Below the pieces are notes generated by a model. The model did no database searches. It saw only the letters and a list, made by a program, of their open reading frames with translations, and was not told the origin of the DNA. A program made the translations under genes and the position numbers. Shown piece by piece: positions 1-64,000 of a DNA stretch of 64,000 bases (positions within the stretch are counted from its first letter, which is position 1; every line of letters starts with the position of its first letter). Location of the stretch: positions 1 to 64,000 of IMG/VR virus record IMGVR_UViG_3300044678_002717; one strand, given 5' to 3'. This stretch comes from a virus.

Positions 1-2240
1 GTACTATCATCAAAAATTGTTGTTGCAGGTATAAATTGTTTAATAAATGAGTTAAAAATATTATCTAAATTATCAACATATTTGTTTATATCATAAAAAT
101 TTCTTTTATTTGAGTTACTATTTGCATAATAATCATAATATAATTTACTTAAAGAAGGATAATGTGAACCTATTGCTGAATCTGTTACTTTTCTATTTTG
201 AGCATTTATAAATGTTGAATATATTTTATCAATATATTGTGCAAATGTCAGTTGAGTTGTATCAAAAATATTTGATTCTCTTTGAGGATATGTTGAAGAA
301 GTACTTCCTGTACTAGAAACAGGTACATTATATTGTTGATTAAAATTATAAACATCATATTCAATTGCTCTTGAAGAATCTATATTTATCGTTACTTCTT
401 TTGAATTAATTATTAATCTAGAATCATTTATATTATAATTTGTATTTCTTCCTGTTGATGAATGTGTACTAGCACTTTCATAATAAACCCAAGATTTTTT
501 ATTATCAACTACCTTTTTAAGAATAAAATTTGGTACATCTTCTTTTTGTGGAAAATTTTTTCTATAAAGATTTATAAAACTTTCACCACCATCTTCTGTG
601 CCATTTATTTGAAAATAAAAATCTGTGTAAAATCTTCGTGTATATACAAATGAATCCGAATAATATCTTGGACTTATTGGATAACCATCATTATCAGAAA
701 TAATTATGGTATCAGATTCATCAATAACATCTTCTTGTTCAGCCAAACGTGCTGCAATTGGAATGATTGTATCATCAATAACCGTAGAACCTTTAACAAC
801 AGGTGCATCAGCAACATACACATGCTCATCAAAATTAATTAATGCTTCAGGCGCACCAATAAAATTAAATATTGTTTCAATTGATTTTCTTGTTCCTTTT
901 GACTTTAAAAACCAAGATGTATTTATAACTAATCTTCTCCAAAGTTCAATGTCTACTTCAGCTAAAGAAGCTTCAATATCAGTATCACCACTTCTATCAT
1001 TTGCAAAAACAGAAGAAAGTAAATCTTTATCATTTATAATATTTTGTGCTTTCCAACCTAATGTTTTTGCGAGATTTTTTATTAAAACATCAGGTATGTT
1101 ATTTAATTTATCATAACTTACATTATTAACATACATTAATGAATCAATAAATATTTTTATTTCATCTATTTCTTTACCATAAATTTTTAATAATGATTCT
1201 GTTTTAAAAGAATTTGTGTTATCAAAATCTATTAAATTTTTTGGTATAAATTTTCTAAGAATTAAATTAGATTTATAGTCATCATATATATCACCAATAT
1301 TAAATAAATTTTCCAAAAACTCAACATAATCTAAAGACTCAGTATCCAAATTATAATTATCAAAACTTAAAGGAAATTTAAAATTATAAATTTGATAATC
1401 TAATTCATCATCATCATTAACTTGTGGTATTTTAAATTTAAAAGAATATTTTGGTGTTGTATTTTTATTTAAAAAATATCTTTCAAGTTCATTTAAAGAA
1501 TTATAAAATTTATTAAATTGAATATCATTTGGTTTTATTAAAAATGGTTCAGAAATATTTTGTGGAGCAGAATTTCCTGAAAATGGGTTTCCATTTATAC
1601 TAAAATATAAGTAAGATGAATTACTATTACTAAATCCTGTAAATCCATTTATACCATAATCTATATCATTTAATGTTAAAACATAATCTTCATATTTAGT
1701 TACTAAATTGTTTATAGTATTAGAAGTTAGACTACCATTGTTATAAAGATTTACAAAAAATGGGTTATCCAATATTGTTATTGGCGATTTAAATGTTGAT
1801 ATGTCATTAAATGAATCATATGTATAATCTAAAACATTAAAATAAGATATACCACTAACAAATGTATTAAAATATACACCTCCGGGAAATTTATTAATAA
1901 TGTTATTGATTGATAATCTAAATTTTTCTTTTAAAGACCCATAAGTAGCATAACTTGAAAGATTTTCTGTGTCTACGTTTAATTTTAATTTATTAGTAAT
2001 TTTAATAAAATCATCAAGTTCATTAAGATTACTAATTTTTAAATCACCAAGAGAAACATTTCTTTGAGTAATAATAAATTTATTTTCCTTTTTTATTTCT
2101 TCCCCTGTATTAAAAACAGTTGATAATCTAATACCACCATTAAAATATGTTGTTCCATAACTATCATTAAATATTGAAAAAGATGGTAAGTTTCTTTTAT
2201 TAACTGTTTCAAAACCAATGTATTTTATTTTTTTTGCCAC
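1..2240 (-). CDS. Putative baseplate wedge/tail protein, truncated by the window start
   Basis: Not in the ORF track. GTG start at 2240 (MAKKIKYIGF) after a late motif; spot-translated segments are in one frame and include LWRRLVINTSWFLKSKGTRKSIE and QFIPATTI, reminiscent of P2 gpI-type baseplate proteins. Confidence 0.6.
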   Translation of the reverse strand, partial: MAKKIKYIGFETVNKRNLPSFSIFNDSYGTTYFNGGIRLSTVFNTGEEIKKENKFIITQRNVSLGDLKISNLNELDDFIKITNKLKLNVDTENLSSYATYGSLKEKFRLSINNIINKFPGGVYFNTFVSGISYFNVLDYTYDSFNDISTFKSPITILDNPFFVNLYNNGSLTSNTINNLVTKYEDYVLTLNDIDYGINGFTGFSNSNSSYLYFSINGNPFSGNSAPQNISEPFLIKPNDIQFNKFYNSLNELERYFLNKNTTPKYSFKFKIPQVNDDDELDYQIYNFKFPLSFDNYNLDTESLDYVEFLENLFNIGDIYDDYKSNLILRKFIPKNLIDFDNTNSFKTESLLKIYGKEIDEIKIFIDSLMYVNNVSYDKLNNIPDVLIKNLAKTLGWKAQNIINDKDLLSSVFANDRSGDTDIEASLAEVDIELWRRLVINTSWFLKSKGTRKSIETIFNFIGAPEALINFDEHVYVADAPVVKGSTVIDDTIIPIAARLAEQEDVIDESDTIIISDNDGYPISPRYYSDSFVYTRRFYTDFYFQINGTEDGGESFINLYRKNFPQKEDVPNFILKKVVDNKKSWVYYESASTHSSTGRNTNYNINDSRLIINSKEVTINIDSSRAIEYDVYNFNQQYNVPVSSTGSTSSTYPQRESNIFDTTQLTFAQYIDKIYSTFINAQNRKVTDSAIGSHYPSLSKLYYDYYANSNSNKRNFYDINKYVDNLDNIFNSFIKQFIPATTIFDDS

Positions 2241-2254
2241 TTATGATGATTTTA

Positions 2255-2279
2255 TATAAATAGTTAAGAACTATTTATT
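2255..2279. promoter_or_regulatory. Back-to-back putative late promoters (ACTATTTAT on each strand)
   Basis: TATAAATAGT at 2255-2264 and ACTATTTATT at 2270-2279 between divergent structural genes. Confidence 0.6.
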
Positions 2280-2289
2280 AAAAAGTATC

Positions 2290-4650
2290 ATGAATTTTTT
2301 GAATTTTATAAAAACTAATAATAAAAATCATAAATCTGTAAGAATTAAAACCGATATAGGTGATAAATATCTTAATGTAAAATTAGACCAAACTTATGAG
2401 TCTTTAGATATATTATCTTTAAAAGTCTTTCAAAAAGATTTATATAGGTTATTTGATTCTGATTATGCAATTATTGTTGGTAGAGTAAATGGTAATCAAA
2501 ACACAGGAATACCAAATTGTAGAATATCTGTATTTATACCAAAAGATGAAGAAACTATAACTTCACCAACAAATTTAGAAGATATTAAAAAAATACAAGC
2601 AGCATCTTTATATACATATGAAAGTGTTTTTGATAGAGATGAAAATGGTAAAGTTTATAATTTACTACCAAAATATTCTAAAAACAGAAATTTTAATGGT
2701 TTCCCTGACAATGATTATGGAATTGGTGCAACACCTAAAACACCTGTTGGTACATTTCCTGAAAAAGAAGAAATACTAGCAAATGATAGTTTAGTTTATG
2801 TTTATGATAAGTACTATAAATATACAACTGTAACAAATGAAAGTGGTGATTATATATTAGTTGTACCTGCAAACAAAACTTTTACTGTTAATATGTCTTG
2901 CGATATTACAGATATTGGAAGATTTTCAACAATACCATCATTGCTTAAACTTCAAGGTTATCCCGATAATTTTTTTAAAAATGATAATACAACTATAAAT
3001 GATGATTTACCATTACAATCGTTACCAAATATTGACATACAAAATATACCTATAACAACAATACCGTTATGGTCACAAGATTCAGAAAATACAGAAGTTG
3101 GTATTAATAGACTAGATTTTAGTTTAAATAAAAAAATAGAACCATATGTAACAGTTATTGGAAATTACTTTACACAAAATAAAAGTTCTTGGTGGGGTGA
3201 TAGAATTAGTTTTAGACTTATACTTGGTTTAAGACATTTTTGTTTTAGAGCATTAGGAAGAAATTGGCAATGGAATTATGTTATTCCATTTATCAATATT
3301 ATGGTTTTTAAAAATAGATATTGTACTTTAAGAGGTGGTAAGGCAGAATATGACCCTTTTGATATAAGATTTATTCTAGCAGATACATGTGATGCTGCAA
3401 CAGCTAGAGGTACTTTAGGTGGTTCAGTAACTGATAGTTTATTTTTACAAAGACATGATAGGGGAAATATTGATATAAAAGTTTTCAGCATAAAAAATAC
3501 TTTAGATGAAAATCAATGTGACCAATTAAACTCATTAGGTACAACTAATGACCAAAATGCTGTTAATATATTAGGTCAATATAATACTGATACAGATATA
3601 GAGTTATTAGAGGAAAATAAATATTCAAAATTTATTAATAATGGTAATTTTATTACTTTAATTCCAACTAATAGAAAAAAAGTTATAACAAATGAAGAAG
3701 GCAATTTAATTGAAGTACCTTTTGATTCAGATAAAGGTATTTTTACTGAATTTAGAGGCTATTTTATTTGTACACATTTAGATGAGGTTGATAATCCTCC
3801 AACAAGAAATAGAACAGGAAAAATTAGATTAAAAATTCCACAAGAATTTGATTATAGACATAATCCATTAAGTTGGGTTTGGAAACATTTTAAATTTGAA
3901 TTTGGTGAGGTTTATAGCGTTGCTCAATATAATGAAGTAAGATTTGCTAATTTTAACCAAAATCAAGAAGCAGGTGATGATACTTTTGTTGAACCAAATA
4001 AAACTTCAGGATTTGATGAACAAACTAACATATTCTTTACAGGTATTATAAATGAAGATAATGAAAATATTGGCTATAGACCAAATAATAATTCCGATAT
4101 TGATTTTACATCTTTTTATAACCACATTACACTTTTAGGATTAGATAAAGATACTCCACCTGATGTCATTGATAACCCTAGTACAGGTGGTGGAGTTGAT
4201 TTAGATGCGCCTGAAGATACTAATATCTATAATTTTAGATTCTCAATAGAGGGTGATTCTCTTGATTCACCTATAATTCACACATTTACAGTTAGGAGAA
4301 CATATATTAATGAAGAATTAAATGAAGTTGAATTTACAGATATTATAATTAATAATATTTTAATTGAAAATAAACCCAATCCACTAAATTCATCATATAG
4401 CAGTTTTACTTATTTTATAACTAAGTCTAATAATTTAACACCTTTATATGAACAAACTTTAACACCTACTACAGTTACAGGTAATTTACCTGACCCAATT
4501 ATAATAACAAAAAATCAAATTTCTATTGCATATCCTGAATCCATATTTAGTACTTATCTTGGAGAATATGATGCCAAACTTGGTATTAAAAATACAATAA
4601 CAGGAAATGCAAATTATTTACCAATAAAAATTAGAGTAATTAGTCAATAA
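2290..4650 (+). CDS. Large virion structural protein (tail/baseplate), beta-sandwich-like N-terminal part
   Basis: 786-aa ORF; IVGRV...GIPNCRISVFIP and YTTVTNESGDY motifs; structural context. Confidence 0.5.
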   Translation: MNFLNFIKTNNKNHKSVRIKTDIGDKYLNVKLDQTYESLDILSLKVFQKDLYRLFDSDYAIIVGRVNGNQNTGIPNCRISVFIPKDEETITSPTNLEDIKKIQAASLYTYESVFDRDENGKVYNLLPKYSKNRNFNGFPDNDYGIGATPKTPVGTFPEKEEILANDSLVYVYDKYYKYTTVTNESGDYILVVPANKTFTVNMSCDITDIGRFSTIPSLLKLQGYPDNFFKNDNTTINDDLPLQSLPNIDIQNIPITTIPLWSQDSENTEVGINRLDFSLNKKIEPYVTVIGNYFTQNKSSWWGDRISFRLILGLRHFCFRALGRNWQWNYVIPFINIMVFKNRYCTLRGGKAEYDPFDIRFILADTCDAATARGTLGGSVTDSLFLQRHDRGNIDIKVFSIKNTLDENQCDQLNSLGTTNDQNAVNILGQYNTDTDIELLEENKYSKFINNGNFITLIPTNRKKVITNEEGNLIEVPFDSDKGIFTEFRGYFICTHLDEVDNPPTRNRTGKIRLKIPQEFDYRHNPLSWVWKHFKFEFGEVYSVAQYNEVRFANFNQNQEAGDDTFVEPNKTSGFDEQTNIFFTGIINEDNENIGYRPNNNSDIDFTSFYNHITLLGLDKDTPPDVIDNPSTGGGVDLDAPEDTNIYNFRFSIEGDSLDSPIIHTFTVRRTYINEELNEVEFTDIIINNILIENKPNPLNSSYSSFTYFITKSNNLTPLYEQTLTPTTVTGNLPDPIIITKNQISIAYPESIFSTYLGEYDAKLGIKNTITGNANYLPIKIRVISQ

Positions 4651-4652
4651 AT

Positions 4653-5300
4653 ATGGCATCATACACTAAAGCATACGCAATAAAAAATCAATGGTTAAAC
4701 ATGAGTTTATACTTTATAAATTTTATGTACAATACAAAAAAACCATTTAAAGATACAACAGTTGGTAAAATTTTAAAAAGTAAAGCATTTAGATATAGTG
4801 TTTATGTGCTTAGAGCATTACCATCACTTGCTTTTCCACCTTTGTTACTAGTTAATTTAGCACAAGCCTATGCTCTTGAAACAGCACAAGATTACATACA
4901 ACTTTGGGGAAATGTAAATGATGGTAAATATGTTTGTGGTTATATAACAACACCTGATAGATTAAAAGATAATAATGAATTATTAGGTGGCAGACAAAGA
5001 AACACAAAATGGTTAGCAAATGGTGATTATATCAAAACAACTTTTATTAAATTAGATAAAACTGATATTATTAGTTTTTTTGAAAAAGAAGATGTAGGTT
5101 TTTCAATTGAAAAAAATCTATTAAATTCACCAAATAATTATATGAGGCATACTACCAATAGTGGTAATATTACAAATCAAGAAAGAGAAAATAATGATGT
5201 TAATTCTTCAATTAATAACAATAATAATATAGTATATTTTTTAAAAGGAACAAATTTTAATGATATTATAATATATGCAATATCAACAAATTCAATATAA
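4653..5300 (+). CDS. Hypothetical protein, structural operon
   Basis: 215-aa ORF tightly coupled to neighbours. Confidence 0.5.
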   Translation: MASYTKAYAIKNQWLNMSLYFINFMYNTKKPFKDTTVGKILKSKAFRYSVYVLRALPSLAFPPLLLVNLAQAYALETAQDYIQLWGNVNDGKYVCGYITTPDRLKDNNELLGGRQRNTKWLANGDYIKTTFIKLDKTDIISFFEKEDVGFSIEKNLLNSPNNYMRHTTNSGNITNQERENNDVNSSINNNNNIVYFLKGTNFNDIIIYAISTNSI

Positions 5301-6784
5301 TGGAGCAGATAAAACCTGATAAAAGATATCTGTTAGCAGATAAGCAAAATTTAAATTTAAATATATCATTAAAAACAAATTTTAATGATGTCAATGAATT
5401 TAATAATACTAGAATTATATCATTATCAGAATTATTCACAAAAGAAAGAAATGATTCAAAAAATTATAGAATTTATGGTAATATAAATTATTTTTCTTTT
5501 TTAAGAAATAAAAAAACAAATCCATCCGATATTACAGATGTATTCAATGATGATTATTTAACTAATGGATTTAATTTAGAGGATTTTTTTGATTTAAAAA
5601 TTTTAAGATTATTACCAATTCAAACTTATTCAGGTAATACAAATACATTTGTAGAATTACTTACATCAATAACAAATACAAATGATTATAAATTAAGTTT
5701 TTTTGGATACAATAAAAATATTTATAATGAAAAAAATTATAATTTTAAATTTGAATCAAAATTTATTGACCCAAATGAAATAATTAAAATAAATGTACCA
5801 CCTAGTCTTGGTAGACCCGGATTATTAGAAAATTATATTTTTAATAATTATGTATATCTAGGTTTTATACCAAAACCAAGTAATTATTATAGTTTATATG
5901 AAAAAGTAATAGATAAAGATTATGTAAATACTTTAAATACAGGAACAACATATGGTTTTAATAAAACAGCATTTACATCAAACATAAATGAAATTGTAAA
6001 TTTAATAAACATTAATTCTAATTTTTCAAACAATGATTTTAATAAATATTTTATAGATAAATTAGAGATTTTTTTTAAAATTTATAATTTAAGCGTAGAC
6101 ATAGAAAATATAACTAGAAATTTAAGATTTATTAGAAATTATCTTGATATTGGAAATGGTGATTATAAAACAAAATCCTCATTAGATACACTAAATATGA
6201 GTGTTTTCACAGGAAATTCAATTTCTTTTGATAAAGAAAATTATAATTTTAGTGAAATAACTAAAAAAGAATATTTAATTAAATATCAATTAATAGATAC
6301 ATATGAAGGTGATAATACTTTATATTTGAATTGGAAATATAATAAAGGATACACAGCATTTACATATACAGAAACATTTTTATCATCAACAAACCCACTT
6401 AAAGTGGAATTAAAAATTGATTTTTGGTTTAAATTTAATCCTTTCTATAAAATAGAATTAAAAAAATACGACTCTTTAATTGATGAAATTTATAGTGGAA
6501 CAACAACAGATTTAATTCCACCACAAACAGCAATTGTAAATAATAATAGAATTATATGGAAAGATTTATTATTATATGGTGACCCCGATAATTATGATAA
6601 CCCATTTATAAATAATAACCATTATTTTTTTAATGATATTAATTTTTATTTGAAGCCTGACTTATCAGATAAAAATACATTTATATTAATTAATGAATTT
6701 TTATTAAGTTTTGGTAGTAATAATTATAATTTTAATAGAGAAAACATAACAATAAGACCACAAGGACCAAAAGAGATATGTTAA
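5300..6784 (+). CDS. Hypothetical virion protein
   Basis: 494-aa Asn-rich ORF with overlapping stop/start. Confidence 0.5.
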   Translation: MEQIKPDKRYLLADKQNLNLNISLKTNFNDVNEFNNTRIISLSELFTKERNDSKNYRIYGNINYFSFLRNKKTNPSDITDVFNDDYLTNGFNLEDFFDLKILRLLPIQTYSGNTNTFVELLTSITNTNDYKLSFFGYNKNIYNEKNYNFKFESKFIDPNEIIKINVPPSLGRPGLLENYIFNNYVYLGFIPKPSNYYSLYEKVIDKDYVNTLNTGTTYGFNKTAFTSNINEIVNLININSNFSNNDFNKYFIDKLEIFFKIYNLSVDIENITRNLRFIRNYLDIGNGDYKTKSSLDTLNMSVFTGNSISFDKENYNFSEITKKEYLIKYQLIDTYEGDNTLYLNWKYNKGYTAFTYTETFLSSTNPLKVELKIDFWFKFNPFYKIELKKYDSLIDEIYSGTTTDLIPPQTAIVNNNRIIWKDLLLYGDPDNYDNPFINNNHYFFNDINFYLKPDLSDKNTFILINEFLLSFGSNNYNFNRENITIRPQGPKEIC

Positions 6785-7587
6785 AAATTTTAACAAATTT
6801 TAGTAGTAGTACTATTTTAGATATTGATTTAAATCAAAATATTAGTTATATACCTAAAAGTGAATCAATAAAAAAATACATTAATACAGAAATAGAAAAA
6901 GTATTAAAAGATTCAATTTTAGAAGATAAAGATATTGAAATTATATCTTTTAGACCTGAAATAAATTATGCTTTTAAACCGTATTCCAACAATATTGCTA
7001 GACCGGGAATATTACAAGAAACATCATTTTATTTAGAAGTTGGATTTAGTTTAGATATGCTATTAACTAGTAATGTTTTTAGAAATGAATCATTTTATCT
7101 TTTTGATGTATATGATAACTATATTGATGGGAATCAAAATTTAATATCTAGAAATTTTTTAAAATTATCAAAAATAAATTTTACAACCGATATACAAAAT
7201 GATATAAATTTTAATTTGTCTACAATCCAAAAAGAATATACAAATATTTATATTCCATCGTATTATATAAATAATAATATTAATACTTTTTATTTTAAAA
7301 TTTGGTTTTTTAATGCAACAAACGGAAAGCTAAGATTTTTTGAATGTTCTCAAAATGAAACAGATAATTTAAAAAATTATTTTAAAATACAAGTCAATAA
7401 AAATGATAAAACATTTAAAATTTTAAATGGTGATTTAATTAATAATAATAACAATATTAAAAAAACTTATAAAATATCACAAATTATTGATATTGTTAAA
7501 GAATCAAAATTAAATGAAAATATAAATAATATCAAACCAATAATAAAACAACAAAAAACAATAACAACCGAAGGAAAATTTATATGA
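6778..7587 (+). CDS. Hypothetical virion protein
   Basis: 269-aa ORF in operon. Confidence 0.5.
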   Translation: MLKILTNFSSSTILDIDLNQNISYIPKSESIKKYINTEIEKVLKDSILEDKDIEIISFRPEINYAFKPYSNNIARPGILQETSFYLEVGFSLDMLLTSNVFRNESFYLFDVYDNYIDGNQNLISRNFLKLSKINFTTDIQNDINFNLSTIQKEYTNIYIPSYYINNNINTFYFKIWFFNATNGKLRFFECSQNETDNLKNYFKIQVNKNDKTFKILNGDLINNNNNIKKTYKISQIIDIVKESKLNENINNIKPIIKQQKTITTEGKFI

Positions 7588-7787
7588 TAGAATTAATTAC
7601 ATTTTTTTTAGGAACATTTATACCTAAATTCTTATTCTCAACATCAATCATCTACAATATATTTATAATATATACATTTCTAAAATGTATTAGAAAACAA
7701 GAAAAATTATCAGAAAATTTAACAAAAAAAGATAGTTTATACTTTTTCTTATCAATAAGCTATATATTTACTTATATTTTTATATGA
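7584..7787 (+). CDS. Small membrane protein
   Basis: 67 aa, two hydrophobic segments, ATGA overlaps at both ends. Confidence 0.45.
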   Translation: MIELITFFLGTFIPKFLFSTSIIYNIFIIYTFLKCIRKQEKLSENLTKKDSLYFFLSISYIFTYIFI

Positions 7788-8269
7788 AACTGAAAAAAAT
7801 AATTGAAGAACTAAAAGATTACATTGTCCAAATTAATTTTGATGACTTTGTTGATATTTACATGTCATTTCCATCTGATTGGGATATAACACCATTTTTT
7901 GATGAAAATGAAATTTACATCTTAGAAAACCCTAAAAAAACATTTGAAGATAATGGTAAAAAATATAATATTTACCAATTTATTTTAAAATCTATAGAAC
8001 ATACAGATGAACTGTTTAATATTCTTATACAAATAAAAAATACTTTTTTAGAGAAAGAAAAAATGTTATTTGAATTAAATAAAAAAATTGAACAAGAAAA
8101 AAGAGAACTTGAAGAAAGTATAAATAAAAAAATTGATTCTCTTCGTGGAGTTCAGAAAAATAAGAAATCTAAAAATGAGATAATTGAAAGAATTGAAGAA
8201 GTTGAAGAGTTTAAAAACATAGATAATGCTATGTCTATTAATGAAATTATGACTAATTATAATAAATAA
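7784..8269 (+). CDS. Hypothetical coiled-coil protein
   Basis: 161-aa ORF. Confidence 0.5.
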   Translation: MKLKKIIEELKDYIVQINFDDFVDIYMSFPSDWDITPFFDENEIYILENPKKTFEDNGKKYNIYQFILKSIEHTDELFNILIQIKNTFLEKEKMLFELNKKIEQEKRELEESINKKIDSLRGVQKNKKSKNEIIERIEEVEEFKNIDNAMSINEIMTNYNK

Positions 8270-8275
8270 ATCATA

Positions 8276-9400
8276 ATGATTTTTAAAGATTCACAAGAGC
8301 AAGATAAACTTTATAGGCAAATTAGAGTATCATTAGGTGAACCTGTCCGTGACTATAGTGATTGGGTTACCGATGATGTTATTGAGACTTATGTTGAAAT
8401 GGCTATAGAGGATTACATTTCTTATTTGGATAATTGGTTAATTGAACAGCAATGGTCTTCATTGGAAGGTTTAAATATTAGTTCAGCTAATTTTGTTGAA
8501 GCATTTACAACCAAAACACTTGATTTTGAAAAATCATTTGCTATAGCATATGGAAAACAAACAGGTATTTCAAGTCTTGGTGAATGGGAATTAAAAAGTG
8601 ATTATGTAACTATTTCAGCTAATACTCAAGTTTATACAATTCCATCAGGAAGAGAAATAAATGAAATTCTTTGGTATACACCACCACAAATTGCAACTAA
8701 TATTCTTGACCCAATTGGTTTAAATGGTGCTTGGTTTGGCGCACCAACAGGATGGTATTATGGAAATACACCTGCACAAGCAATGCTACCATCATTTTCA
8801 TTAATTTTATCCACTATGGATAGATTACAAAAGAAAAAGATTATTCAAAGTGAATTATCATATAGGATAGCACCCGGACCAAATAAAACAAAAAAGTTAT
8901 TTTTATATCCAATACCGGGTAGTAGAGATGAAATAGTTGGTAAATTTGGTAAAACGGAAGATGGTGCTAAAGTATGGTATTTTTATTATGATACTTTTGA
9001 TGCTAAAGGAAGAGATTTATGTTTAGAAGAAAATGATGATGTAGTTAAACTTCCTTCAGATGTACCGATTAGAATTAAAAAATGGGATAATTTAAATGCA
9101 CCATCTAAAAATAAAGTAAGGAGGTTATCTGTTGCATATGTAAAAAAATATCTTGCAACTATTTGGGCAAAAACTTCAGGAAAGATTAAATTACCAACAA
9201 AAGATGAAACTTTGGAAATTGATTATAAATATTTTGCAGAAGATTATGATAAAGAAAAGGATGCTATATTTAAAGAATTACAAGAAGATTTAGCTGAATT
9301 TACATATCAAAAAATTATGGAAAAGAAAGCATCAATTGGTGAAAATTTAAATAAAGTATTACAATATACACCTGCACAAACTCAGATAATTTGGAAATAA
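8276..9400 (+). CDS. Neck/head-tail adaptor protein (T4 gp13-like)
   Basis: N-terminal IRVSLGEP...VEMAIEDY pattern, KKLFLYPIP, size and position next to the head genes. Confidence 0.6.
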   Translation: MIFKDSQEQDKLYRQIRVSLGEPVRDYSDWVTDDVIETYVEMAIEDYISYLDNWLIEQQWSSLEGLNISSANFVEAFTTKTLDFEKSFAIAYGKQTGISSLGEWELKSDYVTISANTQVYTIPSGREINEILWYTPPQIATNILDPIGLNGAWFGAPTGWYYGNTPAQAMLPSFSLILSTMDRLQKKKIIQSELSYRIAPGPNKTKKLFLYPIPGSRDEIVGKFGKTEDGAKVWYFYYDTFDAKGRDLCLEENDDVVKLPSDVPIRIKKWDNLNAPSKNKVRRLSVAYVKKYLATIWAKTSGKIKLPTKDETLEIDYKYFAEDYDKEKDAIFKELQEDLAEFTYQKIMEKKASIGENLNKVLQYTPAQTQIIWK

Positions 9401-9403
9401 AAT

Positions 9404-9898
9404 ATGAACAGAACTTCATTTTATAATCAAAAAGATTTTGAGGCTGATATTAAGATGTCAAAAGACTATATTGATGAAGATATGGGTCTTACCATATATT
9501 TATATTCGGTTAATATAACAGCATCTAAAAAAGATATCTATGGCGAAAGTATGCCAAATGAAAAAGAATTTCTTGGACCATACAAATTGAGTGTATTTAT
9601 TTCAATACCACCATCAGAAAAGACAAAAATTGGTGGGCCTATGTTGGTTAATGAAAATGTTGAAACAGTTAAATTAGGTGTATATATTGATGAATTAGAT
9701 AAATTAGGTATTGATATAAAAAGAGGTGATTATATACTTTTTGATGATAACGATACTAAAAGATTTTACGAAATTAATACAATAACTAATTTTACAACAT
9801 CAAATCAAATGTATAACTATAAGGCTTTCTATAATGATATTACAGCTACATATGTAAAAGAATATAGATTGCCACAAAATCTTAAAAATTTACTTTAA
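9404..9898 (+). CDS. Head closure/neck protein (T4 gp14-like)
   Basis: DIYGE and IKRGDYILF...FYEI motifs; follows the gp13-like gene. Confidence 0.55.
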   Translation: MNRTSFYNQKDFEADIKMSKDYIDEDMGLTIYLYSVNITASKKDIYGESMPNEKEFLGPYKLSVFISIPPSEKTKIGGPMLVNENVETVKLGVYIDELDKLGIDIKRGDYILFDDNDTKRFYEINTITNFTTSNQMYNYKAFYNDITATYVKEYRLPQNLKNLL

Positions 9899-9899
9899 T

Positions 9900-9971
9900 A
9901 TGGAAAATAAAAATTGTGGCTGTGGTAGTACTAAAAAACCAACAGTAATTGTAAAAAGACCTAGAAGATAA
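9900..9971 (+). CDS. 23-aa basic CGC peptide (MENKNCGCGSTKKPTVIVKRPRR)
   Basis: Fills the gap exactly; its stop overlaps the next ATG; below the ORF-track cutoff. Confidence 0.45.
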   Translation: MENKNCGCGSTKKPTVIVKRPRR

Positions 9972-10264
9972 TGGAACACATATTATTATCATTATTTATT
10001 GGTTTCTGCTCTGCTCAGATAACCAAAGTAGCTGATTTTTCTTTTAATGAAGGAAATATATTAGATTGGTATTATATATTTTTATTAAAATATATTCAAC
10101 CTATATCAAAAAAATTAGCTAAACCTCTTGGAACTTGTATTAAATGCTTTTCAGTATGGGTTTGTTTTTTAATTTTTTTAATATTTACTATATACCTTTC
10201 TATACCTTGGTATTATATATTTTTGTCGCAAGGTATAAGTGCATTTATTATTTACAGAGAGTAA
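9971..10264 (+). CDS. Membrane protein, DUF1360-like (CxxCxxxW)
   Basis: PLGTCIKCFSVW plus hydrophobic helices. Confidence 0.45.
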   Translation: MEHILLSLFIGFCSAQITKVADFSFNEGNILDWYYIFLLKYIQPISKKLAKPLGTCIKCFSVWVCFLIFLIFTIYLSIPWYYIFLSQGISAFIIYRE

Positions 10265-10650
10265 ATATATCTAGCATTATATTTTTTAACATACATTTTA
10301 ATTAACCTACCTGCGATAGCATTGGCGGTATCTTCTATTATACCACCAATATCGGGTATGCTACCATGTATCTTTCCTTGTAAATCTTGTTTTTGATGAA
10401 CAAGTTCATGTGCAATAGTTCTAAGTATATCGGCTATTTGTCTTCCTTCATATATTGCATATACGCATTTATCTTTTGGATTATAACCACCTGTAGTTAT
10501 ATTCAAATGATTTTTTTTATTCATTAAAAAAATTTGAATATCATTTGTAATTTTAAGTTCTTTTTTACAGAACTTTAAAAACCTTCCCATGACTTTAAAT
10601 TTCTTAGGATTCAAATCATGAATTTTTTTTGAATAAGATATTTTAATCAT
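10252..10650 (-). CDS. HExxH zinc metallopeptidase-like protein
   Basis: LRTIAHELVHQKQ...IEDTANA; late motif at 10657-10666. Confidence 0.6.
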   Translation of the reverse strand: MIKISYSKKIHDLNPKKFKVMGRFLKFCKKELKITNDIQIFLMNKKNHLNITTGGYNPKDKCVYAIYEGRQIADILRTIAHELVHQKQDLQGKIHGSIPDIGGIIEDTANAIAGRLIKMYVKKYNARYIYSL

Positions 10651-10670
10651 TTTTATTATAAATAGTAAAT

Positions 10671-10697
10671 AAAAAAAGGGTGGAATAAATCCACCCC
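10671..10697 (-). terminator. Intrinsic terminator after the major capsid gene
   Basis: Minus strand GGGTGGA-TTTAT-TCCACCC followed by T7. Confidence 0.8.
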
Positions 10698-10720
10698 TTT
10701 AATTTTTATTCTAAGTTAGA

Positions 10721-12517
10721 TTAAGCAATTGTATCTAATAAGAATTCGCTTGGACCTACAGTTGGTAAGCCTTGAACTAATACTTTACCATAGAACCTGT
10801 TATTAACAACTTTCTTCGCATAACGAGTCATGATACCCATTACAGGTTTGAAGTCAGCAGGGTTAATGGTTTTAGGCATAAGCATCAACGGAACATATGG
10901 AGCGTAGATGTAACCTGCGTGGAAGATTGAATCTCCTTTGTGTCCTACAAGAACAACACCTGCCGGAGCATAAGCATCAACATATACTGTGTATCTGTTA
11001 GCTACATTACCAACTTTTTCAATACCTAAAGAGAACTTAGTTTCTTCAGCAGCAGCGTTAGAAGCGTGGAAATATTCAAGGTCATTGAAAAGAGCAGCGA
11101 TTTCAGGAGAACATACAACCCAATTAGCACCACCACGAAGAGTATACTTCATGATACGAGCAGAGATTTGGTTAATCTTGGTAATCAAATCTTGGTTGTA
11201 ATCCTTACGAGTAATACCAAGCGCACCTGTAGAAGTGTTTAATCTTCTGTCATATGCACTATAGTCAAAATATTCAACATGTGAAGCAGATTTACGAAGG
11301 TCACGAAGGATTTCACGGTCAATTTCACCTGATACTACTTCAGAAAGAAGAGCAGTTAATTCAGCCTCAACATCAATTGAGTGGAATGCGTTAACATCTT
11401 GCTGAAGTTCAGGAGTGAAGGTAGCACCTAACATTCTCTTTTCAACAGAAACGTCAATAAAGTCAAAAGTGAAAGTTACTTGAGGAATGTTAGCATCTTC
11501 TTCCATAGAAGAATATGTTCTATAATTACCTGTAAAAGCAACTAGACCTGTGGCAGCAGTAAGCGGAGAGGCGGTGGTATAAAATGCATTTGCATCAACA
11601 CCATAAACACCTATGTTAGATGGAGAATCAAATAAAAGTTCAAGTAAAACATAACTATTACGAGTTGTTACACCTGCTGAAGTAGTTCTACCAACTATTT
11701 GCTGACCATAAACTTGCATTGGCATTCTAAATGGAATAGACTGACCTGCTGTAATTTTATAAGTAGAGCCAAGAGGTGAATCTAAATCTCTATTAGCAGT
11801 AACTTTAAGACCCATTAAGAATGATTCAGTATCAATTGGCGCACCAATTGGACCTTGTAATTTACCTTGGTTAGTAATTGAAAAACCTGTTAATCTAACA
11901 AGAATTCTTTGAGTAATACCTGCTGCACCTGAAATAGCAGAACCTGAAATAATCTGAAGTGCAGTATTAGCGGTAACGATTGTACCTTTAGTTCTATCAA
12001 ACAAACCACCATCATCATCAAGATTACTTCCACTATTGTAGAAAGAATCATAAAGAGATGTAGTTTGGAACTGAGTACCTCCTGTTTTTATGTTAGAAGA
12101 ATTGTAAGCGTTAGCAGCATTACTGTAAACACCATCAAATGGAGTATGAGCAGCACCAACAGAGTTATTAGTTCTAACAGAAATTTTAGGGTTAATGAAA
12201 TACAAACGACCAATTGGCATGTTCATAGCCTGAACTGATACGATTTCATTTGCAAGCAATTTTTGGAAAACACGTCTGATGATTGGAAACGCAACTGTCT
12301 CAAAAGAACCTGAAGATGTAGCATCTGTAGATTCGTTAATGAGATAAGAAGCTTGGTTCTCATACAATTGTGCAATGTTTTCTGCCATGTGACCTTCAAG
12401 GCCATCAAGCAATCCGAATTGATTCCACTTTTCGGTAATCAATTCACGTTGTTCACGAAGTTGCTTATACTCCTGACCAACTTTTCCTGAATTTAGGATT
12501 TCGGTAATTCCGTACAT
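10721..12517 (-). CDS. Major capsid protein (T4 gp23 family)
   Basis: FPIIRRVF, IVSVQAM, TPELQQD..AFHSIDVEAEL, EIDREI, YAPYVPL and GIMTRYA motifs. Confidence 0.95.
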   Translation of the reverse strand: MYGITEILNSGKVGQEYKQLREQRELITEKWNQFGLLDGLEGHMAENIAQLYENQASYLINESTDATSSGSFETVAFPIIRRVFQKLLANEIVSVQAMNMPIGRLYFINPKISVRTNNSVGAAHTPFDGVYSNAANAYNSSNIKTGGTQFQTTSLYDSFYNSGSNLDDDGGLFDRTKGTIVTANTALQIISGSAISGAAGITQRILVRLTGFSITNQGKLQGPIGAPIDTESFLMGLKVTANRDLDSPLGSTYKITAGQSIPFRMPMQVYGQQIVGRTTSAGVTTRNSYVLLELLFDSPSNIGVYGVDANAFYTTASPLTAATGLVAFTGNYRTYSSMEEDANIPQVTFTFDFIDVSVEKRMLGATFTPELQQDVNAFHSIDVEAELTALLSEVVSGEIDREILRDLRKSASHVEYFDYSAYDRRLNTSTGALGITRKDYNQDLITKINQISARIMKYTLRGGANWVVCSPEIAALFNDLEYFHASNAAAEETKFSLGIEKVGNVANRYTVYVDAYAPAGVVLVGHKGDSIFHAGYIYAPYVPLMLMPKTINPADFKPVMGIMTRYAKKVVNNRFYGKVLVQGLPTVGPSEFLLDTIA

Positions 12518-12570
12518 AATTTTTTAAGTTTTTTAATTTAATTTAAATAGTAAGATTTTTTCTGTTTTTA

Positions 12571-14217
12571 TTATTTCTTACCAAAATTATAGTTAAGTAA
12601 TTGTTTAAACCTATTAGATTCATCATTTTCATTGATTAAGTTCTTTTCTCTAACAATTGCATTGTCAGTTCTATGAACTTTACCAACTTTGTTTTGTACT
12701 GATTCATTTAACATTGAACCATCTTTAACTATTTGCCTTTTTGCAAACTCATTTGTTAATGAGATATAGGTTTCTTTAATTTGTTCTTTAGTTTGTGCAT
12801 TTGCAAAACGATAAACAATTTCAGTTTTTTCGTTTTCTCTTAAAGGATTCTCAAGTAAAAACTTATTTACAAATCCTGCCTTTAATGCACTAATTGTTAC
12901 ATCGTATACTTTATTTTCAAGTAATTTAATTTTATTTACAAAACCTTCTTGAAGTTTTGCATTTTGTTTTTCAAGTTCTTTAACTTTTTCGTGAAGAGTA
13001 GACATTTCTTTCATTTGGTATTCACCTTCTTCTAAACCTCTAACTCTTTTAGGCATTGCTTTTTGATTTTGTAAAGAAATTTCAGTTGACATACTCTCTT
13101 CCACTTGGTCTTCATCTTTTTCAGAATAAAGCATTTCATCAATTACAGCATCTTCTTCCATGTATTTTGATTCTTCAACACCATCATCTTCAAGTATTGA
13201 TTCCATTTCCATCAATTCCTCCATTGTCATTTCGCTAAATGCTTCTTCAAGTTCATCAGTATGATAGTTATGTATATCACCTTTAAAATGTCTGTGTTTT
13301 TCTTGAGTACGATAAGCAGCACCTTGTTCACTAGAAGGTACTTCTTCATCTAAATCCATTTCAGAAAGCATTTCGTTAATTTCTTCATCGGTTAATTGAT
13401 AACCTTCTTCAGGTATATCAATTTCATACATGATTTCTTCATCTATTTCTTCATCACCATAATCATCACCACCTTTACGGACATCAGCATATGGTTCATA
13501 TTCTTTTTTAGGTTCATCAAAATATTGTTTTTCACGACTAGTTGGTTTATATTCTTTAGAACCTTTCATTCTCTGTGCAAATTCGTTATCAAATTTTTTT
13601 AATATCGGATTTTCTTCATCTTCAGGATAATTTTCTTCCATATAATCCTCTTCATAGTAATCTTCTTCCATATTATAATCTTCTTTAACAACAAATGAAT
13701 CTGACTCATCCATATTATAATATGCTTCAACTAATTTATTAAAACTAACATCTCTTAAATCTTTAAGAACTTCTTTTTTATTATTTTTCATATTTTTTGT
13801 ATTTCTAAATTTTGATTCTGCTATAACTTTTTCATCAACTTTTACTGACATGAAATCTTTTTCATCACCTTCTTCATCATCGAAGGTAATGTCTTCATCA
13901 TCTTCTTCCTCTTTATCTTCTTCATCACCTTCTTCCTCATCCTCATCATCTTCTTCCTCATCATCTTTAGAAGGTTCTTCTAAATCTTCACCTTCATCAT
14001 CATCTTCTTTTTTATCAGATGGTTTTTCTTCTTTGTCATCAGTTTTTTCTTCTTCAGCACCTTCTGAAATTAATTTTTCAAATAATGCAGCAGATTTTTT
14101 TTCAAGTAAGTCAGCACTTTCATTAATCAATTGCTCTTTGGCAAGTTCCAAAGATTCATTTTTAATATTTTCTAGTTCTTGCAAACTATCTTGTAATAAA
14201 GATTTTTTATTTTCCAT
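12571..14217 (-). CDS. Prohead core/scaffold protein (gp22-like)
   Basis: Very acidic coiled-coil protein between protease and capsid genes. Confidence 0.7.
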   Translation of the reverse strand: MENKKSLLQDSLQELENIKNESLELAKEQLINESADLLEKKSAALFEKLISEGAEEEKTDDKEEKPSDKKEDDDEGEDLEEPSKDDEEEDDEDEEEGDEEDKEEEDDEDITFDDEEGDEKDFMSVKVDEKVIAESKFRNTKNMKNNKKEVLKDLRDVSFNKLVEAYYNMDESDSFVVKEDYNMEEDYYEEDYMEENYPEDEENPILKKFDNEFAQRMKGSKEYKPTSREKQYFDEPKKEYEPYADVRKGGDDYGDEEIDEEIMYEIDIPEEGYQLTDEEINEMLSEMDLDEEVPSSEQGAAYRTQEKHRHFKGDIHNYHTDELEEAFSEMTMEELMEMESILEDDGVEESKYMEEDAVIDEMLYSEKDEDQVEESMSTEISLQNQKAMPKRVRGLEEGEYQMKEMSTLHEKVKELEKQNAKLQEGFVNKIKLLENKVYDVTISALKAGFVNKFLLENPLRENEKTEIVYRFANAQTKEQIKETYISLTNEFAKRQIVKDGSMLNESVQNKVGKVHRTDNAIVREKNLINENDESNRFKQLLNYNFGKK

Positions 14218-14252
14218 TTTATTTTATTATCTATATTTAATTAGTAAAAAAA

Positions 14253-14954
14253 TTAACCACCAATTATTTTTCTTATTGAATCATCATATTTTTTTACATT
14301 ATTGTTTATTTCTTCAACAGATTCTCTTAATGGTTCATCTTTTGTTTCTAAAAATAAATAAGCATTAGGTGTTGATGGTGTAGCAACAAGGTCAAAACAA
14401 ATTAATTCAAAATCATCTTGAACAATATTTTTTCCACCTACTTTTTTAACACTACCTAATCCTCTTGAAGAAATACCAAGTTTAAGATTTCTTTGTAAAT
14501 ACAATGCAATTTTATCACCGATTGTCCAACCAAGACCTTCTCTTAAAAATGAATCACTAACGATAATATCAAGAGTTCCATAAACTGCATTACCTGACCA
14601 CCAAGTTTTTGCAATTCTATGTGATATATTTTGTAAAGAAATTGTAACTGATTCGGGATGGTCTGCTTCATTAAGTGCTGCATTGTCGTTAATTAATTTT
14701 TGATATTCTTCTATTTGTCTTTCAAGAATTAGTCTTGGATAAACTCTACCGTTTCTATTTAAAACATCAGCCTCTTGAAGTTTACAATCAATATAGAAAT
14801 GACCATCAAAATCATCTTTTTTTGCTCTGATATTTAAATCTTCAAAAACTTTTTTATTATGGATTGTTAAATCATTACTAATGATACCTGCATCAGTTTC
14901 TACTAATAAACCATATCCTTCCTGCCCTTCTTTTAGTAGTTGTATATTAGTCAT
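14253..14954 (-). CDS. Prohead maturation protease (T4 gp21 family)
   Basis: NRNGRVYP, EADHP, GISSRGLGS and FDLVATPS motifs. Confidence 0.93.
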   Translation of the reverse strand: MTNIQLLKEGQEGYGLLVETDAGIISNDLTIHNKKVFEDLNIRAKKDDFDGHFYIDCKLQEADVLNRNGRVYPRLILERQIEEYQKLINDNAALNEADHPESVTISLQNISHRIAKTWWSGNAVYGTLDIIVSDSFLREGLGWTIGDKIALYLQRNLKLGISSRGLGSVKKVGGKNIVQDDFELICFDLVATPSTPNAYLFLETKDEPLRESVEEINNNVKKYDDSIRKIIGG

Positions 14955-15718
14955 TAATTATTTGAATTTAAATTTTTGATTTCAAAAAGTTTTGAAAAAT
15001 TATTTATAGCTGTTTCAGAATTGTATTCTAAAGTATCAATAAAATTAAATGTTTCAGTTAGAACTTCTGAACTAATATTATCTTTTTCTTTTAATAAAAA
15101 ATTTTTTGTTGATTTTTTATAATTTTCAAAAATAACTTTCTTATTTTTTTCATCACCTTTTATAAAAGTTGAAATTATTTCCATTTCATCTTGCTCAAGA
15201 TTTGAAAACTTTTCCTCTAATTTCTTTTTTGCTAAATTAAAAACATGACTAATTTTAAAATTATTATCAGATTTTTTTAATTGAGTTTCATCTTTTTTAG
15301 TTAAAGACTCAATTAAAAAATTTACTGATTCATGTAATTTATTAACATTAGTGATTTTTTTAAATACACTTTCGTTAATAACATTTTCAATATTTTTATT
15401 TAAATTAATTTTATCTTCTGATAATTCTATTTCTTTTAAATCAAACTTTTTAAGTTTTTTATTTTCTTTTAGTAAAACATCTTTGTCAATTTTGGATAAA
15501 GCTGAAATATTAGCTTCAATAAATCTTAATGATTCGTTATAATCTAAATTATGTTTTTTTAAATTCTCATAAATTGTGTATTCTAACATTAGAACAGGAG
15601 ATGATTTAATTGTTTTTAAAAACTCTTCATATAGTTTTTTATACTTGCTAGTATTTTCAATTAAATCTTGAGAATAAGCTTTATTTAATTTTGACTTGAC
15701 ATTACCAAAATTTACCAT
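14954..15718 (-). CDS. Hypothetical head-associated protein
   Basis: 254 aa between portal and protease; late motif at 15735-15744. Confidence 0.55.
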   Translation of the reverse strand: MVNFGNVKSKLNKAYSQDLIENTSKYKKLYEEFLKTIKSSPVLMLEYTIYENLKKHNLDYNESLRFIEANISALSKIDKDVLLKENKKLKKFDLKEIELSEDKINLNKNIENVINESVFKKITNVNKLHESVNFLIESLTKKDETQLKKSDNNFKISHVFNLAKKKLEEKFSNLEQDEMEIISTFIKGDEKNKKVIFENYKKSTKNFLLKEKDNISSEVLTETFNFIDTLEYNSETAINNFSKLFEIKNLNSNN

Positions 15719-15752
15719 TTTTTTTAGTGTTTAATATAAATAGTAAAAATTA

Positions 15753-17558
15753 TTATTCTTTTATTAAAGTAGTTAATTCATTGGTCTTTTTAAATATTTC
15801 TTCACTTAAAAATCCTGCACCGCCACTTGCACCGCCACTTGCACCGCCACCTGCACCGCCACCTGCTTCAGGTCCACCGCCCATAGGAGGTGCGCCACCA
15901 CCCATTTCAGGCCCACCACCCATTGGAGGACCACCTAAAGGACCACCAAGACTATTATCAATTTGTTGTTGTTCACCACCTTGAGGTTGTGTTTCAACAT
16001 TAAATCCTGCATTTTTATACTTAATCATCTTATCCATTAGACCTGAAGATTTAAGTAACATACCTGCTCCTTTAACTTCTTCACCAATCTTAGATTCAAG
16101 CATTTGTTCTTGTAAGTCATTAATAATATCTTCTTCAGACATATGGAAGAATTTCTTTCTTGCCATCATTTCTGACATTGGTTTTAATCCTGTATTTTGA
16201 TTTGGTGTTGTAGCAGCCTGATATACTTCTAATTTAGATTTCCAAATTTCAAGTTGCAACAAATCTGATGCTGTTGATGGATTATTAAGTGATAATTTAA
16301 AATCATCAATATATGATTCATAATCACCACCAAGTAAACCTAAATGAATAATTGCAATTTTATTAAGTTCAGCAATCAATGCTTGTTGGATACGATTTAC
16401 TTTTCTTGCAAAACGAATATCAAGCATTGATAAGTTTTTACCTTCTCCTGATGCTTGGTCAGAAGAAAATCCAAGTAATGTTTTATGAATACCTAATCCT
16501 GTAAATAAATTATCACGAAGATAATTAATATCAGAAATTGCTTCAAGATTAGCTGCTCCCGGAAGTGTATCAACAAATTGTCCTGATGTATTACCTCTAT
16601 CAGCAATAAATATATCTTCATCCATTGATGCAATATTATATTTAAAGTTAATATCACCTGTTTTAGGGTCAACTAATTTCTTTTTCTTTACATTATTAGC
16701 AAATGCTTCAAGAATTTGTGGTACATCTTCAGGTGGAACATTACCAACAGGAACTTTATAAATTCTTCTTTCTGCTGCTCTTGTGATACGATAGACCATC
16801 ATCGCATCTTCCATCATAAAGAGTTGTTTATATGTTCTTCTTACTTTTTCATACACACTACAACCATATGGAAGTCTATCACCTACACCTAGCAATCTAA
16901 AATGAGCAATTTGATAATCCATATATTCTTCTTCACCACCTGAATTTGGGTCTTTATATTTGAAGAATGCTCTGAATCTATTTTTAGTATCATACTTTTC
17001 ATTTCTTTCAACAAACTGTGATGCAAGTTGTCTAAAATCTACAATACCATTTTCTTTTGATAATTCAAGAAATACAAAGTTATCACCAAATTGACACATA
17101 TTTCTACACCATTGAAATAAATGTGTATTAACATCCATAACTTTATAAAAAAATCTTTCAAGTTCTTTTTTAACCTTATCAGAAGAACAATAAATATTTA
17201 GAATTTGTCCATTATCACTTTTAGTTGTAGTTGCTTCTTCAGACAATAAATCTAAAGCTGCTCCTAAAATTGGATAACCATCCATTGATAGATAATCATA
17301 GTAGAGCATCATTCTACTAGATTCATACATCAACTTGCGTTGGTCATTACCTTTATCAATTTTAGTGCTTTGGGTTCTATAAAACTTTATAGCACCATCT
17401 TCTACTGCTGTTTTAATAGCATCATCTTGCGAGGCTGCTGTAATAAATTCTTTTTCTATTGGTGCTTCAAGTCTACCTTGTGTACTATCTAAAGCATCAG
17501 TTGCTCTTCTAAAGAAAGTATTAATATTTGAAAATAGACCTTTATTATCTTCTGCCAT
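15753..17558 (-). CDS. Portal protein (T4 gp20 family)
   Basis: MEDAMMVYRITRAAERRIY, VGNVP and VDTLPGA motifs; Gly/Pro-rich C-terminal tail. Confidence 0.92.
   Translation of the reverse strand: MAEDNKGLFSNINTFFRRATDALDSTQGRLEAPIEKEFITAASQDDAIKTAVEDGAIKFYRTQSTKIDKGNDQRKLMYESSRMMLYYDYLSMDGYPILGAALDLLSEEATTTKSDNGQILNIYCSSDKVKKELERFFYKVMDVNTHLFQWCRNMCQFGDNFVFLELSKENGIVDFRQLASQFVERNEKYDTKNRFRAFFKYKDPNSGGEEEYMDYQIAHFRLLGVGDRLPYGCSVYEKVRRTYKQLFMMEDAMMVYRITRAAERRIYKVPVGNVPPEDVPQILEAFANNVKKKKLVDPKTGDINFKYNIASMDEDIFIADRGNTSGQFVDTLPGAANLEAISDINYLRDNLFTGLGIHKTLLGFSSDQASGEGKNLSMLDIRFARKVNRIQQALIAELNKIAIIHLGLLGGDYESYIDDFKLSLNNPSTASDLLQLEIWKSKLEVYQAATTPNQNTGLKPMSEMMARKKFFHMSEEDIINDLQEQMLESKIGEEVKGAGMLLKSSGLMDKMIKYKNAGFNVETQPQGGEQQQIDNSLGGPLGGPPMGGGPEMGGGAPPMGGGPEAGGGAGGGASGGASGGAGFLSEEIFKKTNELTTLIKE
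15817..15864. repeat. Four 12-bp tandem units (GCACCGCCACYT) encoding the Gly-rich portal tail
   Basis: Visible directly in the sequence. Confidence 0.8.
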
Positions 17559-17598
17559 AATTAATAAAATACGTTTTTCTTAAATAGATACAAATATT

Positions 17599-19377
17599 TT
17601 ATCTGACAAATATGTAAGGATTATTATTTATCTTTGGTGTTTGACGTTCAGGTATTTCAATACTATTACCATTTGTATACCAATCCTTTCCTTTTAGCAT
17701 ATCGTTCTTTCTTTCATAATTTGCGTCTTGACCATCTTGACTTAACATCTTCTTTTGGAATTCAGTATTTGCATCAGTAAATTCATCACCCTTTCTAATT
17801 ATTGCTGATTTTGCATAATTTAAATAAATATTAAATTCATTTCCAATAGTTTTTGAAAACATATAAACTGCAAACAACATACCTGTTGCAATCAATAAGT
17901 CATCATGCGCTGAACGCATATGGTCATATCTATTTGTACTATCATTAAATACAAATGTTTTAATTTCACTCAGTAATCTAATTGAATGAATTAATGCTTC
18001 ACCTTCTCTTAATCTTCTTTCAAATTCTCTAATTACATAATCACGAATTGCACCGCTTTTCATTGTAAATCCCGGTTGTAATTCACCTCTTTGTAAATTC
18101 TTTAACTGAATTTTTACATCATTTTGTCTTGGTCTATCGTAATGTATTTTTTTATATTTTTTATTAACCAAATATCTAATAACTGATATACCCCAACCTC
18201 CTGTAACATCAATAATTACATAAGCATTATTATATTTTTCTCCATATTGCAAACATAATTCACCCATTACTTCAAGCGGAACTCTTGATTGATATTCAGC
18301 TACTTGAACAAGTAACATATTTGCCATATCATTTTTAAATATTTGAATAGTAGAATAGTCACCATCACCACTACCTTTTGCAACGTCACAAGCTAAATAA
18401 TAATCATAACCAAATATTGGGTCTTCCCATATCCAAAAATGATTATCATATTCAGTTCTAATTGGTTCTTTACAAGTTTTTTCAATCCTCATAATGGTTT
18501 CCTCATCAACAAGGTTACCACCTGAACCTAAGAACTTATTTTCTAACTCTTGTGCAATCTTTCTTGGGTCATTATTGAATGTTTGACACATATCTCTAAA
18601 CCAAGAAGATGATGGTCTATAACCACCAACTCTTAATTGCATATATTTTTCAGGGTCTTTTTCCTCAATAAATTCATCACCTCTAATCCAAATTAAATCT
18701 TCATTATAACGAGGGTCTTCAAACCAATTGATTTCAACAACTTTAAAGTTATTTTTTCCTGTTCTTGCACCTTCATAACGAGCATAATATGTTGGGTCAA
18801 GACCTCTTGGTGTTGAGTTTAATATAATCTGACCACCTGCTGACATTGTACCTGATGCAGAAGACATAAATTCTTCACCTTCTTCAAGGAAGGCTGCTTC
18901 ATCAATAAAAAGTATATCAGGTGTAAAACCACGAAGACCATCAGCAGATGCTGCGAAAGCTTGTAGTGTAGCACCATTATTATAAATCTTAATTTCTTTT
19001 GTATCTGAATCGGTTGGTATTCTATTAAATATCTCTCTTGGTAAATTATTAATGATTGATGCTATTTGATAGAAGATACTTTCCTTTGCAAGTTTTAATT
19101 TGTTAGCTGCAACACCTACTTTAATATCTTTTCTAAAAACTAATGAATGTGCCAAATATAAACAAGTCACAGTTGTAATACCACCCTGACGATATTTTGC
19201 AACTAAAACTCTATTACTTGATTTATAAGTTTCTAATACTTGTATTTGTTGTGGTAATAATTGAAATGCCACAAACTGTTGTTTTTTCTTATCCCAAACT
19301 TTACAATATTTTTTTGCAAAGTACTCTATATCAATAGCGCACTTGGCATACTCCATCATCAATTCATTTTTGGTCAT
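17599..19377 (-). CDS. Terminase large subunit (T4 gp17 family)
   Basis: KYRQGGITT, ILFIDEAAF, STPRG, DVAKGSGDGDYS and HDDL motifs. Confidence 0.93.
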   Translation of the reverse strand: MTKNELMMEYAKCAIDIEYFAKKYCKVWDKKKQQFVAFQLLPQQIQVLETYKSSNRVLVAKYRQGGITTVTCLYLAHSLVFRKDIKVGVAANKLKLAKESIFYQIASIINNLPREIFNRIPTDSDTKEIKIYNNGATLQAFAASADGLRGFTPDILFIDEAAFLEEGEEFMSSASGTMSAGGQIILNSTPRGLDPTYYARYEGARTGKNNFKVVEINWFEDPRYNEDLIWIRGDEFIEEKDPEKYMQLRVGGYRPSSSWFRDMCQTFNNDPRKIAQELENKFLGSGGNLVDEETIMRIEKTCKEPIRTEYDNHFWIWEDPIFGYDYYLACDVAKGSGDGDYSTIQIFKNDMANMLLVQVAEYQSRVPLEVMGELCLQYGEKYNNAYVIIDVTGGWGISVIRYLVNKKYKKIHYDRPRQNDVKIQLKNLQRGELQPGFTMKSGAIRDYVIREFERRLREGEALIHSIRLLSEIKTFVFNDSTNRYDHMRSAHDDLLIATGMLFAVYMFSKTIGNEFNIYLNYAKSAIIRKGDEFTDANTEFQKKMLSQDGQDANYERKNDMLKGKDWYTNGNSIEIPERQTPKINNNPYIFVR

Positions 19378-19392
19378 GGGATTTTATTTTAA

Positions 19393-19830
19393 TTAGTCTT
19401 CAAACTTAATATCATTGTTTATCAATACTTCACGAACATCATAATATGAATCGCCATATCTAAAAACAACAAGATTTTTGTTTAATGAAGACATTTTTCT
19501 ATAATCCTCAACATACTCCCATGCTAACGCTACAACACCAAATACAGCATCAAGCATTCTAAATTCCCCTGAATCAACAATACAATCAAATTCAATTGAA
19601 TCTGATGTAACTTCCATTACTTTTTTAATGAATCCTTTTCTTGGTGGATAAACACCTAAATCACATATATCTTCCCATTGAGGACCAATACAATCATCAG
19701 GATTATTTGAAAATATAAATTCTAATTTTTGTGAACCATTATGCGTTTCACCAACAGGATTTACATAAACTAATTTTAAATTCTCTTCTTGAACCTTAAT
19801 AGGTTCGATATTGATATATTCTTTTTCCAT
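19393..19830 (-). CDS. Hypothetical protein
   Basis: 145-aa ORF in operon. Confidence 0.55.
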   Translation of the reverse strand: MEKEYINIEPIKVQEENLKLVYVNPVGETHNGSQKLEFIFSNNPDDCIGPQWEDICDLGVYPPRKGFIKKVMEVTSDSIEFDCIVDSGEFRMLDAVFGVVALAWEYVEDYRKMSSLNKNLVVFRYGDSYYDVREVLINNDIKFED

Positions 19831-19846
19831 AAATAAATAATAAAAA

Positions 19847-20257
19847 TTATTTCTTTTCTAGAAATCTAGTAAAGAAATCATCTAACTTCTTAGTGTGTTC
19901 ATTTAAGTTTTGAAGTGTTGCTTCTAACTTAGTAATAGCTTCCGTATTTTTTTGAATCATTAATTGAAACTTATCATTATTTTCTTTTTCAGTATCAAAT
20001 AATTCATCAATTAACTTATTCATTTTACTATCAGAATTTTCCAATATTGCTATTCTTGTTTTAATTTCTGATATATCATTACTTATTTTATCAAAAGTTT
20101 CATTTTGAGATTTTTTATTCTCTTCTAAACTATTGATTTTATTTTGCAAAACAGGAATTACAAATACATATGTTAATATAGTACCAATTATTGCAGACAA
20201 AGCTGCAAAAATAATCTGAGTACCCGATGGCATTATTTGTAATAACAACGCTAACAT
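19847..20257 (-). CDS. Membrane-anchored coiled-coil protein (possible holin-like)
   Basis: N-terminal TM helix then heptad pattern. Confidence 0.4.
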   Translation of the reverse strand: MLALLLQIMPSGTQIIFAALSAIIGTILTYVFVIPVLQNKINSLEENKKSQNETFDKISNDISEIKTRIAILENSDSKMNKLIDELFDTEKENNDKFQLMIQKNTEAITKLEATLQNLNEHTKKLDDFFTRFLEKK

Positions 20258-20258
20258 A

Positions 20259-21335
20259 TTATTTTAATTTTCTTTTAATACTTTCAATCAAAATACTTCT
20301 TTTTCTTTTTTCAATTTCTTGCTGTAGTTGCTCTTTTAACAATTTTTTAGATTCTAATTTTAATTGTCTTAAAAGATTTTCATCCAATTTTTCAGTAGAT
20401 GGTTCTTCAGCAGGTACTTCTTCAGCAGGTACTTCTTTTTCGGTATCATTACTACTAACTTGTGAACCTTCTAACCTATCTTTAATTTCTTTAATATCAT
20501 CACTATCAAGTTTCTTTAAAGCATCACCCCAATAACCTAAAAGTGAATTAATAGTTGTTTTAATAAAACTACTATCATATTTAGTTTCATCCTTTTTAAG
20601 GTCAGTAATAAGTTCTTGGGTCTCACCAAGTTTACTTTGAATCTCATCATTTAAATCTTTTTCTTCTCCACCTTCAGGTGCAGCAGGTTCTTGACCACTC
20701 ATATCAGCAGCAGGTTCTTGACCACTTTCAGGTGTATCACCAATAGCAGGTAAAATTTCACCTGCAATATCTTTTGGTGTTTCTGCCCCTGTTTTAGTTG
20801 TATCAACATCACCACCCATTTCAGGAGCAGGTGTTTCAGCAGATGGCATTTCTTCACCACCCATATTATCAGCAGGTGCTTCAGGAGCAGGTTCTTCTTT
20901 GCTTTGTTTATCTAAATCACCCAAAAGTTTTTCCTCTGTATCACTTATTTTTTCTTCCAATTCTTCTTCTGATTCATTTAATAATCTTAATTTATGAGCA
21001 TTATTTTGTGCTTCACAAATAAAAGACATTTTATTTACAGCCCTATCAAAGGAATTAAATTTTTCAATACCAAAAGTAGCATTTAATCCATCTAAATGTT
21101 TAAAATCAGTTGGGTTTGTACTTCCATTTTTAGTAGTATATTTTAGATAATAGGTTTTATTTTCATGAATAATACCAAATGTTTTACCATCTAAAGTCTT
21201 TTGTGTTTTTAATAGAGAAGGTTTTAATTGAACCTTTTTATCGGCATCAATAGCTAACCTTTTAAAGTTTTCAGCAATCTGTTCTTTAGTTGCTTTTTCT
21301 CTACTAATTCTACTTGCGTCTGCTCTTTTAATCAT
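20259..21335 (-). CDS. Hypothetical head-associated protein with acidic Pro/Glu linker
   Basis: 358 aa; EPAA and EVPAE repeats; LxE motifs. Confidence 0.55.
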   Translation of the reverse strand: MIKRADASRISREKATKEQIAENFKRLAIDADKKVQLKPSLLKTQKTLDGKTFGIIHENKTYYLKYTTKNGSTNPTDFKHLDGLNATFGIEKFNSFDRAVNKMSFICEAQNNAHKLRLLNESEEELEEKISDTEEKLLGDLDKQSKEEPAPEAPADNMGGEEMPSAETPAPEMGGDVDTTKTGAETPKDIAGEILPAIGDTPESGQEPAADMSGQEPAAPEGGEEKDLNDEIQSKLGETQELITDLKKDETKYDSSFIKTTINSLLGYWGDALKKLDSDDIKEIKDRLEGSQVSSNDTEKEVPAEEVPAEEPSTEKLDENLLRQLKLESKKLLKEQLQQEIEKRKRSILIESIKRKLK

Positions 21336-21363
21336 TTTATTATAAATTTTATTTTTTTATTTA

Positions 21364-21915
21364 TTAATATCTTCTTCTTTTACTTTCAGCTAAAGTACCA
21401 TCCATACTAGCTATTTCGCTGTTCATAGCTTCATCCCTACTCATACCACCTTTCAATTTTTTAAGTACATTATAATGAAACGCATCAATAAGCCCTTGTT
21501 TTGATGTTTTGTATTTCATCATCATTTTATCAAAGAATTTTTTACTATCAAGTTCATCTACAATACCATCAGCTATTGCCCTAACATTTCCACCTTTAGC
21601 AAAAATATTTGTAATTCCTTTCCAAATTTGTTTACTACCGGGTGCATTACCTTGAAAATCAGCACCTTGTCCAGCAGCACTATAACTACTTTCTTGTTTT
21701 AACCCTCTTTTATAGTTAATTTCTTTTTTCAACATTTCATTTTCTCTTTGAAGAGATTTAAGTTTTTCTTCAAGCATTTTGTGTTTTGTTTGTTTAAACA
21801 CTTCATTGAAATCAACTTCTTTAAATGATTCTTTTCTATATCCTTCTTTAATCAATTCTCTTTTTGCTTGAATAAAATTTTCAAAAACTAAATTGTATAG
21901 TTGTTTATTAGTCAT
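21364..21915 (-). CDS. Hypothetical protein
   Basis: 183-aa ORF. Confidence 0.55.
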   Translation of the reverse strand: MTNKQLYNLVFENFIQAKRELIKEGYRKESFKEVDFNEVFKQTKHKMLEEKLKSLQRENEMLKKEINYKRGLKQESSYSAAGQGADFQGNAPGSKQIWKGITNIFAKGGNVRAIADGIVDELDSKKFFDKMMMKYKTSKQGLIDAFHYNVLKKLKGGMSRDEAMNSEIASMDGTLAESKRRRY

Positions 21916-21933
21916 ATCAATATTTTTTTATAA

Positions 21934-22941
21934 TTAGTTAGAATTTATGGAAAATACGTTATTTACTATTTCTTTTTTATCATCCTTAATAATATCAAAT
22001 ACTTTTTTGTTTCTTAATACTTTAAAAACTAAATTATTAACAGAAAATTCGCCTTCAGTTTGCGTAGCTTCTCCACGCTCCTTTTTAATTTTTTTAAGAA
22101 CCTTATTGTAATTATCAATTTTCTTCAATGAATCTTCCATCATTGATATCTTATTGAAGATATCTAAATATTTGTTTACTTTTTTAGTAATCAAATGTCT
22201 ATCAACATCAGGTAATTTGTACTTTGGTTTTTTAATCCATTTATTATTAAGTATTGAATACATTGCACCCTTACCAACTGTTTGTTCATTTATGTCTTGA
22301 ACATATATTTCAACAGGATATGTATCTATTTTTACATCATTTGATGATTCCCATGCTGCTCTTTTTTGTAAGAAATAATTCATTACAAAATCCGTATCAT
22401 CTGATATATCTTTATAGTCAATAACTATATGTAAATCAATATCTGAATTATCTGTGTAATTATAATTTGCTAAACTGCCTGTAAAAATTATATCTTTAAG
22501 TTTTACTTTTGAATCTAACTCTAAAGTTTTAAAATAATACTTACCAAGATTTAAAAGATTTTTTCTTATATTACTTTTTAAATGATTATTTAACCAAATT
22601 TTTGGGTTTAATTTTTTATGATATTCAATTTCAACATCTGATTTTAATTTAGATGGAATATTTTCAGATTCTATAAAAGATGTTTTTAAAGAATCAATAA
22701 TAGTTTCTTCCAACTTTGCTTTTTTAAGTTTTGTATAATATTTTGGATTTTCAGCCAAATGGTCCATTGCAATTTCCTTTGCTTGTTTTTTACTATCAGT
22801 ATGTTCTAATTCAGTTTTAATACCTAATTTAAGTTGTGATGTAAGTTCAGATGTCAAATCAGCAATAGAAATTTTATATTTTTTAGCATGTTTTTTAGCA
22901 ATCTGAGGCAATGTTAATTTATCTGCTTTACCACCTTTCAT
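21934..22941 (-). CDS. DUF5661-like domain fused to a Pol-beta-type nucleotidyltransferase
   Basis: ELEHT...AKEIAMDHLAENPKYYTKL, then GSLANYNYTDNSDIDLH and VEIYVQD. Confidence 0.7.
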   Translation of the reverse strand: MKGGKADKLTLPQIAKKHAKKYKISIADLTSELTSQLKLGIKTELEHTDSKKQAKEIAMDHLAENPKYYTKLKKAKLEETIIDSLKTSFIESENIPSKLKSDVEIEYHKKLNPKIWLNNHLKSNIRKNLLNLGKYYFKTLELDSKVKLKDIIFTGSLANYNYTDNSDIDLHIVIDYKDISDDTDFVMNYFLQKRAAWESSNDVKIDTYPVEIYVQDINEQTVGKGAMYSILNNKWIKKPKYKLPDVDRHLITKKVNKYLDIFNKISMMEDSLKKIDNYNKVLKKIKKERGEATQTEGEFSVNNLVFKVLRNKKVFDIIKDDKKEIVNNVFSINSN

Positions 22942-22999
22942 TTGAAATATCGTATTTTATACATATAAGTAGAAAAAAACTATTTATAATAAAAATATT

Positions 23000-23443
23000 A
23001 TGTTTAGATTCAATCAAAAGAAAGCAAACAGCGAAGTTGATGAAGTTAAGAGATTGTTAGCGATTACAAAAGGTATGAGAAGACCTAACAATTCAATTTC
23101 ATCTTCTTTTTTAAGAGAGGATGTTAACATGGGTGCAAACCCAAATCAACCTATGGATGGTTCAACTGCTCCACCTATTGATATGACAACTCCCGGTGAG
23201 ACAGCAGAAAGTGATGATATGAAAGATATTCAAAATGCAATTGAAACATCTGAAATTTCAGAAATAAATCCCGATAAAGTAAAAGGTACAGCATTAAAAG
23301 GAAAAATTGAATTTAATTTTGATAAAAATGAATTAAGTCCTAGCGTAGATATTGATGATGATATTGAATTAACTGCTGATGTTAATAAAATTATGGACCA
23401 AATAGAAAGTTATTTTGATATTTGGAAAAAAAAACCAAAATAA
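23000..23443 (+). CDS. Hypothetical protein
   Basis: 147 aa; late motif at 22979-22988. Confidence 0.55.
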   Translation: MFRFNQKKANSEVDEVKRLLAITKGMRRPNNSISSSFLREDVNMGANPNQPMDGSTAPPIDMTTPGETAESDDMKDIQNAIETSEISEINPDKVKGTALKGKIEFNFDKNELSPSVDIDDDIELTADVNKIMDQIESYFDIWKKKPK

Positions 23444-23775
23444 TGACAAAGTATAATTTATTAATTATTGTTCTTTTATTAATTGTAACAGGTATTCTTT
23501 CTTATTTTTTATATACAATAAACGATAAGACAGAAAAATATAGTGAAGAAGTACAAGTAGTTAAAAAAGAATCATCTGATTTTAAAATAAAATATCAAAC
23601 ACTTAAAAGAGTAAATGATTCTATGTTTGTTTTGATTGACAATCAAAATATAAAAATTATTACATTTCAACAAAAAATAAAACAATTAGAAAACGATGAT
23701 AAGAATTTTAAAAAATTTATTAGTACTATTGATGATAGCACCCTTTATAGGATACTCTCAGAAACTACCTACTAA
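23443..23775 (+). CDS. TM plus coiled-coil protein, possible spanin-like
   Basis: Start MTKYNLL overlaps the previous stop; N-terminal TM. Confidence 0.4.
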   Translation: MTKYNLLIIVLLLIVTGILSYFLYTINDKTEKYSEEVQVVKKESSDFKIKYQTLKRVNDSMFVLIDNQNIKIITFQQKIKQLENDDKNFKKFISTIDDSTLYRILSETTY

Positions 23776-24139
23776 TACTTTAAAACCTGAATTATTTACA
23801 AAAGTAAACGGCATAACCATTTATGGGTTTAATCGTTCTCAAACAGAATTTCTTTTAACTGAAAAAAACTCAAAAGATATATGTGTTCAAAAAAGTTTAT
23901 ATAAAGATTCTATTATAGATTCTAAAGATTCAATAATCAAAGATTTAAATACTATTAATAAATCAACACAAACATTATTAGATACTTGTGGTTTTAGATA
24001 TGATAGAAGTGTTAAATTAAATATAAAACAAGAAGAAGAAATTAAAAAATTAAATGAGATTGTAATTAAAAAAAATATGGTAATTTCATTTTTTGGTGGA
24101 GCAAGTTTAGCACTTACTTTGTTCTTACTAGTTTTTTAA
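23696..24139 (+). CDS. Signal peptide, coiled coil and C-terminal TM; possible spanin partner
   Basis: Overlaps the preceding gene by 80 bp, as spanin pairs often do. Confidence 0.35.
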   Translation: MIRILKNLLVLLMIAPFIGYSQKLPTNTLKPELFTKVNGITIYGFNRSQTEFLLTEKNSKDICVQKSLYKDSIIDSKDSIIKDLNTINKSTQTLLDTCGFRYDRSVKLNIKQEEEIKKLNEIVIKKNMVISFFGGASLALTLFLLVF

Positions 24140-24330
24140 ACAGCATCACTCCAAGTACCTTTTCTATTCCAAAGAACTCTAAATAAATTAGATAAGGTTT
24201 TCACGGTAACCTTTTTAATTTCATCTTCTGTAAACTTATCTTTTACAATATTTTTAATCTCTTTTTCGATAAAAGGTTTCAATTCTTTTACTATTTCCCT
24301 TTTTAAAGATTCCTGTTCCTTATTAGTCAT
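24136..24330 (-). CDS. Small hypothetical protein
   Basis: 64 aa; variant late motif ACTAATTATA upstream. Confidence 0.5.
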   Translation of the reverse strand: MTNKEQESLKREIVKELKPFIEKEIKNIVKDKFTEDEIKKVTVKTLSNLFRVLWNRKGTWSDAV

Positions 24331-24380
24331 TTAAAGTTTATTATAATTAGTTGTTTTGAACTATTTAATAAAAACCTTAT

Positions 24381-26522
24381 ATGGAAAATCAACAAATACA
24401 ATCTAATGATGTTGATACTAGAGTTAGTGGTTCTAAAAAGAAAACAAAAAAACGAGAATTTAAAAATCGTAAGACTTTTTCTTTGAAGGCTATGGAAGCA
24501 TTGGTTGATAAAGTTAGTTTTTTAAAAACTAAGTATGATGCTTTAGCGGTTAATGCTCAAGAAAAACTAGGTTATCATTATAATGAAATCTTGAACATTT
24601 TATTGTTTCATAAATATGTAAAAGGAAACAAAAAATTGTTTGATAATTATAAAAAAATAAAAGATGCAATAAATAAAGGTTACGAATTTAAAAAAAGTAA
24701 AAAAGTACAAGAAAATAAAATGGGAAAAATGATGAATGAGAGCAATGCTACGCATTTTGCTATTAACAAAAAAACTAACAAGATTTTAGAATCTTGGAAT
24801 TATGAAGGTTATGACCATAATGAACTAAAAACTTTTAAAAATGAATATTTTGCAAAAGATGTTAAAAAAAGTTACCCTTCTCTAAAAGAAGGTGATTACA
24901 TGGTTGTCACCAAATCAAACTTACACAAAAGAAATCTAAATGAAAGTTCTAAAGCAGATTGGCAAAAATATACCTATACACATTTTGCTTTATTAAAAGA
25001 AACAAATCATATTCTTTATGGATATAATTATGAAAATCATTCCCAAAAAGAATTAAATGAAAACAAAAATAATTACTTTTTAAATATTTTAACTGAAACT
25101 TATGGTTCTGAAATTCAACCTAAAGAAATAACTATTGTTAAAGCTGATAAATTAGAAAAGTTAGGCATTAAAAATGCTTTAAGTAAAAAGAATTGGGTTG
25201 GTTTAATTAATGAAGCGTATTGCGAAGATAAGATGGAAGAAAAACTTGATGAAGATATTCTTCAAGAAACTGAATCAGGTGGAGATGTTGGTAGTGCTTT
25301 TCCGGGAGGTGGTATCCCTGTTAAACCCGACTCTATGAGTTTAAAACCGGGTCAAAATATGTTTGACAAACCTGTTAACATGAGTTCTGCAATGGAAAAA
25401 GGTTTAAAAGGTTTTCAAAATTTTGGTGCAGGTAAAGCAAAAGGTAAAGGAAATATGAAAATTGATTATTCAACAGGTATTGTAAAACCTGATACTAAAA
25501 GACATGGAGCAGGTGGTGGAATTAAAGTAAATGAATCAACAAATAGTCTTATTGATTTAAATGCTTTAATGAATGATGAAATTGAATATAGAAAATCTGA
25601 AAGTCGCACACCTGAAAATAAATTTAAAAGTCCAAGTATTCAGTTAATCAGAGAAAATAATAGAGATTCTATTGTTGATTTCCTAATTAAAAATCAAGGT
25701 CGCTTACTTCCTGAAGTATATAATTTAAGACAATTTAATACAATGTCATTAAAAACTTTAAATGAACATTATTCAAAAGTAGTTAGACTTCTTGAATTAA
25801 ATGAAGAGGTTAAACCAAAAGCTTTAACTAATATTGACTCTCTAAAGAATCAATCTCAAAAAAATTCTAATTCTTATTATAAAAACGATGCAAGTAATAA
25901 AACAACTACTATGCTTGTTCAAAAAGGTGAAGGCGATGGTTTAGTATATGATAAAGATTCTAAACAAAGAAAAGATATACCAAAATATAAATATCAATCT
26001 GAACATCAAAAAGATTATCTTGAAAAGATTCATAGAGGTTTAGAAGATTTTGAACCTGAAAAAGGTCCAAATGGTGAAGTTGACCCTGTATGGTTAGCAA
26101 GAAAAGAAGCATTGATGTCAAATACCGAAGCAGGTAAAGAGGCTTTCAAAAATGCACAGAAAAGAATGAAAGCAAAAGATGATTACCATTTGAGAACTGT
26201 AAAACCTATCTTTAATCAAGATGACTTACCAAAAGTTAAAAAACAAGACAAGGTATTAAAAGAATCTAATTTTCAAGTAGTTAAAGAAAGTGGCATTTTG
26301 GACCAAATCCAATCTTTTTATATTGATGAAGATAATAGAAAAAAACCTGTTATATTTGATGCAAATAAACTCGTTGAAAGTTTTAACGAAAAAGAACTTA
26401 TGGGTTGTAAAGAATTAACTTATAAGGGTTTGGGTCAAACTCTAACAGAAGATTTTAAAAACAAAGTCTTAAACAAGAAACTTCTTTACTCTCCTGAAAG
26501 TAAAAAAGTTTACTTGGCATAG
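24381..26522 (+). CDS. Large hypothetical protein with an internal tandem domain duplication, probable internal head protein
   Basis: THFAINKKTNKIL..WNYE and THFALLKETNHIL.GYNYE repeats; late motif at 24360. Confidence 0.55.
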   Translation: MENQQIQSNDVDTRVSGSKKKTKKREFKNRKTFSLKAMEALVDKVSFLKTKYDALAVNAQEKLGYHYNEILNILLFHKYVKGNKKLFDNYKKIKDAINKGYEFKKSKKVQENKMGKMMNESNATHFAINKKTNKILESWNYEGYDHNELKTFKNEYFAKDVKKSYPSLKEGDYMVVTKSNLHKRNLNESSKADWQKYTYTHFALLKETNHILYGYNYENHSQKELNENKNNYFLNILTETYGSEIQPKEITIVKADKLEKLGIKNALSKKNWVGLINEAYCEDKMEEKLDEDILQETESGGDVGSAFPGGGIPVKPDSMSLKPGQNMFDKPVNMSSAMEKGLKGFQNFGAGKAKGKGNMKIDYSTGIVKPDTKRHGAGGGIKVNESTNSLIDLNALMNDEIEYRKSESRTPENKFKSPSIQLIRENNRDSIVDFLIKNQGRLLPEVYNLRQFNTMSLKTLNEHYSKVVRLLELNEEVKPKALTNIDSLKNQSQKNSNSYYKNDASNKTTTMLVQKGEGDGLVYDKDSKQRKDIPKYKYQSEHQKDYLEKIHRGLEDFEPEKGPNGEVDPVWLARKEALMSNTEAGKEAFKNAQKRMKAKDDYHLRTVKPIFNQDDLPKVKKQDKVLKESNFQVVKESGILDQIQSFYIDEDNRKKPVIFDANKLVESFNEKELMGCKELTYKGLGQTLTEDFKNKVLNKKLLYSPESKKVYLA

Positions 26523-26523
26523 G

Positions 26524-26964
26524 ATGATGAATTTAAAAAATAAAGATAAAATATCAAAAGATAATTATTACCTTTTGTTTACAGAAAATGTAAACTATCA
26601 AAAAGTAGAAGTATGTAAAGAGTTTATGATTGACTATACTAAGTTATTCATAAACTCTTTTTTAGGTTTAGATGCTTTTGATAGTAAAGAAGATATTGAT
26701 AACTATATTAAATGGTGTTTTAATAAAACTTGTCAAGAATATAAAGAAATTTACAATTTTGATTTTTCAAATAATAGTAAATTATTATTATATATTAGAA
26801 CATATTCAAATGAAATAATTTCAAAAGAAATTGATTTAAATATGTTAATGGTAAAACTTTTACAACTTATAAAAGAAAGGTTTTATATTTATGAAAATAA
26901 AAATACTACACAATTAAAAGAATTTTTAAATTTATATTTTTTATTTTTTAAAACAAACATATGA
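26524..26964 (+). CDS. Hypothetical protein
   Basis: 146-aa ORF. Confidence 0.5.
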   Translation: MMNLKNKDKISKDNYYLLFTENVNYQKVEVCKEFMIDYTKLFINSFLGLDAFDSKEDIDNYIKWCFNKTCQEYKEIYNFDFSNNSKLLLYIRTYSNEIISKEIDLNMLMVKLLQLIKERFYIYENKNTTQLKEFLNLYFLFFKTNI

Positions 26965-27230
26965 AAGCTAGATATTTTACTTACGACAAAACACAACCAA
27001 AAGCTGTTTATTATTTAACAGACATTAAACAAGAGTCCTACCCACATCATACTCCTGAAGAATTTTTCAAGGAACTAGAATCTAAATGGATTACTAATCC
27101 AAATGTTGTAATTGTTGATGATAGAGAAACTGCATATTCAAGTGGTGAAATTGAAATTTCTCAAATAGAGAAATATTTAGAAAAATTAGAAGAAATAAAA
27201 AAACAATTGGATTTGGATGATGAAATCTAA
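26961..27230 (+). CDS. Hypothetical protein
   Basis: 89-aa ORF with ATGA-type overlap. Confidence 0.5.
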   Translation: MKARYFTYDKTQPKAVYYLTDIKQESYPHHTPEEFFKELESKWITNPNVVIVDDRETAYSSGEIEISQIEKYLEKLEEIKKQLDLDDEI

Positions 27231-27423
27231 AGAAGAAAACGAAATTAATCTTCTTAAAGAAGAGGAATTAAAAGAAGAAGTTTTTTGGAAAGGATATTCA
27301 AATAAATTAAAAGAACAAATCCGTTCTGAAAATATTTTTGAAGAAGTTGAAAATTTTAAAAAAATTAAAAACAAAGAAAAAAATAATTTTTTTAAAAAAA
27401 TTTTGAAAACTTTAGGATTTTAA
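27217..27423 (+). CDS. Hypothetical protein
   Basis: 68-aa ORF. Confidence 0.45.
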   Translation: MMKSKEENEINLLKEEELKEEVFWKGYSNKLKEQIRSENIFEEVENFKKIKNKEKNNFFKKILKTLGF

Positions 27424-27454
27424 CTTTATATTTATCACATAAACTTAAAAAATT

Positions 27455-27616
27455 ATGCCTGTCTCAAAACAAAGAAAAAATCAAAAGAAAAAAAGTTTGG
27501 CAAGAACATCAAGATTGAAAGATGATGCTAAAAGACTTTCTAAAAAATTCTTAGAGAATTATAGAAAAATTATGGAAGCAAGAAATCAATCTCAAAATCC
27601 TCAAACTGAAGAATAA
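27455..27616 (+). CDS. 53-aa basic protein (MPVSKQRKNQKKKS...)
   Basis: Translated by hand; stop overlaps the next ATG. Confidence 0.5.
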   Translation: MPVSKQRKNQKKKSLARTSRLKDDAKRLSKKFLENYRKIMEARNQSQNPQTEE

Positions 27617-28695
27617 TGAATTTTATTAATAATATGGAATCACCTAAGTTTGATTTCCATGATATCGCTTTAGTACCATCCATTCTATCTAATATAGAAT
27701 CAAGAAGTGAAATCAATTTACCATTCCCACTTCCATTGGTTGCATCACCAATGAACTCTGTTCTTTCAATTAAAAAGAAAGAACGGTTTAACGAAAATTT
27801 CTTTTATCAATTGCTTGATGAAATGATTGTCTGTGTACCAAGAGGTTATGAATATAGTTCTGAAAATGAAAATTTAGAATGGGATGAATTAACCTTTAAA
27901 TCAATTTCATTACAAGAATTTAGATTGATTGAAACTAATCCTGAACATTTTGAAGGATTGATTAAAGAAAACAATGGTGTATTAGTTGATATAGCTAATG
28001 GTCATATGAAAAAACTTCTTGATTTATCTAAAATCTTTATTAATAAGTTTCCCAATAAACAAATAATGATTGGTAATATTGCTAATCCACATACATATGA
28101 TGCATTTGCTAAGATTGGTGTTCATTATTGTCGTATTGGCATTGGTGGTGGTAGTGTGTGTACAACTAGTGCTAATGCATCTATTCATTATCCAATGGCA
28201 TCATTGATTTATGAATGTAATAGTATAAGACAAGCAAATGCACATAAATCTAAAATTGTTGCAGATGGTGGATTTAAAAATTTTGCTGACATTATTAAAG
28301 GACTTGCTCTTGGTGCTGACTATGTTATGCTTGGTGGAATCTTAAATAAATGTTTAGATTCAGATTCTTATCCTTATCTTTGGAAAAAAATTAAAATAAC
28401 CAATATGTCTTTAGCTAAATGGTTATATAAAAATAAATTTTCTTTATATAAAAGACATGTTGGTATGTCCACAAAAGAAGTTCAAAAGATTTGGGGCAAC
28501 TATAAACTTAAAACATCCGAAGGTATTGCCAAATGGAATAAAATAGAATATACTTTTGATGGATGGGTTGAAAATTTTAACGATTATCTAAAAAGTACAA
28601 TGAGTTATTTAAATTGTACAAATTTGGAAGAATTAAAAGAAAAAGCTACCTTTGCATTTATTACTGAAAATTCATTCAGGAGATTTCATAAATAA
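27616..28695 (+). CDS. IMP dehydrogenase / GMP reductase family protein
   Basis: VDIANGH, RIGIGGGSVCTT, IVADGG, KGLALGADYVMLGG and TSEG motifs. Confidence 0.88.
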   Translation: MNFINNMESPKFDFHDIALVPSILSNIESRSEINLPFPLPLVASPMNSVLSIKKKERFNENFFYQLLDEMIVCVPRGYEYSSENENLEWDELTFKSISLQEFRLIETNPEHFEGLIKENNGVLVDIANGHMKKLLDLSKIFINKFPNKQIMIGNIANPHTYDAFAKIGVHYCRIGIGGGSVCTTSANASIHYPMASLIYECNSIRQANAHKSKIVADGGFKNFADIIKGLALGADYVMLGGILNKCLDSDSYPYLWKKIKITNMSLAKWLYKNKFSLYKRHVGMSTKEVQKIWGNYKLKTSEGIAKWNKIEYTFDGWVENFNDYLKSTMSYLNCTNLEELKEKATFAFITENSFRRFHK

Positions 28696-28700
28696 CAATA

Positions 28701-31700
28701 ATGGCAGTAAAAGAAAAAATTACTTACAAAACATTTAAAGATGAAGAAATAGAAAAATTTTTAAATGGTAAAAATGTAAATCAAAAACATATTGTATGTA
28801 TACAAGGTAGTAATTACTCTAACGAAGTTTATTTAGTTATTGATGATAATGAAAATAAACAAAAATATAGTAAAAAAGATGAATATAGACCTTTTATATA
28901 TGTAAAAGATTTAGATAAACTTAAAATTCCATTTTATAAAGATAATCTTGAAGCAAAATTAGAAAATAAAGATAAATATAGAATTAGTTATAAAAGACTA
29001 AGAACTACTGACAACAATGGTGCTGTAGTTGATAGGCTTGAAAATGGATACAAATATATTTTTTATACAGATTCTGCTTATGGAATGAGAGATTTACTCT
29101 TATTCTTTAGACATGGTGGTATAGATATATTTTGGAAAAAAGATGAATCATTTACAACAAAACTTTTCATCCCCGAAATAAAAGGGGATGAACCTTTTAT
29201 TTATGATTCTGAAAATGAATACATAATTTATAATACTGTATCTGAAAATTATGAATTAATTATTAAAGATATTCATAAAGTTGTTTACAATTCAATACAA
29301 ATAAAATATTCAGGAGAATTTGAAGAAGAAAATATCATAGATGATGATAACGATTTTGATGATTTTATTGAAGAAAAACCTAAACAAAAAGAAAAGAATA
29401 ATCTGTTAAAAAAATTAGGATTATTTCATAATTATGAAATTTTTCATGATAACGATGTTTATAGAATTATTTTTAAAGATAAATTAAAAGCAGGTGAAAA
29501 AATTAGTGTAAATTATCAATTATCAAATAAAAATCTTTTTTATACTCTTAAACCTGAAGAACAATATTTAATACAAAAAGGTATTAGAATGTTTAATGGT
29601 TATAAAACTTATGATGATGTTCACAAATTTGTATTTGATATTGAAACCACAGGTCTTAATCCTTCTAAAGATAGAATATTTGCAATAGGTTCTAAAGATA
29701 ATCGTAATTTTGTTTCTATTGATTTTGTCAAAGAAATGAATAATGATGATGAAGAAAAAAAATTAATAATTAATCTATTTAAAATCATTGATAGACTAAA
29801 ACCTTCAATTATATTTGGGTATAATAGTGAAGATTTTGATTTTAATTTTATTCTTAAAAGAGCAGAATTATTAAATATTAATATTGAAGAATTAAAAACA
29901 ACATATAAAAATGATAAGTCAATAAGAAGATTAGAAAACTCTTCTTTAAAAGTTGGTAATGAAACAAAATATTATACCAAAACTTCAATGTATGGTTATA
30001 ATGTTTTAGATATTATACATGCAGTTTGGAAAACTCAAGCAATCAATTCTAACATGAAAGAAGCAGGTTTGAAATATGTCTGTAAATTTGCAGGTATTGC
30101 TAAACCTAATCGTATGTATGTTAAAAATGGTGCTAAGATTTATGAAATGTGGAAAGAAAATAAATTCTATATTAATAAATCTGAAACAAATGATTATGAA
30201 TTAATACCTGATGAATATCAAAATAATACAATATCATATCTTGAAATAAATCCTGAATATGATGAAATTATAACAGGTAAAAAAATTATTGAGCAATATC
30301 TTGAAGATGATTTGTGGGAAACATTGCAAGTTGATAAGATTTATAATGAATCAACATTCATGCTTTCAAAACTTCTACCAACAACATTAGAAAGAACAGC
30401 AACTATTGGTGGTGCAGGTTCATGGAATCTTATTATGACCGCTTGGAGTTATGAAAATAATCTTGCTATTCCTGTAACACCTAATAAAAGAGATTTTACA
30501 GGTGGTCTATCAAGAACATTTAAAGTTGGATATTTTGAAAATATCTACAAAGAAGACTATGCAGGTCTATATCCATCTATTCAACTTGAACATTATGTAT
30601 TCCCAAGACACGATGTAACTAATATCTTATTTAGATTATTGAGTTATTTTAAGTTTACAAGGGATAAATATAAAAAATGGGCAAAAGATGAAACTCTTCC
30701 TGAAGCAGAAAGAAAGTTTTATGATGCTCTTCAACTTCCAATTAAGATTCTTAACAACTCAAACTTTGGTGCATTTGGTTCTGAATATTTTAATTGGGCA
30801 GATTTTGATTGTGCTGAACGAATTACTTGTACAGGTAGACAATACCTTAGAAGAATGATTCACTATTTCATGCAGTTTGGTGCAATTCCAATTACTGAAG
30901 ATACTGATGGTTGCAACTTTTCTGTACCCGAATATACAAATATTGATTTAGATTTTAATGTATTATCTACACCAATTAAGATTGATGATTTAACATATGA
31001 ATATGAAGGTATAATATATAAGGGTGTTGATGCAATGGTTGAAAAATTCAATAATGATATTATTGCAGGTCAGTATATGAAACTTGATAATGATGGTATG
31101 TGGATATCTGCTGCTAACTTTGCAAGAAAAAATTATGCAAATCTTGAATACTCAACACTTGAAGATAAAAATAAAAAGAAAATATTTAATATACCAAAAG
31201 AATATTTAGAAAATGAAATTAATTATCTTGAGGAATACGCACAGAATAATAATTATTCGGGAGAACATATCAAAAATCTTAAAATTAAGAAATCCAAACC
31301 AAAGGTTACAGGCAATACAATCAAATCTAAAACCATGCCCGAATACATTGAGGACTTTGTTAATCAAGCGATAAAACTTATTCTGACAAACAAACCAAAA
31401 GAATTTATAGAATTTTATTATGAATACTTAACAAAGATTTATTGTAAACAAATTCCAATTAAAAAGATTGCATCCAAGTCAAGATTAAAACAAACTGTTG
31501 AAGAATACCAAAATAGAGGTACAGATATAAATGGTAAATCAAAAGCTAAACAAGCACATATGGAACTTGTTATCGCTAATAATATTAATACAAGTGGTAT
31601 GGACTTTATTTATTATGTAAACAATGGTACTGCCAAATCTCATGGTGATGTATCTATCAATAAAAAAACAGGAATGTACAATTCATATGTTATTACTGAA

Positions 31701-32333
31701 AAAGAATTAAAAGACAATCCCGATATGCTTGGTGAATACAATGTTGCTCGTTATGTTAATAATTTTAACAAGCGTGTAACTGCTTTATTAACCGTATTCT
31801 CTCAAAAAGTAAGAGATACATTAATAAAAGAAAAACCAATGGATAGGGAATATTATGGTGATAATGAAATTCAACTTGTAAATTTTGATAGAGACTCAAT
31901 CGAAGATTTCTTTTACTTAGAAGAAAAAGAAGTTAAGTTTTGGAATAGAACAGGACTTAGACCTGATGATATATTTAAAGAATTTAAATGTGATTATGAA
32001 TTAAAATCACAACAATACTATGATAAATATGTTGAAATTAAAGACAAAATGAAAAGATTAGGTATAACAAGTAGATTGAGAATGCAACATCAAAGATATA
32101 AGAATGATGATATTGTATTGTTATTAAAAAAGAGTTATACAATTGATAATATATCAATTGATTTAAATTATAGTAAATATCTTTCAAGTGAAAATGTTTA
32201 TTTACCTTTAAAAGGATATAAAGATTTATATACAATTTACAAACAAACTAAATCTAAAAAAATAACTGAAATAAATAAATTCTTTATTGCTAAAGTTATT
32301 GATGGTAATTTACAAATTATTAAACAAGTTTAA
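28701..32333 (+). CDS. Family B DNA polymerase
   Basis: Exonuclease FDIETTG and YNSEDFD; polymerase DYAGLYPSI, KILNNSNFG and DTDG. Confidence 0.93.
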   Translation: MAVKEKITYKTFKDEEIEKFLNGKNVNQKHIVCIQGSNYSNEVYLVIDDNENKQKYSKKDEYRPFIYVKDLDKLKIPFYKDNLEAKLENKDKYRISYKRLRTTDNNGAVVDRLENGYKYIFYTDSAYGMRDLLLFFRHGGIDIFWKKDESFTTKLFIPEIKGDEPFIYDSENEYIIYNTVSENYELIIKDIHKVVYNSIQIKYSGEFEEENIIDDDNDFDDFIEEKPKQKEKNNLLKKLGLFHNYEIFHDNDVYRIIFKDKLKAGEKISVNYQLSNKNLFYTLKPEEQYLIQKGIRMFNGYKTYDDVHKFVFDIETTGLNPSKDRIFAIGSKDNRNFVSIDFVKEMNNDDEEKKLIINLFKIIDRLKPSIIFGYNSEDFDFNFILKRAELLNINIEELKTTYKNDKSIRRLENSSLKVGNETKYYTKTSMYGYNVLDIIHAVWKTQAINSNMKEAGLKYVCKFAGIAKPNRMYVKNGAKIYEMWKENKFYINKSETNDYELIPDEYQNNTISYLEINPEYDEIITGKKIIEQYLEDDLWETLQVDKIYNESTFMLSKLLPTTLERTATIGGAGSWNLIMTAWSYENNLAIPVTPNKRDFTGGLSRTFKVGYFENIYKEDYAGLYPSIQLEHYVFPRHDVTNILFRLLSYFKFTRDKYKKWAKDETLPEAERKFYDALQLPIKILNNSNFGAFGSEYFNWADFDCAERITCTGRQYLRRMIHYFMQFGAIPITEDTDGCNFSVPEYTNIDLDFNVLSTPIKIDDLTYEYEGIIYKGVDAMVEKFNNDIIAGQYMKLDNDGMWISAANFARKNYANLEYSTLEDKNKKKIFNIPKEYLENEINYLEEYAQNNNYSGEHIKNLKIKKSKPKVTGNTIKSKTMPEYIEDFVNQAIKLILTNKPKEFIEFYYEYLTKIYCKQIPIKKIASKSRLKQTVEEYQNRGTDINGKSKAKQAHMELVIANNINTSGMDFIYYVNNGTAKSHGDVSINKKTGMYNSYVITEKELKDNPDMLGEYNVARYVNNFNKRVTALLTVFSQKVRDTLIKEKPMDREYYGDNEIQLVNFDRDSIEDFFYLEEKEVKFWNRTGLRPDDIFKEFKCDYELKSQQYYDKYVEIKDKMKRLGITSRLRMQHQRYKNDDIVLLLKKSYTIDNISIDLNYSKYLSSENVYLPLKGYKDLYTIYKQTKSKKITEINKFFIAKVIDGNLQIIKQV

Positions 32334-35300
32334 TATTGGTCAGTTTGTGCATCCCTTACTGATGTAAACCTTTTATTATCTTTATATCTTCCACTATTAA
32401 ATGATGTATTAGCAATAAATGCGGAATCATTAGCAGTTTGAATTCTATCAATTGGACCTTTAAGAGATTGACCACCAAGAAGAGTTAAATCCATCGTTAT
32501 ATTACAATACAATGGAATAACACCCATTCCTTCAGGATTTAAATCCCATGTTGCTTCGCTTATATCAAAATTAATTGACCTTGCAATTGCTTTTGTATGT
32601 AAAAAATCACCATAACGAAGAATAAATACAGGCATTTTACCAAATACAATATTATTTACTTTACTATTATCTCCTAATTTAGATGGTCTTGTTAATTGAT
32701 GTAAAAATACATAACGCTTTGTAAAATCAAATGGTGTTTGACTATTAAATGAAGGTGTAAATACTTTTAATTTTTCATAACCAATAGGAAATTTATGGTT
32801 TTTTTTTAATTTATCAAATTTTAAACTTAATATAGGGTCACAATCTGCACCACTAGCAGGAAGAGTTGGATTAGATGGAGCAGGATTTATATTTATAGTT
32901 GTTGTTATTGGTGTTATAAGTTGACTTGTAAGTAAAGAAGATGGAAGTACAAATGGGTCTTCAATATATGTAAAATCAACAAGAGATGCTTTTCTTTTTT
33001 TAGCATATTTTATGTCGTGTCTTCTTACCATGATTTCATCAGATACAATTGATTCAAATATTGTATCTTTTTCCACCTTTTTGGTTTCAATTTTTATTGA
33101 TACTTTACAAAAACTATTTGTACCTTGTCTACTAGAGTGTGTAAAATTACTTTCAAATTCATAAGATTTATCTAACCCTATTCTTAATAAATAATTTTGA
33201 TTACTTTCTAATTCATCAAGAAAATCATTTATTTTTAATGGTGCAGTTAAACCTACAACAGGAAGAAAACTATCAAAAAATTGTAATTCATCATACAATT
33301 TTTTAGTATCATTAGTGGCATTAGGATTATCATTATTATCTGTTAATAATGATTCGATAAATCTTATAGCATGTATATATGCAATTTGTTTATTAGTATA
33401 TCCATTATCGTTTCTATTATTTGCAAACTTATCACATTCATCATTTGTAAAGTTTTCATCACCTTGCGTACAACTTATAGTCATATTAATTTCAGTAGAT
33501 GTTCTTAATAATTCATCTAATGTTTCTGCAAATATTTTTTGAATAGATGTTGCACTTATAACATTAGCAGAATCATCAGTAAATCTTTGATTATATGTCA
33601 ACCCTGATAATTCAATATTAGTAAACTCAGTATCGCCTGTGGCATCAAGTTTATTATCAATAGTTGTATAAACAGGGGAATCATTATAAATAAGACCTTG
33701 AATTCTTTTATCCCCATCCATTCTAAAAGGTTTAAAATAATAAAAAATATCTTTTTCTGTAATTCCTGAAAAATTAAAATTTTTAGGTTGATTTTTAATT
33801 TTTTTTGGTTTATTATTGCTAGTAATTGCTGCACTATTATTAAAAGCTTGAGCAAGAGCATTAGGATTAATAACAATAGGAGGTTGGGTTGTAAAAGTAA
33901 CAGACTGTGGCACAACTTGATTACAAGCATATATATAATTATAATAATTTTGTATTGTCGGAGCGATATTTTGTATATCGCTAACAGTATCAATTAACAA
34001 ACTAAATGATAAACTTAAATTTCTTGTTGTATTTTGATATGAATAAATTGGTTCAGGTCTTCCAAGAAAATTAATTTCAGACCAATTTACTTGATTATTA
34101 TCACTAATTTTTACATTATATGGAACAAACCACATCCATTTTCCACCATTTGGACCTATATCACAATCTTCAGCATTACCACCTGTAGCTAAATTTTCCA
34201 TTGTAAAGAAAAAATTTCTTTTTTCCTCCTTATCTGCTCCTGAATCATTAGGTGCTACTTTTGGTAATATGGTATCTTTTAATACTGAATGGGTTTCACC
34301 ATTACCATCAAATTTTATTACTTTATTATAATTATCATATTGGTCATAAATTGTAAATGTTCTACATTCTCCATTTCCCTTATAAAATTGTTTGCTATTT
34401 GCATATAATTCTTTGGTATTTTGAGCAATTGCTAAGTCTTCATTTTGTGCAAGTCTAGAAGTAAAATACACAAGACCTCTTTTAACACCAAATTTAGTAT
34501 TTATTGTAGAAGCAGATTTTGAATCATAATGATAAACATTACCTTCATTTAAATAACTATCTCTATTAGTAACACTAGGATTAGTTGTTTCTTTTCTTAA
34601 AGCAATAGAACTATTAGCCCTGTTAAGGGTGGCAATATAATCTAATTCTGTAGATAAATTACCAAAACCTTGTGCAACTTCTAAATCCTTTAATTCTAAA
34701 AGATAATTTTTTGTAAGTGAATTTATTTGTAATGGATAATTTTTAAAATATGATTTAGTATAAATTCCATAAATTGCGTTTATTTCATATAAACCTTGAC
34801 TATAATCAGGGTCAGAATTATCTATAAAATCTCTGTCATATGTATTAAAGAAAACCAAAGATTTATTTTCAAAATCAATTTTACTCGTGTTCTTAACATT
34901 ATAAGTTGAAAATACTGAATTATCATTTAATTGTAATATTTTTTCTTTAATCATATCACCTGAATAAAGATAATTTATATTAGACTCGTAATCTTGAATT
35001 GATATTATATTTTTATCTAATTTTTTATAAAGACCCTTTAAATAACTTTCATTATCAATATAACCAATTGTATTTTGTAAAAGTTTATTTGCAACAGATT
35101 TGTTTGGGTCTTTAAGAGGGTCTGTTATATAAGAATCTGCTCTTTTATATTCGGTATTTTTAAAAAATTTTCTAAAATTTGGTGTTAAATCAGTAGGTGT
35201 CGGTATTAAATCATCAAAATTTCTAGTTAATGCTCTTCTATTAAATTCAGTTACTAATCTTCTAGCACCTATTGTAACAATTTTACTATCAGCACTAACA

Positions 35301-35491
35301 TCAACAAGTCTTTCAATAATATCTAATGTATCGTTTGTTCTATAATCATAACCTGTTAAAGTTTGTAAAGCATTTAAGCTTTGAGTAACAGCATCACTTG
35401 TTAAATCATAAGCAGAATCTATTTTATAAAGATTTTTCTGTAATGATTCAGGTCTTTCAATATCTGCAATATTTAAAATTGGACTAGGCAT
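32330..35491 (-). CDS. Baseplate/tail-tube-cap-like protein (gp48/CIS tube-like) with a large central insert
   Basis: WFVPY..ISDNNQVNW.....LGRPEPIYSY..TTR.LSLSF and C-terminal PVFILRYGD...WDLNPEG. Confidence 0.55.
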   Translation of the reverse strand: MPSPILNIADIERPESLQKNLYKIDSAYDLTSDAVTQSLNALQTLTGYDYRTNDTLDIIERLVDVSADSKIVTIGARRLVTEFNRRALTRNFDDLIPTPTDLTPNFRKFFKNTEYKRADSYITDPLKDPNKSVANKLLQNTIGYIDNESYLKGLYKKLDKNIISIQDYESNINYLYSGDMIKEKILQLNDNSVFSTYNVKNTSKIDFENKSLVFFNTYDRDFIDNSDPDYSQGLYEINAIYGIYTKSYFKNYPLQINSLTKNYLLELKDLEVAQGFGNLSTELDYIATLNRANSSIALRKETTNPSVTNRDSYLNEGNVYHYDSKSASTINTKFGVKRGLVYFTSRLAQNEDLAIAQNTKELYANSKQFYKGNGECRTFTIYDQYDNYNKVIKFDGNGETHSVLKDTILPKVAPNDSGADKEEKRNFFFTMENLATGGNAEDCDIGPNGGKWMWFVPYNVKISDNNQVNWSEINFLGRPEPIYSYQNTTRNLSLSFSLLIDTVSDIQNIAPTIQNYYNYIYACNQVVPQSVTFTTQPPIVINPNALAQAFNNSAAITSNNKPKKIKNQPKNFNFSGITEKDIFYYFKPFRMDGDKRIQGLIYNDSPVYTTIDNKLDATGDTEFTNIELSGLTYNQRFTDDSANVISATSIQKIFAETLDELLRTSTEINMTISCTQGDENFTNDECDKFANNRNDNGYTNKQIAYIHAIRFIESLLTDNNDNPNATNDTKKLYDELQFFDSFLPVVGLTAPLKINDFLDELESNQNYLLRIGLDKSYEFESNFTHSSRQGTNSFCKVSIKIETKKVEKDTIFESIVSDEIMVRRHDIKYAKKRKASLVDFTYIEDPFVLPSSLLTSQLITPITTTININPAPSNPTLPASGADCDPILSLKFDKLKKNHKFPIGYEKLKVFTPSFNSQTPFDFTKRYVFLHQLTRPSKLGDNSKVNNIVFGKMPVFILRYGDFLHTKAIARSINFDISEATWDLNPEGMGVIPLYCNITMDLTLLGGQSLKGPIDRIQTANDSAFIANTSFNSGRYKDNKRFTSVRDAQTDQY

Positions 35492-35549
35492 TAATCTTTT
35501 TTCATAAATAGCGTATTTTATTTGTTATAGTAAATTTAAAAAAAAGTTT

Positions 35550-35557
35550 TATATTTG
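35550..35557 (+). promoter_or_regulatory. Bacteroidota -7 box (TATATTTG) 4 nt before the thyX ATG
   Basis: Same geometry at 36209, 41571 and 45183. Confidence 0.6.
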
Positions 35558-35561
35558 TCTT

Positions 35562-36200
35562 ATGAAAGCAGAACTCTTATCCCATTTTGGAAGTGACTTG
35601 ACCATAACTAACACAGCAAGAGTGAGTTATGGAAAACAAGTTGATGAATTTACAGAAAAAGATATTAAACTAATTAACTATCTTGTTAAACACGGTCATA
35701 CTTCACCATTTAGACATTGTAGTTTACAATTTAGAATTAATTGTCCAATCTATGTTGAAAGACAATTATTTAAACATCAAGTTGGTTGGGCAGCAAATTC
35801 TATTTCAGGTCGCTATGTAGACTTTTCTGATACATATTCAACTGTTACTGAATGGAGAAAACAATCCGCATCTTCTAAACAAGGTAGTGAAGGTACTGTT
35901 GAAAATCAATTAGCCTGTAAACATATTGAACAAAGAGTTATTGATACTTGTAGAGAAGCATATTCAATGCTTTTATCATTGGGTGTATCAAAAGAACAAG
36001 CAAGAACTGTCCTACCATTGAATTTAAATACAACATTTATTTGGACAGGTTCTTTTCAAGCATTTGTTCATCTTTGTAATCTTCGCTTAAAGCCTGATGC
36101 TCAACAGGAAACAAGAGAGGTTGTTGCTGAAATGCTTGAATGTGTAAAAAATATTGAAAATAATCCATTTCAGCATAGTCTTGCAGCATTTGGGTTTTAA
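35562..36200 (+). CDS. thyX: Flavin-dependent thymidylate synthase
   Basis: ARVSY, HTSPF, RQLFKH, NSISGRY, EQARTVLP and LRL..DAQQE motifs. Confidence 0.93.
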   Translation: MKAELLSHFGSDLTITNTARVSYGKQVDEFTEKDIKLINYLVKHGHTSPFRHCSLQFRINCPIYVERQLFKHQVGWAANSISGRYVDFSDTYSTVTEWRKQSASSKQGSEGTVENQLACKHIEQRVIDTCREAYSMLLSLGVSKEQARTVLPLNLNTTFIWTGSFQAFVHLCNLRLKPDAQQETREVVAEMLECVKNIENNPFQHSLAAFGF

Positions 36201-36220
36201 AAAAATTGTATATTTGAATT

Positions 36221-36772
36221 ATGAATAAACTAGAAAACAAAATTTCCTCACTAAAGGAATATCAAGAACTTGCTCAAAGAACTTGTGCTGATTTAGATAA
36301 TAAAAAACTTAATAATCTTCACATGAAGATGGGATTGATTACTGAACTTGCTGAAGCAATTGATGTATATAAAAAGAAAATTGCATATAAAAAGGATATT
36401 GATTATGTTAATCTTCAAGAAGAATTGATAGGTGATACTCTTTTTTACGCAGTTAACTATTGCAGAATCAATAAGTTAGCATTACCTGTAATGCCTGAAT
36501 CATTATGGGAAAGTCAAAAACCTTCATATACTGAAGAGCAATATGTAAAACATTTGATTGATTTATTAAAATTGGCAATGAAGCCAAAAAAAAATATTTC
36601 AATGATAATGATTAAAATATTTATTTTATCATATTATCTTAATTTTGATTTTTATCAATCGTTGACAAATAACATTAATAAACTTATGGTTCGTTATCCT
36701 GAAAAATTTGATACTAATAAAGCTGTCAATAGGGATTTAAAAACCGAAAGAAAAAGACTTGAGGATAAATAA
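36221..36772 (+). CDS. MazG-like NTP pyrophosphohydrolase
   Basis: YQ..A.RT, GLITELAE, EELIGD and NINKL..RYP motifs. Confidence 0.75.
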   Translation: MNKLENKISSLKEYQELAQRTCADLDNKKLNNLHMKMGLITELAEAIDVYKKKIAYKKDIDYVNLQEELIGDTLFYAVNYCRINKLALPVMPESLWESQKPSYTEEQYVKHLIDLLKLAMKPKKNISMIMIKIFILSYYLNFDFYQSLTNNINKLMVRYPEKFDTNKAVNRDLKTERKRLEDK

Positions 36773-36979
36773 GTGAAATTAGTTACACTCAGTAGAATAT
36801 TAGGCAGACAAGGACTCATCAGAAATTTTAATTTATCAAAAATAAAAAATAAATTAAGAGAAGAAGATGAATTCACAAGTGGGTGTGTTTGCACAAATAT
36901 GGAAAGATATTATAATATTGATGAAAGAGACCAAAATAAAATTATTGATAAAAAAAGATATAGATATTTAAAAGTTTAA
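36773..36979 (+). CDS. Hypothetical protein
   Basis: 68-aa ORF, GTG start. Confidence 0.35.
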   Translation: MKLVTLSRILGRQGLIRNFNLSKIKNKLREEDEFTSGCVCTNMERYYNIDERDQNKIIDKKRYRYLKV

Positions 36980-36986
36980 AAATCCT

Positions 36987-38375
36987 ATGAACAATAATCT
37001 TCGCTTCCCAATTTCTGAAATTGCTCAAGAACTTTATTTACGAATGGTTTTTTTTGCTAAAAGTGCAAATACCAATCATGACCATCAAGAAGGTGATATT
37101 ACTTTTATTGATGAACCAAATAAGTATGAGTTGAGATTTAATAATTATCAGAAATATTTAAAAAAGGGTAGTGATAGTGATAGTATTCATGCCACTTTCT
37201 ATAGTGCATTTCATCATGTAACAGAAAAAGGTCATTCAATTATTTTAACTCTTACTGAATTTAAAAGTAGAAGACTTTCTTTTTCAGGGGAACATCTTAA
37301 AATGAGAAAAGAAGGGTATGAATATTTTTGTTATCCATTTAAAAAAAATGTATCATTTGTTTTTATTTCACCAAGTGGTTCAATAAAATTTAATTTACAA
37401 TCATCAAATAAAGTAATATGGCTTTCATTGAGTAATATTAAAAATTTTCCTTTTAGTTATTTTGGTATTAATGATAGTGATGCAAAAATTAATCTTAGTT
37501 GTAAACTCTTATTTAATAATAAAAAAAATGAATGGTGTGAAAATCATATAAAAAGAATAACAAGTAAAGACGATATGTTTAGTTTAGCAACTAAAACCAA
37601 CTTTACTAAAACAATTTATGGTACTTGTTCTAATCTTCAACAGTTTATTAATAAAATTAAAACCATTGATGAACCCTTATCATATAAACAATTTAGTGAT
37701 TTGTCATTTGATGATATATATGAAATAATGTCAATTGCACCTATCTTTAAAAATCCTGTTAATTTTATTGGTAAATTTAAAGAGTTTAAAAAACTTTCAA
37801 ATAAAAGTTCTAATTATAGGACTTACTTTGATGATTTAGTTAAAATTGCCAATGAAACCGATAATAAGATTAATTTCTCATTGAATGAATCTAATATCAA
37901 AGAACAACATGATAAAATGTTATTGGAGAATCTTGATAAGATGAAAGCAAAACCAATTCATGTTGATGATAAATTTCTTGTCTTGGAAAATTATTTACCA
38001 AAAGAATTTAAAATTATTAAAACAGGTAAAGAACTTTTATTTGAAGGTCTTACTCAAAAACATTGCGTGAATAGTTATTCAAGTAATATCAATAGAGGTG
38101 AGTGTTGTATTATAACAACTCAATATAATGATAGAAGATATACTGCTGAAATTAGATTTGGTAAAAGTTGGCTTGCTGATGATAGTAAACCTAAATATAT
38201 AATAAACCAATTTAAGGGTTATGCTAATATATCAGCACCAAAAGCATTAGAAGCTGAAATAAATAGCATTATTGATATTGTTAATGAAAAAGAATTAAAG
38301 ATAAAAAAGAAAAAGGAGGTATTTAATACCTCCCATAATTATGAAGTTGTTGAATATATTGATAATCCTTTTTAA
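36987..38375 (+). CDS. PcfJ-like domain protein
   Basis: ELLFEG..QKHCVNSY...YTAEI...QFKGYAN in the C-terminal domain. Confidence 0.7.
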   Translation: MNNNLRFPISEIAQELYLRMVFFAKSANTNHDHQEGDITFIDEPNKYELRFNNYQKYLKKGSDSDSIHATFYSAFHHVTEKGHSIILTLTEFKSRRLSFSGEHLKMRKEGYEYFCYPFKKNVSFVFISPSGSIKFNLQSSNKVIWLSLSNIKNFPFSYFGINDSDAKINLSCKLLFNNKKNEWCENHIKRITSKDDMFSLATKTNFTKTIYGTCSNLQQFINKIKTIDEPLSYKQFSDLSFDDIYEIMSIAPIFKNPVNFIGKFKEFKKLSNKSSNYRTYFDDLVKIANETDNKINFSLNESNIKEQHDKMLLENLDKMKAKPIHVDDKFLVLENYLPKEFKIIKTGKELLFEGLTQKHCVNSYSSNINRGECCIITTQYNDRRYTAEIRFGKSWLADDSKPKYIINQFKGYANISAPKALEAEINSIIDIVNEKELKIKKKKEVFNTSHNYEVVEYIDNPF

Positions 38376-38380
38376 TTAAT

Positions 38381-39241
38381 TTAAAATCCACCTTGGCTTC
38401 TTTTTTTACCCATAGGGTCGGTGTATATATCTTTTTCTCTATAAGGTTTATCTGACATAAAAGAAGATTCATTAATAACTGCAAAATTAATAGAAATATA
38501 ATCCATTCCATTTACATTAAAATATTCATCATAACCCCAATTAGAATAATTTTCTTCGGGATGTTCTGTTAATGCATAATTATTTGGATTTGCTGAAAAA
38601 AACTTTTCAATCCTATTTTTTATTTCAGGCACATTTAATCTTCTTAAAAACATAGCAACATTATAAGAATCATTTTTACCACCCCTAGTGTTTAATTTAT
38701 CACTTTTTTCTATTCTACCTAATAAATGAACTTTAAAAAATAAATGTTTCCTACCCTTTGTATTATCAGATGTAGAAGTGTAAATATGTCTAAATTCAGG
38801 ACTCACTTCTACTGATTTAACATCAAGACCTTGTAAATAATTTTCCAATCTTTTTGCTAACTCTATATCAGAATCTGTTACATCAATTTCACCTTTAGGA
38901 GAAAACATGCTATAACCTTTTTTTACAATAACTTCTTCTCTAATTATCCTTTTAACTAACCCTCTTAATTGAGATTCTCCAATAGTTGTCGTACCCATTT
39001 TTACTTTATCAGGTTGTAATAACATTGCATGAATAGTTGGTTTATCTGAATTTTTTATATCTCTATTTAAATCCATATTGTTTAATATTTGTACTGCTGA
39101 GAAATTATTTTTTATATTTTGAATTTCTTGTGGGTTAAATCCTTTCTTGGCTAATTCTGTATATTTAATTTCTACATTTTCTCTAATCATTTTTCTAACC
39201 AATCCTTTCAATTGGGATTCAGTAATTCTTACTTTTTTCAT
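38381..39241 (-). CDS. ITESQL-leader protein (two copies of the motif)
   Basis: MKKVRITESQLKGLVRKMIRE plus internal IGESQLRGLVKRIIREE. Confidence 0.65.
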   Translation of the reverse strand: MKKVRITESQLKGLVRKMIRENVEIKYTELAKKGFNPQEIQNIKNNFSAVQILNNMDLNRDIKNSDKPTIHAMLLQPDKVKMGTTTIGESQLRGLVKRIIREEVIVKKGYSMFSPKGEIDVTDSDIELAKRLENYLQGLDVKSVEVSPEFRHIYTSTSDNTKGRKHLFFKVHLLGRIEKSDKLNTRGGKNDSYNVAMFLRRLNVPEIKNRIEKFFSANPNNYALTEHPEENYSNWGYDEYFNVNGMDYISINFAVINESSFMSDKPYREKDIYTDPMGKKRSQGGF

Positions 39242-39593
39242 ATAAAATTCTTATTTATTATAAATAGTTATTTAGTAACTTTTTTGTATTATTGGGTATA
39301 TTTGATTCCCCTTACCATCAGAAACAATAATAGTATCATTAGGATAATCTTTTTTTACATCCTCATAATAGCGAAAAACATTATTAGGATTTAGTGTCGT
39401 AAAACTTTTTTTACTTTCTTTTGCTGTGATAATATAAGGAGCAGGGTTACTCTTAACTAAATCTTCAATAGTTCTTTTAATTACATCCATAGTTAATTCT
39501 TCTTTAATTAATTTTTTAACCATTCCTCTTAATTGAGATTCAGTAATTCTTACTTTTTTCATATAAAATTCTTATTTATTATAAATAGTTATT
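39216..39593. repeat. 57-bp identical direct repeat (39216-39272 and 39537-39593) covering the late motif and first leader codons
   Basis: GATTCAGTAATTCTTACTTTTTTCATATAAAATTCTTATTTATTATAAATAGTTATT occurs twice. Confidence 0.9.
39272..39562 (-). CDS. ITESQL-leader protein
   Basis: MKKVRITESQLRGMVKKLIKEE. Confidence 0.65.
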   Translation of the reverse strand: MKKVRITESQLRGMVKKLIKEELTMDVIKRTIEDLVKSNPAPYIITAKESKKSFTTLNPNNVFRYYEDVKKDYPNDTIIVSDGKGNQIYPIIQKSY

Positions 39594-39624
39594 GTTTATA
39601 ATTCACCTTACTATTTAAATAAAA

Positions 39625-40329
39625 ATGTTTTTAAATAGATTACTAACCATTGTAATACCTTGTAAAAATGAAGGTCTTACAATAAAAAAAACATTATCAC
39701 TATTAAATCAACAATTTGATATTCATGGTGTTGATGTAATCATTGCAGATTCATCTGATGATAATATTACAAAACATATTATTGAGTCTGAATCAAATAA
39801 GAACATAAATATTAATATTGTAGAAGGTGGTTTACCTGCTATTGCAAGAAACAATGGTTCAGATTTTGTAACAACAAAATATGTTTTGTTTTTAGATGCT
39901 GATATATTTTTAGAGAATAAATATATATTACATAATATTGTATCTGATATAGATTTTAATAAATTAGATTTAGCAACTTGTAAAATAAGAACTAAAGATA
40001 TATACACTATTGTTTTTATTTTATTTGATATTATTCGTTCATTTATAATTAAAAAAACACCTTTCGCAGTAGGTGGATTTATGTTGTTTAATTATCAAAC
40101 ATTTAAACAACTTGATAAATTTAATGAGAATGATAAAATAGCTGAAGATTATCATCTATCAAAAAAAGTTAATCCAACTAAATTTAAAATCTTTAACTAT
40201 AAAACATTCACAACTTCAAGAAGATTTGAATCAAAAGGTATTTTTTATATGATAAAAATAATGTTATCTTGTTGGTTTAATAAAGATAATGAAGAATTCT
40301 ATAAAAAAGATTTTAATTATTTTAATTAA
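39625..40329 (+). CDS. Glycosyltransferase family 2
   Basis: IVIPCKNE, ARNNG, LFLDAD, AEDY and TSRRF motifs. Confidence 0.88.
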   Translation: MFLNRLLTIVIPCKNEGLTIKKTLSLLNQQFDIHGVDVIIADSSDDNITKHIIESESNKNININIVEGGLPAIARNNGSDFVTTKYVLFLDADIFLENKYILHNIVSDIDFNKLDLATCKIRTKDIYTIVFILFDIIRSFIIKKTPFAVGGFMLFNYQTFKQLDKFNENDKIAEDYHLSKKVNPTKFKIFNYKTFTTSRRFESKGIFYMIKIMLSCWFNKDNEEFYKKDFNYFN

Positions 40330-41043
40330 ATGAAATTTAAAACCATCATATTATCTGATGTTCATTTAGGTTCAAAAGCATCAAGAACAAAAGATGTTTT
40401 AAAATTCTTAGATGAAAATACCTGTGATAGATTAATTCTAAATGGTGATATAATTGATATGTGGGCATTAAAAAGAGGTGGTAAATGGAAAGAATCTCAT
40501 TCAAAATTTATAAAGAAAATATTAAAAATAGCTAAGAAAAAAGAAGTTATTTATCTAATAGGTAATCACGATGATTTCTTACATAAATTCCAACCACTAC
40601 ATCTACCTAATATAAAATTATTAAAAGAATATATATTAACTGATTCTAATAATAAAAAACTTTATATCTTTCATGGTGATGTTCTTGATATTTTTATTAC
40701 TAAAATAAAATGGTTAGCTGTAATTGGTTCAATTGGTTATGATATAGCACTATGGCTTAATAGAATGTATAATTGGTATAGAGAAAAAAGAAATCTACCA
40801 TATTACTCAATTTCAAAAGAAATAAAAAATAAAATAAAAAGCGCAGTTAACTTTATTAATGACTTTGAAGACAATGCTATTAATTTAGCTAAATTAAAAA
40901 ATTGTGATATAGCAGTATGTGGTCATATTCATCAACCTGATTTAAAAGAAAATTATATGAACTCAGGAGATTGGTGCGAAAACTGCACAGCATTGGTTGA
41001 AACACTAGATGGAAAATGGGAAATATTTCATTTTCATAAATAA
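40330..41043 (+). CDS. LpxH/PlcP-like metallophosphoesterase
   Basis: SDVHLG, NGDIID, GNHD, HGD, GHIH and NSGDWCE motifs. Confidence 0.85.
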   Translation: MKFKTIILSDVHLGSKASRTKDVLKFLDENTCDRLILNGDIIDMWALKRGGKWKESHSKFIKKILKIAKKKEVIYLIGNHDDFLHKFQPLHLPNIKLLKEYILTDSNNKKLYIFHGDVLDIFITKIKWLAVIGSIGYDIALWLNRMYNWYREKRNLPYYSISKEIKNKIKSAVNFINDFEDNAINLAKLKNCDIAVCGHIHQPDLKENYMNSGDWCENCTALVETLDGKWEIFHFHK

Positions 41044-41047
41044 AAAA

Positions 41048-41084
41048 GAAGATTGGTACGATGTATACCGTACCGACTATCTTT
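41048..41084. terminator. Hairpin between convergent genes, probable bidirectional terminator
   Basis: GGTACG...CGTACC stem with A- and T-rich flanks. Confidence 0.5.
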
Positions 41085-41103
41085 TAAATGTTGATTAGTG
41101 AAT

Positions 41104-41538
41104 TTAGAAGTTAAACCCTTTTCTAAGTTGTCTTGAGTACCTTCTGTCTGTTGTTAAATATTTCCACAATTCTTCATTACTCATTCCCATAATAGGACTA
41201 GATGCACCACTCATTCTAGCATTTGTCCTTTGGTACTCATTTCGTCCTTTATTAGCAAGCCAAGAATTAATAATTTGTTTACCATCTTTACTTAATTGAT
41301 AAAGTTCACCATCTTGTGCAAAATCACTATCATTAATATCGGTTGAATAAGTCCAATAATCAGGGCTATACACAGAATCATCATCTTCATCTGAATAATA
41401 AGCATCAGTTCTACCTATATATGCTCTTTCAGTATCACTAAAATAATCTTCATTTATTAAGTTTTTTTTAGTTTCTTCTTTAATCATTTTTCTAATCAAT
41501 CCTTTCAATTGGGATTCTGTAATTCTTACTTTTCTCAT
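41104..41538 (-). CDS. ITESQL-leader protein
   Basis: Start reassigned to MRKVRITESQL at 41538, downstream of the late motif at 41556-41565. Confidence 0.65.
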   Translation of the reverse strand: MRKVRITESQLKGLIRKMIKEETKKNLINEDYFSDTERAYIGRTDAYYSDEDDDSVYSPDYWTYSTDINDSDFAQDGELYQLSKDGKQIINSWLANKGRNEYQRTNARMSGASSPIMGMSNEELWKYLTTDRRYSRQLRKGFNF

Positions 41539-41582
41539 ATAAATATTTATTTTTATATAAATAGTTATCATATATTTGCTTT

Positions 41583-42266
41583 ATGAAAATTTTTGCAATC
41601 TCAGATACTCATGGAAGGCATGAGCAAGTTCAAATACCTGAAGGTACTGATATGCTTATTCATGCAGGTGATTTTTCAAATACAAAACTTCCTGCAATGA
41701 ACCATAATGAAGTTAATTTATTTTTAATTTGGTTAGAAAAACAACCTGTTAAATATAAAGTCATTATTGCAGGTAATCATGATACTTCTATTGAAAGTAG
41801 ATTCATTACTAAAAAAGATTTTAAAAATAGAGGTATTATTTATCTTGAACATGAATCAATTGAGATTGAAGGAATTAAAATATTTGGCTCTCCATATACT
41901 CCTGAATTTCATAATTGGGCATTTAACCGTACAAGGGCTAAACTTGGAAAAATTTGGGATTCAATACCTGATGATACTGACATCTTAATTACTCACGGAC
42001 CTCCTAAAAGTATTTTAGATTCTGTTGAAAGAGGTAGAAACAATCATGAACATGTAGGTTGTTCCGCTTTACTTAAAAAAGTATTAAAAGTAAAACCAAA
42101 ATACATGATATTTGGTCATATTCATGACAATGGTGATAATTTAAACAATGGTATGTTTAAATTTAATGAATATAGAACAATCTTTGCGAATGTATCTTGC
42201 GTTAGAGATGGTAATAACTTACCATTTGTACACAATGGATATAGTTTTGATTATCCTCCTGCTTGA
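41583..42266 (+). CDS. Metallophosphoesterase (MPPED/239FB-like)
   Basis: ISDTH, HAGD, AGNHD, THGPP and FGHIH motifs. Confidence 0.88.
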   Translation: MKIFAISDTHGRHEQVQIPEGTDMLIHAGDFSNTKLPAMNHNEVNLFLIWLEKQPVKYKVIIAGNHDTSIESRFITKKDFKNRGIIYLEHESIEIEGIKIFGSPYTPEFHNWAFNRTRAKLGKIWDSIPDDTDILITHGPPKSILDSVERGRNNHEHVGCSALLKKVLKVKPKYMIFGHIHDNGDNLNNGMFKFNEYRTIFANVSCVRDGNNLPFVHNGYSFDYPPA

Positions 42267-43267
42267 GTTTGAATATTTCTAAAACCTAAAGCGACATTTC
42301 TACCAGCAGTAGCAGTATTATTTTCTTCAACACTTGTTTTACTTGTTATAAAATTTATTATAGCAGTTAAATCATTTGCAGTTTTAATATTTTTTAGTTT
42401 AGTAATTAAAGGTGTATTTCCATTAGGTCCATTAATAATAGTTATAACACTTTGAGCAGCAGGAGAAACTTTTGGTTGTTGAGTTTGTTGTTGCCCTGTT
42501 TGAGGTTGTTGTCCTGTTTCAGACTCAAATCCACTAGTACCAACAGGTGTACTTCTAATTGGTTGTTCCATTAACATTTTACGAACCATTGCCCTTAATT
42601 GAGATTCTGTAATTAAAACTTTTTTCATCTTTTTTTTATTGTAAATAGTTGCTTTATTAAAATGTTCACTAATATTTTTACTCATATTAAATTTTTTCAC
42701 TTTATTAAGTGAAGCTAATATTTCTTCTTTATATGGTAAAACTAAAACATTATATACAAAAGCAATACTACCAACTATTTTTAATAATAATGATATATAA
42801 TCCGCAATATCTGTAAAAGAACTTGAAATAGTATTAATCATTCCATCGGCAACTAATTTATTTAACCATTCTGTTAATTTTGGTGTATTAGAATATATAC
42901 TAAGTATAAAATTAAAAATACATGCAACTGCTGATAATTTTAAAAGATTTTTAATATTAGCACTATTATTTATTTTACTTATAAAATTATCAATAAATTT
43001 TCCAAAACCTATAGTTTGTAATGTTGCCTTAACAGTTTGTGAAATACGTTTAATATTCGCTATTAATAAATCTAAATATTTGGTTAATAAAAAATTATTC
43101 TCTGCTTTTAATAACATATTAAAAAAAGAAACCAATTCCTTAATATTAAATATTTTATCAAAAAAACTAATATTATCTTCCTCATTTAATTGATTTAATT
43201 CCAATCTTGATAATAATACATTGCTACTTTCAATAAATAATTTTCTATGTTGTAACTCAGTTAACAT
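42251..43267 (-). CDS. Hypothetical protein with a nested in-frame ITESQL-leader gene starting at 42628
   Basis: Late motifs at 43276-43285 and 42640-42649, each followed by an ATG in the same frame. Confidence 0.55.
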   Translation of the reverse strand: MLTELQHRKLFIESSNVLLSRLELNQLNEEDNISFFDKIFNIKELVSFFNMLLKAENNFLLTKYLDLLIANIKRISQTVKATLQTIGFGKFIDNFISKINNSANIKNLLKLSAVACIFNFILSIYSNTPKLTEWLNKLVADGMINTISSSFTDIADYISLLLKIVGSIAFVYNVLVLPYKEEILASLNKVKKFNMSKNISEHFNKATIYNKKKMKKVLITESQLRAMVRKMLMEQPIRSTPVGTSGFESETGQQPQTGQQQTQQPKVSPAAQSVITIINGPNGNTPLITKLKNIKTANDLTAIINFITSKTSVEENNTATAGRNVALGFRNIQTQAGG

Positions 43268-43329
43268 TTTTTTATTGTAAATAGTAAATTTTAAAAAAAA
43301 GTCATATATTTGAATTGTCAAAACAATAT

Positions 43330-43413
43330 GTCGGGATGTTGGAATTGGTAGACAAGATGGACTTAAAATCCATTGGCAGCAATGCCGTGAGGGTTCGATT
43401 CCCTCTCCTGATA
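43330..43413 (+). tRNA. tRNA-Leu(UAA)
   Basis: Cloverleaf with ATGGA-CTTAAAA-TCCAT anticodon arm, long variable arm and GGTTCGATTCC T-arm; TATATTTG box upstream; CCA not encoded. Confidence 0.92.
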
Positions 43414-43446
43414 CATAACTCATTGATTATCAATGATTTAAGATAT

Positions 43447-43544
43447 GGCCTTGTAAGTAAATGGATATACTGATTGCCTTCTCATTCCATTCTGAGGAAT
43501 GGAGAGAGAAGCAATTCTTCTAGGTTCGATTCCTAGCGAGGCTA
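43447..43544 (+). tRNA. tRNA-Arg(UCU) with a 26-nt insertion in the anticodon loop
   Basis: GGCCTTG/CGAGGCT acceptor stem, GGA D-loop (A20), ATTGC/GCAAT anticodon stem, CTAGG-TTCGATT-CCTAG T-arm; removing 43483-43508 restores loop CTTCTAA. Confidence 0.8.
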
Positions 43545-43566
43545 CTATTTAAGATAAATATATAAT

Positions 43567-44064
43567 ATGAATTTATCAAAGAATCTTACACTTTTTGAAA
43601 TGACAAGAAGTGAAACAGCAAAAAGAAAAGGAGTTAGCAATGAACCAACTCCACAACACATTGAAAATATGAAAGTGTTGGCTGAAAAAATATTTGAACC
43701 AATTAGAAGACATTTTAATTCACCAATCTATATATCATCAGGATATAGAAGTGCTGCTTTAAATAAAATAATTCCCGGTGCATCCAAAACTTCTCAACAT
43801 TCTAAAGGAGAAGCGATGGACATTGATATGGATAATAGTGGTTCTAAAGTTACCAACAAAGAAATTTTTAATTGGATTAAAGATAATTTAGACTTTGACC
43901 AATTAATAGCTGAATTTAAACAAGGAAATGATTTAGGTTGGGTACATGTATCATATAATACAAATGGTACTCAAAGAGGACAAATACTAATTGCTTCTAA
44001 AGGAACATTTGGAACAAAGTATTCGCCATACACAAAAGAATTATTTCAAAAAATTTATGGATAA
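43567..44064 (+). CDS. Peptidase M15 family protein (endolysin-like)
   Basis: ISSGYRS, SQHSKGEAMD and WVHVSY motifs. Confidence 0.85.
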   Translation: MNLSKNLTLFEMTRSETAKRKGVSNEPTPQHIENMKVLAEKIFEPIRRHFNSPIYISSGYRSAALNKIIPGASKTSQHSKGEAMDIDMDNSGSKVTNKEIFNWIKDNLDFDQLIAEFKQGNDLGWVHVSYNTNGTQRGQILIASKGTFGTKYSPYTKELFQKIYG

Positions 44065-44695
44065 TATATGTTTCCTATATTGCTTGTTTGATAAAAAAGA
44101 TTGTAGAATAAGATATATTGGTGTATCCGTGCAACCTGAACAAAGATTTAAAAATCATCAATATGAAAGTAAAAATCCTTCTACAAGTAATTTGGGAAAA
44201 TCTAAATGGTTAAAAACTGTAAAAGAACTTTCTTACAAAATTTTATTTTCAGGAACTGAAAAAGAATGTTATCAGAAAGAAATTGAATTAATTTTTAAAT
44301 ATAAAAAGAAAAAAAATCTTGTAAATAGTACGGTTGGAGGTGATAAACCACCTAAATTAAATGAATTAGACCCAATACATTATAATAAGACAATTTCTAA
44401 AATTTCAGAAAAAGCAAAAAATAGAAAAGTTTCTGATATAACTAAACAAAAAATGTCTGAGACTCATAAAAAAATTCCTCCTATTTGGTTAGAATCAAAA
44501 GGTTGTAAAAACGGAAGAGCCTATTCTGTAAATCAATATGATTTAAATGGTAATTTTGTCAAAAAATGGGATTGTGCTAAAGATGCAATCAATGAATTAA
44601 AATTAAATAAAACCGCAATTACTGATTGTTTAAAAGGAAGACAAAAAACAGCAGGAGGTTTTATATGGAAAAAATATACCCCTTACAAAGCTTAA
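44057..44695 (+). CDS. GIY-YIG homing endonuclease with NUMOD-type DNA-binding domains
   Basis: FLYCL..IRYIG...RFKNH; TKQKMSE; VNQYDLNGNFVKKW...KTAGGFIW; start reassigned to MDNI. Confidence 0.8.
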   Translation: MDNICFLYCLFDKKDCRIRYIGVSVQPEQRFKNHQYESKNPSTSNLGKSKWLKTVKELSYKILFSGTEKECYQKEIELIFKYKKKKNLVNSTVGGDKPPKLNELDPIHYNKTISKISEKAKNRKVSDITKQKMSETHKKIPPIWLESKGCKNGRAYSVNQYDLNGNFVKKWDCAKDAINELKLNKTAITDCLKGRQKTAGGFIWKKYTPYKA

Positions 44696-45153
44696 TTTTT
44701 CTTTTTCTTTTTATCTGTTATTGGACCACCAACAACCCATGCATCACAGGTTCTTTTTGCAGCACATTTAAATTTTAAAAATCTGCAATAACCTAATTGA
44801 CCTGCATCAATTACATCATGTGGGTCTTCAGAATCTTCATCATCACCAATACCTTTAGCAATACAATCTAAAGTTTTTTTGGTAATATCAAATGCTGCAC
44901 AATTACCACAAATAGATTCCTTTGCTTCATTGATTGAATCAAGTTTCCACATCTCTGCTTTTTCTTTCCAAAACTTTGTATTTGGTCGATTAGGATTTAA
45001 TGGTCCATATCCTTTACTTTCAATAGCTTCTTGTCTATTTTCAAGATTTAAATCAATATCTTGTGTTGCAGGTGGACATTTAGAACTTTCTTCATTCATT
45101 TGAACAAAATTTTTAATATCTTTGTATTGATTTTCGCTAATAAAAATTTTCAT
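44692..45153 (-). CDS. Cys-rich (HiPIP-like) protein with a variant leader
   Basis: CGNCAAF...GYC.....CAAKRTCDAW; begins MKIFISENQY; late motif at 45160. Confidence 0.5.
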   Translation of the reverse strand: MKIFISENQYKDIKNFVQMNEESSKCPPATQDIDLNLENRQEAIESKGYGPLNPNRPNTKFWKEKAEMWKLDSINEAKESICGNCAAFDITKKTLDCIAKGIGDDEDSEDPHDVIDAGQLGYCRFLKFKCAAKRTCDAWVVGGPITDKKKKKN

Positions 45154-45194
45154 TTTTTATTTAAATAGTAAAAAAAACGTATTATATTTGAGAT

Positions 45195-45485
45195 ATGAAA
45201 ATCGTTAACTCTGAAGAATTTAAAAATGCAATTAACGAAGATTGTATTATTGCATTTTCAACATCTTGGTGCGGTCCTTGCAAAATGTTAGCACCAACAC
45301 TTGAAACAATTACTGAAGTTCCTGTATATAAAGTTGATGCCGATTCTGAAGCACAATTATGTATTGAATATGGTATTAGGTCAGTTCCAACAATTATTTC
45401 CTTTAAAGAAGGAAAAGAATATAAAAGATTGGTAGGCAATCAAACCAAAACTAAAATTTTAGAAATGTTAGACTATGGATTGTAA
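45195..45485 (+). CDS. trxA: Thioredoxin
   Basis: WCGPC and IRSVPT motifs. Confidence 0.9.
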   Translation: MKIVNSEEFKNAINEDCIIAFSTSWCGPCKMLAPTLETITEVPVYKVDADSEAQLCIEYGIRSVPTIISFKEGKEYKRLVGNQTKTKILEMLDYGL

Positions 45486-45606
45486 AATAATTAATTTAGT
45501 AAAAGAAAAAGGAGAAGTCATTGGTGTTGTTATCCAAGTTGATAATGGGGATACACAATACTTAACAATAGAAGAACATAATATATATAATAAAAATGGC
45601 AAATAA
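45475..45606 (+). CDS. 43-aa hypothetical protein (MDCKIINLVK...)
   Basis: Translated by hand; bridges the two neighbours. Confidence 0.4.
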   Translation: MDCKIINLVKEKGEVIGVVIQVDNGDTQYLTIEEHNIYNKNGK

Positions 45607-46159
45607 TTGTTACAACATTATTACCGTTGAAGGTAATATAGAAACACTTAATAAAATTAAGGATATAATTACACCTTTAGTTCAAAGTGGTTTGAATTAT
45701 GAAAACTATAAGGAAGTTTTTAATGGTGAACAAATCTTTATTGATTCTTATGAAGATTATGATTTTAAAGATGAACATCCAAAATGGTTTACTCCTGAAG
45801 AACCTTTTATTATTGATGAACAATTAATTATTCAAGGTGATTCAGCTTGGAGTCCTGTTACTGAATTTACAGGTATGATTAGTCATGTTTATAAAGTTAA
45901 TACAAGAATTGTTTATGATGAACAAGGTATGAACTTTGCAGGTGAACAAGAATATAATGAAGATGGTGTTTGCACTCTTGATGAAGAATATACTTATTGG
46001 GAATGGCAATTTAAAGAAGGTAACTTCTATGATGAATTTGAATATAGCGCAGAATATATGGATGACCTTGATGAATTCTTAGAAGAAAATAATCTTACCA
46101 ATAAAGTTGATATGGATAAAGTTACGGAAATTTGGAATCAATATCATAGCGAAGAGTAA
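45596..46159 (+). CDS. YubB ferredoxin-like / DUF1281-like protein
   Basis: MANNCYN.I.V.G, DSAWSP and YDEQGMNFAG motifs. Confidence 0.65.
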   Translation: MANNCYNIITVEGNIETLNKIKDIITPLVQSGLNYENYKEVFNGEQIFIDSYEDYDFKDEHPKWFTPEEPFIIDEQLIIQGDSAWSPVTEFTGMISHVYKVNTRIVYDEQGMNFAGEQEYNEDGVCTLDEEYTYWEWQFKEGNFYDEFEYSAEYMDDLDEFLEENNLTNKVDMDKVTEIWNQYHSEE

Positions 46160-46327
46160 GAAGAAAATGAAGAATAATTTTTTCTTTGAATATAATTGGA
46201 ATATTTATAAGGGTGAATACAAAACCCTAAGAAAAGATAATGTTCTATTGATAATTTCCATAGTAAATTTTATAATAACTTTAATAAATTTATATCTACA
46301 TCTAACTAATTAAATAGAAATAAAAAT

Positions 46328-47146
46328 ATGAAAGAAGCATACCAATATCATCAGACAGTAAACAAACTAAGAACATTTTTCCAAAAGAAAAACTTCATTG
46401 AAGTACCAACACAATCTTGCTTATCAATCTTAGCAGCTTGTGAAAACCCTCACTCAATAACACAATTTGAATATGTCAATCAAATTTGGCCTCTTCCACA
46501 GACAGGGCAAATGATTTTGGAGGAAAGATTATTAACTAACCCAACTTGGGAAGGTTGTTTTTGTGTGTCAACATCTTATAGACAAGAAAAAAATCCAATC
46601 AAAGGTAGACATGAACTTATCTTCCCAATGTTTGAATTTGAATCTAAAGGTACAATGAAAGATATGCTTCAATTAGAAGCTGAACTTTTAGAACATCTTG
46701 GATTTGATAAACCAATCGAAGTAAATTATGATGATGTTTGTCAAGAATATGGTGGTGTTGAAATTCTTGAAAACGAACATGAAACAAGAATGTGGGAAGA
46801 AAAAGGTCCTGTGGTATCTTTACAAAACTTTCCATTAAGAACTAATCCATTTTGGAATATGCAACATAATGATAACGGAATCTTTAATAAAGTTGATGTT
46901 ATCCTTTATGGTCAAGAAACAATCGGTTCTGCTGAAAGAAGTTCTGATGTAGAAAAAATGAGAGAAATGTTTTATACCATTGAAAATGGAGCATACTCAC
47001 AAAAATTATTTGAACTCTTTGGAAAAGAAAGGGTAGAAAAAGAATTGGAAGATTTCTTCTCTCATGATTTCTTTGAAAGATTTGGTGGAGGAATAGGTAT
47101 GACTAGAATGGCTAGAGCATTAAAACTAAATGGTTCTATCATTTAA
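46328..47146 (+). CDS. Stand-alone class IIb aminoacyl-tRNA synthetase-like catalytic domain (AsnRS/AsnA-like)
   Basis: FIEVPT, LPQTGQ, SYRQE...RH..IFPMFEFE, ETIGSAER, GGGIGMTR; only 272 aa, no anticodon-binding domain. Confidence 0.8.
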   Translation: MKEAYQYHQTVNKLRTFFQKKNFIEVPTQSCLSILAACENPHSITQFEYVNQIWPLPQTGQMILEERLLTNPTWEGCFCVSTSYRQEKNPIKGRHELIFPMFEFESKGTMKDMLQLEAELLEHLGFDKPIEVNYDDVCQEYGGVEILENEHETRMWEEKGPVVSLQNFPLRTNPFWNMQHNDNGIFNKVDVILYGQETIGSAERSSDVEKMREMFYTIENGAYSQKLFELFGKERVEKELEDFFSHDFFERFGGGIGMTRMARALKLNGSII

Positions 47147-47156
47147 AAAATAAAAA

Positions 47157-47354
47157 ATGATTTATTATATTATATTATTGCTATTAGCATTAATTGTAAC
47201 TGCTATAGGTATATTGGTTATTAAAGTTGCCATTGAAATGTATGAACAACTTTATTGGCATAAACCTAAACCTTCATTTAAACAAGAAGCTAAAAAAAGA
47301 TACCAAAAAAAATATGCAACTAAAAGAATTAGAAAATCTACTAGAAAAGTATAA
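47157..47354 (+). CDS. Small membrane protein
   Basis: N-terminal TM, basic tail. Confidence 0.45.
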   Translation: MIYYIILLLLALIVTAIGILVIKVAIEMYEQLYWHKPKPSFKQEAKKRYQKKYATKRIRKSTRKV

Positions 47355-47619
47355 AGCATTTTCAGATAAATTATCAGAACTCTATGACCTAGGTTTTGAT
47401 TTCTATGAAGGTAAATTTGAACTAATGTCAGATGTGGAAAAATTATTTGATATTACAATAGAATCTCACTATAAAAAAGAAGGTGTGGATTGGATTAATT
47501 GGTTTATCTATGAAAATGATTATGGAAAAAATAAACTAGAAGCTAAAGATGGAGATGAACTAATTTGCTATGATGTAAAATCATTGCATGAGTACATAGA
47601 GAAGTATCATAAGAAGTAA
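47314..47619 (+). CDS. Hypothetical protein
   Basis: Start reassigned to MQLKELE; DWINWFIYENDYG motif. Confidence 0.55.
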   Translation: MQLKELENLLEKYKAFSDKLSELYDLGFDFYEGKFELMSDVEKLFDITIESHYKKEGVDWINWFIYENDYGKNKLEAKDGDELICYDVKSLHEYIEKYHKK

Positions 47620-47643
47620 CTAATTATATAAAATTATTATATA

Positions 47644-48444
47644 ATGAAAAAGTTAAGAATCACAGAATCTCAATTAAAAACAATTGTAAAGGGCATTATA
47701 AAGGAAGAAAGAAAAAAACAAATAATTAAAGAAGGAATTCTTTCAGGAGGGTTAGATAAAATAAAAAATGCAATATTGGATTCACCATTGTTTGATAAAC
47801 TAATCAATACAATTGTGGCTAACATGACTCCTAAAAACATTCAAATGTTTAAGATGATATTTAATCTACAGGAGAGTGTAGGTGGTCCATCTCTTGAATC
47901 GATTATGACAATGGTTCATAAAAAGAATCCTGATAAGAATCTTACAGCAGCTATGAATGAAGAGCAAGCTGCAATAGATAAAGAATCACTTGAAGGCAAA
48001 GTTGTAAATTTAGTAAGAAATGTAACAGGTTTAAATCTATTAGCATTAGGAGGTTTACCATTAGGATTATTAATCAATTCAATTATTAATCTTGGCCCAT
48101 ATGCATTTGGTAGTTTTTTAGGACCATTGATTAGCTTGATAGCATCATTGATTATTCATGGTATATCTAGAAAATTAATTGGTGTTAGTAGTGATGAAGG
48201 AATTATTGGCGAAGAATCTCAAATTATGGAAATGAGTAGAGATGATGTCAACTTAAAAGCAATACTTGCAAAATATGATAGTTCTAGTGAAACAACACAA
48301 AAGGCAATAGCTAATATGATACTTGGTAGTTTTGATAGATTAAACTTTAATCCAAAAATGGCTAGAGTTAAAATCTATAAAGAGTTAAGAGATATGGATT
48401 ATCAGGAAATATCAGGTATAAGAAAAAGATTAAATATTAGATAG
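47644..48444 (+). CDS. ITESQL-leader protein with a hydrophobic helical hairpin
   Basis: MKKLRITESQLKTIVKGIIKEE; two Gly-rich hydrophobic segments. Confidence 0.65.
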   Translation: MKKLRITESQLKTIVKGIIKEERKKQIIKEGILSGGLDKIKNAILDSPLFDKLINTIVANMTPKNIQMFKMIFNLQESVGGPSLESIMTMVHKKNPDKNLTAAMNEEQAAIDKESLEGKVVNLVRNVTGLNLLALGGLPLGLLINSIINLGPYAFGSFLGPLISLIASLIIHGISRKLIGVSSDEGIIGEESQIMEMSRDDVNLKAILAKYDSSSETTQKAIANMILGSFDRLNFNPKMARVKIYKELRDMDYQEISGIRKRLNIR

Positions 48445-48856
48445 TCTTTAATTGAAAGTGCATTCCATCCTTTCTTTTCCATAAACCGCCCCAATCAAAT
48501 CCTGCATCTGTAAAACATTTTACAAAACCATTGCTAAACTTTGGTGTTTGATTTAATCCATTTTCAAAAGCATTAAAATCAATAGCAACTCCCCATGAGT
48601 GTAAAGACATTGAATTTAATCCTCTCTTTTTTCTTATATTAAAACATCCATCAAAAGTTTTTAACTCTGATACATATCCTGTATCAATTAAATTTTTAAA
48701 AGCATTTGATAAAGGATTAATCATATCCTTATTGCAATATATCTTTTTTGGAATCAAACCTATTTCTAAATTGCTTGGAACATCCCATAATACCATACAA
48801 GAATTTGTCTTTGATGGCTGACCATACTTTTTTAAACATTGCTGACTTGTTAACAT
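48437..48856 (-). CDS. Peptidase M15 family endolysin-like protein
   Basis: R......SLHSWGVAIDFN and WGGLW..KDGMHFQ motifs; late motif at 48871. Confidence 0.85.
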   Translation of the reverse strand: MLTSQQCLKKYGQPSKTNSCMVLWDVPSNLEIGLIPKKIYCNKDMINPLSNAFKNLIDTGYVSELKTFDGCFNIRKKRGLNSMSLHSWGVAIDFNAFENGLNQTPKFSNGFVKCFTDAGFDWGGLWKRKDGMHFQLKTI

Positions 48857-48966
48857 AGATATATATTTTATATAAATAGTTTTATTTTACATTTTGTAAA
48901 GATACTATTTTACAAAAAAATAAAATTTTGTAAAAAATTTACACTATTTACATAAAAGAATAGTAT

Positions 48967-49752
48967 ATGAAAATTTGTAAGAAATGTTTAAACCCAAAAG
49001 ATGAATCAGAGTTTGGTGTTGATAAATCCAAAAAAGATGGTTTATCAATCTATTGTAAGGATTGTCAAAAATTAATTAGAGAAAAATATAAAGGTAAATA
49101 TGACCATAATGAATATTATGAAAAATATAAAGATAAACGAAAAGAATATTACCAAGAAAACAAAGAAAGGATAAAAGAATATTATCAAGATAATATAGAA
49201 AAGAAAAAAGAATATGGAAAACAATATAGAGAAGAAAATAAAGAAAAAAGAAAAGAAAAATATAAAGGTAAATATAAATACCCTTATAAACCTAGAAAAT
49301 TAACAGAAGAACAAAAATTAAATAAAAAATTATACGATAAGGAATATAAACAAATTCACAAAGAAAGATATAATCAATATAGAAAAACATATAAAAAACT
49401 AAAAAAAGAAAATGACCCTGTTTATAAACTAAAGGAAGCGTGTAGAAAATCAATCTATATGTCCATTAAAAGAAAAGGTTTTTCAAAAGAAACAAAAACC
49501 TATGAAATATTAGGTTGTAGTTATGAAGAATTTAAAACTCACATTGAATCGCAATTTGAAACTTGGATGAGTTGGGATAATTATGGTTTATGTAACAATG
49601 AATTTAATTATGGATGGGATATAGACCACATTGTTCCTTGTGCTTCTGCTACAACAGAAGAAGAACTTTTAAAACTTAATCATTATACTAATCTTAGACC
49701 ACTATGTTCTCACATTAATAGAAATATTAAAAGAGATAGATTGGATTTTTAA
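48967..49752 (+). CDS. HNH endonuclease with an N-terminal Zn finger
   Basis: CKKC...YCKDC; WDIDHIVP...NHYTNLRPL...N..K. Confidence 0.8.
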   Translation: MKICKKCLNPKDESEFGVDKSKKDGLSIYCKDCQKLIREKYKGKYDHNEYYEKYKDKRKEYYQENKERIKEYYQDNIEKKKEYGKQYREENKEKRKEKYKGKYKYPYKPRKLTEEQKLNKKLYDKEYKQIHKERYNQYRKTYKKLKKENDPVYKLKEACRKSIYMSIKRKGFSKETKTYEILGCSYEEFKTHIESQFETWMSWDNYGLCNNEFNYGWDIDHIVPCASATTEEELLKLNHYTNLRPLCSHINRNIKRDRLDF

Positions 49753-49877
49753 AACGAAAAATTTATAAAAAAAATTTTTAAGGTGGCATTGTTTTTCTAA
49801 ATAAAAAAGTTACACAAGAATTTTTTACAAAATTTTTTTTAAATTGGAAACTAAAAATTGTAGCCGATACATCTTTG

Positions 49878-49952
49878 TAGCCCCCACACCTATAGGGGGG
49901 TCGGGAGGGGGGTGGCTATAGGGGGATACAGGGGGAGGGGGTATACCCCCCC
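49878..49952. other. G-tract/C-tract element at the border of the early region
   Basis: Six G runs and the palindrome GGGGGTATACCCCC within otherwise AT-rich DNA. Confidence 0.75.
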
Positions 49953-50021
49953 TCAAAGATAAGTAATAGTTTTGAGACTACCAAATTTATTTTAAAATAA
50001 ACTTACATAAATCTTACATAC

Positions 50022-50050
50022 AAAAAAAGCAATCATTGCTGATTGCTTTT
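50022..50050 (-). terminator. Intrinsic terminator
   Basis: AAAGCAATCA-GCAA-TGATTGCTTT plus T run. Confidence 0.7.
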
Positions 50051-50446
50051 AATAAGACCATGTCTTTGCAATACCTTTTCATTCCATTTCCAATTGGTTT
50101 TTGATTTGGTATTCTTATTGAAAGAACTATTCCCAAAGTTTACGAATACCTGATTGGTATCGGTATTGTATTCCATTGCTGTATTTTTGTACAGATTAGC
50201 ATCCCATTGCCAAATCGAGAAAAAGGAATTAGAAAAATCAATTGCTTTGATTTCCAAAACACCATTTTCAGAAATCCTTGTTTCGGTTACTTGAAACACT
50301 TTGTAAATGTCTTTTGACTTTTTAGCATTTGGATTAACCTTGGTAATGCAAGACCAACCATATGGCTTGCCATTGAAGAAATGTGGCTTAGTAAGTTCTT
50401 CGCCACACATGGTACAAAAACAAAAGGAAGAAGCGGAGGTCTGCAT
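50033..50446 (-). CDS. Zn-finger-containing early protein
   Basis: Start reassigned to MQTSASS; CTMCG...GWSC. Confidence 0.55.
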   Translation of the reverse strand: MQTSASSFCFCTMCGEELTKPHFFNGKPYGWSCITKVNPNAKKSKDIYKVFQVTETRISENGVLEIKAIDFSNSFFSIWQWDANLYKNTAMEYNTDTNQVFVNFGNSSFNKNTKSKTNWKWNEKVLQRHGLIKSNQQ

Positions 50447-50653
50447 AGTGCGAGGGGGTAAAAGTGCTGTCACCGTGACAACAATACAAAGGTAGTAAAA
50501 TAAATTGAATTTGCAAGTGGTAAAGCAAAATTTATTTAAATTATTTTTTCCTTTCATAATCGCTATATAACGAATGCAAACCTTAAATGGTATCAAAGTA
50601 TCAGTTTAATATTTGCTTTGATTATACGCAATGTTTTATAAGTGAAAGAATAC

Positions 50654-50682
50654 AAAAAAAGGCAACCATTTCTGATTGCCTT
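50654..50682 (-). terminator. GAAA-tetraloop terminator family (relatives near 51450, 52485, 59010)
   Basis: GGCAATCA-GAAA-TGGTTGCC-T7 and GGTAGTCA-GAAA-TGGCTACC variants. Confidence 0.75.
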
Positions 50683-50706
50683 TCCTGTTTTGCTTTGCCA
50701 GCAACC

Positions 50707-50940
50707 TTACTTACACATTGCTTTCAGTTCAGCTTTGATTGCTTTGGCTTTTTCGCCTTTCCAAGTTGAAGCATTGCATAAGAAATACAACACAACACTT
50801 TTACCACTATCAAAGTAATAGTCATCGGTAATGTAGGTTAATTGCGCCATAGCGTCTAAGTAAGGCTTTGCAGCAAAGTTTACCTTTGCCCAATCTTTGC
50901 GGATTTCAGAAGCGATTTGATAAAGAGGTCTGTGTGTCAT
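50707..50940 (-). CDS. Early hypothetical protein
   Basis: 77 aa with its own promoter and terminator. Confidence 0.6.
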   Translation of the reverse strand: MTHRPLYQIASEIRKDWAKVNFAAKPYLDAMAQLTYITDDYYFDSGKSVVLYFLCNASTWKGEKAKAIKAELKAMCK

Positions 50941-50999
50941 AAAAGTTATTTATTTTGATTACGAAGTAAAGATATAACGAATATATTTAATTTGCAAAT

Positions 51000-51230
51000 T
51001 TAATTTAAACTATTTTCAAATTCGATTTCCGCACATTGAAAATCATCATCCGATATATATTCAACTATTTTTCCGTCACGCATATAGTATTCCTTATTAG
51101 GTTTAGAAATTATAGTTTGTGTAGGTGCTTTGAACCAATCCTGATTTAATAACCAATCCTGATAAGATTTAGGTGTTGATAAAAAATCCTGACCTTTATA
51201 TTTTCCGAATGCTAATTTGAAATTATTCAT
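51000..51230 (-). CDS. ExoX C-terminal / DUF3820-like small protein
   Basis: LAFGKYKG...PKSYQDWL; start reassigned downstream of the promoter. Confidence 0.6.
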   Translation of the reverse strand: MNNFKLAFGKYKGQDFLSTPKSYQDWLLNQDWFKAPTQTIISKPNKEYYMRDGKIVEYISDDDFQCAEIEFENSLN

Positions 51231-51337
51231 GTTTTTTTGTGTTAGTGTTTCTTCCTGATGACAATACAAAGGTAGTAAAATAATTTGAATTTGCAAGTGG
51301 TAAGCGAAAATAAATTAAATTTTTTTTCTTTTTTTTT

Positions 51338-51403
51338 AAAAGACAAGCTACCCCCGATTAACCTTCCCTTCTTTTCGGGCTTCTACCATAGTGTTTCAAC
51401 GGC
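51338..51403 (-). ncRNA. Unassigned structured small RNA, copy A
   Basis: Promoter box CACCTTTG, then GCCGTTGAAACACTATGGTAGAAGCCCGAAAAGAAGGGAAGGTTAATCGGGGGTAGCTTGTCTTTT. Confidence 0.65.
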
Positions 51404-51494
51404 ATAACAAAGGTGGCAAAAAGAAATGAGAAATGCAAATTTATTTTAAAAAAAAAGGTAGCCATTTCTGACTACCTTTGAAAGGCTTTTTGGT

Positions 51495-51968
51495 TTACCC
51501 TACCTTAATGATATTGCTTTCTTTCGGGCAAATTACCAAGGTGCTTTTACCCATTTTTTCAGCATCAGAAGCGGTAAGGTAGCTTTTAAAGGTTTCCTTA
51601 CTGATTTCCACACCATCGGCAAAGTATTGAACTTTGAGGTGGCAATTTTCAGTCGGGTAAAGCCGAATGTACCTATTGCCGTTGTGGGTAATTGTGTAGG
51701 GAAAGTGTTCCCATACACCCCAAGGTAAAGAACCAACTTCGCCCCTTGTACCATCGGCAATGCCTTCAAGTACAGGTTTTAGGTTTGCATAGTCAATACC
51801 TGCCCTAAACACACCTTCTGTGCGCTTAGTAAGTTTGACTTCTTTGAAAGCCGCTTTTGGCTTTGCTTCGGAAACAAAGGTAGCGTTAATAAACTGACCT
51901 TTGCAATTAAAGAAGCGTTCTGCCACTCCCGACAGACCGCTTGGCACTTGGAGTGTTTCGTTTTCCAT
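51495..51968 (-). CDS. Early hypothetical protein, probably leaderless
   Basis: 157 aa; CACCTTTG 4 nt before ATG; terminator downstream. Confidence 0.6.
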   Translation of the reverse strand: MENETLQVPSGLSGVAERFFNCKGQFINATFVSEAKPKAAFKEVKLTKRTEGVFRAGIDYANLKPVLEGIADGTRGEVGSLPWGVWEHFPYTITHNGNRYIRLYPTENCHLKVQYFADGVEISKETFKSYLTASDAEKMGKSTLVICPKESNIIKVG

Positions 51969-52050
51969 AAGACAAAGGTGAGAAAAAGTAACGAGAAAAA
52001 AAAGTCTTTTTTTGCAAAAAACTTACATTAAATCATGTAAGGTATTTTAA

Positions 52051-52118
52051 AAAAAAAAGGGCAAGCTACCCCCGATTAACCTTCCCTTGTTTCGGGCTTC
52101 TGCCACCTCGATGATGAC
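52051..52118 (-). ncRNA. Unassigned structured small RNA, copy B
   Basis: TACCTTTG box, then GTCATCATCGAGGTGGCAGAAGCCCGAAACAAGGGAAGGTTAATCGGGGGTAGCTTGCCC and a T run. Confidence 0.7.
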
Positions 52119-52212
52119 AATACAAAGGTATGCATTTCCAATGACATTTCCAAATTTAATTTAAAAAAAAGGACTGATATAAATCAGCCCCTCAAATTTG
52201 GTTTTCTCAGGA

Positions 52213-52419
52213 TTATCTTGTAAAGATAAATCCGTTGTGGATTGGATGCCAAGCACCTGTTTTCCGCACTAAGGTTTTTACACCTTGGCAAGTAATAAAG
52301 CATTCAGTTAATTGGTTGTTTTGGATATACTTTACAACCTTTGCTTGGGTTTCAGTCATTGACTTTGCCTGAAGTGTGAACCTTTTGCCGTTATCGAATT
52401 GAAGTTTGTAAGTGAACAT
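52213..52419 (-). CDS. Early hypothetical protein
   Basis: 68-aa cassette. Confidence 0.55.
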   Translation of the reverse strand: MFTYKLQFDNGKRFTLQAKSMTETQAKVVKYIQNNQLTECFITCQGVKTLVRKTGAWHPIHNGFIFTR

Positions 52420-52536
52420 ATCTTGTTGTTTTTAATTGATATGCGAAGGTATGTGTTTTCAATGACATTTCCAAATTTAATTTAAAAAAAAGGGTAGCCA
52501 TTTCTGACTACCTTGCTGATTGCTTTGCTTATCAGA

Positions 52537-52914
52537 TTAAATGAAATCTGATTTCTCTTCCCATTTCTTTTGGGCAAAGGCATTGCCTTCGATATCATCA
52601 TTGGCAACCACCAAACCTGTAACTTTGGTTCTTCCTTCGCCAAATTTGGCTTCCCAAAGGTATGCATTGGCTTCCACAATCCTTTCGTTTGAGAAAGCCA
52701 CACCGCATTTGTAAATGCCATCTGACTCAGGTGGCATACCATACCACTTGAATTTATCCCAACCACCAAGGGTTGATGATTCGCTATCTAATGTGCCGTG
52801 CAAATACACCCAAGGTGTATAAGACAAAACAACAAGGGTATTCTTACCAAAGGTAGCCATTGGTTCGCCTGACTCCATTAGAGTAGGGAAGATTAATTTA
52901 GGGGAGTTTGACAT
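52537..52914 (-). CDS. Early hypothetical protein with a hairpin/C-rich leader
   Basis: 125-aa cassette. Confidence 0.55.
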   Translation of the reverse strand: MSNSPKLIFPTLMESGEPMATFGKNTLVVLSYTPWVYLHGTLDSESSTLGGWDKFKWYGMPPESDGIYKCGVAFSNERIVEANAYLWEAKFGEGRTKVTGLVVANDDIEGNAFAQKKWEEKSDFI

Positions 52915-53055
52915 ATGCGAAGGGGGTTAAGAGTGCCATCACCGTGATGACAATACAAAGGTAGTAAAATAAATTGAATTTGCAAGTGGTAAGTGAAAAT
53001 AAATTAAAAAAAATGGAAGTATTTCTACTTCCATTCTGATTGGGTTTGCTTTAGG

Positions 53056-53349
53056 TTATTCTATTTCAGAAACATCGTAACCCATTTCTCTTAGCTTTTC
53101 GATAATGCAGCGAGGCAAGGCAAATACACCATCGTAATCAACGATTGTCATTCCTTTAAACCATATGCCACCTTCAGCATACCATTCATCACCTCCGGTC
53201 TCTACATCGTATATTTCAAACCAACCATAATCATCGGAATTGATTCCAATGGTAACCTGAAGTTCGATATCGTTTTGCTCTTTAATTGTGCCAAACGAGT
53301 TTTCAAGTGAAAGACTTTCGGTGGCGATAAATTCAATTTCCATTTTCAT
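53056..53349 (-). CDS. Acidic early hypothetical protein
   Basis: Start moved downstream of the promoter. Confidence 0.55.
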   Translation of the reverse strand: MKMEIEFIATESLSLENSFGTIKEQNDIELQVTIGINSDDYGWFEIYDVETGGDEWYAEGGIWFKGMTIVDYDGVFALPRCIIEKLREMGYDVSEIE

Positions 53350-53427
53350 AAGTGTTATTGTTTTTAATTGATATGCGAAGGTATGTATTTTGAATGAGAC
53401 TACCAAATTTATTTTAAAATAATTTCC

Positions 53428-53622
53428 TTATACCATTTGCTCTAACATATACCGAATGCTTTCAAGTTTATCTCTTTCTATATCAATTTCTCCACAAGAG
53501 GTTTGTGCAATCCAAGTATTGCTTCGATATTGTTTCATTATATTTACTTCTTTCCCATTTACTATGGTCGTATAATCACCACCACCTTGCTTGTATGTTT
53601 TTTTGAACTTTAGAGATGCCAT
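53428..53622 (-). CDS. Early hypothetical protein (MASLKF...)
   Basis: Start moved downstream of the promoter. Confidence 0.55.
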   Translation of the reverse strand: MASLKFKKTYKQGGGDYTTIVNGKEVNIMKQYRSNTWIAQTSCGEIDIERDKLESIRYMLEQMV

Positions 53623-53686
53623 TGTTTTTGTTGTTTTTAATTGATATGCGAAGGTATGTATTTTGAATGAGACTACCAAATTTATT

Positions 53687-53836
53687 TTAAAATCTTTTTG
53701 GGCCACTACACCTTGCTGAATGGGTTTGATTCCAACCACGCTTATGTGGATTCTTTTGAGCATGGTAACCGATTCTATTATCCACCGCACAAGATGCAAG
53801 GCAAACAAGGATTAAAAGCGCAATTATGTTTTTCAT
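53687..53836 (-). CDS. 49-aa putative lipoprotein
   Basis: MKNIIALLILVCLAS-C lipobox; translated by hand. Confidence 0.55.
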   Translation of the reverse strand: MKNIIALLILVCLASCAVDNRIGYHAQKNPHKRGWNQTHSARCSGPKRF

Positions 53837-53955
53837 TTTACCGCAATTAAGATGATTTTACAAATGATTATAAATATTCCGAATGAAATACCCACAAAAG
53901 TGAATGCATCATAAAACATATTCATTCTACGCTGTTGTTTAAAGAAGTCTTCCAT
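53833..53955 (-). CDS. 40-aa membrane peptide
   Basis: MEDFFKQQRR...FGIFIIICKIILIAVK; ATGA overlap with the lipoprotein gene. Confidence 0.45.
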   Translation of the reverse strand: MEDFFKQQRRMNMFYDAFTFVGISFGIFIIICKIILIAVK

Positions 53956-54007
53956 TGTTTTAGTATTTAATTTGATGTGTGAAAGATTTGATATTTCCAA
54001 ATTTATT

Positions 54008-54115
54008 TTACCAAGGTTCTATTTGACCAATATATTCAACAAATTTAATAGCTGTGTAGCACAACATACCAACAATGGCAATGACTACAAGGGTTTCGAT
54101 TAATGTCTTTTTCAT
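54008..54115 (-). CDS. 35-aa pilin-N-terminus-like membrane peptide
   Basis: MKKTLIETLVVIAIVGMLCYTAIKFVEYIGQIEPW; own promoter. Confidence 0.5.
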   Translation of the reverse strand: MKKTLIETLVVIAIVGMLCYTAIKFVEYIGQIEPW

Positions 54116-54245
54116 ATTCTTAATGTTTTAATCTGATACAAATATAAGTGAAAGATTTGAGACTACCAAATTTATTTTACTTCAAACATAAAATTTATTT
54201 TAAAATAAATTTGGAAATATCATTTCCTTTGCATACATTTGTATT

Positions 54246-54317
54246 GTCTTACAGCGAATGGGGCAGAAGCCGGAGAAAACGGAAGGTTCATCGCAGGTAA
54301 CTTGTCCTCTTTTTTTT
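54246..54317 (+). ncRNA. Unassigned structured small RNA, copy C (inverted)
   Basis: TACATTTG box, then GTCTTACAGCGAATGGGGCAGAAGCCGGAGAAAACGGAAGGTTCATCGCAGGTAACTTGTCCTC and a T run. Confidence 0.7.
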
Positions 54318-54341
54318 ATATATGGGCAAAAAAAAATGCCC

Positions 54342-54485
54342 TTAGAAGGGCAATTCAATCTTTTCTTCGATTGTCAGAGGGCTTTCTTCGATTTCCTCTG
54401 TGGCTTCCCTGATTAGGTTTCTTGCCATTTCCATAATCATTGCCTCATTTTCAAGTTCTTCGATGCTGATGCGATAGTCTGTCAT
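54342..54485 (-). CDS. 47-aa acidic peptide ending in IELPF
   Basis: Translated by hand; own promoter; terminator GCCCT-TCTA-AGGGC overlaps the stop. Confidence 0.55.
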   Translation of the reverse strand: MTDYRISIEELENEAMIMEMARNLIREATEEIEESPLTIEEKIELPF

Positions 54486-54545
54486 AATTGTTTTGTTTTT
54501 GATGATACAAATGTAATACGGATTTCTGATATTTCCAAATTTAAT

Positions 54546-54779
54546 TTAAAATTTTGTTTCAGCATAAAACTGCTCATAAGCGTGTGTATATTTTTTATCA
54601 TCAAAATAAACATCACCATAACCCAATCTAACACCAAAGGTAATTGCCTTTGCGGTTTGAGCATTCTCATAAGGTTTGATAAATTGTTTGTAAAAATCTA
54701 AATCAGATTGAGTAATTTGCCGACCATTATCTAATGATTTCTGAATTTCGCTGATGATAAGTTCTACTGCTGTTGTCAT
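54546..54779 (-). CDS. Early hypothetical protein (MTTAVEL...)
   Basis: Cassette; start moved downstream of the promoter. Confidence 0.55.
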   Translation of the reverse strand: MTTAVELIISEIQKSLDNGRQITQSDLDFYKQFIKPYENAQTAKAITFGVRLGYGDVYFDDKKYTHAYEQFYAETKF

Positions 54780-54835
54780 AATTGTTTTTGTTTTTGATGA
54801 TACAAATGTAATACGGATTTCTGATATTTCCAAAT

Positions 54836-54946
54836 TTATTTAAAAAAACTTTGGATAATTAGTGAAGCCACAAAGGTCAGGAACATATTCCGTAAAGCCT
54901 TCTTTTGGTCAGATGGCATATTCATTAGGTCTTGAATGTCTTGCAT
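54836..54946 (-). CDS. 36-aa peptide
   Basis: MQDIQDLMNMPS...; own promoter; stop inside the next promoter. Confidence 0.4.
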   Translation of the reverse strand: MQDIQDLMNMPSDQKKALRNMFLTFVASLIIQSFFK

Positions 54947-55063
54947 TTTGTTGTTGTTTTAATTTGATAATGTAAAAGTATGGCAAAGATTTGATATTTC
55001 CAAATTTATTTTAAAAAAAAGGACTGATATTTATCAGCCCTTCAGATTTGGATTTGTCAGGAT

Positions 55064-55936
55064 TTATGCTAACAAGGTAGCAAGTTCATTTACCAACTTG
55101 AAAGCATCATCGGTTATCTTTTGATTACCACCTAAAAGGTTTCCATAGGCATCAGTACTGAACTTTTTGTGGGTTGTGAAGTGTGTTACTCCGTTGAATG
55201 CACCGAATAAGTTCATTCCCAAATCATTGGTTTCCCTTGTAAAGGATTCCATTAGGTCTGCTTTGCGCCTTCCGGTTGATGATGGCAAGATATTCTCTTT
55301 CAGCAACTTTTCATCAATGTTGAGAAGTCGGTTTGCAAGGCCATCCAAAATGGCATGGTCAATTTCAATTTCGGATAGCTTTTTGAGTTGCAATGCTTCC
55401 CTTTCCTTTTCTTCCCTGAAGCCTTTTACAAGGTCAATAAACATTTCAATTCGGAAGTCTTGATTCTTTGTATGGCGAACCTTCAGACCTTGCATAACCC
55501 TGCCCCAAGCATTGTGGCAACGAAGTAGAATGTTTACAGAACCCACAAAGATTGGTGTTGTACCATTGTGGGAATTACCGAAAACAAGGTAGTTTTCTGA
55601 TGGCAAACCCAAATGTTTGTGTACCATATCATCTGTTGCTTTCAGATAGGCAAGTACCTTTTCACCTTCCCTGAATTCAGCAAACCCTTCCAAAGCATAA
55701 CCACTTGCTTCAGACAATTTGTAAGCATAATCTACAAATGCTGAATTCTTTGTTTCCTTGTAGGTTGCATTGGTCAGGTGCAAGGTTCTACCATTGTCAG
55801 ACCTTTTCAGGGCAACATAATCATCTTCAGGTACATATAGACCTGCCTTGTTGATTGTCATTGGTGTATGCCTTTGAACTTCCCAATTTAAAGAATCCTT
55901 AAAATCCTTTACTGCATTACTTGTGCTTTTTGCCAT
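55064..55936 (-). CDS. DUF932 family protein
   Basis: LNWEV, RSDN, NSHNG, CHN, RHT and NLFGAFNGVTHFTTH motifs. Confidence 0.8.
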   Translation of the reverse strand: MAKSTSNAVKDFKDSLNWEVQRHTPMTINKAGLYVPEDDYVALKRSDNGRTLHLTNATYKETKNSAFVDYAYKLSEASGYALEGFAEFREGEKVLAYLKATDDMVHKHLGLPSENYLVFGNSHNGTTPIFVGSVNILLRCHNAWGRVMQGLKVRHTKNQDFRIEMFIDLVKGFREEKEREALQLKKLSEIEIDHAILDGLANRLLNIDEKLLKENILPSSTGRRKADLMESFTRETNDLGMNLFGAFNGVTHFTTHKKFSTDAYGNLLGGNQKITDDAFKLVNELATLLA

Positions 55937-56008
55937 AATTGTTTTGTTTATTATTTATTGTTTGATGATACAAAGGTAAACGAAAGATTCGACAATTCCA
56001 AATTTATT

Positions 56009-56251
56009 TTAAAATAAACTAATATGAGTGGCTTGTACTTCTTTCCACAAAGAAAGGTGTAATTTACCCAATACTGATAAATTAACACAATTTGGACTTT
56101 CATCAACTTTAATAGTTTCATTATCTTTGGGTAAAGAAATGTAACCAAGGCAATCTTTTGGGTTGCTATAAAGACTTATGGAATAATCACTTTCCATAAT
56201 TGCATACCTTTCGATTACTGACTGAGGGATTTGACTTAGGATGTTTTGCAT
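56009..56251 (-). CDS. Early hypothetical protein
   Basis: 80-aa cassette. Confidence 0.5.
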   Translation of the reverse strand: MQNILSQIPQSVIERYAIMESDYSISLYSNPKDCLGYISLPKDNETIKVDESPNCVNLSVLGKLHLSLWKEVQATHISLF

Positions 56252-56295
56252 AATTGTTATTGTTTGATTACAGAGGCAAATGTATAATGAATATT

Positions 56296-56490
56296 TTAAT
56301 TTTCCAAATTTATTTTAAAATCTTTGCAAAAAAGTTCAAACTCTTTATTTGGGTCAATCTTTTCACCCAATCCAAAATAATGAATCAGATACTTTGCAAA
56401 GGCAATCTGAATGTTCCTTACTTCCTGATTAGGATTTACCATTGCATCTGATAGATGCGACTGAATAACCATGCTGACTTGTACTTTCAT
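56296..56490 (-). CDS. Early hypothetical protein (MKVQVS...)
   Basis: Cassette; start moved downstream of the promoter. Confidence 0.5.
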   Translation of the reverse strand: MKVQVSMVIQSHLSDAMVNPNQEVRNIQIAFAKYLIHYFGLGEKIDPNKEFELFCKDFKINLEN

Positions 56491-56573
56491 ATTTTCTTGT
56501 TGTTTGATTACAGAGGCAAATGTATAACGAATATATTTAATATGCAAATTTATTTTAAAATATTTTTATATAT

Positions 56574-56644
56574 AAAAAAAAGGACAAGTTACCCCCGATT
56601 AACCTTCCCTTCTTTTCGGGCTTCTGCCATAGTGTTTCAATGAC
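56574..56644 (-). ncRNA. Unassigned structured small RNA, copy D
   Basis: TACCTTTG box, then GTCATTGAAACACTATGGCAGAAGCCCGAAAAGAAGGGAAGGTTAATCGGGGGTAACTTGTCC and a T run. Confidence 0.7.
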
Positions 56645-56748
56645 AATACAAAGGTAAGTAAAAGAAATGATATTTCCAAATTTATTTTAAAAAAAATTCC
56701 CTCCGAAATTCAGAGGGAATTTTCAAATGAATCATATGTCCTAAACTT

Positions 56749-57012
56749 TTACATTTCCAATAGCTTTTGAATTGCTTCTTCAATTTGTTCTTCTGACTGC
56801 CAACCAAGTATTTCATCGTGTTCTGATAGCATAATAAATTCGGGATTTCCTTTATGCCAAGCAGCCATTTCAAATGAATTTCTGCCATTGCCATACAATC
56901 CTGTTCCTCCCACAATGGAAATCATTATTCCGTTTGGTAGTTCGTGCAATGCCTGTACTGCATCGGGCATCTTATTTGCGTGGGGCTTGAAAACTAAATC
57001 TTGAAATGTCAT
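56749..57012 (-). CDS. Early hypothetical protein
   Basis: 87 aa; terminator TCCCTCTG-AATTT-CGGAGGGA downstream. Confidence 0.6.
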   Translation of the reverse strand: MTFQDLVFKPHANKMPDAVQALHELPNGIMISIVGGTGLYGNGRNSFEMAAWHKGNPEFIMLSEHDEILGWQSEEQIEEAIQKLLEM

Positions 57013-57075
57013 ATGTTTTTGTTTTTTGATTACGATGTAAATTACGGAATAATAATCGAGAATTGCAAATTTATT

Positions 57076-57399
57076 TTAAAATTTATTGAATCCTTTTTCT
57101 TCGTACTTTCCTGCCAATGTTTTAGCAACCAAACCACTAACAGCAAAACCAAGCGGAATCCAAATCATCGTTTTTTGTGTTTTACCTAAATGGTAACCTA
57201 ATATTGCACTTGCAAAAGCACCTGCAACAAGACCATCACCAATGCCATTTAAGACCTTTGCTTTGGTAAGGTTTAATTTGATTTCCCTTTGTACTGAATC
57301 CTTTCTTTGCTTACAAGGGTTCATACAAGTGTTGTAATTGGTTTGAGCCATTGCTGAACCCGAAACCATTAGTGCGAATGCTATTAGTGTTTTTTTCAT
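57076..57399 (-). CDS. Exported/membrane protein, probably leaderless
   Basis: Signal peptide MKKTLIAFALMVSGSAMA and two TM segments; TACATTTG 4 nt before ATG. Confidence 0.6.
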   Translation of the reverse strand: MKKTLIAFALMVSGSAMAQTNYNTCMNPCKQRKDSVQREIKLNLTKAKVLNGIGDGLVAGAFASAILGYHLGKTQKTMIWIPLGFAVSGLVAKTLAGKYEEKGFNKF

Positions 57400-57475
57400 A
57401 TGACAAATGTATGTAAAATTAAATTAAATTCCAAATTTATTTTAAAAAAAAAGGGAAGATTTCTCTTCCCAAATT

Positions 57476-57655
57476 TTATTTTGTTTTCTCTGTTAAATTT
57501 AATAATTCTAATACTTCTTCAATTTGCATTTGCAAATACTCCTTTGTAATGATGGAGTTTTTAGGAAAGTTTTCCTTTTCAATAAGGTCAATGTAATGAC
57601 CTAATGCTTGACCAATCACATACTTGTGAAACCCTGTTAATGCTACTTTTTTCAT
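57476..57655 (-). CDS. 59-aa hypothetical protein (MKKVALTGFHK...)
   Basis: Translated by hand; own promoter and terminator. Confidence 0.5.
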   Translation of the reverse strand: MKKVALTGFHKYVIGQALGHYIDLIEKENFPKNSIITKEYLQMQIEEVLELLNLTEKTK

Positions 57656-57765
57656 TTTGTTTTTGTTTTAATTTGATGTTACAAATGTAATACGAAGATT
57701 TTAATTTTCCAAATTTATTTTAAAATAAATGGGCTGATTTTTCTCAGCCCAATTTAAGTTATTGA

Positions 57766-58263
57766 TTATGAGTGCATATCAACAAACACAAACCAAATTT
57801 TGTCGCCATCGGTTGTTGAATGTGTTAGGTCTGTAAAACCGCATTCATCATATTTGTAAGAAAAGAAACAATCATCTTTCATACAATCAAAAGGATTTTC
57901 TCTAAATGGATGTGCTTCGGATAAATGCTCCGCATACTTTGACAATGACCATAGTTCGTGTGAATCCCATTCAGTTAAATTAAAGTTGCCTTCTGCAAAT
58001 TTATCTTCTGCAATTTTACCATACCAACTTGATTTAATCCATCCATTCACACATTCATTGATTTGCTCAATGGTAGCAATATCGGTATCTTTGGGTTGGT
58101 ATCTTCCATCCCCTGCATTGTAAACTTCATTATCTTCCGATACTGCACCACATATAGTTCGCCAATTATTTTCATTACCGAAATCCATTATTAGGATTTC
58201 AACTTCTTTACAAGCCTGTTCTCCCGAATCAGCTTTTACTTTTACTAAATGTAAGTTATGCAT
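57766..58263 (-). CDS. Early hypothetical protein
   Basis: 165 aa ending FVFVDMHS. Confidence 0.6.
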   Translation of the reverse strand: MHNLHLVKVKADSGEQACKEVEILIMDFGNENNWRTICGAVSEDNEVYNAGDGRYQPKDTDIATIEQINECVNGWIKSSWYGKIAEDKFAEGNFNLTEWDSHELWSLSKYAEHLSEAHPFRENPFDCMKDDCFFSYKYDECGFTDLTHSTTDGDKIWFVFVDMHS

Positions 58264-58303
58264 ATTGTTTTTTGATTACGATACAAAGATAAGTAAAAGA
58301 AAC

Positions 58304-58459
58304 TTAATATCCAAATTTATTTTGATTTCTTTTTTGCTCATTGCGGTCATACTTCTTTTTATCCTTACCTACCTTTGTGGTAAAACGAGAATCCAAACCC
58401 GAATCCCTTTTAAGGATTTCCCTTTTGATTTTGCCGTAATTGATAGTGTTACTTGTCAT
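58304..58459 (-). CDS. 51-aa basic peptide, weakly ArfA-like
   Basis: ...SRFTTKVGKDKKKYDRNEQK...; own promoter. Confidence 0.45.
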   Translation of the reverse strand: MTSNTINYGKIKREILKRDSGLDSRFTTKVGKDKKKYDRNEQKRNQNKFGY

Positions 58460-58530
58460 TTTGCTTTTGTTTTTGATGCTACAAAGGTAAGTAGGATAAA
58501 TGAGAAAAACAAATTTATTTTAAAATAATT

Positions 58531-58725
58531 TTAGTCTTCAATCTTCTTTTCAAGTATGTAAAAGAAGTAACAGACAATTCCCATTGGTATTCCCATTACA
58601 AACCAAATGATTGCGAACATATCCCAATTAGGTTTTGCACCTGATTCTTCTGCAAACTTTACCATTGTGGGAAGTAAGAGCCACAAAGCCATTATTGTGA
58701 ATGATAAATAAGTGAACTTTTTCAT
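58531..58725 (-). CDS. Two-TM small membrane protein
   Basis: MKKFTYLSF...; cassette. Confidence 0.5.
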   Translation of the reverse strand: MKKFTYLSFTIMALWLLLPTMVKFAEESGAKPNWDMFAIIWFVMGIPMGIVCYFFYILEKKIED

Positions 58726-58785
58726 AATTGTTTTTTGATTTTGATTACGATACAAATGTAAGTGAAAGTTTTGACAATTCCAAAT

Positions 58786-58962
58786 TTATTTTAATTTATT
58801 TTTCTCTTTTAATTCCTCCATTAAAAGAATCAAAAATAAAATAAATGAGAATCCAAATATAAAACTCATTACAATAATATTTCCAATATCCTGAAGGCAA
58901 AAAAGAAAAAAGGATGAGGAAAGACAAGCCATACCAATAAGAATCAATGCGATGTTTTTCAT
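58786..58962 (-). CDS. 58-aa two-TM membrane peptide
   Basis: MKNIALILIGMAC...; translated by hand. Confidence 0.45.
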   Translation of the reverse strand: MKNIALILIGMACLSSSFFLFCLQDIGNIIVMSFIFGFSFILFLILLMEELKEKNKLK

Positions 58963-59066
58963 AATGTTACAAAGGTAAGTAAAAGATTTTAATTTTCCAA
59001 ATTTATTTTAAAAAAAAGGCAACCATTTCTGATTGCCTTATTCTTAAAGTCTACTTTTATTTTAGA

Positions 59067-59468
59067 TTAAAGTTCGTTTGGGGCTGCTTCTTTAACAATC
59101 ACACGAAGAACCGAAGCATTGAGGCGAGAGCCTTCTCTGTTCACCGCATCAATCACGATTGAGAATGCGATGTTTGAGAACCTTTTCTTTCCCGAAAGGA
59201 TTGCATTGGCAATAGCACCATTAACCAACTTATCCTTACGAAGCGGAAAATCGGAGTGAGGGAACGAAATTTGCGCTTTGCCATCATTGGCTTGTGCGTA
59301 ATCAATCGCAGCCTTCATCTTGTCGAACACGGCTTGTACTGCCGGACTTAGGGTTTTTCCACCCCTTGCTGAACGGATGTTTTCATCAAAAGATTGAACT
59401 TCGATGTTTGCAACTTGTGCGGTAACCTCTCCCGATTCCTGCACATTAGACTTAGATTTGTTTGACAT
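59067..59468 (-). CDS. Early hypothetical protein (MSNKSK...)
   Basis: Cassette with promoter and terminator. Confidence 0.6.
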   Translation of the reverse strand: MSNKSKSNVQESGEVTAQVANIEVQSFDENIRSARGGKTLSPAVQAVFDKMKAAIDYAQANDGKAQISFPHSDFPLRKDKLVNGAIANAILSGKKRFSNIAFSIVIDAVNREGSRLNASVLRVIVKEAAPNEL

Positions 59469-59543
59469 AATCTTTATTGTTTTTGTTTGATGATGCAAAG
59501 GTATGTAATTGAAATGACTTTTGCAAATTTTTTTTCAACTTTT

Positions 59544-59816
59544 TTAATTCATGCAAATTTGATTCATTTTGGTTGCCCAAAACTTGGCAACAAATTCCCA
59601 AACCATATCCGCATAATAAGGAGTACCATTGTCGCAAAGGAAATAGTAAATATCATTTTCAGTAAACAGATTGAAATTATCTGTAATGTATTCTCTGATT
59701 ACTTCTTTGGTATTCCAATCCATAAAGGCAATGGATAAAATGTTTTGAGCATTGTCATAATTGACTTCGATGATTCCACCGATTACATACTCTCCAATTC
59801 TGAATGTCTTTTTCAT
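59544..59816 (-). CDS. Early hypothetical protein (MKKTFRIGEY...)
   Basis: Cassette. Confidence 0.55.
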   Translation of the reverse strand: MKKTFRIGEYVIGGIIEVNYDNAQNILSIAFMDWNTKEVIREYITDNFNLFTENDIYYFLCDNGTPYYADMVWEFVAKFWATKMNQICMN

Positions 59817-59945
59817 ATCATTTGTTTTTGATAAGACAAAGGTATGTAATTGAAATGACTTTTCCAAATTACAATGAAAAATAAATGAAATATTTTTTTT
59901 TAAAATAAATTTGGAAATATCGAATCTTTCACTTACTTTTGTATT

Positions 59946-60019
59946 GCATTACAGATGATGGTGTAGAAGCCCGATGCAAGGGAAGGTTCATCGCCTGTAA
60001 CTTGTCCTTACTTTTTTTT
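59946..60019 (+). ncRNA. Unassigned structured small RNA, copy E (inverted)
   Basis: TACTTTTG box, then GCATTACAGATGATGGTGTAGAAGCCCGATGCAAGGGAAGGTTCATCGCCTGTAACTTGTCCTTAC and a T run. Confidence 0.7.
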
Positions 60020-60086
60020 AGTGCAATGCAAAAAAAATTCCCGACACTTTTTTGTCGGGAATCCTAAATTTTGTCGGGAATGATTT

Positions 60087-60371
60087 TTAAATCATCCTCA
60101 AGAAATCCGATGGATTCCAATGACCATTCTCTTTTTTGAAAGTCTCAAGCATCTTCTTGCAGGTTTCGTGGCTATCCTGATTGCGAAGGTCATGGCGATA
60201 GTCATCAGAACCCACAAACTCAATCCATTTCAAACATAGCTTTGTGAAGGACTGCTGCAAAGTGCGATGGTCTTTGCCCATTTCGGTAATAAAACCCTGA
60301 TGGTCAGAAGAAAATGAATTTACGAAGTTTGACATTTCGTTTGCGAGGTGTTTTGCTTTATTGTTTTCCAT
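60087..60371 (-). CDS. Early hypothetical protein
   Basis: HRTLQQSF motif; cassette. Confidence 0.55.
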   Translation of the reverse strand: MENNKAKHLANEMSNFVNSFSSDHQGFITEMGKDHRTLQQSFTKLCLKWIEFVGSDDYRHDLRNQDSHETCKKMLETFKKENGHWNPSDFLRMI

Positions 60372-60469
60372 ACTTGTTATTGTTTGATGATACAAATGTA
60401 AATAAAAGATTTTAATTTTGCAAATTTATTTTAAAAAAAATGGGAGGAACAATGTCCTCCCAAACAATG

Positions 60470-60772
60470 TTAAGCATTTAAAAGTGCAAGAACTTCTGTT
60501 TTACCTTGCAAACAACTTTCTTCATTAAATCCTCCAATATGCCATTCAATCTTTTCATTCATTTCCAATGGTCTGTATTCTTTCCAATCATAAATTGTAA
60601 ACACATCACCACTTTCGGTTTCTAAAGTAAAATCAAAATTTGATTTATCACTCCCATCATTATGAGAATAAAAAGAATTTGGGAAAAGGTCAATAAGTTG
60701 TTGAGGTGTTGCTTTAAATACAACACTATAAAAACTTGTACCACCTGCTGATTTTTCTGTGTGTTTTGCCAT
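60470..60772 (-). CDS. Early hypothetical protein
   Basis: 100 aa; FTIYDWK...WHIGG. Confidence 0.6.
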   Translation of the reverse strand: MAKHTEKSAGGTSFYSVVFKATPQQLIDLFPNSFYSHNDGSDKSNFDFTLETESGDVFTIYDWKEYRPLEMNEKIEWHIGGFNEESCLQGKTEVLALLNA

Positions 60773-60835
60773 TTGTTTTTTGATTTTGATTACGATACAA
60801 ATGTAATATGAATTTTTGACTTTTGCAAATTTATT

Positions 60836-61048
60836 TTAAATAAATAAACTAAGTTCTTGTAACTCACCAACATTACCTTCCAAGTGCATACACATTAATG
60901 CATCATCCATTGTAGCATTTTCGTATTTGAAAGATGATTCTGCCAAATCTACTTTAAGGAAATTCTTAAAAGTATCATCCCAAGAATTGTATAAAAACAA
61001 ATCATTGGTGTGTGTGTAAAAACCAATTACTTTAATTTCTTTTTTCAT
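60836..61048 (-). CDS. Early hypothetical protein
   Basis: Cassette. Confidence 0.5.
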   Translation of the reverse strand: MKKEIKVIGFYTHTNDLFLYNSWDDTFKNFLKVDLAESSFKYENATMDDALMCMHLEGNVGELQELSLFI

Positions 61049-61175
61049 TTTGTTTTGATTTTGATTACGATACAAATGTAATATAAGTTTTTGACATTTC
61101 CAAATATATTTTAAAAAAAATCCCTCCGAATATCAGAGGGAATTTAAAACTAATATATTATGTTGATTATCATCT

Positions 61176-61469
61176 TTAATCGCCAAAATAATTTAGGCGA
61201 AAATGTTTTTCATCACCAATAGTTTTGGAAATAAAGTTTACTTCCTTGCCATATTGATTTGTTCCTTTATATGCAATGAGCCAATTAAAAGAATGTTCTT
61301 TTAGTTCTTCATCAATTAGTTTTCTCACTTGACCTGCAATTTCAATAGGGAATACAAGTTCTGTAATTCTTTTTCCTTGCACAAGATTGTTTTTAATTGA
61401 ATCCATTGCAATTTTAAAATGATGCTGAATCATTAAATCTTCTGCTGATTTGTTAAATTTTAAGTCCAT
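61176..61469 (-). CDS. Early hypothetical protein
   Basis: 97 aa. Confidence 0.55.
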   Translation of the reverse strand: MDLKFNKSAEDLMIQHHFKIAMDSIKNNLVQGKRITELVFPIEIAGQVRKLIDEELKEHSFNWLIAYKGTNQYGKEVNFISKTIGDEKHFRLNYFGD

Positions 61470-61474
61470 AGTTT

Positions 61475-61642
61475 TTATTTTTGTTTTAATTCTTTTTCAA
61501 TCCATTCAATGATTGTTATCATATCATCAAAAGATTCTCTACCTTCTTCTGTTGTACAATCCCAAGTACCATTCAATCCTTCATTGCAACTCATTTTGAG
61601 TACGGCAAGTAAGTCAAAAACTTTTTTCATATTATTTTCCAT
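61475..61642 (-). CDS. Early hypothetical protein
   Basis: Start moved downstream of the promoter. Confidence 0.5.
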   Translation of the reverse strand: MENNMKKVFDLLAVLKMSCNEGLNGTWDCTTEEGRESFDDMITIIEWIEKELKQK

Positions 61643-61777
61643 ATTTTTTTGTTGTTTGATTATGATACAAATGTAAGTGAAAGTTTTGAGATTTCCAAAT
61701 TTATTTTCAAAAAAAATCCCTCTGAATTTCAAAGGGATTTTACCTAAATAATCAATGAAAAAAACAACAATTAAACA

Positions 61778-62035
61778 CTATATCTTTCCAATGTTTTCAA
61801 GTACATAGTCTTGAACAAAGTCATCAACTTGATTCTTAATGTCATCATCTTCCAATATAGATTCATCACCATTAACAACTTCCCAATTTATTTCGGTAAA
61901 ACCAAAATTGGGTTCATCATCATACTTGACATTGAGTTCCAAATCATACTCATTACCATCTTTTTCAATGGTTAGGTCAAGACCAATTACAACCAATGTG
62001 CTAATCACATCTTTGTTTGTTACTTTAATATTCAT
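61778..62035 (-). CDS. Acidic early protein
   Basis: 85 aa, D/E-rich. Confidence 0.55.
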   Translation of the reverse strand: MNIKVTNKDVISTLVVIGLDLTIEKDGNEYDLELNVKYDDEPNFGFTEINWEVVNGDESILEDDDIKNQVDDFVQDYVLENIGKI

Positions 62036-62088
62036 TTTGTTTTTTGATTATGATGCAAAGGTAAAAAGAATTTCTGACATTACCAAAT

Positions 62089-62274
62089 TTATTTTACTGA
62101 TATTTCTAATACTTCTTGAAATGATGTTTCACAATCAAAGCAATCAAATTGCCCATACAATTCATTATCGAATTGACCAAGTGTTAATAAATCTTCGTTA
62201 ATTGCTAATGGTTGGTAGTCAGTCATCCTGACATTTGTGCTACCACAAGACTTGCAATGAATTTTCTTTTCCAT
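62089..62274 (-). CDS. Zn-ribbon small protein
   Basis: CKSCGS...CFDC. Confidence 0.55.
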   Translation of the reverse strand: MEKKIHCKSCGSTNVRMTDYQPLAINEDLLTLGQFDNELYGQFDCFDCETSFQEVLEISVK

Positions 62275-62286
62275 TTTTAATTAAAT

Positions 62287-62502
62287 TTAAGAACCACTAC
62301 TCATTAAAGCTGAATTGATTCTATTTGAATCAGCATTGTTTCTTTTCTTTCTTGCTTCTTCAATATGGTCTTTACAACCACCAATGAAAACTGAATTAAT
62401 AGCATCAGCAAAAGCAGGTGTATAGACAAAATACTTCTCAATGTCTTCTGACTTGCAGACACAACATTGAACAACATTACCATAATAATTTGTTACTTTC
62501 AT
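62287..62502 (-). CDS. Zn-finger-like small protein
   Basis: CCVC...CKDH. Confidence 0.5.
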   Translation of the reverse strand: MKVTNYYGNVVQCCVCKSEDIEKYFVYTPAFADAINSVFIGGCKDHIEEARKKRNNADSNRINSALMSSGS

Positions 62503-62555
62503 TTTGTTGTTTGATTACAATACAAATGTAAAACGAATTATTGACTTTTCCAAAT

Positions 62556-62876
62556 TTATTTTACTAATTCATTTAAAATAATATCTTGAATTTCAAATTC
62601 GGTTTCATCATCAGTATCAATGCAGTTCTTTACAAAACCTTCTTGAACTAATTTATCTACAATCCTAATGGCAATATCTCTGCAATCATCAAGAAACTTT
62701 TGTGCTTCTTTTTCAGTAGCGAAATACTTTCTATTAGGTGTATGTAATTCAAAACTTACATCATCCCAACAAGAACAAACTATTTCACCATTGTCAATGG
62801 TATAATAATCATCACCTTCATCAATCCACAAACCTTTTCTTCCATAAAAGGAAGGGATAAAACCTTGCTTCTCCAT
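62556..62876 (-). CDS. Early hypothetical protein
   Basis: 106 aa. Confidence 0.55.
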   Translation of the reverse strand: MEKQGFIPSFYGRKGLWIDEGDDYYTIDNGEIVCSCWDDVSFELHTPNRKYFATEKEAQKFLDDCRDIAIRIVDKLVQEGFVKNCIDTDDETEFEIQDIILNELVK

Positions 62877-62878
62877 TT

Positions 62879-63070
62879 TTATTTTAAATAAGGTGATGAA
62901 TCTGATGCTACATTTAGTATTTGGTCTACACCTTGCTCTGCAACAAGTTCTTCAAGCATTGGCTTGGTGTATGTTTTGTAAACTAAATCTTCTGCTTCAG
63001 AAGGCGAGTTAGCTTCAATAAGCACTTCAGCGTGATAAGTTCCGGTTATCCAAACTCTGTAAGTTTCCAT
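62879..63070 (-). CDS. Early hypothetical protein
   Basis: 63 aa; IEANSPSEAE motif. Confidence 0.55.
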   Translation of the reverse strand: METYRVWITGTYHAEVLIEANSPSEAEDLVYKTYTKPMLEELVAEQGVDQILNVASDSSPYLK

Positions 63071-63171
63071 ATTTTTTGTTGTTTTGATTACGATACAAAT
63101 GTAAAACGAATTTCTGACTTTTCCAAATTTATTTTAAAAAAAATGGGGGAACTTAATCCCCCAAATTTAAT

Positions 63172-63600
63172 TTAATTTTCTGATTCTTCTTTCAAAGCCT
63201 CTTGATACATTTCTTCGGTTTTGTCATTGTGTTCTATAATAGAAATGATTTCATCTTGAATTTCATCGAAGTATTCTTCAATTTGATTTTCCACATATCC
63301 CTTTAAGGAACAAGCATCAACTTCATACGAATCAACTTCAATGGTATTTCCATATCGAATTTCAAATTCAAATTCGTTTATATCAAACATATCCGAATCA
63401 TTGAAATCTACATTGCGAATTGTTTTAAGAATACCATCTTTGATTTTGTTTAACCATTCCTTTGATGGATAACCTGCTTTGGTTTCTTCAACCTTTGGCT
63501 TTTCTTCAACCACCATATTAAGGCAGTTGATTACATCATCTTTGGTAAAAAGGCTACCAAGTGAATTTTGAACTTGAGAAATTACTTCTTGTTTTTTCAT
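63172..63600 (-). CDS. Acidic early protein
   Basis: 142 aa; promoter and terminator. Confidence 0.6.
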   Translation of the reverse strand: MKKQEVISQVQNSLGSLFTKDDVINCLNMVVEEKPKVEETKAGYPSKEWLNKIKDGILKTIRNVDFNDSDMFDINEFEFEIRYGNTIEVDSYEVDACSLKGYVENQIEEYFDEIQDEIISIIEHNDKTEEMYQEALKEESEN

Positions 63601-63661
63601 TTTGTTTTTTGTTTTAATGATTATAGGACAAATGTAAGTGAAAGTTTTGAAACTACCAAAT

Positions 63662-63985
63662 TTATTTTAAATAATCTGCAATAAATGAAAGTTCATTTAC
63701 GCTTAGTACATAACAACTAAAGAAGCCACTTTCACCAAAGTTTTCACCAAGTGCTTTGCCGTGAAAATGAATACTTTCACCAATTCTTTCAACTGCAACA
63801 ATAGAATAACGAACAATTTCATCATATCTATTTTCACAACTTACTTGTGGTAATTCGGTAAGAAGCCAATCATCTTCACAATTTTCTTCTGAAATTAATT
63901 CAATTTTTTCACCATCCTTTAATTTAGTAAGGATGTAGTCTTTGATTTCTTGCTCAAGAGCAATAACTTTTTCTGAGAAATTCAT
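63662..63985 (-). CDS. Early hypothetical protein
   Basis: 107 aa; stop within the next promoter. Confidence 0.55.
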   Translation of the reverse strand: MNFSEKVIALEQEIKDYILTKLKDGEKIELISEENCEDDWLLTELPQVSCENRYDEIVRYSIVAVERIGESIHFHGKALGENFGESGFFSCYVLSVNELSFIADYLK

Positions 63986-64000
63986 TTTATTTTTGTTTTA

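What the first reader, a model, noticed from the sequence alone, without database searches (positions are those of the whole stretch)
51338..60019. Five independently promoted copies of an unassigned ~70-nt RNA with a variable 5' end and conserved core
Seen: copies at 51338-51403(-), 52051-52118(-), 54246-54317(+), 56574-56644(-) and 59946-60019(+). Each starts with G exactly 4 nt after a -7 box, has a 16-18 nt variable 5' segment, then the core YAGAAG-CCS-N7/8-SGG-AAGGTTMATCG-N3-GTARCTTGYC and a U tract. The hairpin covaries (CCC/GGG in four copies, CCG/CGG in copy C) while its loop changes in sequence and length. GTT pairs with AAC or AGC. In copy E the 5' segment can pair with the variable 3' bases (TTACAG/CTGTAA and GATG/CATC), and copy C does likewise (TTAC/GTAA, GCGA/TCGC). 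The copies occupy the same promoter cassettes as early protein genes, and C and E are the only inverted cassettes I found. Inference: a highly expressed early phage RNA family, for example a decoy or antitoxin mimic against a host defence, an antisense regulator, or a guide-plus-scaffold RNA. I cannot match it to a family I know.
Basis: partly seen in the sequence, partly recalled or inferred. Interest (0 to 1): 0.88.

Follow-up and report, generated by a model that had tools for sequence, protein, structure and literature searches.

The report
Multicopy small RNA of lake phages
The five repeats are real, separately promoted genes for a short folded RNA that occurs only in large lake phages of Bacteroidota and matches no catalogued RNA family, and its job, probably binding some protein early in infection, is still unknown.

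Summary
There are five stand-alone units of about 65-70 nt, each starting at a G 4 nt after a Bacteroidota-type -7 box.

They belong to a real RNA family. A covariance model finds 106 copies in 51 of 85 sources searched, mostly lake metagenome contigs.

- **Structure:** two hairpins, P1 and P2, are kept by compensatory changes. P2 is fully flipped (CCC/GGG to GGG/CCC) in a second subtype. The 3' part fits a small pseudoknot/terminator, supported only by transition-only variation.
- **Not a known family:** there is no Rfam match, no conserved reading frame, and no copy in prokaryote genomes searched.
- **The phage:** a T4-like huge phage of freshwater Bacteroidota. Its more complete relatives encode ribosomal protein bS21.
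the guide-plus-scaffold reading and the 5'-3' pairing are not supported as family features. Tests against CRISPR-repeat mimics, Cas9 single-guide mimics, rRNA complementarity and cis-leader roles were negative or at chance level.
- **One lead:** the commonest P1 class carries AUUGAAAC, the end of CRISPR repeats in 23 of 101 sampled Bacteroidota genomes.

Function remains inferred. My best guess is an abundant early protein-binding decoy RNA. This scan had noted the same kind of RNA before on other phage DNA.

The parts
51333..51403 (-). sRNA copy A (type I; P1 class a variant GCCGUUGAAACACUAUGGU; P2 CCC/GGG with an 8-nt loop)
   Evidence: CM R1 73.4 bits; sequence read
51408..51439 (-). promoter of copy A (-33 TTTG, -7 box CACCTTTG, start G 4 nt downstream)
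   Evidence: read; it lacks the TA of the consensus, so my regex missed it
52051..52118 (-). sRNA copy B (type I; P1 GUCAUC-AUCGA-GGUGGC; 7-nt P2 loop; 3' hairpin GGGGGUA/UGCCCUU plus a U tract)
   Evidence: CM 78 bits; terminator-like site
52123..52154 (-). promoter of copy B (TTTG-N-TACCTTTG)
54210..54241 (+). promoter of copy C (TTTG-N-TACATTTG)
54246..54315 (+). sRNA copy C (type I; P1 class b GUCUUACAGCGAAUGGGGC; P2 CCG/CGG), inverted relative to the early genes
   Evidence: CM 79.1 bits
56574..56644 (-). sRNA copy D (type I; P1 class a GUCAUUGAAACACUAUGGC; 8-nt P2 loop)
   Evidence: CM 84.8 bits
56649..56680 (-). promoter of copy D (TTTG-N-TACCTTTG)
59910..59941 (+). promoter of copy E (TTTG-N-TACTTTTG)
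59946..60015 (+). sRNA copy E (type I; P1 class c GCAUUACAGAUGAUGGUGU), inverted relative to the early genes
   Evidence: CM 77.1 bits

Best explanation
SHOWN:
- These are five stand-alone genes of one phage-specific structured small RNA family.
- Each unit has a 5' hairpin P1 that begins at the transcription start. P1 is variable and falls into discrete classes.
- P1 is followed by a constant core of about 45 nt: AG(AAG), hairpin P2 (3 bp, loop G-A-N-N-M-A-A), AAGGU(U/G)-N-AUCG-NNN-G-U-A-R-Y..G-Y-C, then a U tract.
- The core nucleotides outside the helices are nearly invariant across phages that use quite different promoters.

INFERRED:
- The RNA is made in large amounts from early promoters and acts in trans, not on a downstream gene.
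- P1 mainly protects the 5' end.
- The invariant loops and junctions of the core (P2 plus a small pseudoknot) form a binding surface for a protein.
- Extra gene copies raise the dose. The RNA would therefore be a decoy or sponge, most plausibly directed against a host factor such as a defence or RNA-handling protein during takeover.
- The partner is unknown.
For: - **Real family:** 5 of 5 window copies and 106 model matches in 51 of 85 sources. 97.4% of helix cells are paired against 80.1% in shuffles, and all 3 P2 pairs show double changes, including CG to GC flips.
- **Invariant unpaired core:** AGAAG, GGAAGGTT and ATCG are unchanged in 11 of 11 seed copies and are kept in both subtypes.
- **Phage-only:** 14 pattern hits in one genome each of 185,579 species all look like chance coding matches. 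8 weak coding-like hits turned up in 151 Bacteroidota genomes. The core pattern gave 9 hits against 11 for the reversed control in 401 genomes.
- **Trans rather than cis:** 30 of 79 type I units and 15 of 16 type II units point against the downstream coding strand. In the window every following gene has its own promoter.
- **Dose:** 1 to 6 copies per source, each with a full early promoter.
- **Different promoters, same core:** host-type TTTG/TAnnTTTG here and a different conserved box in G001.
- **Precedent:** decoy RNAs are dose-dependent and sit directly behind their own promoter in the one well-studied case (Racr, PMC10651486, passages read).
Against: - No expression data exist. No listed run is RNA.
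- No partner protein was found. The commonest neighbouring ORF family lies near the RNA in only 14 of 51 loci, and neighbours gave only DUF932 and DUF6011 in Pfam.
- P1 loop class a is conserved across distant phages, which a mere protective hairpin does not explain.
- The 3' hairpins are weak. Only 1 of 5 passes a terminator scan, so discrete ends are not assured.
- Single-sequence folding energies are not better than shuffles (z from +1.4 to -1.2).
Confidence: 0.4

Rival explanations
1. Trans-acting base-pairing regulators. The constant core is a scaffold (perhaps for an RNA chaperone). The variable loops (P1 loop, P2 loop, the NNN of the 3' loop) are seeds that pair with different host or phage mRNAs.
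For: P1 falls into discrete classes shared between contigs, and several classes coexist in one phage. The strongest predicted duplexes of the sRNAs are with those leaders and with a C-rich transcript at 49860-49953.
Against: Duplex energies with the leaders and the C-rich island are not better than with shuffled targets. In the best case 6 of 200 shuffles reach the observed value, and most cases show 24-160 of 200. The 10-mer complementarity in the window is at about the number I expect by chance by my own arithmetic. P1 classes show no above-chance complementarity to a Bacteroidota rRNA operon; 53 of 54 P1 variants are within the shuffle range and the best is 6 of 200. The host genome is unknown, so host targets could not be tested.
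Confidence: 0.2
2. Pre-cut crRNA decoy against class 1 CRISPR systems. The commonest P1 class starts GUC-AUUGAAAC, the sequence that ends many Bacteroidota CRISPR repeats. By recalled knowledge this forms the 8-nt 5' handle of their crRNAs. The RNA would seed non-productive effector complexes.
For: 36 of 83 distinct type I sequences carry UUGAAAC within the first 16 nt, including the only copies in the two most complete phages. 23 of 101 sampled Bacteroidota genomes have arrays whose repeats end in ATTGAAAC, against 0 with the reversed control. Rfam's only CRISPR-type hint was to this stretch (CRISPR-DR16, 16.6 bits, E 0.12, far below its gathering score of 35). The unit length of about 61-65 nt from the handle is near one CRISPR period of 66-72 nt.
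Against: The handle's first bases lie in the covarying P1 stem, and its first nucleotide changes together with its partner. 47 of 83 type I and 15 of 15 type II sequences lack it, including all four copies in G001 and four in L061. A second P1 class (UUACAG) has no matching repeat family; matches are at control level in 101 genomes. Three extra 5' nucleotides precede the handle. The universally conserved part is the core, not P1.
Confidence: 0.08
3. Cis-acting leader: a riboswitch-like attenuator or a put/nut-like antitermination RNA that acts on the polymerase transcribing it and controls downstream genes.
For: The element sits directly behind a promoter, has two or three stem-loops and ends in a U tract. 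In the two single-copy phages co-oriented ORFs follow within 50-150 nt. The 3' part can form either of two overlapping helices.
Against: 30 of 79 type I and 15 of 16 type II units face the opposite coding strand. In the window C and E face the ends of genes, and A, B and D are followed by complete promoters. No consistent downstream gene family was found. There is no Rfam riboswitch hit.
Confidence: 0.08
4. Small-molecule aptamer made in bulk, that is, an RNA sponge for a metabolite or an immune signalling nucleotide.
For: The core is compact: a hairpin plus a possible H-type pseudoknot, with invariant loop and junction nucleotides. By recalled knowledge this architecture is typical of the smallest riboswitch aptamers. 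It is stand-alone, promoter-driven and multicopy.
Against: There is no similarity to any Rfam aptamer. The pseudoknot rests on one-sided changes only. No such RNA sponge is known to me, and no ligand can be inferred from the context.
Confidence: 0.05
5. Miniature viral single-guide RNA or tracrRNA mimic that sequesters Cas9.
For: The order of parts resembles the published viral sgRNAs: a 5' variable segment, a hairpin, AAGG plus a short stem-loop ending in CG, then a U tract (preprint 10.64898/2026.06.01.729453, sections read). Bacteroidota tracrRNA tails start AAGGATTATTCCG or AAGGCTATAAGCCG. Cas9 is present in 11 of 61 sampled Bacteroidota genomes.
Against: The 9 Cas9-linked arrays examined have repeats starting GTTGTG or GTTGT (one reads GGCTGTG in its printed orientation), of 36-49 nt, with matching anti-repeats. 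The sRNA has only a 3-bp stem of unrelated sequence there. The 5' segment folds on itself. The core motif is at control level in 401 genomes.
Confidence: 0.04
6. Primer or R-loop transcripts of replication origins, as at some T4 origins (recalled knowledge).
For: The phage has a T4-like module. The transcripts would be short, purine-rich and promoter-driven, in both orientations.
Against: RNA helices covary, which an R-loop primer does not require. Copy number ranges from 1 to 6. No test of origin position was possible on a fragment estimated at 22% complete.
Confidence: 0.03

Closest known systems
RNA anti-CRISPRs (Racrs, solitary repeat units; PMC10651486, abstract and passages read)
   Same: [quoted passage not shown] It acts by dose as a competitive decoy for host proteins and is not linked to cas genes.
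   Different: Racrs are copies of host CRISPR repeats. This core occurs in no prokaryote genome searched. Only the 8-nt repeat end AUUGAAAC is shared, and only by one P1 class.
Viral single-guide RNAs / rAcrIIA1 (bioRxiv 10.64898/2026.06.01.729453, sections 5 and 9 read; 10.64898/2026.06.03.729762, abstract read)
   Same: Compact phage RNA with a short 5' segment, a capped stem, a tail beginning with an AAGG-type motif and a terminator. It acts by sequestering an effector.
   Different: There is no repeat:anti-repeat duplex matching any Bacteroidota Cas9 array examined. The 5' segment is a conserved hairpin. The unit is about 65 nt rather than 89 nt. It is dispersed in 1-6 copies among early genes rather than lying in an anti-CRISPR island.
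HK022 put and lambda nut RNAs
   Same: A promoter-proximal RNA of about 65-70 nt with stem-loops in an early phage region.
   Different: Put and nut act in cis on downstream operons. Here many units face away from any gene and end in a U tract.
ToxI-type antitoxin RNAs and phage pseudo-ToxI (recalled knowledge)
   Same: A small pseudoknotted RNA that neutralises a protein by binding, whose dose matters and which phages can carry.
   Different: ToxI units are tandem 34-40 nt repeats next to a toxin gene. These units are dispersed, each has its own promoter, and no toxin gene is linked.
Paralogous multicopy sRNAs of Bacteroides (FopS/GibS; named in earlier notes; paper not read by me)
   Same: Several paralogous small RNA genes with a shared module in a Bacteroidota setting that lacks Hfq.
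   Different: Those are host-encoded. No homologue of this RNA was found in the host-phylum genomes searched.

Membership tests
Any Rfam 15 family | A match to a curated covariance model at or above its gathering score | tested here: not met
   The whole window gave only two tRNA hits. At E<=10 over 51000-60300 nothing came near gathering at the five units. For a 96-nt search of copy D the best hits were 18.2, 16.6 and 11.1 bits against gathering scores of 48, 35 and 70.
tRNA / tmRNA | Cloverleaf recognised by ARAGORN or by Rfam RF00005 | tested here: not met
   ARAGORN found only tRNA-Leu at 43330-43414. Rfam found tRNAs only at 43330-43544.
Racr / solitary CRISPR repeat unit | The sequence and structure of the RNA copy a CRISPR repeat of a host system | tested here: not met
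   The core pattern gave 14 chance-like hits and no array in one genome each of 185,579 species. The covariance model gave 8 weak coding-like hits in 151 Bacteroidota genomes. The shorter core pattern gave 9 hits against 11 for the control in 401 genomes.
Racr / solitary CRISPR repeat unit | A stand-alone unit directly behind its own promoter, not linked to cas genes | tested here: met
   Promoters end 5 nt upstream of each unit. No cas genes were seen among the neighbours.
Class 1 crRNA (decoy version) | An 8-nt 5' handle identical to the end of the host repeat | tested here: inconclusive
   AUUGAAAC or UUGAAAC is present in 36 of 83 distinct type I sequences and in 0 of 15 type II. Repeats ending in ATTGAAAC occur in 23 of 101 Bacteroidota genomes. 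However, the motif lies 3 nt inside the transcript and partly within a covarying stem.
Viral sgRNA / rAcrIIA1 | A repeat:anti-repeat lower stem homologous to the host's Cas9 crRNA:tracrRNA | tested here: not met
   Nine Bacteroidota Cas9-linked arrays have repeats of 36-49 nt. Eight read GTTGT(G/T) at the repeat start in the orientation I inferred, and one (L162) reads GGCTGTG as printed. Anti-repeats end in CACAAT or CACAAC. The sRNA has AGAAG-CCC/GGG at that place.
Viral sgRNA / rAcrIIA1 | A tracrRNA-like tail (nexus and terminator hairpins) | tested here: inconclusive
   The tails start AAGGATTATTCCG or AAGGCTATAAGCCG, while the sRNA has AAGGTTAATCG. This is a resemblance of about 11 nt only, and the sequences downstream are unrelated.
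Type III toxin-antitoxin antitoxin RNA (ToxI-like) | Tandem direct repeats next to an endoribonuclease toxin gene | tested here: not met
   The units are 0.6-3.3 kb apart, each with its own promoter. Neighbour families gave no toxin domain.
Cis-acting leader (riboswitch, put/nut) | Consistently upstream of, and co-oriented with, the regulated genes | tested here: not met
   Type I units: 49 in the same orientation, 30 opposite, 10 too close to a contig end. Type II units: 1 same, 15 opposite, 1 too short.
Small protein gene | A conserved reading frame | tested here: not met
   7- and 8-nt P2 loops shift the frame between copies. An ATG is present only in some P1 classes. Type II rewrites the P2 stem (sequences).

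The most novel reading that the evidence does not exclude
The RNA is a ready-made crRNA look-alike. It is transcribed with the class 1 5' handle AUUGAAAC almost at its 5' end and is one CRISPR period long. Its structured, invariant body jams the assembly of type I or type III effector complexes of Bacteroidota. That would be an RNA anti-CRISPR that needs neither Cas6 processing nor a copied repeat. Its multicopy derivatives with other P1 hairpins would have been retargeted to other host proteins.
Probability: 0.08. Interest if true: 0.85.

Novelty: new variant of a known kind. Interest (0 to 1): 0.7.

Why it matters
Phage small RNAs are a barely explored layer of host takeover, and Bacteroidota lack the classical RNA chaperones. 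This is a well-defined, structurally supported RNA family. It is abundant in huge freshwater phages that also carry ribosomal protein bS21, and it is amplified to several promoter-driven copies per genome.

If it is a decoy, its partner would be a host factor important enough to be titrated from the first minutes of infection, possibly a defence system. If it is a regulator, it would be a phage-borne sRNA system with a modular design.

Either way it is a concrete and cheap target for pull-down, probing and expression experiments in Flavobacterium-type hosts. It is also a candidate new Rfam family.

Tried and rejected
- **Rfam:** at gathering and at E<=10 nothing was usable. The PreQ1, STnc and snoRNA hits lie on other strands or are far below gathering.
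- **Similarity to known phages:** megablast and blastn of the region and of copy D against 50,697 phage records gave no match. A 64-nt query has little power there.
- **Cultured relative:** Flavobacterium phage immuto and two huge uncultured phages (LR756511, LR756508) were searched whole with the model. The only hit was 16.4 bits inside a coding region. Earlier notes say a lab-grown phage carries such an RNA, and I could not reproduce that with my model.
- **rRNA mimicry or complementarity:** tested against a Chitinophaga rRNA operon used as a stand-in host. Only short matches at chance level were found.
- **mRNA-leader and C-rich island pairing:** not better than shuffles. The 10-mer complement search was at about the number I expect by chance by my own arithmetic.
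- **5'-3' long-range pairing:** not a family feature.
- **Partner gene by neighbourhood:** none in more than 14 of 51 loci. Pfam gave only DUF932 and DUF6011.
- **Second handle class (UUACAG):** no repeat family found.
- **P1-like 12-mer in the window:** not enriched, with 14 matches against 14.2 expected.
- **RNA evidence:** no RNA holder was listed among 24 runs, all lake or freshwater metagenome DNA.
- **Literature:** four searches found no description of this RNA. Chen et al. 2022 (PMC9723584; outline, section 9 and term search read) describes the phage group but has no mention of non-coding RNA (0 occurrences). Its supplements were not seen and might list hosts or CRISPR types.
- **From recall only, not tested with tools:** resemblances to Cas13b repeats, k-turn, T-loop and loop E motifs, and the Shine-Dalgarno complement.

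Full report
**Observation.**
The five units are in the sequence as described. Reading the stretches and a pattern search give five matches against none in 100 shuffles (AGAAGCCS-N6-9-SGGAAGGTTMATCG). The whole 73.6-kb virus record that holds the window has exactly these five.

Each unit begins with G 4 nt after a -7 box. That box is TAnnTTTG in four copies and CACCTTTG in copy A. A TTTG lies about 20 nt upstream. This is the same architecture as about 35 protein-gene cassettes between 49.9 and 64 kb. Copies C and E lie on the + strand, against all those genes.

No frame is conserved. P2 loops of 7 or 8 nt shift the frame between copies, an ATG exists only in some 5' segments, and a second subtype rewrites the stem.

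**Family and distribution.**
The strict pattern found four further copies in one 170-kb IMG/VR contig. A looser pattern found single copies in a 178-kb and a 465-kb contig, plus one chance hit in a GC-rich contig.

In one genome for each of 185,579 prokaryote species the looser pattern gave 14 hits. All sit in GC-rich coding-like context, without promoter or U tract.

In JGI metagenome contigs the looser pattern hit 84 stretches, of which 80 were listed.

I built a covariance model from 11 copies. It found 5, 4, 1 and 1 copies in the four virus records, plus one 17-bit match in the largest. Over the 80 metagenome loci, the window and four viral loci it found 106 matches at E<=0.01. That search covered 85 sources and 498,231 bases. 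51 sources hold a match and 34 do not, with 98 distinct sequences and 1 to 6 copies per source.

The DNA of the window region is held by 24 listed runs, all lake or freshwater metagenomes and none RNA.

**Two subtypes.**
Type I is the window's kind, with 89 matches and 83 distinct sequences. It reads AGAAG-CCN..NGG-AAGGUU-M-AUCG.

Type II has 17 matches and 15 distinct sequences. It reads AG(A/G)U-GGR..YCC-AAGGUG-W-AUCG.

In 13 places a type II unit lies tail to tail, 5-6 nt from a type I unit, so that the two cores form a long inverted repeat. The window has only type I.

**Structure.**
- **P1 (columns 1-5 with 16-20):** paired in 98.1% of cells, and 4 of 5 pairs show double changes.
- **P2 (3 bp):** paired in 100% of cells, and all three pairs show double changes. 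The counts are CG 61 / AU 21 / GC 16 at the inner pair, with CG to GC flips at the other two.
- **Controls:** the whole structure beats 500 of 500 shuffles and all slid controls.
- **Other pairs:** a mutual-information scan found no further long-range pairs.
- **The 3' part, two overlapping short helices:** G45-U46-U47 pairs with A58-R59-Y60 (93.5% paired), and N55-G56-U57 pairs with G63-Y64-C65 (90.1% paired). Together they would form an H-type pseudoknot.
- **Support for the 3' helices:** it is only that positions 59, 60 and 64 vary by transitions that keep pairing with invariant U or G. I treat the pseudoknot as a candidate.
- **GGG-type copies such as B:** the second helix extends to a 7-bp hairpin before the U tract.
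- **Single-sequence folding energies:** unremarkable.
present in those copies, but matched pairs are no better than permuted ones across the family.

**P1 classes.**
P1 is not random. It falls into classes shared between contigs. Examples are GUCAUUGAAACACUAUGRC, GUCUUACAGCGAAUGGGGC, GCAUUACAGAUGAUGGUGY, GUCAUCAGGGAGAUGGC, GUCAUUAAGRUAGUGRC, and GCAAAUGGAAAUCAUUUGC in type II.

The first class is the only one in the two single-copy, most complete phages. It occurs in 36 of 83 distinct type I sequences.

**The phage.**
The window encodes a T4-type major capsid protein, portal and large terminase, and a family B DNA polymerase.

CheckV rates the record 22% complete. The relatives are rated 52, 78 and 98% complete at 170, 178 and 465 kb. 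The two more complete ones encode ribosomal protein bS21.

This fits the bS21-encoding huge phages of freshwater Bacteroidetes described by Chen et al. 2022 (PMC9723584). That paper does not mention non-coding RNAs.

The 170-kb relative drives both its genes and its sRNA copies from a different conserved promoter box. The RNA core is therefore conserved independently of the promoter type.

**Known families tested.**
- **Rfam and tRNA:** no Rfam family and no tRNA-like call.
- **CRISPR-repeat mimic (Racr):** the core is absent from prokaryote genomes by pattern, by model in 151 Bacteroidota genomes (8 weak hits that read as coding), and by a shorter core pattern in 401 genomes (9 hits against 11 for the reversed control).
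- **Viral sgRNA or tracrRNA mimic:** Cas9 is in 11 of 61 sampled Bacteroidota genomes. Nine of the ten loci I fetched had arrays. Eight repeats read GTTGT(G/T) at the start in the orientation I inferred, and one reads GGCTGTG as printed. Three tracrRNA tails begin AAGGATTATTCCG or AAGGCTATAAGCCG. The sRNA shares only an AAGG..CG resemblance of about 11 nt and has no repeat:anti-repeat duplex.
- **Cis leader:** 30 of 79 type I and 15 of 16 type II units point against the downstream coding strand.
- **Base pairing with phage mRNAs:** The motif is conserved in five other loci. I also examined a C-rich transcript at 49860-49953. Their 8-nt complementarity to GGGGGUAA is real, but duplex energies do not beat shuffled targets.
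- **rRNA mimicry or guiding:** at chance level on a stand-in rRNA operon.
- **Neighbouring genes:** no constant partner.

**A lead.**
The weak Rfam hit CRISPR-DR16 (16.6 bits, E 0.12) pointed to UCAUUGAAAC at the start of class-a P1.

Arrays whose repeats end in ATTGAAAC occur in 23 of 101 sampled Bacteroidota genomes, in several repeat families, against 0 for the reversed control. By recalled knowledge that octamer becomes the 5' handle of class 1 crRNAs.

A promoter-driven RNA that starts 3 nt before the handle and is about one CRISPR period long could be a decoy crRNA.

Several observations speak against it:
- The handle lies partly in a covarying stem.
- More than half of the family lacks it, including all copies seen in the lineage with the other promoter type.
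- The UUACAG class has no matching repeat family.

I keep it as the boldest reading at about 8%.

**Mechanism.**
What is shown is a phage-restricted, structurally constrained, promoter-driven, multicopy small RNA. Its most conserved nucleotides are unpaired.

What I infer is a trans-acting, dose-dependent protein-binding RNA made early in infection, with P1 as a 5' stabiliser. I put my confidence in that reading at 0.4.

The main rival is a modular base-pairing regulator at 0.2. Cis regulation, an aptamer sponge, a Cas9 decoy and an origin primer are each below 0.1.

**Novelty.**
Four literature searches found no description of this RNA.

The closest published concepts are Racrs (PMC10651486) and the 2026 preprints on viral sgRNAs. 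This RNA is not a member of either.

This scan has noted the same kind of multicopy small RNA in other Bacteroidota phage genomes, with function left open. One of those notes appears to concern the lineage of the 170-kb relative. I count these notes as leads, not as evidence.

**Limits.**
- There are no expression data.
- The host is unknown.
- The record is a fragment.
- The alignment used for pair counts was fitted to my model.
- The pseudoknot and all functional statements are inference.

Noticed in passing
window 50447-50482(-) and 52914-52952(-); also L067, L092 (two), L114, L117: There is a conserved 5' leader on two early genes. It has a start-proximal hairpin (GUCAUCACGGUGAUGGC or GUUGUCACGGUGACAGC) followed by ACUYUUA(A)CCCC(C)U(U)CGCAYUAUG, ending in the start codon. 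The motif recurs in five related loci. Its function is unknown.
   Followed up: partly
window 49860-49998(-): A G-run/C-run island lies directly behind the last early promoter (TATCTTTG ending at 49954) and has no ORF. It has five or more C5-6 runs flanked by UA, and the palindrome GGGGGTATACCCCC. It sits at the switch from the early array to the other gene block.
   Followed up: partly
window 43447-43544(+): A second tRNA-like gene is found by Rfam (46.3 bits) but not by ARAGORN. It is 98 nt long, so it carries an insert.
   Followed up: no
L048, L067, L071, L079, L081, L086, L092, L103, L110, L111, L116, L047: In relatives a second sRNA subtype, with the P2 stem flipped and AAGGUG in place of AAGGUU, lies tail to tail 5-6 nt from a type I unit in 13 places. 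The two cores form a long inverted repeat that probably terminates both.
   Followed up: partly
L002 (G001, 170-kb IMG/VR contig): This relative uses a different, highly conserved promoter box (TGTAAGA..N..TTTGATATATTAAGGT) for both its small early genes and its sRNA copies.
   Followed up: no
G002:C1:141290-141430 and G003:C1:133276-133413: The two more complete relatives encode ribosomal protein bS21 (47 and 44 bits). This places the group among the bS21 phages of freshwater Bacteroidetes.
   Followed up: partly
window 55064-55936(-) and L061:8789-9673: The L061 ORF, one of the commoner sRNA neighbours (10 of 51 loci), matches DUF932. I did not scan or align the 290-aa ORF in the window between copies C and D, so its kinship to that family is only a guess from size and position.
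   Followed up: no
Bacteroidota genomes G006-G105 (sample): CRISPR content of the host phylum in the samples drawn: Cas9 is present in 11 of 61 genomes, and arrays with repeats ending in ATTGAAAC are present in 23 of 101.
   Followed up: yes
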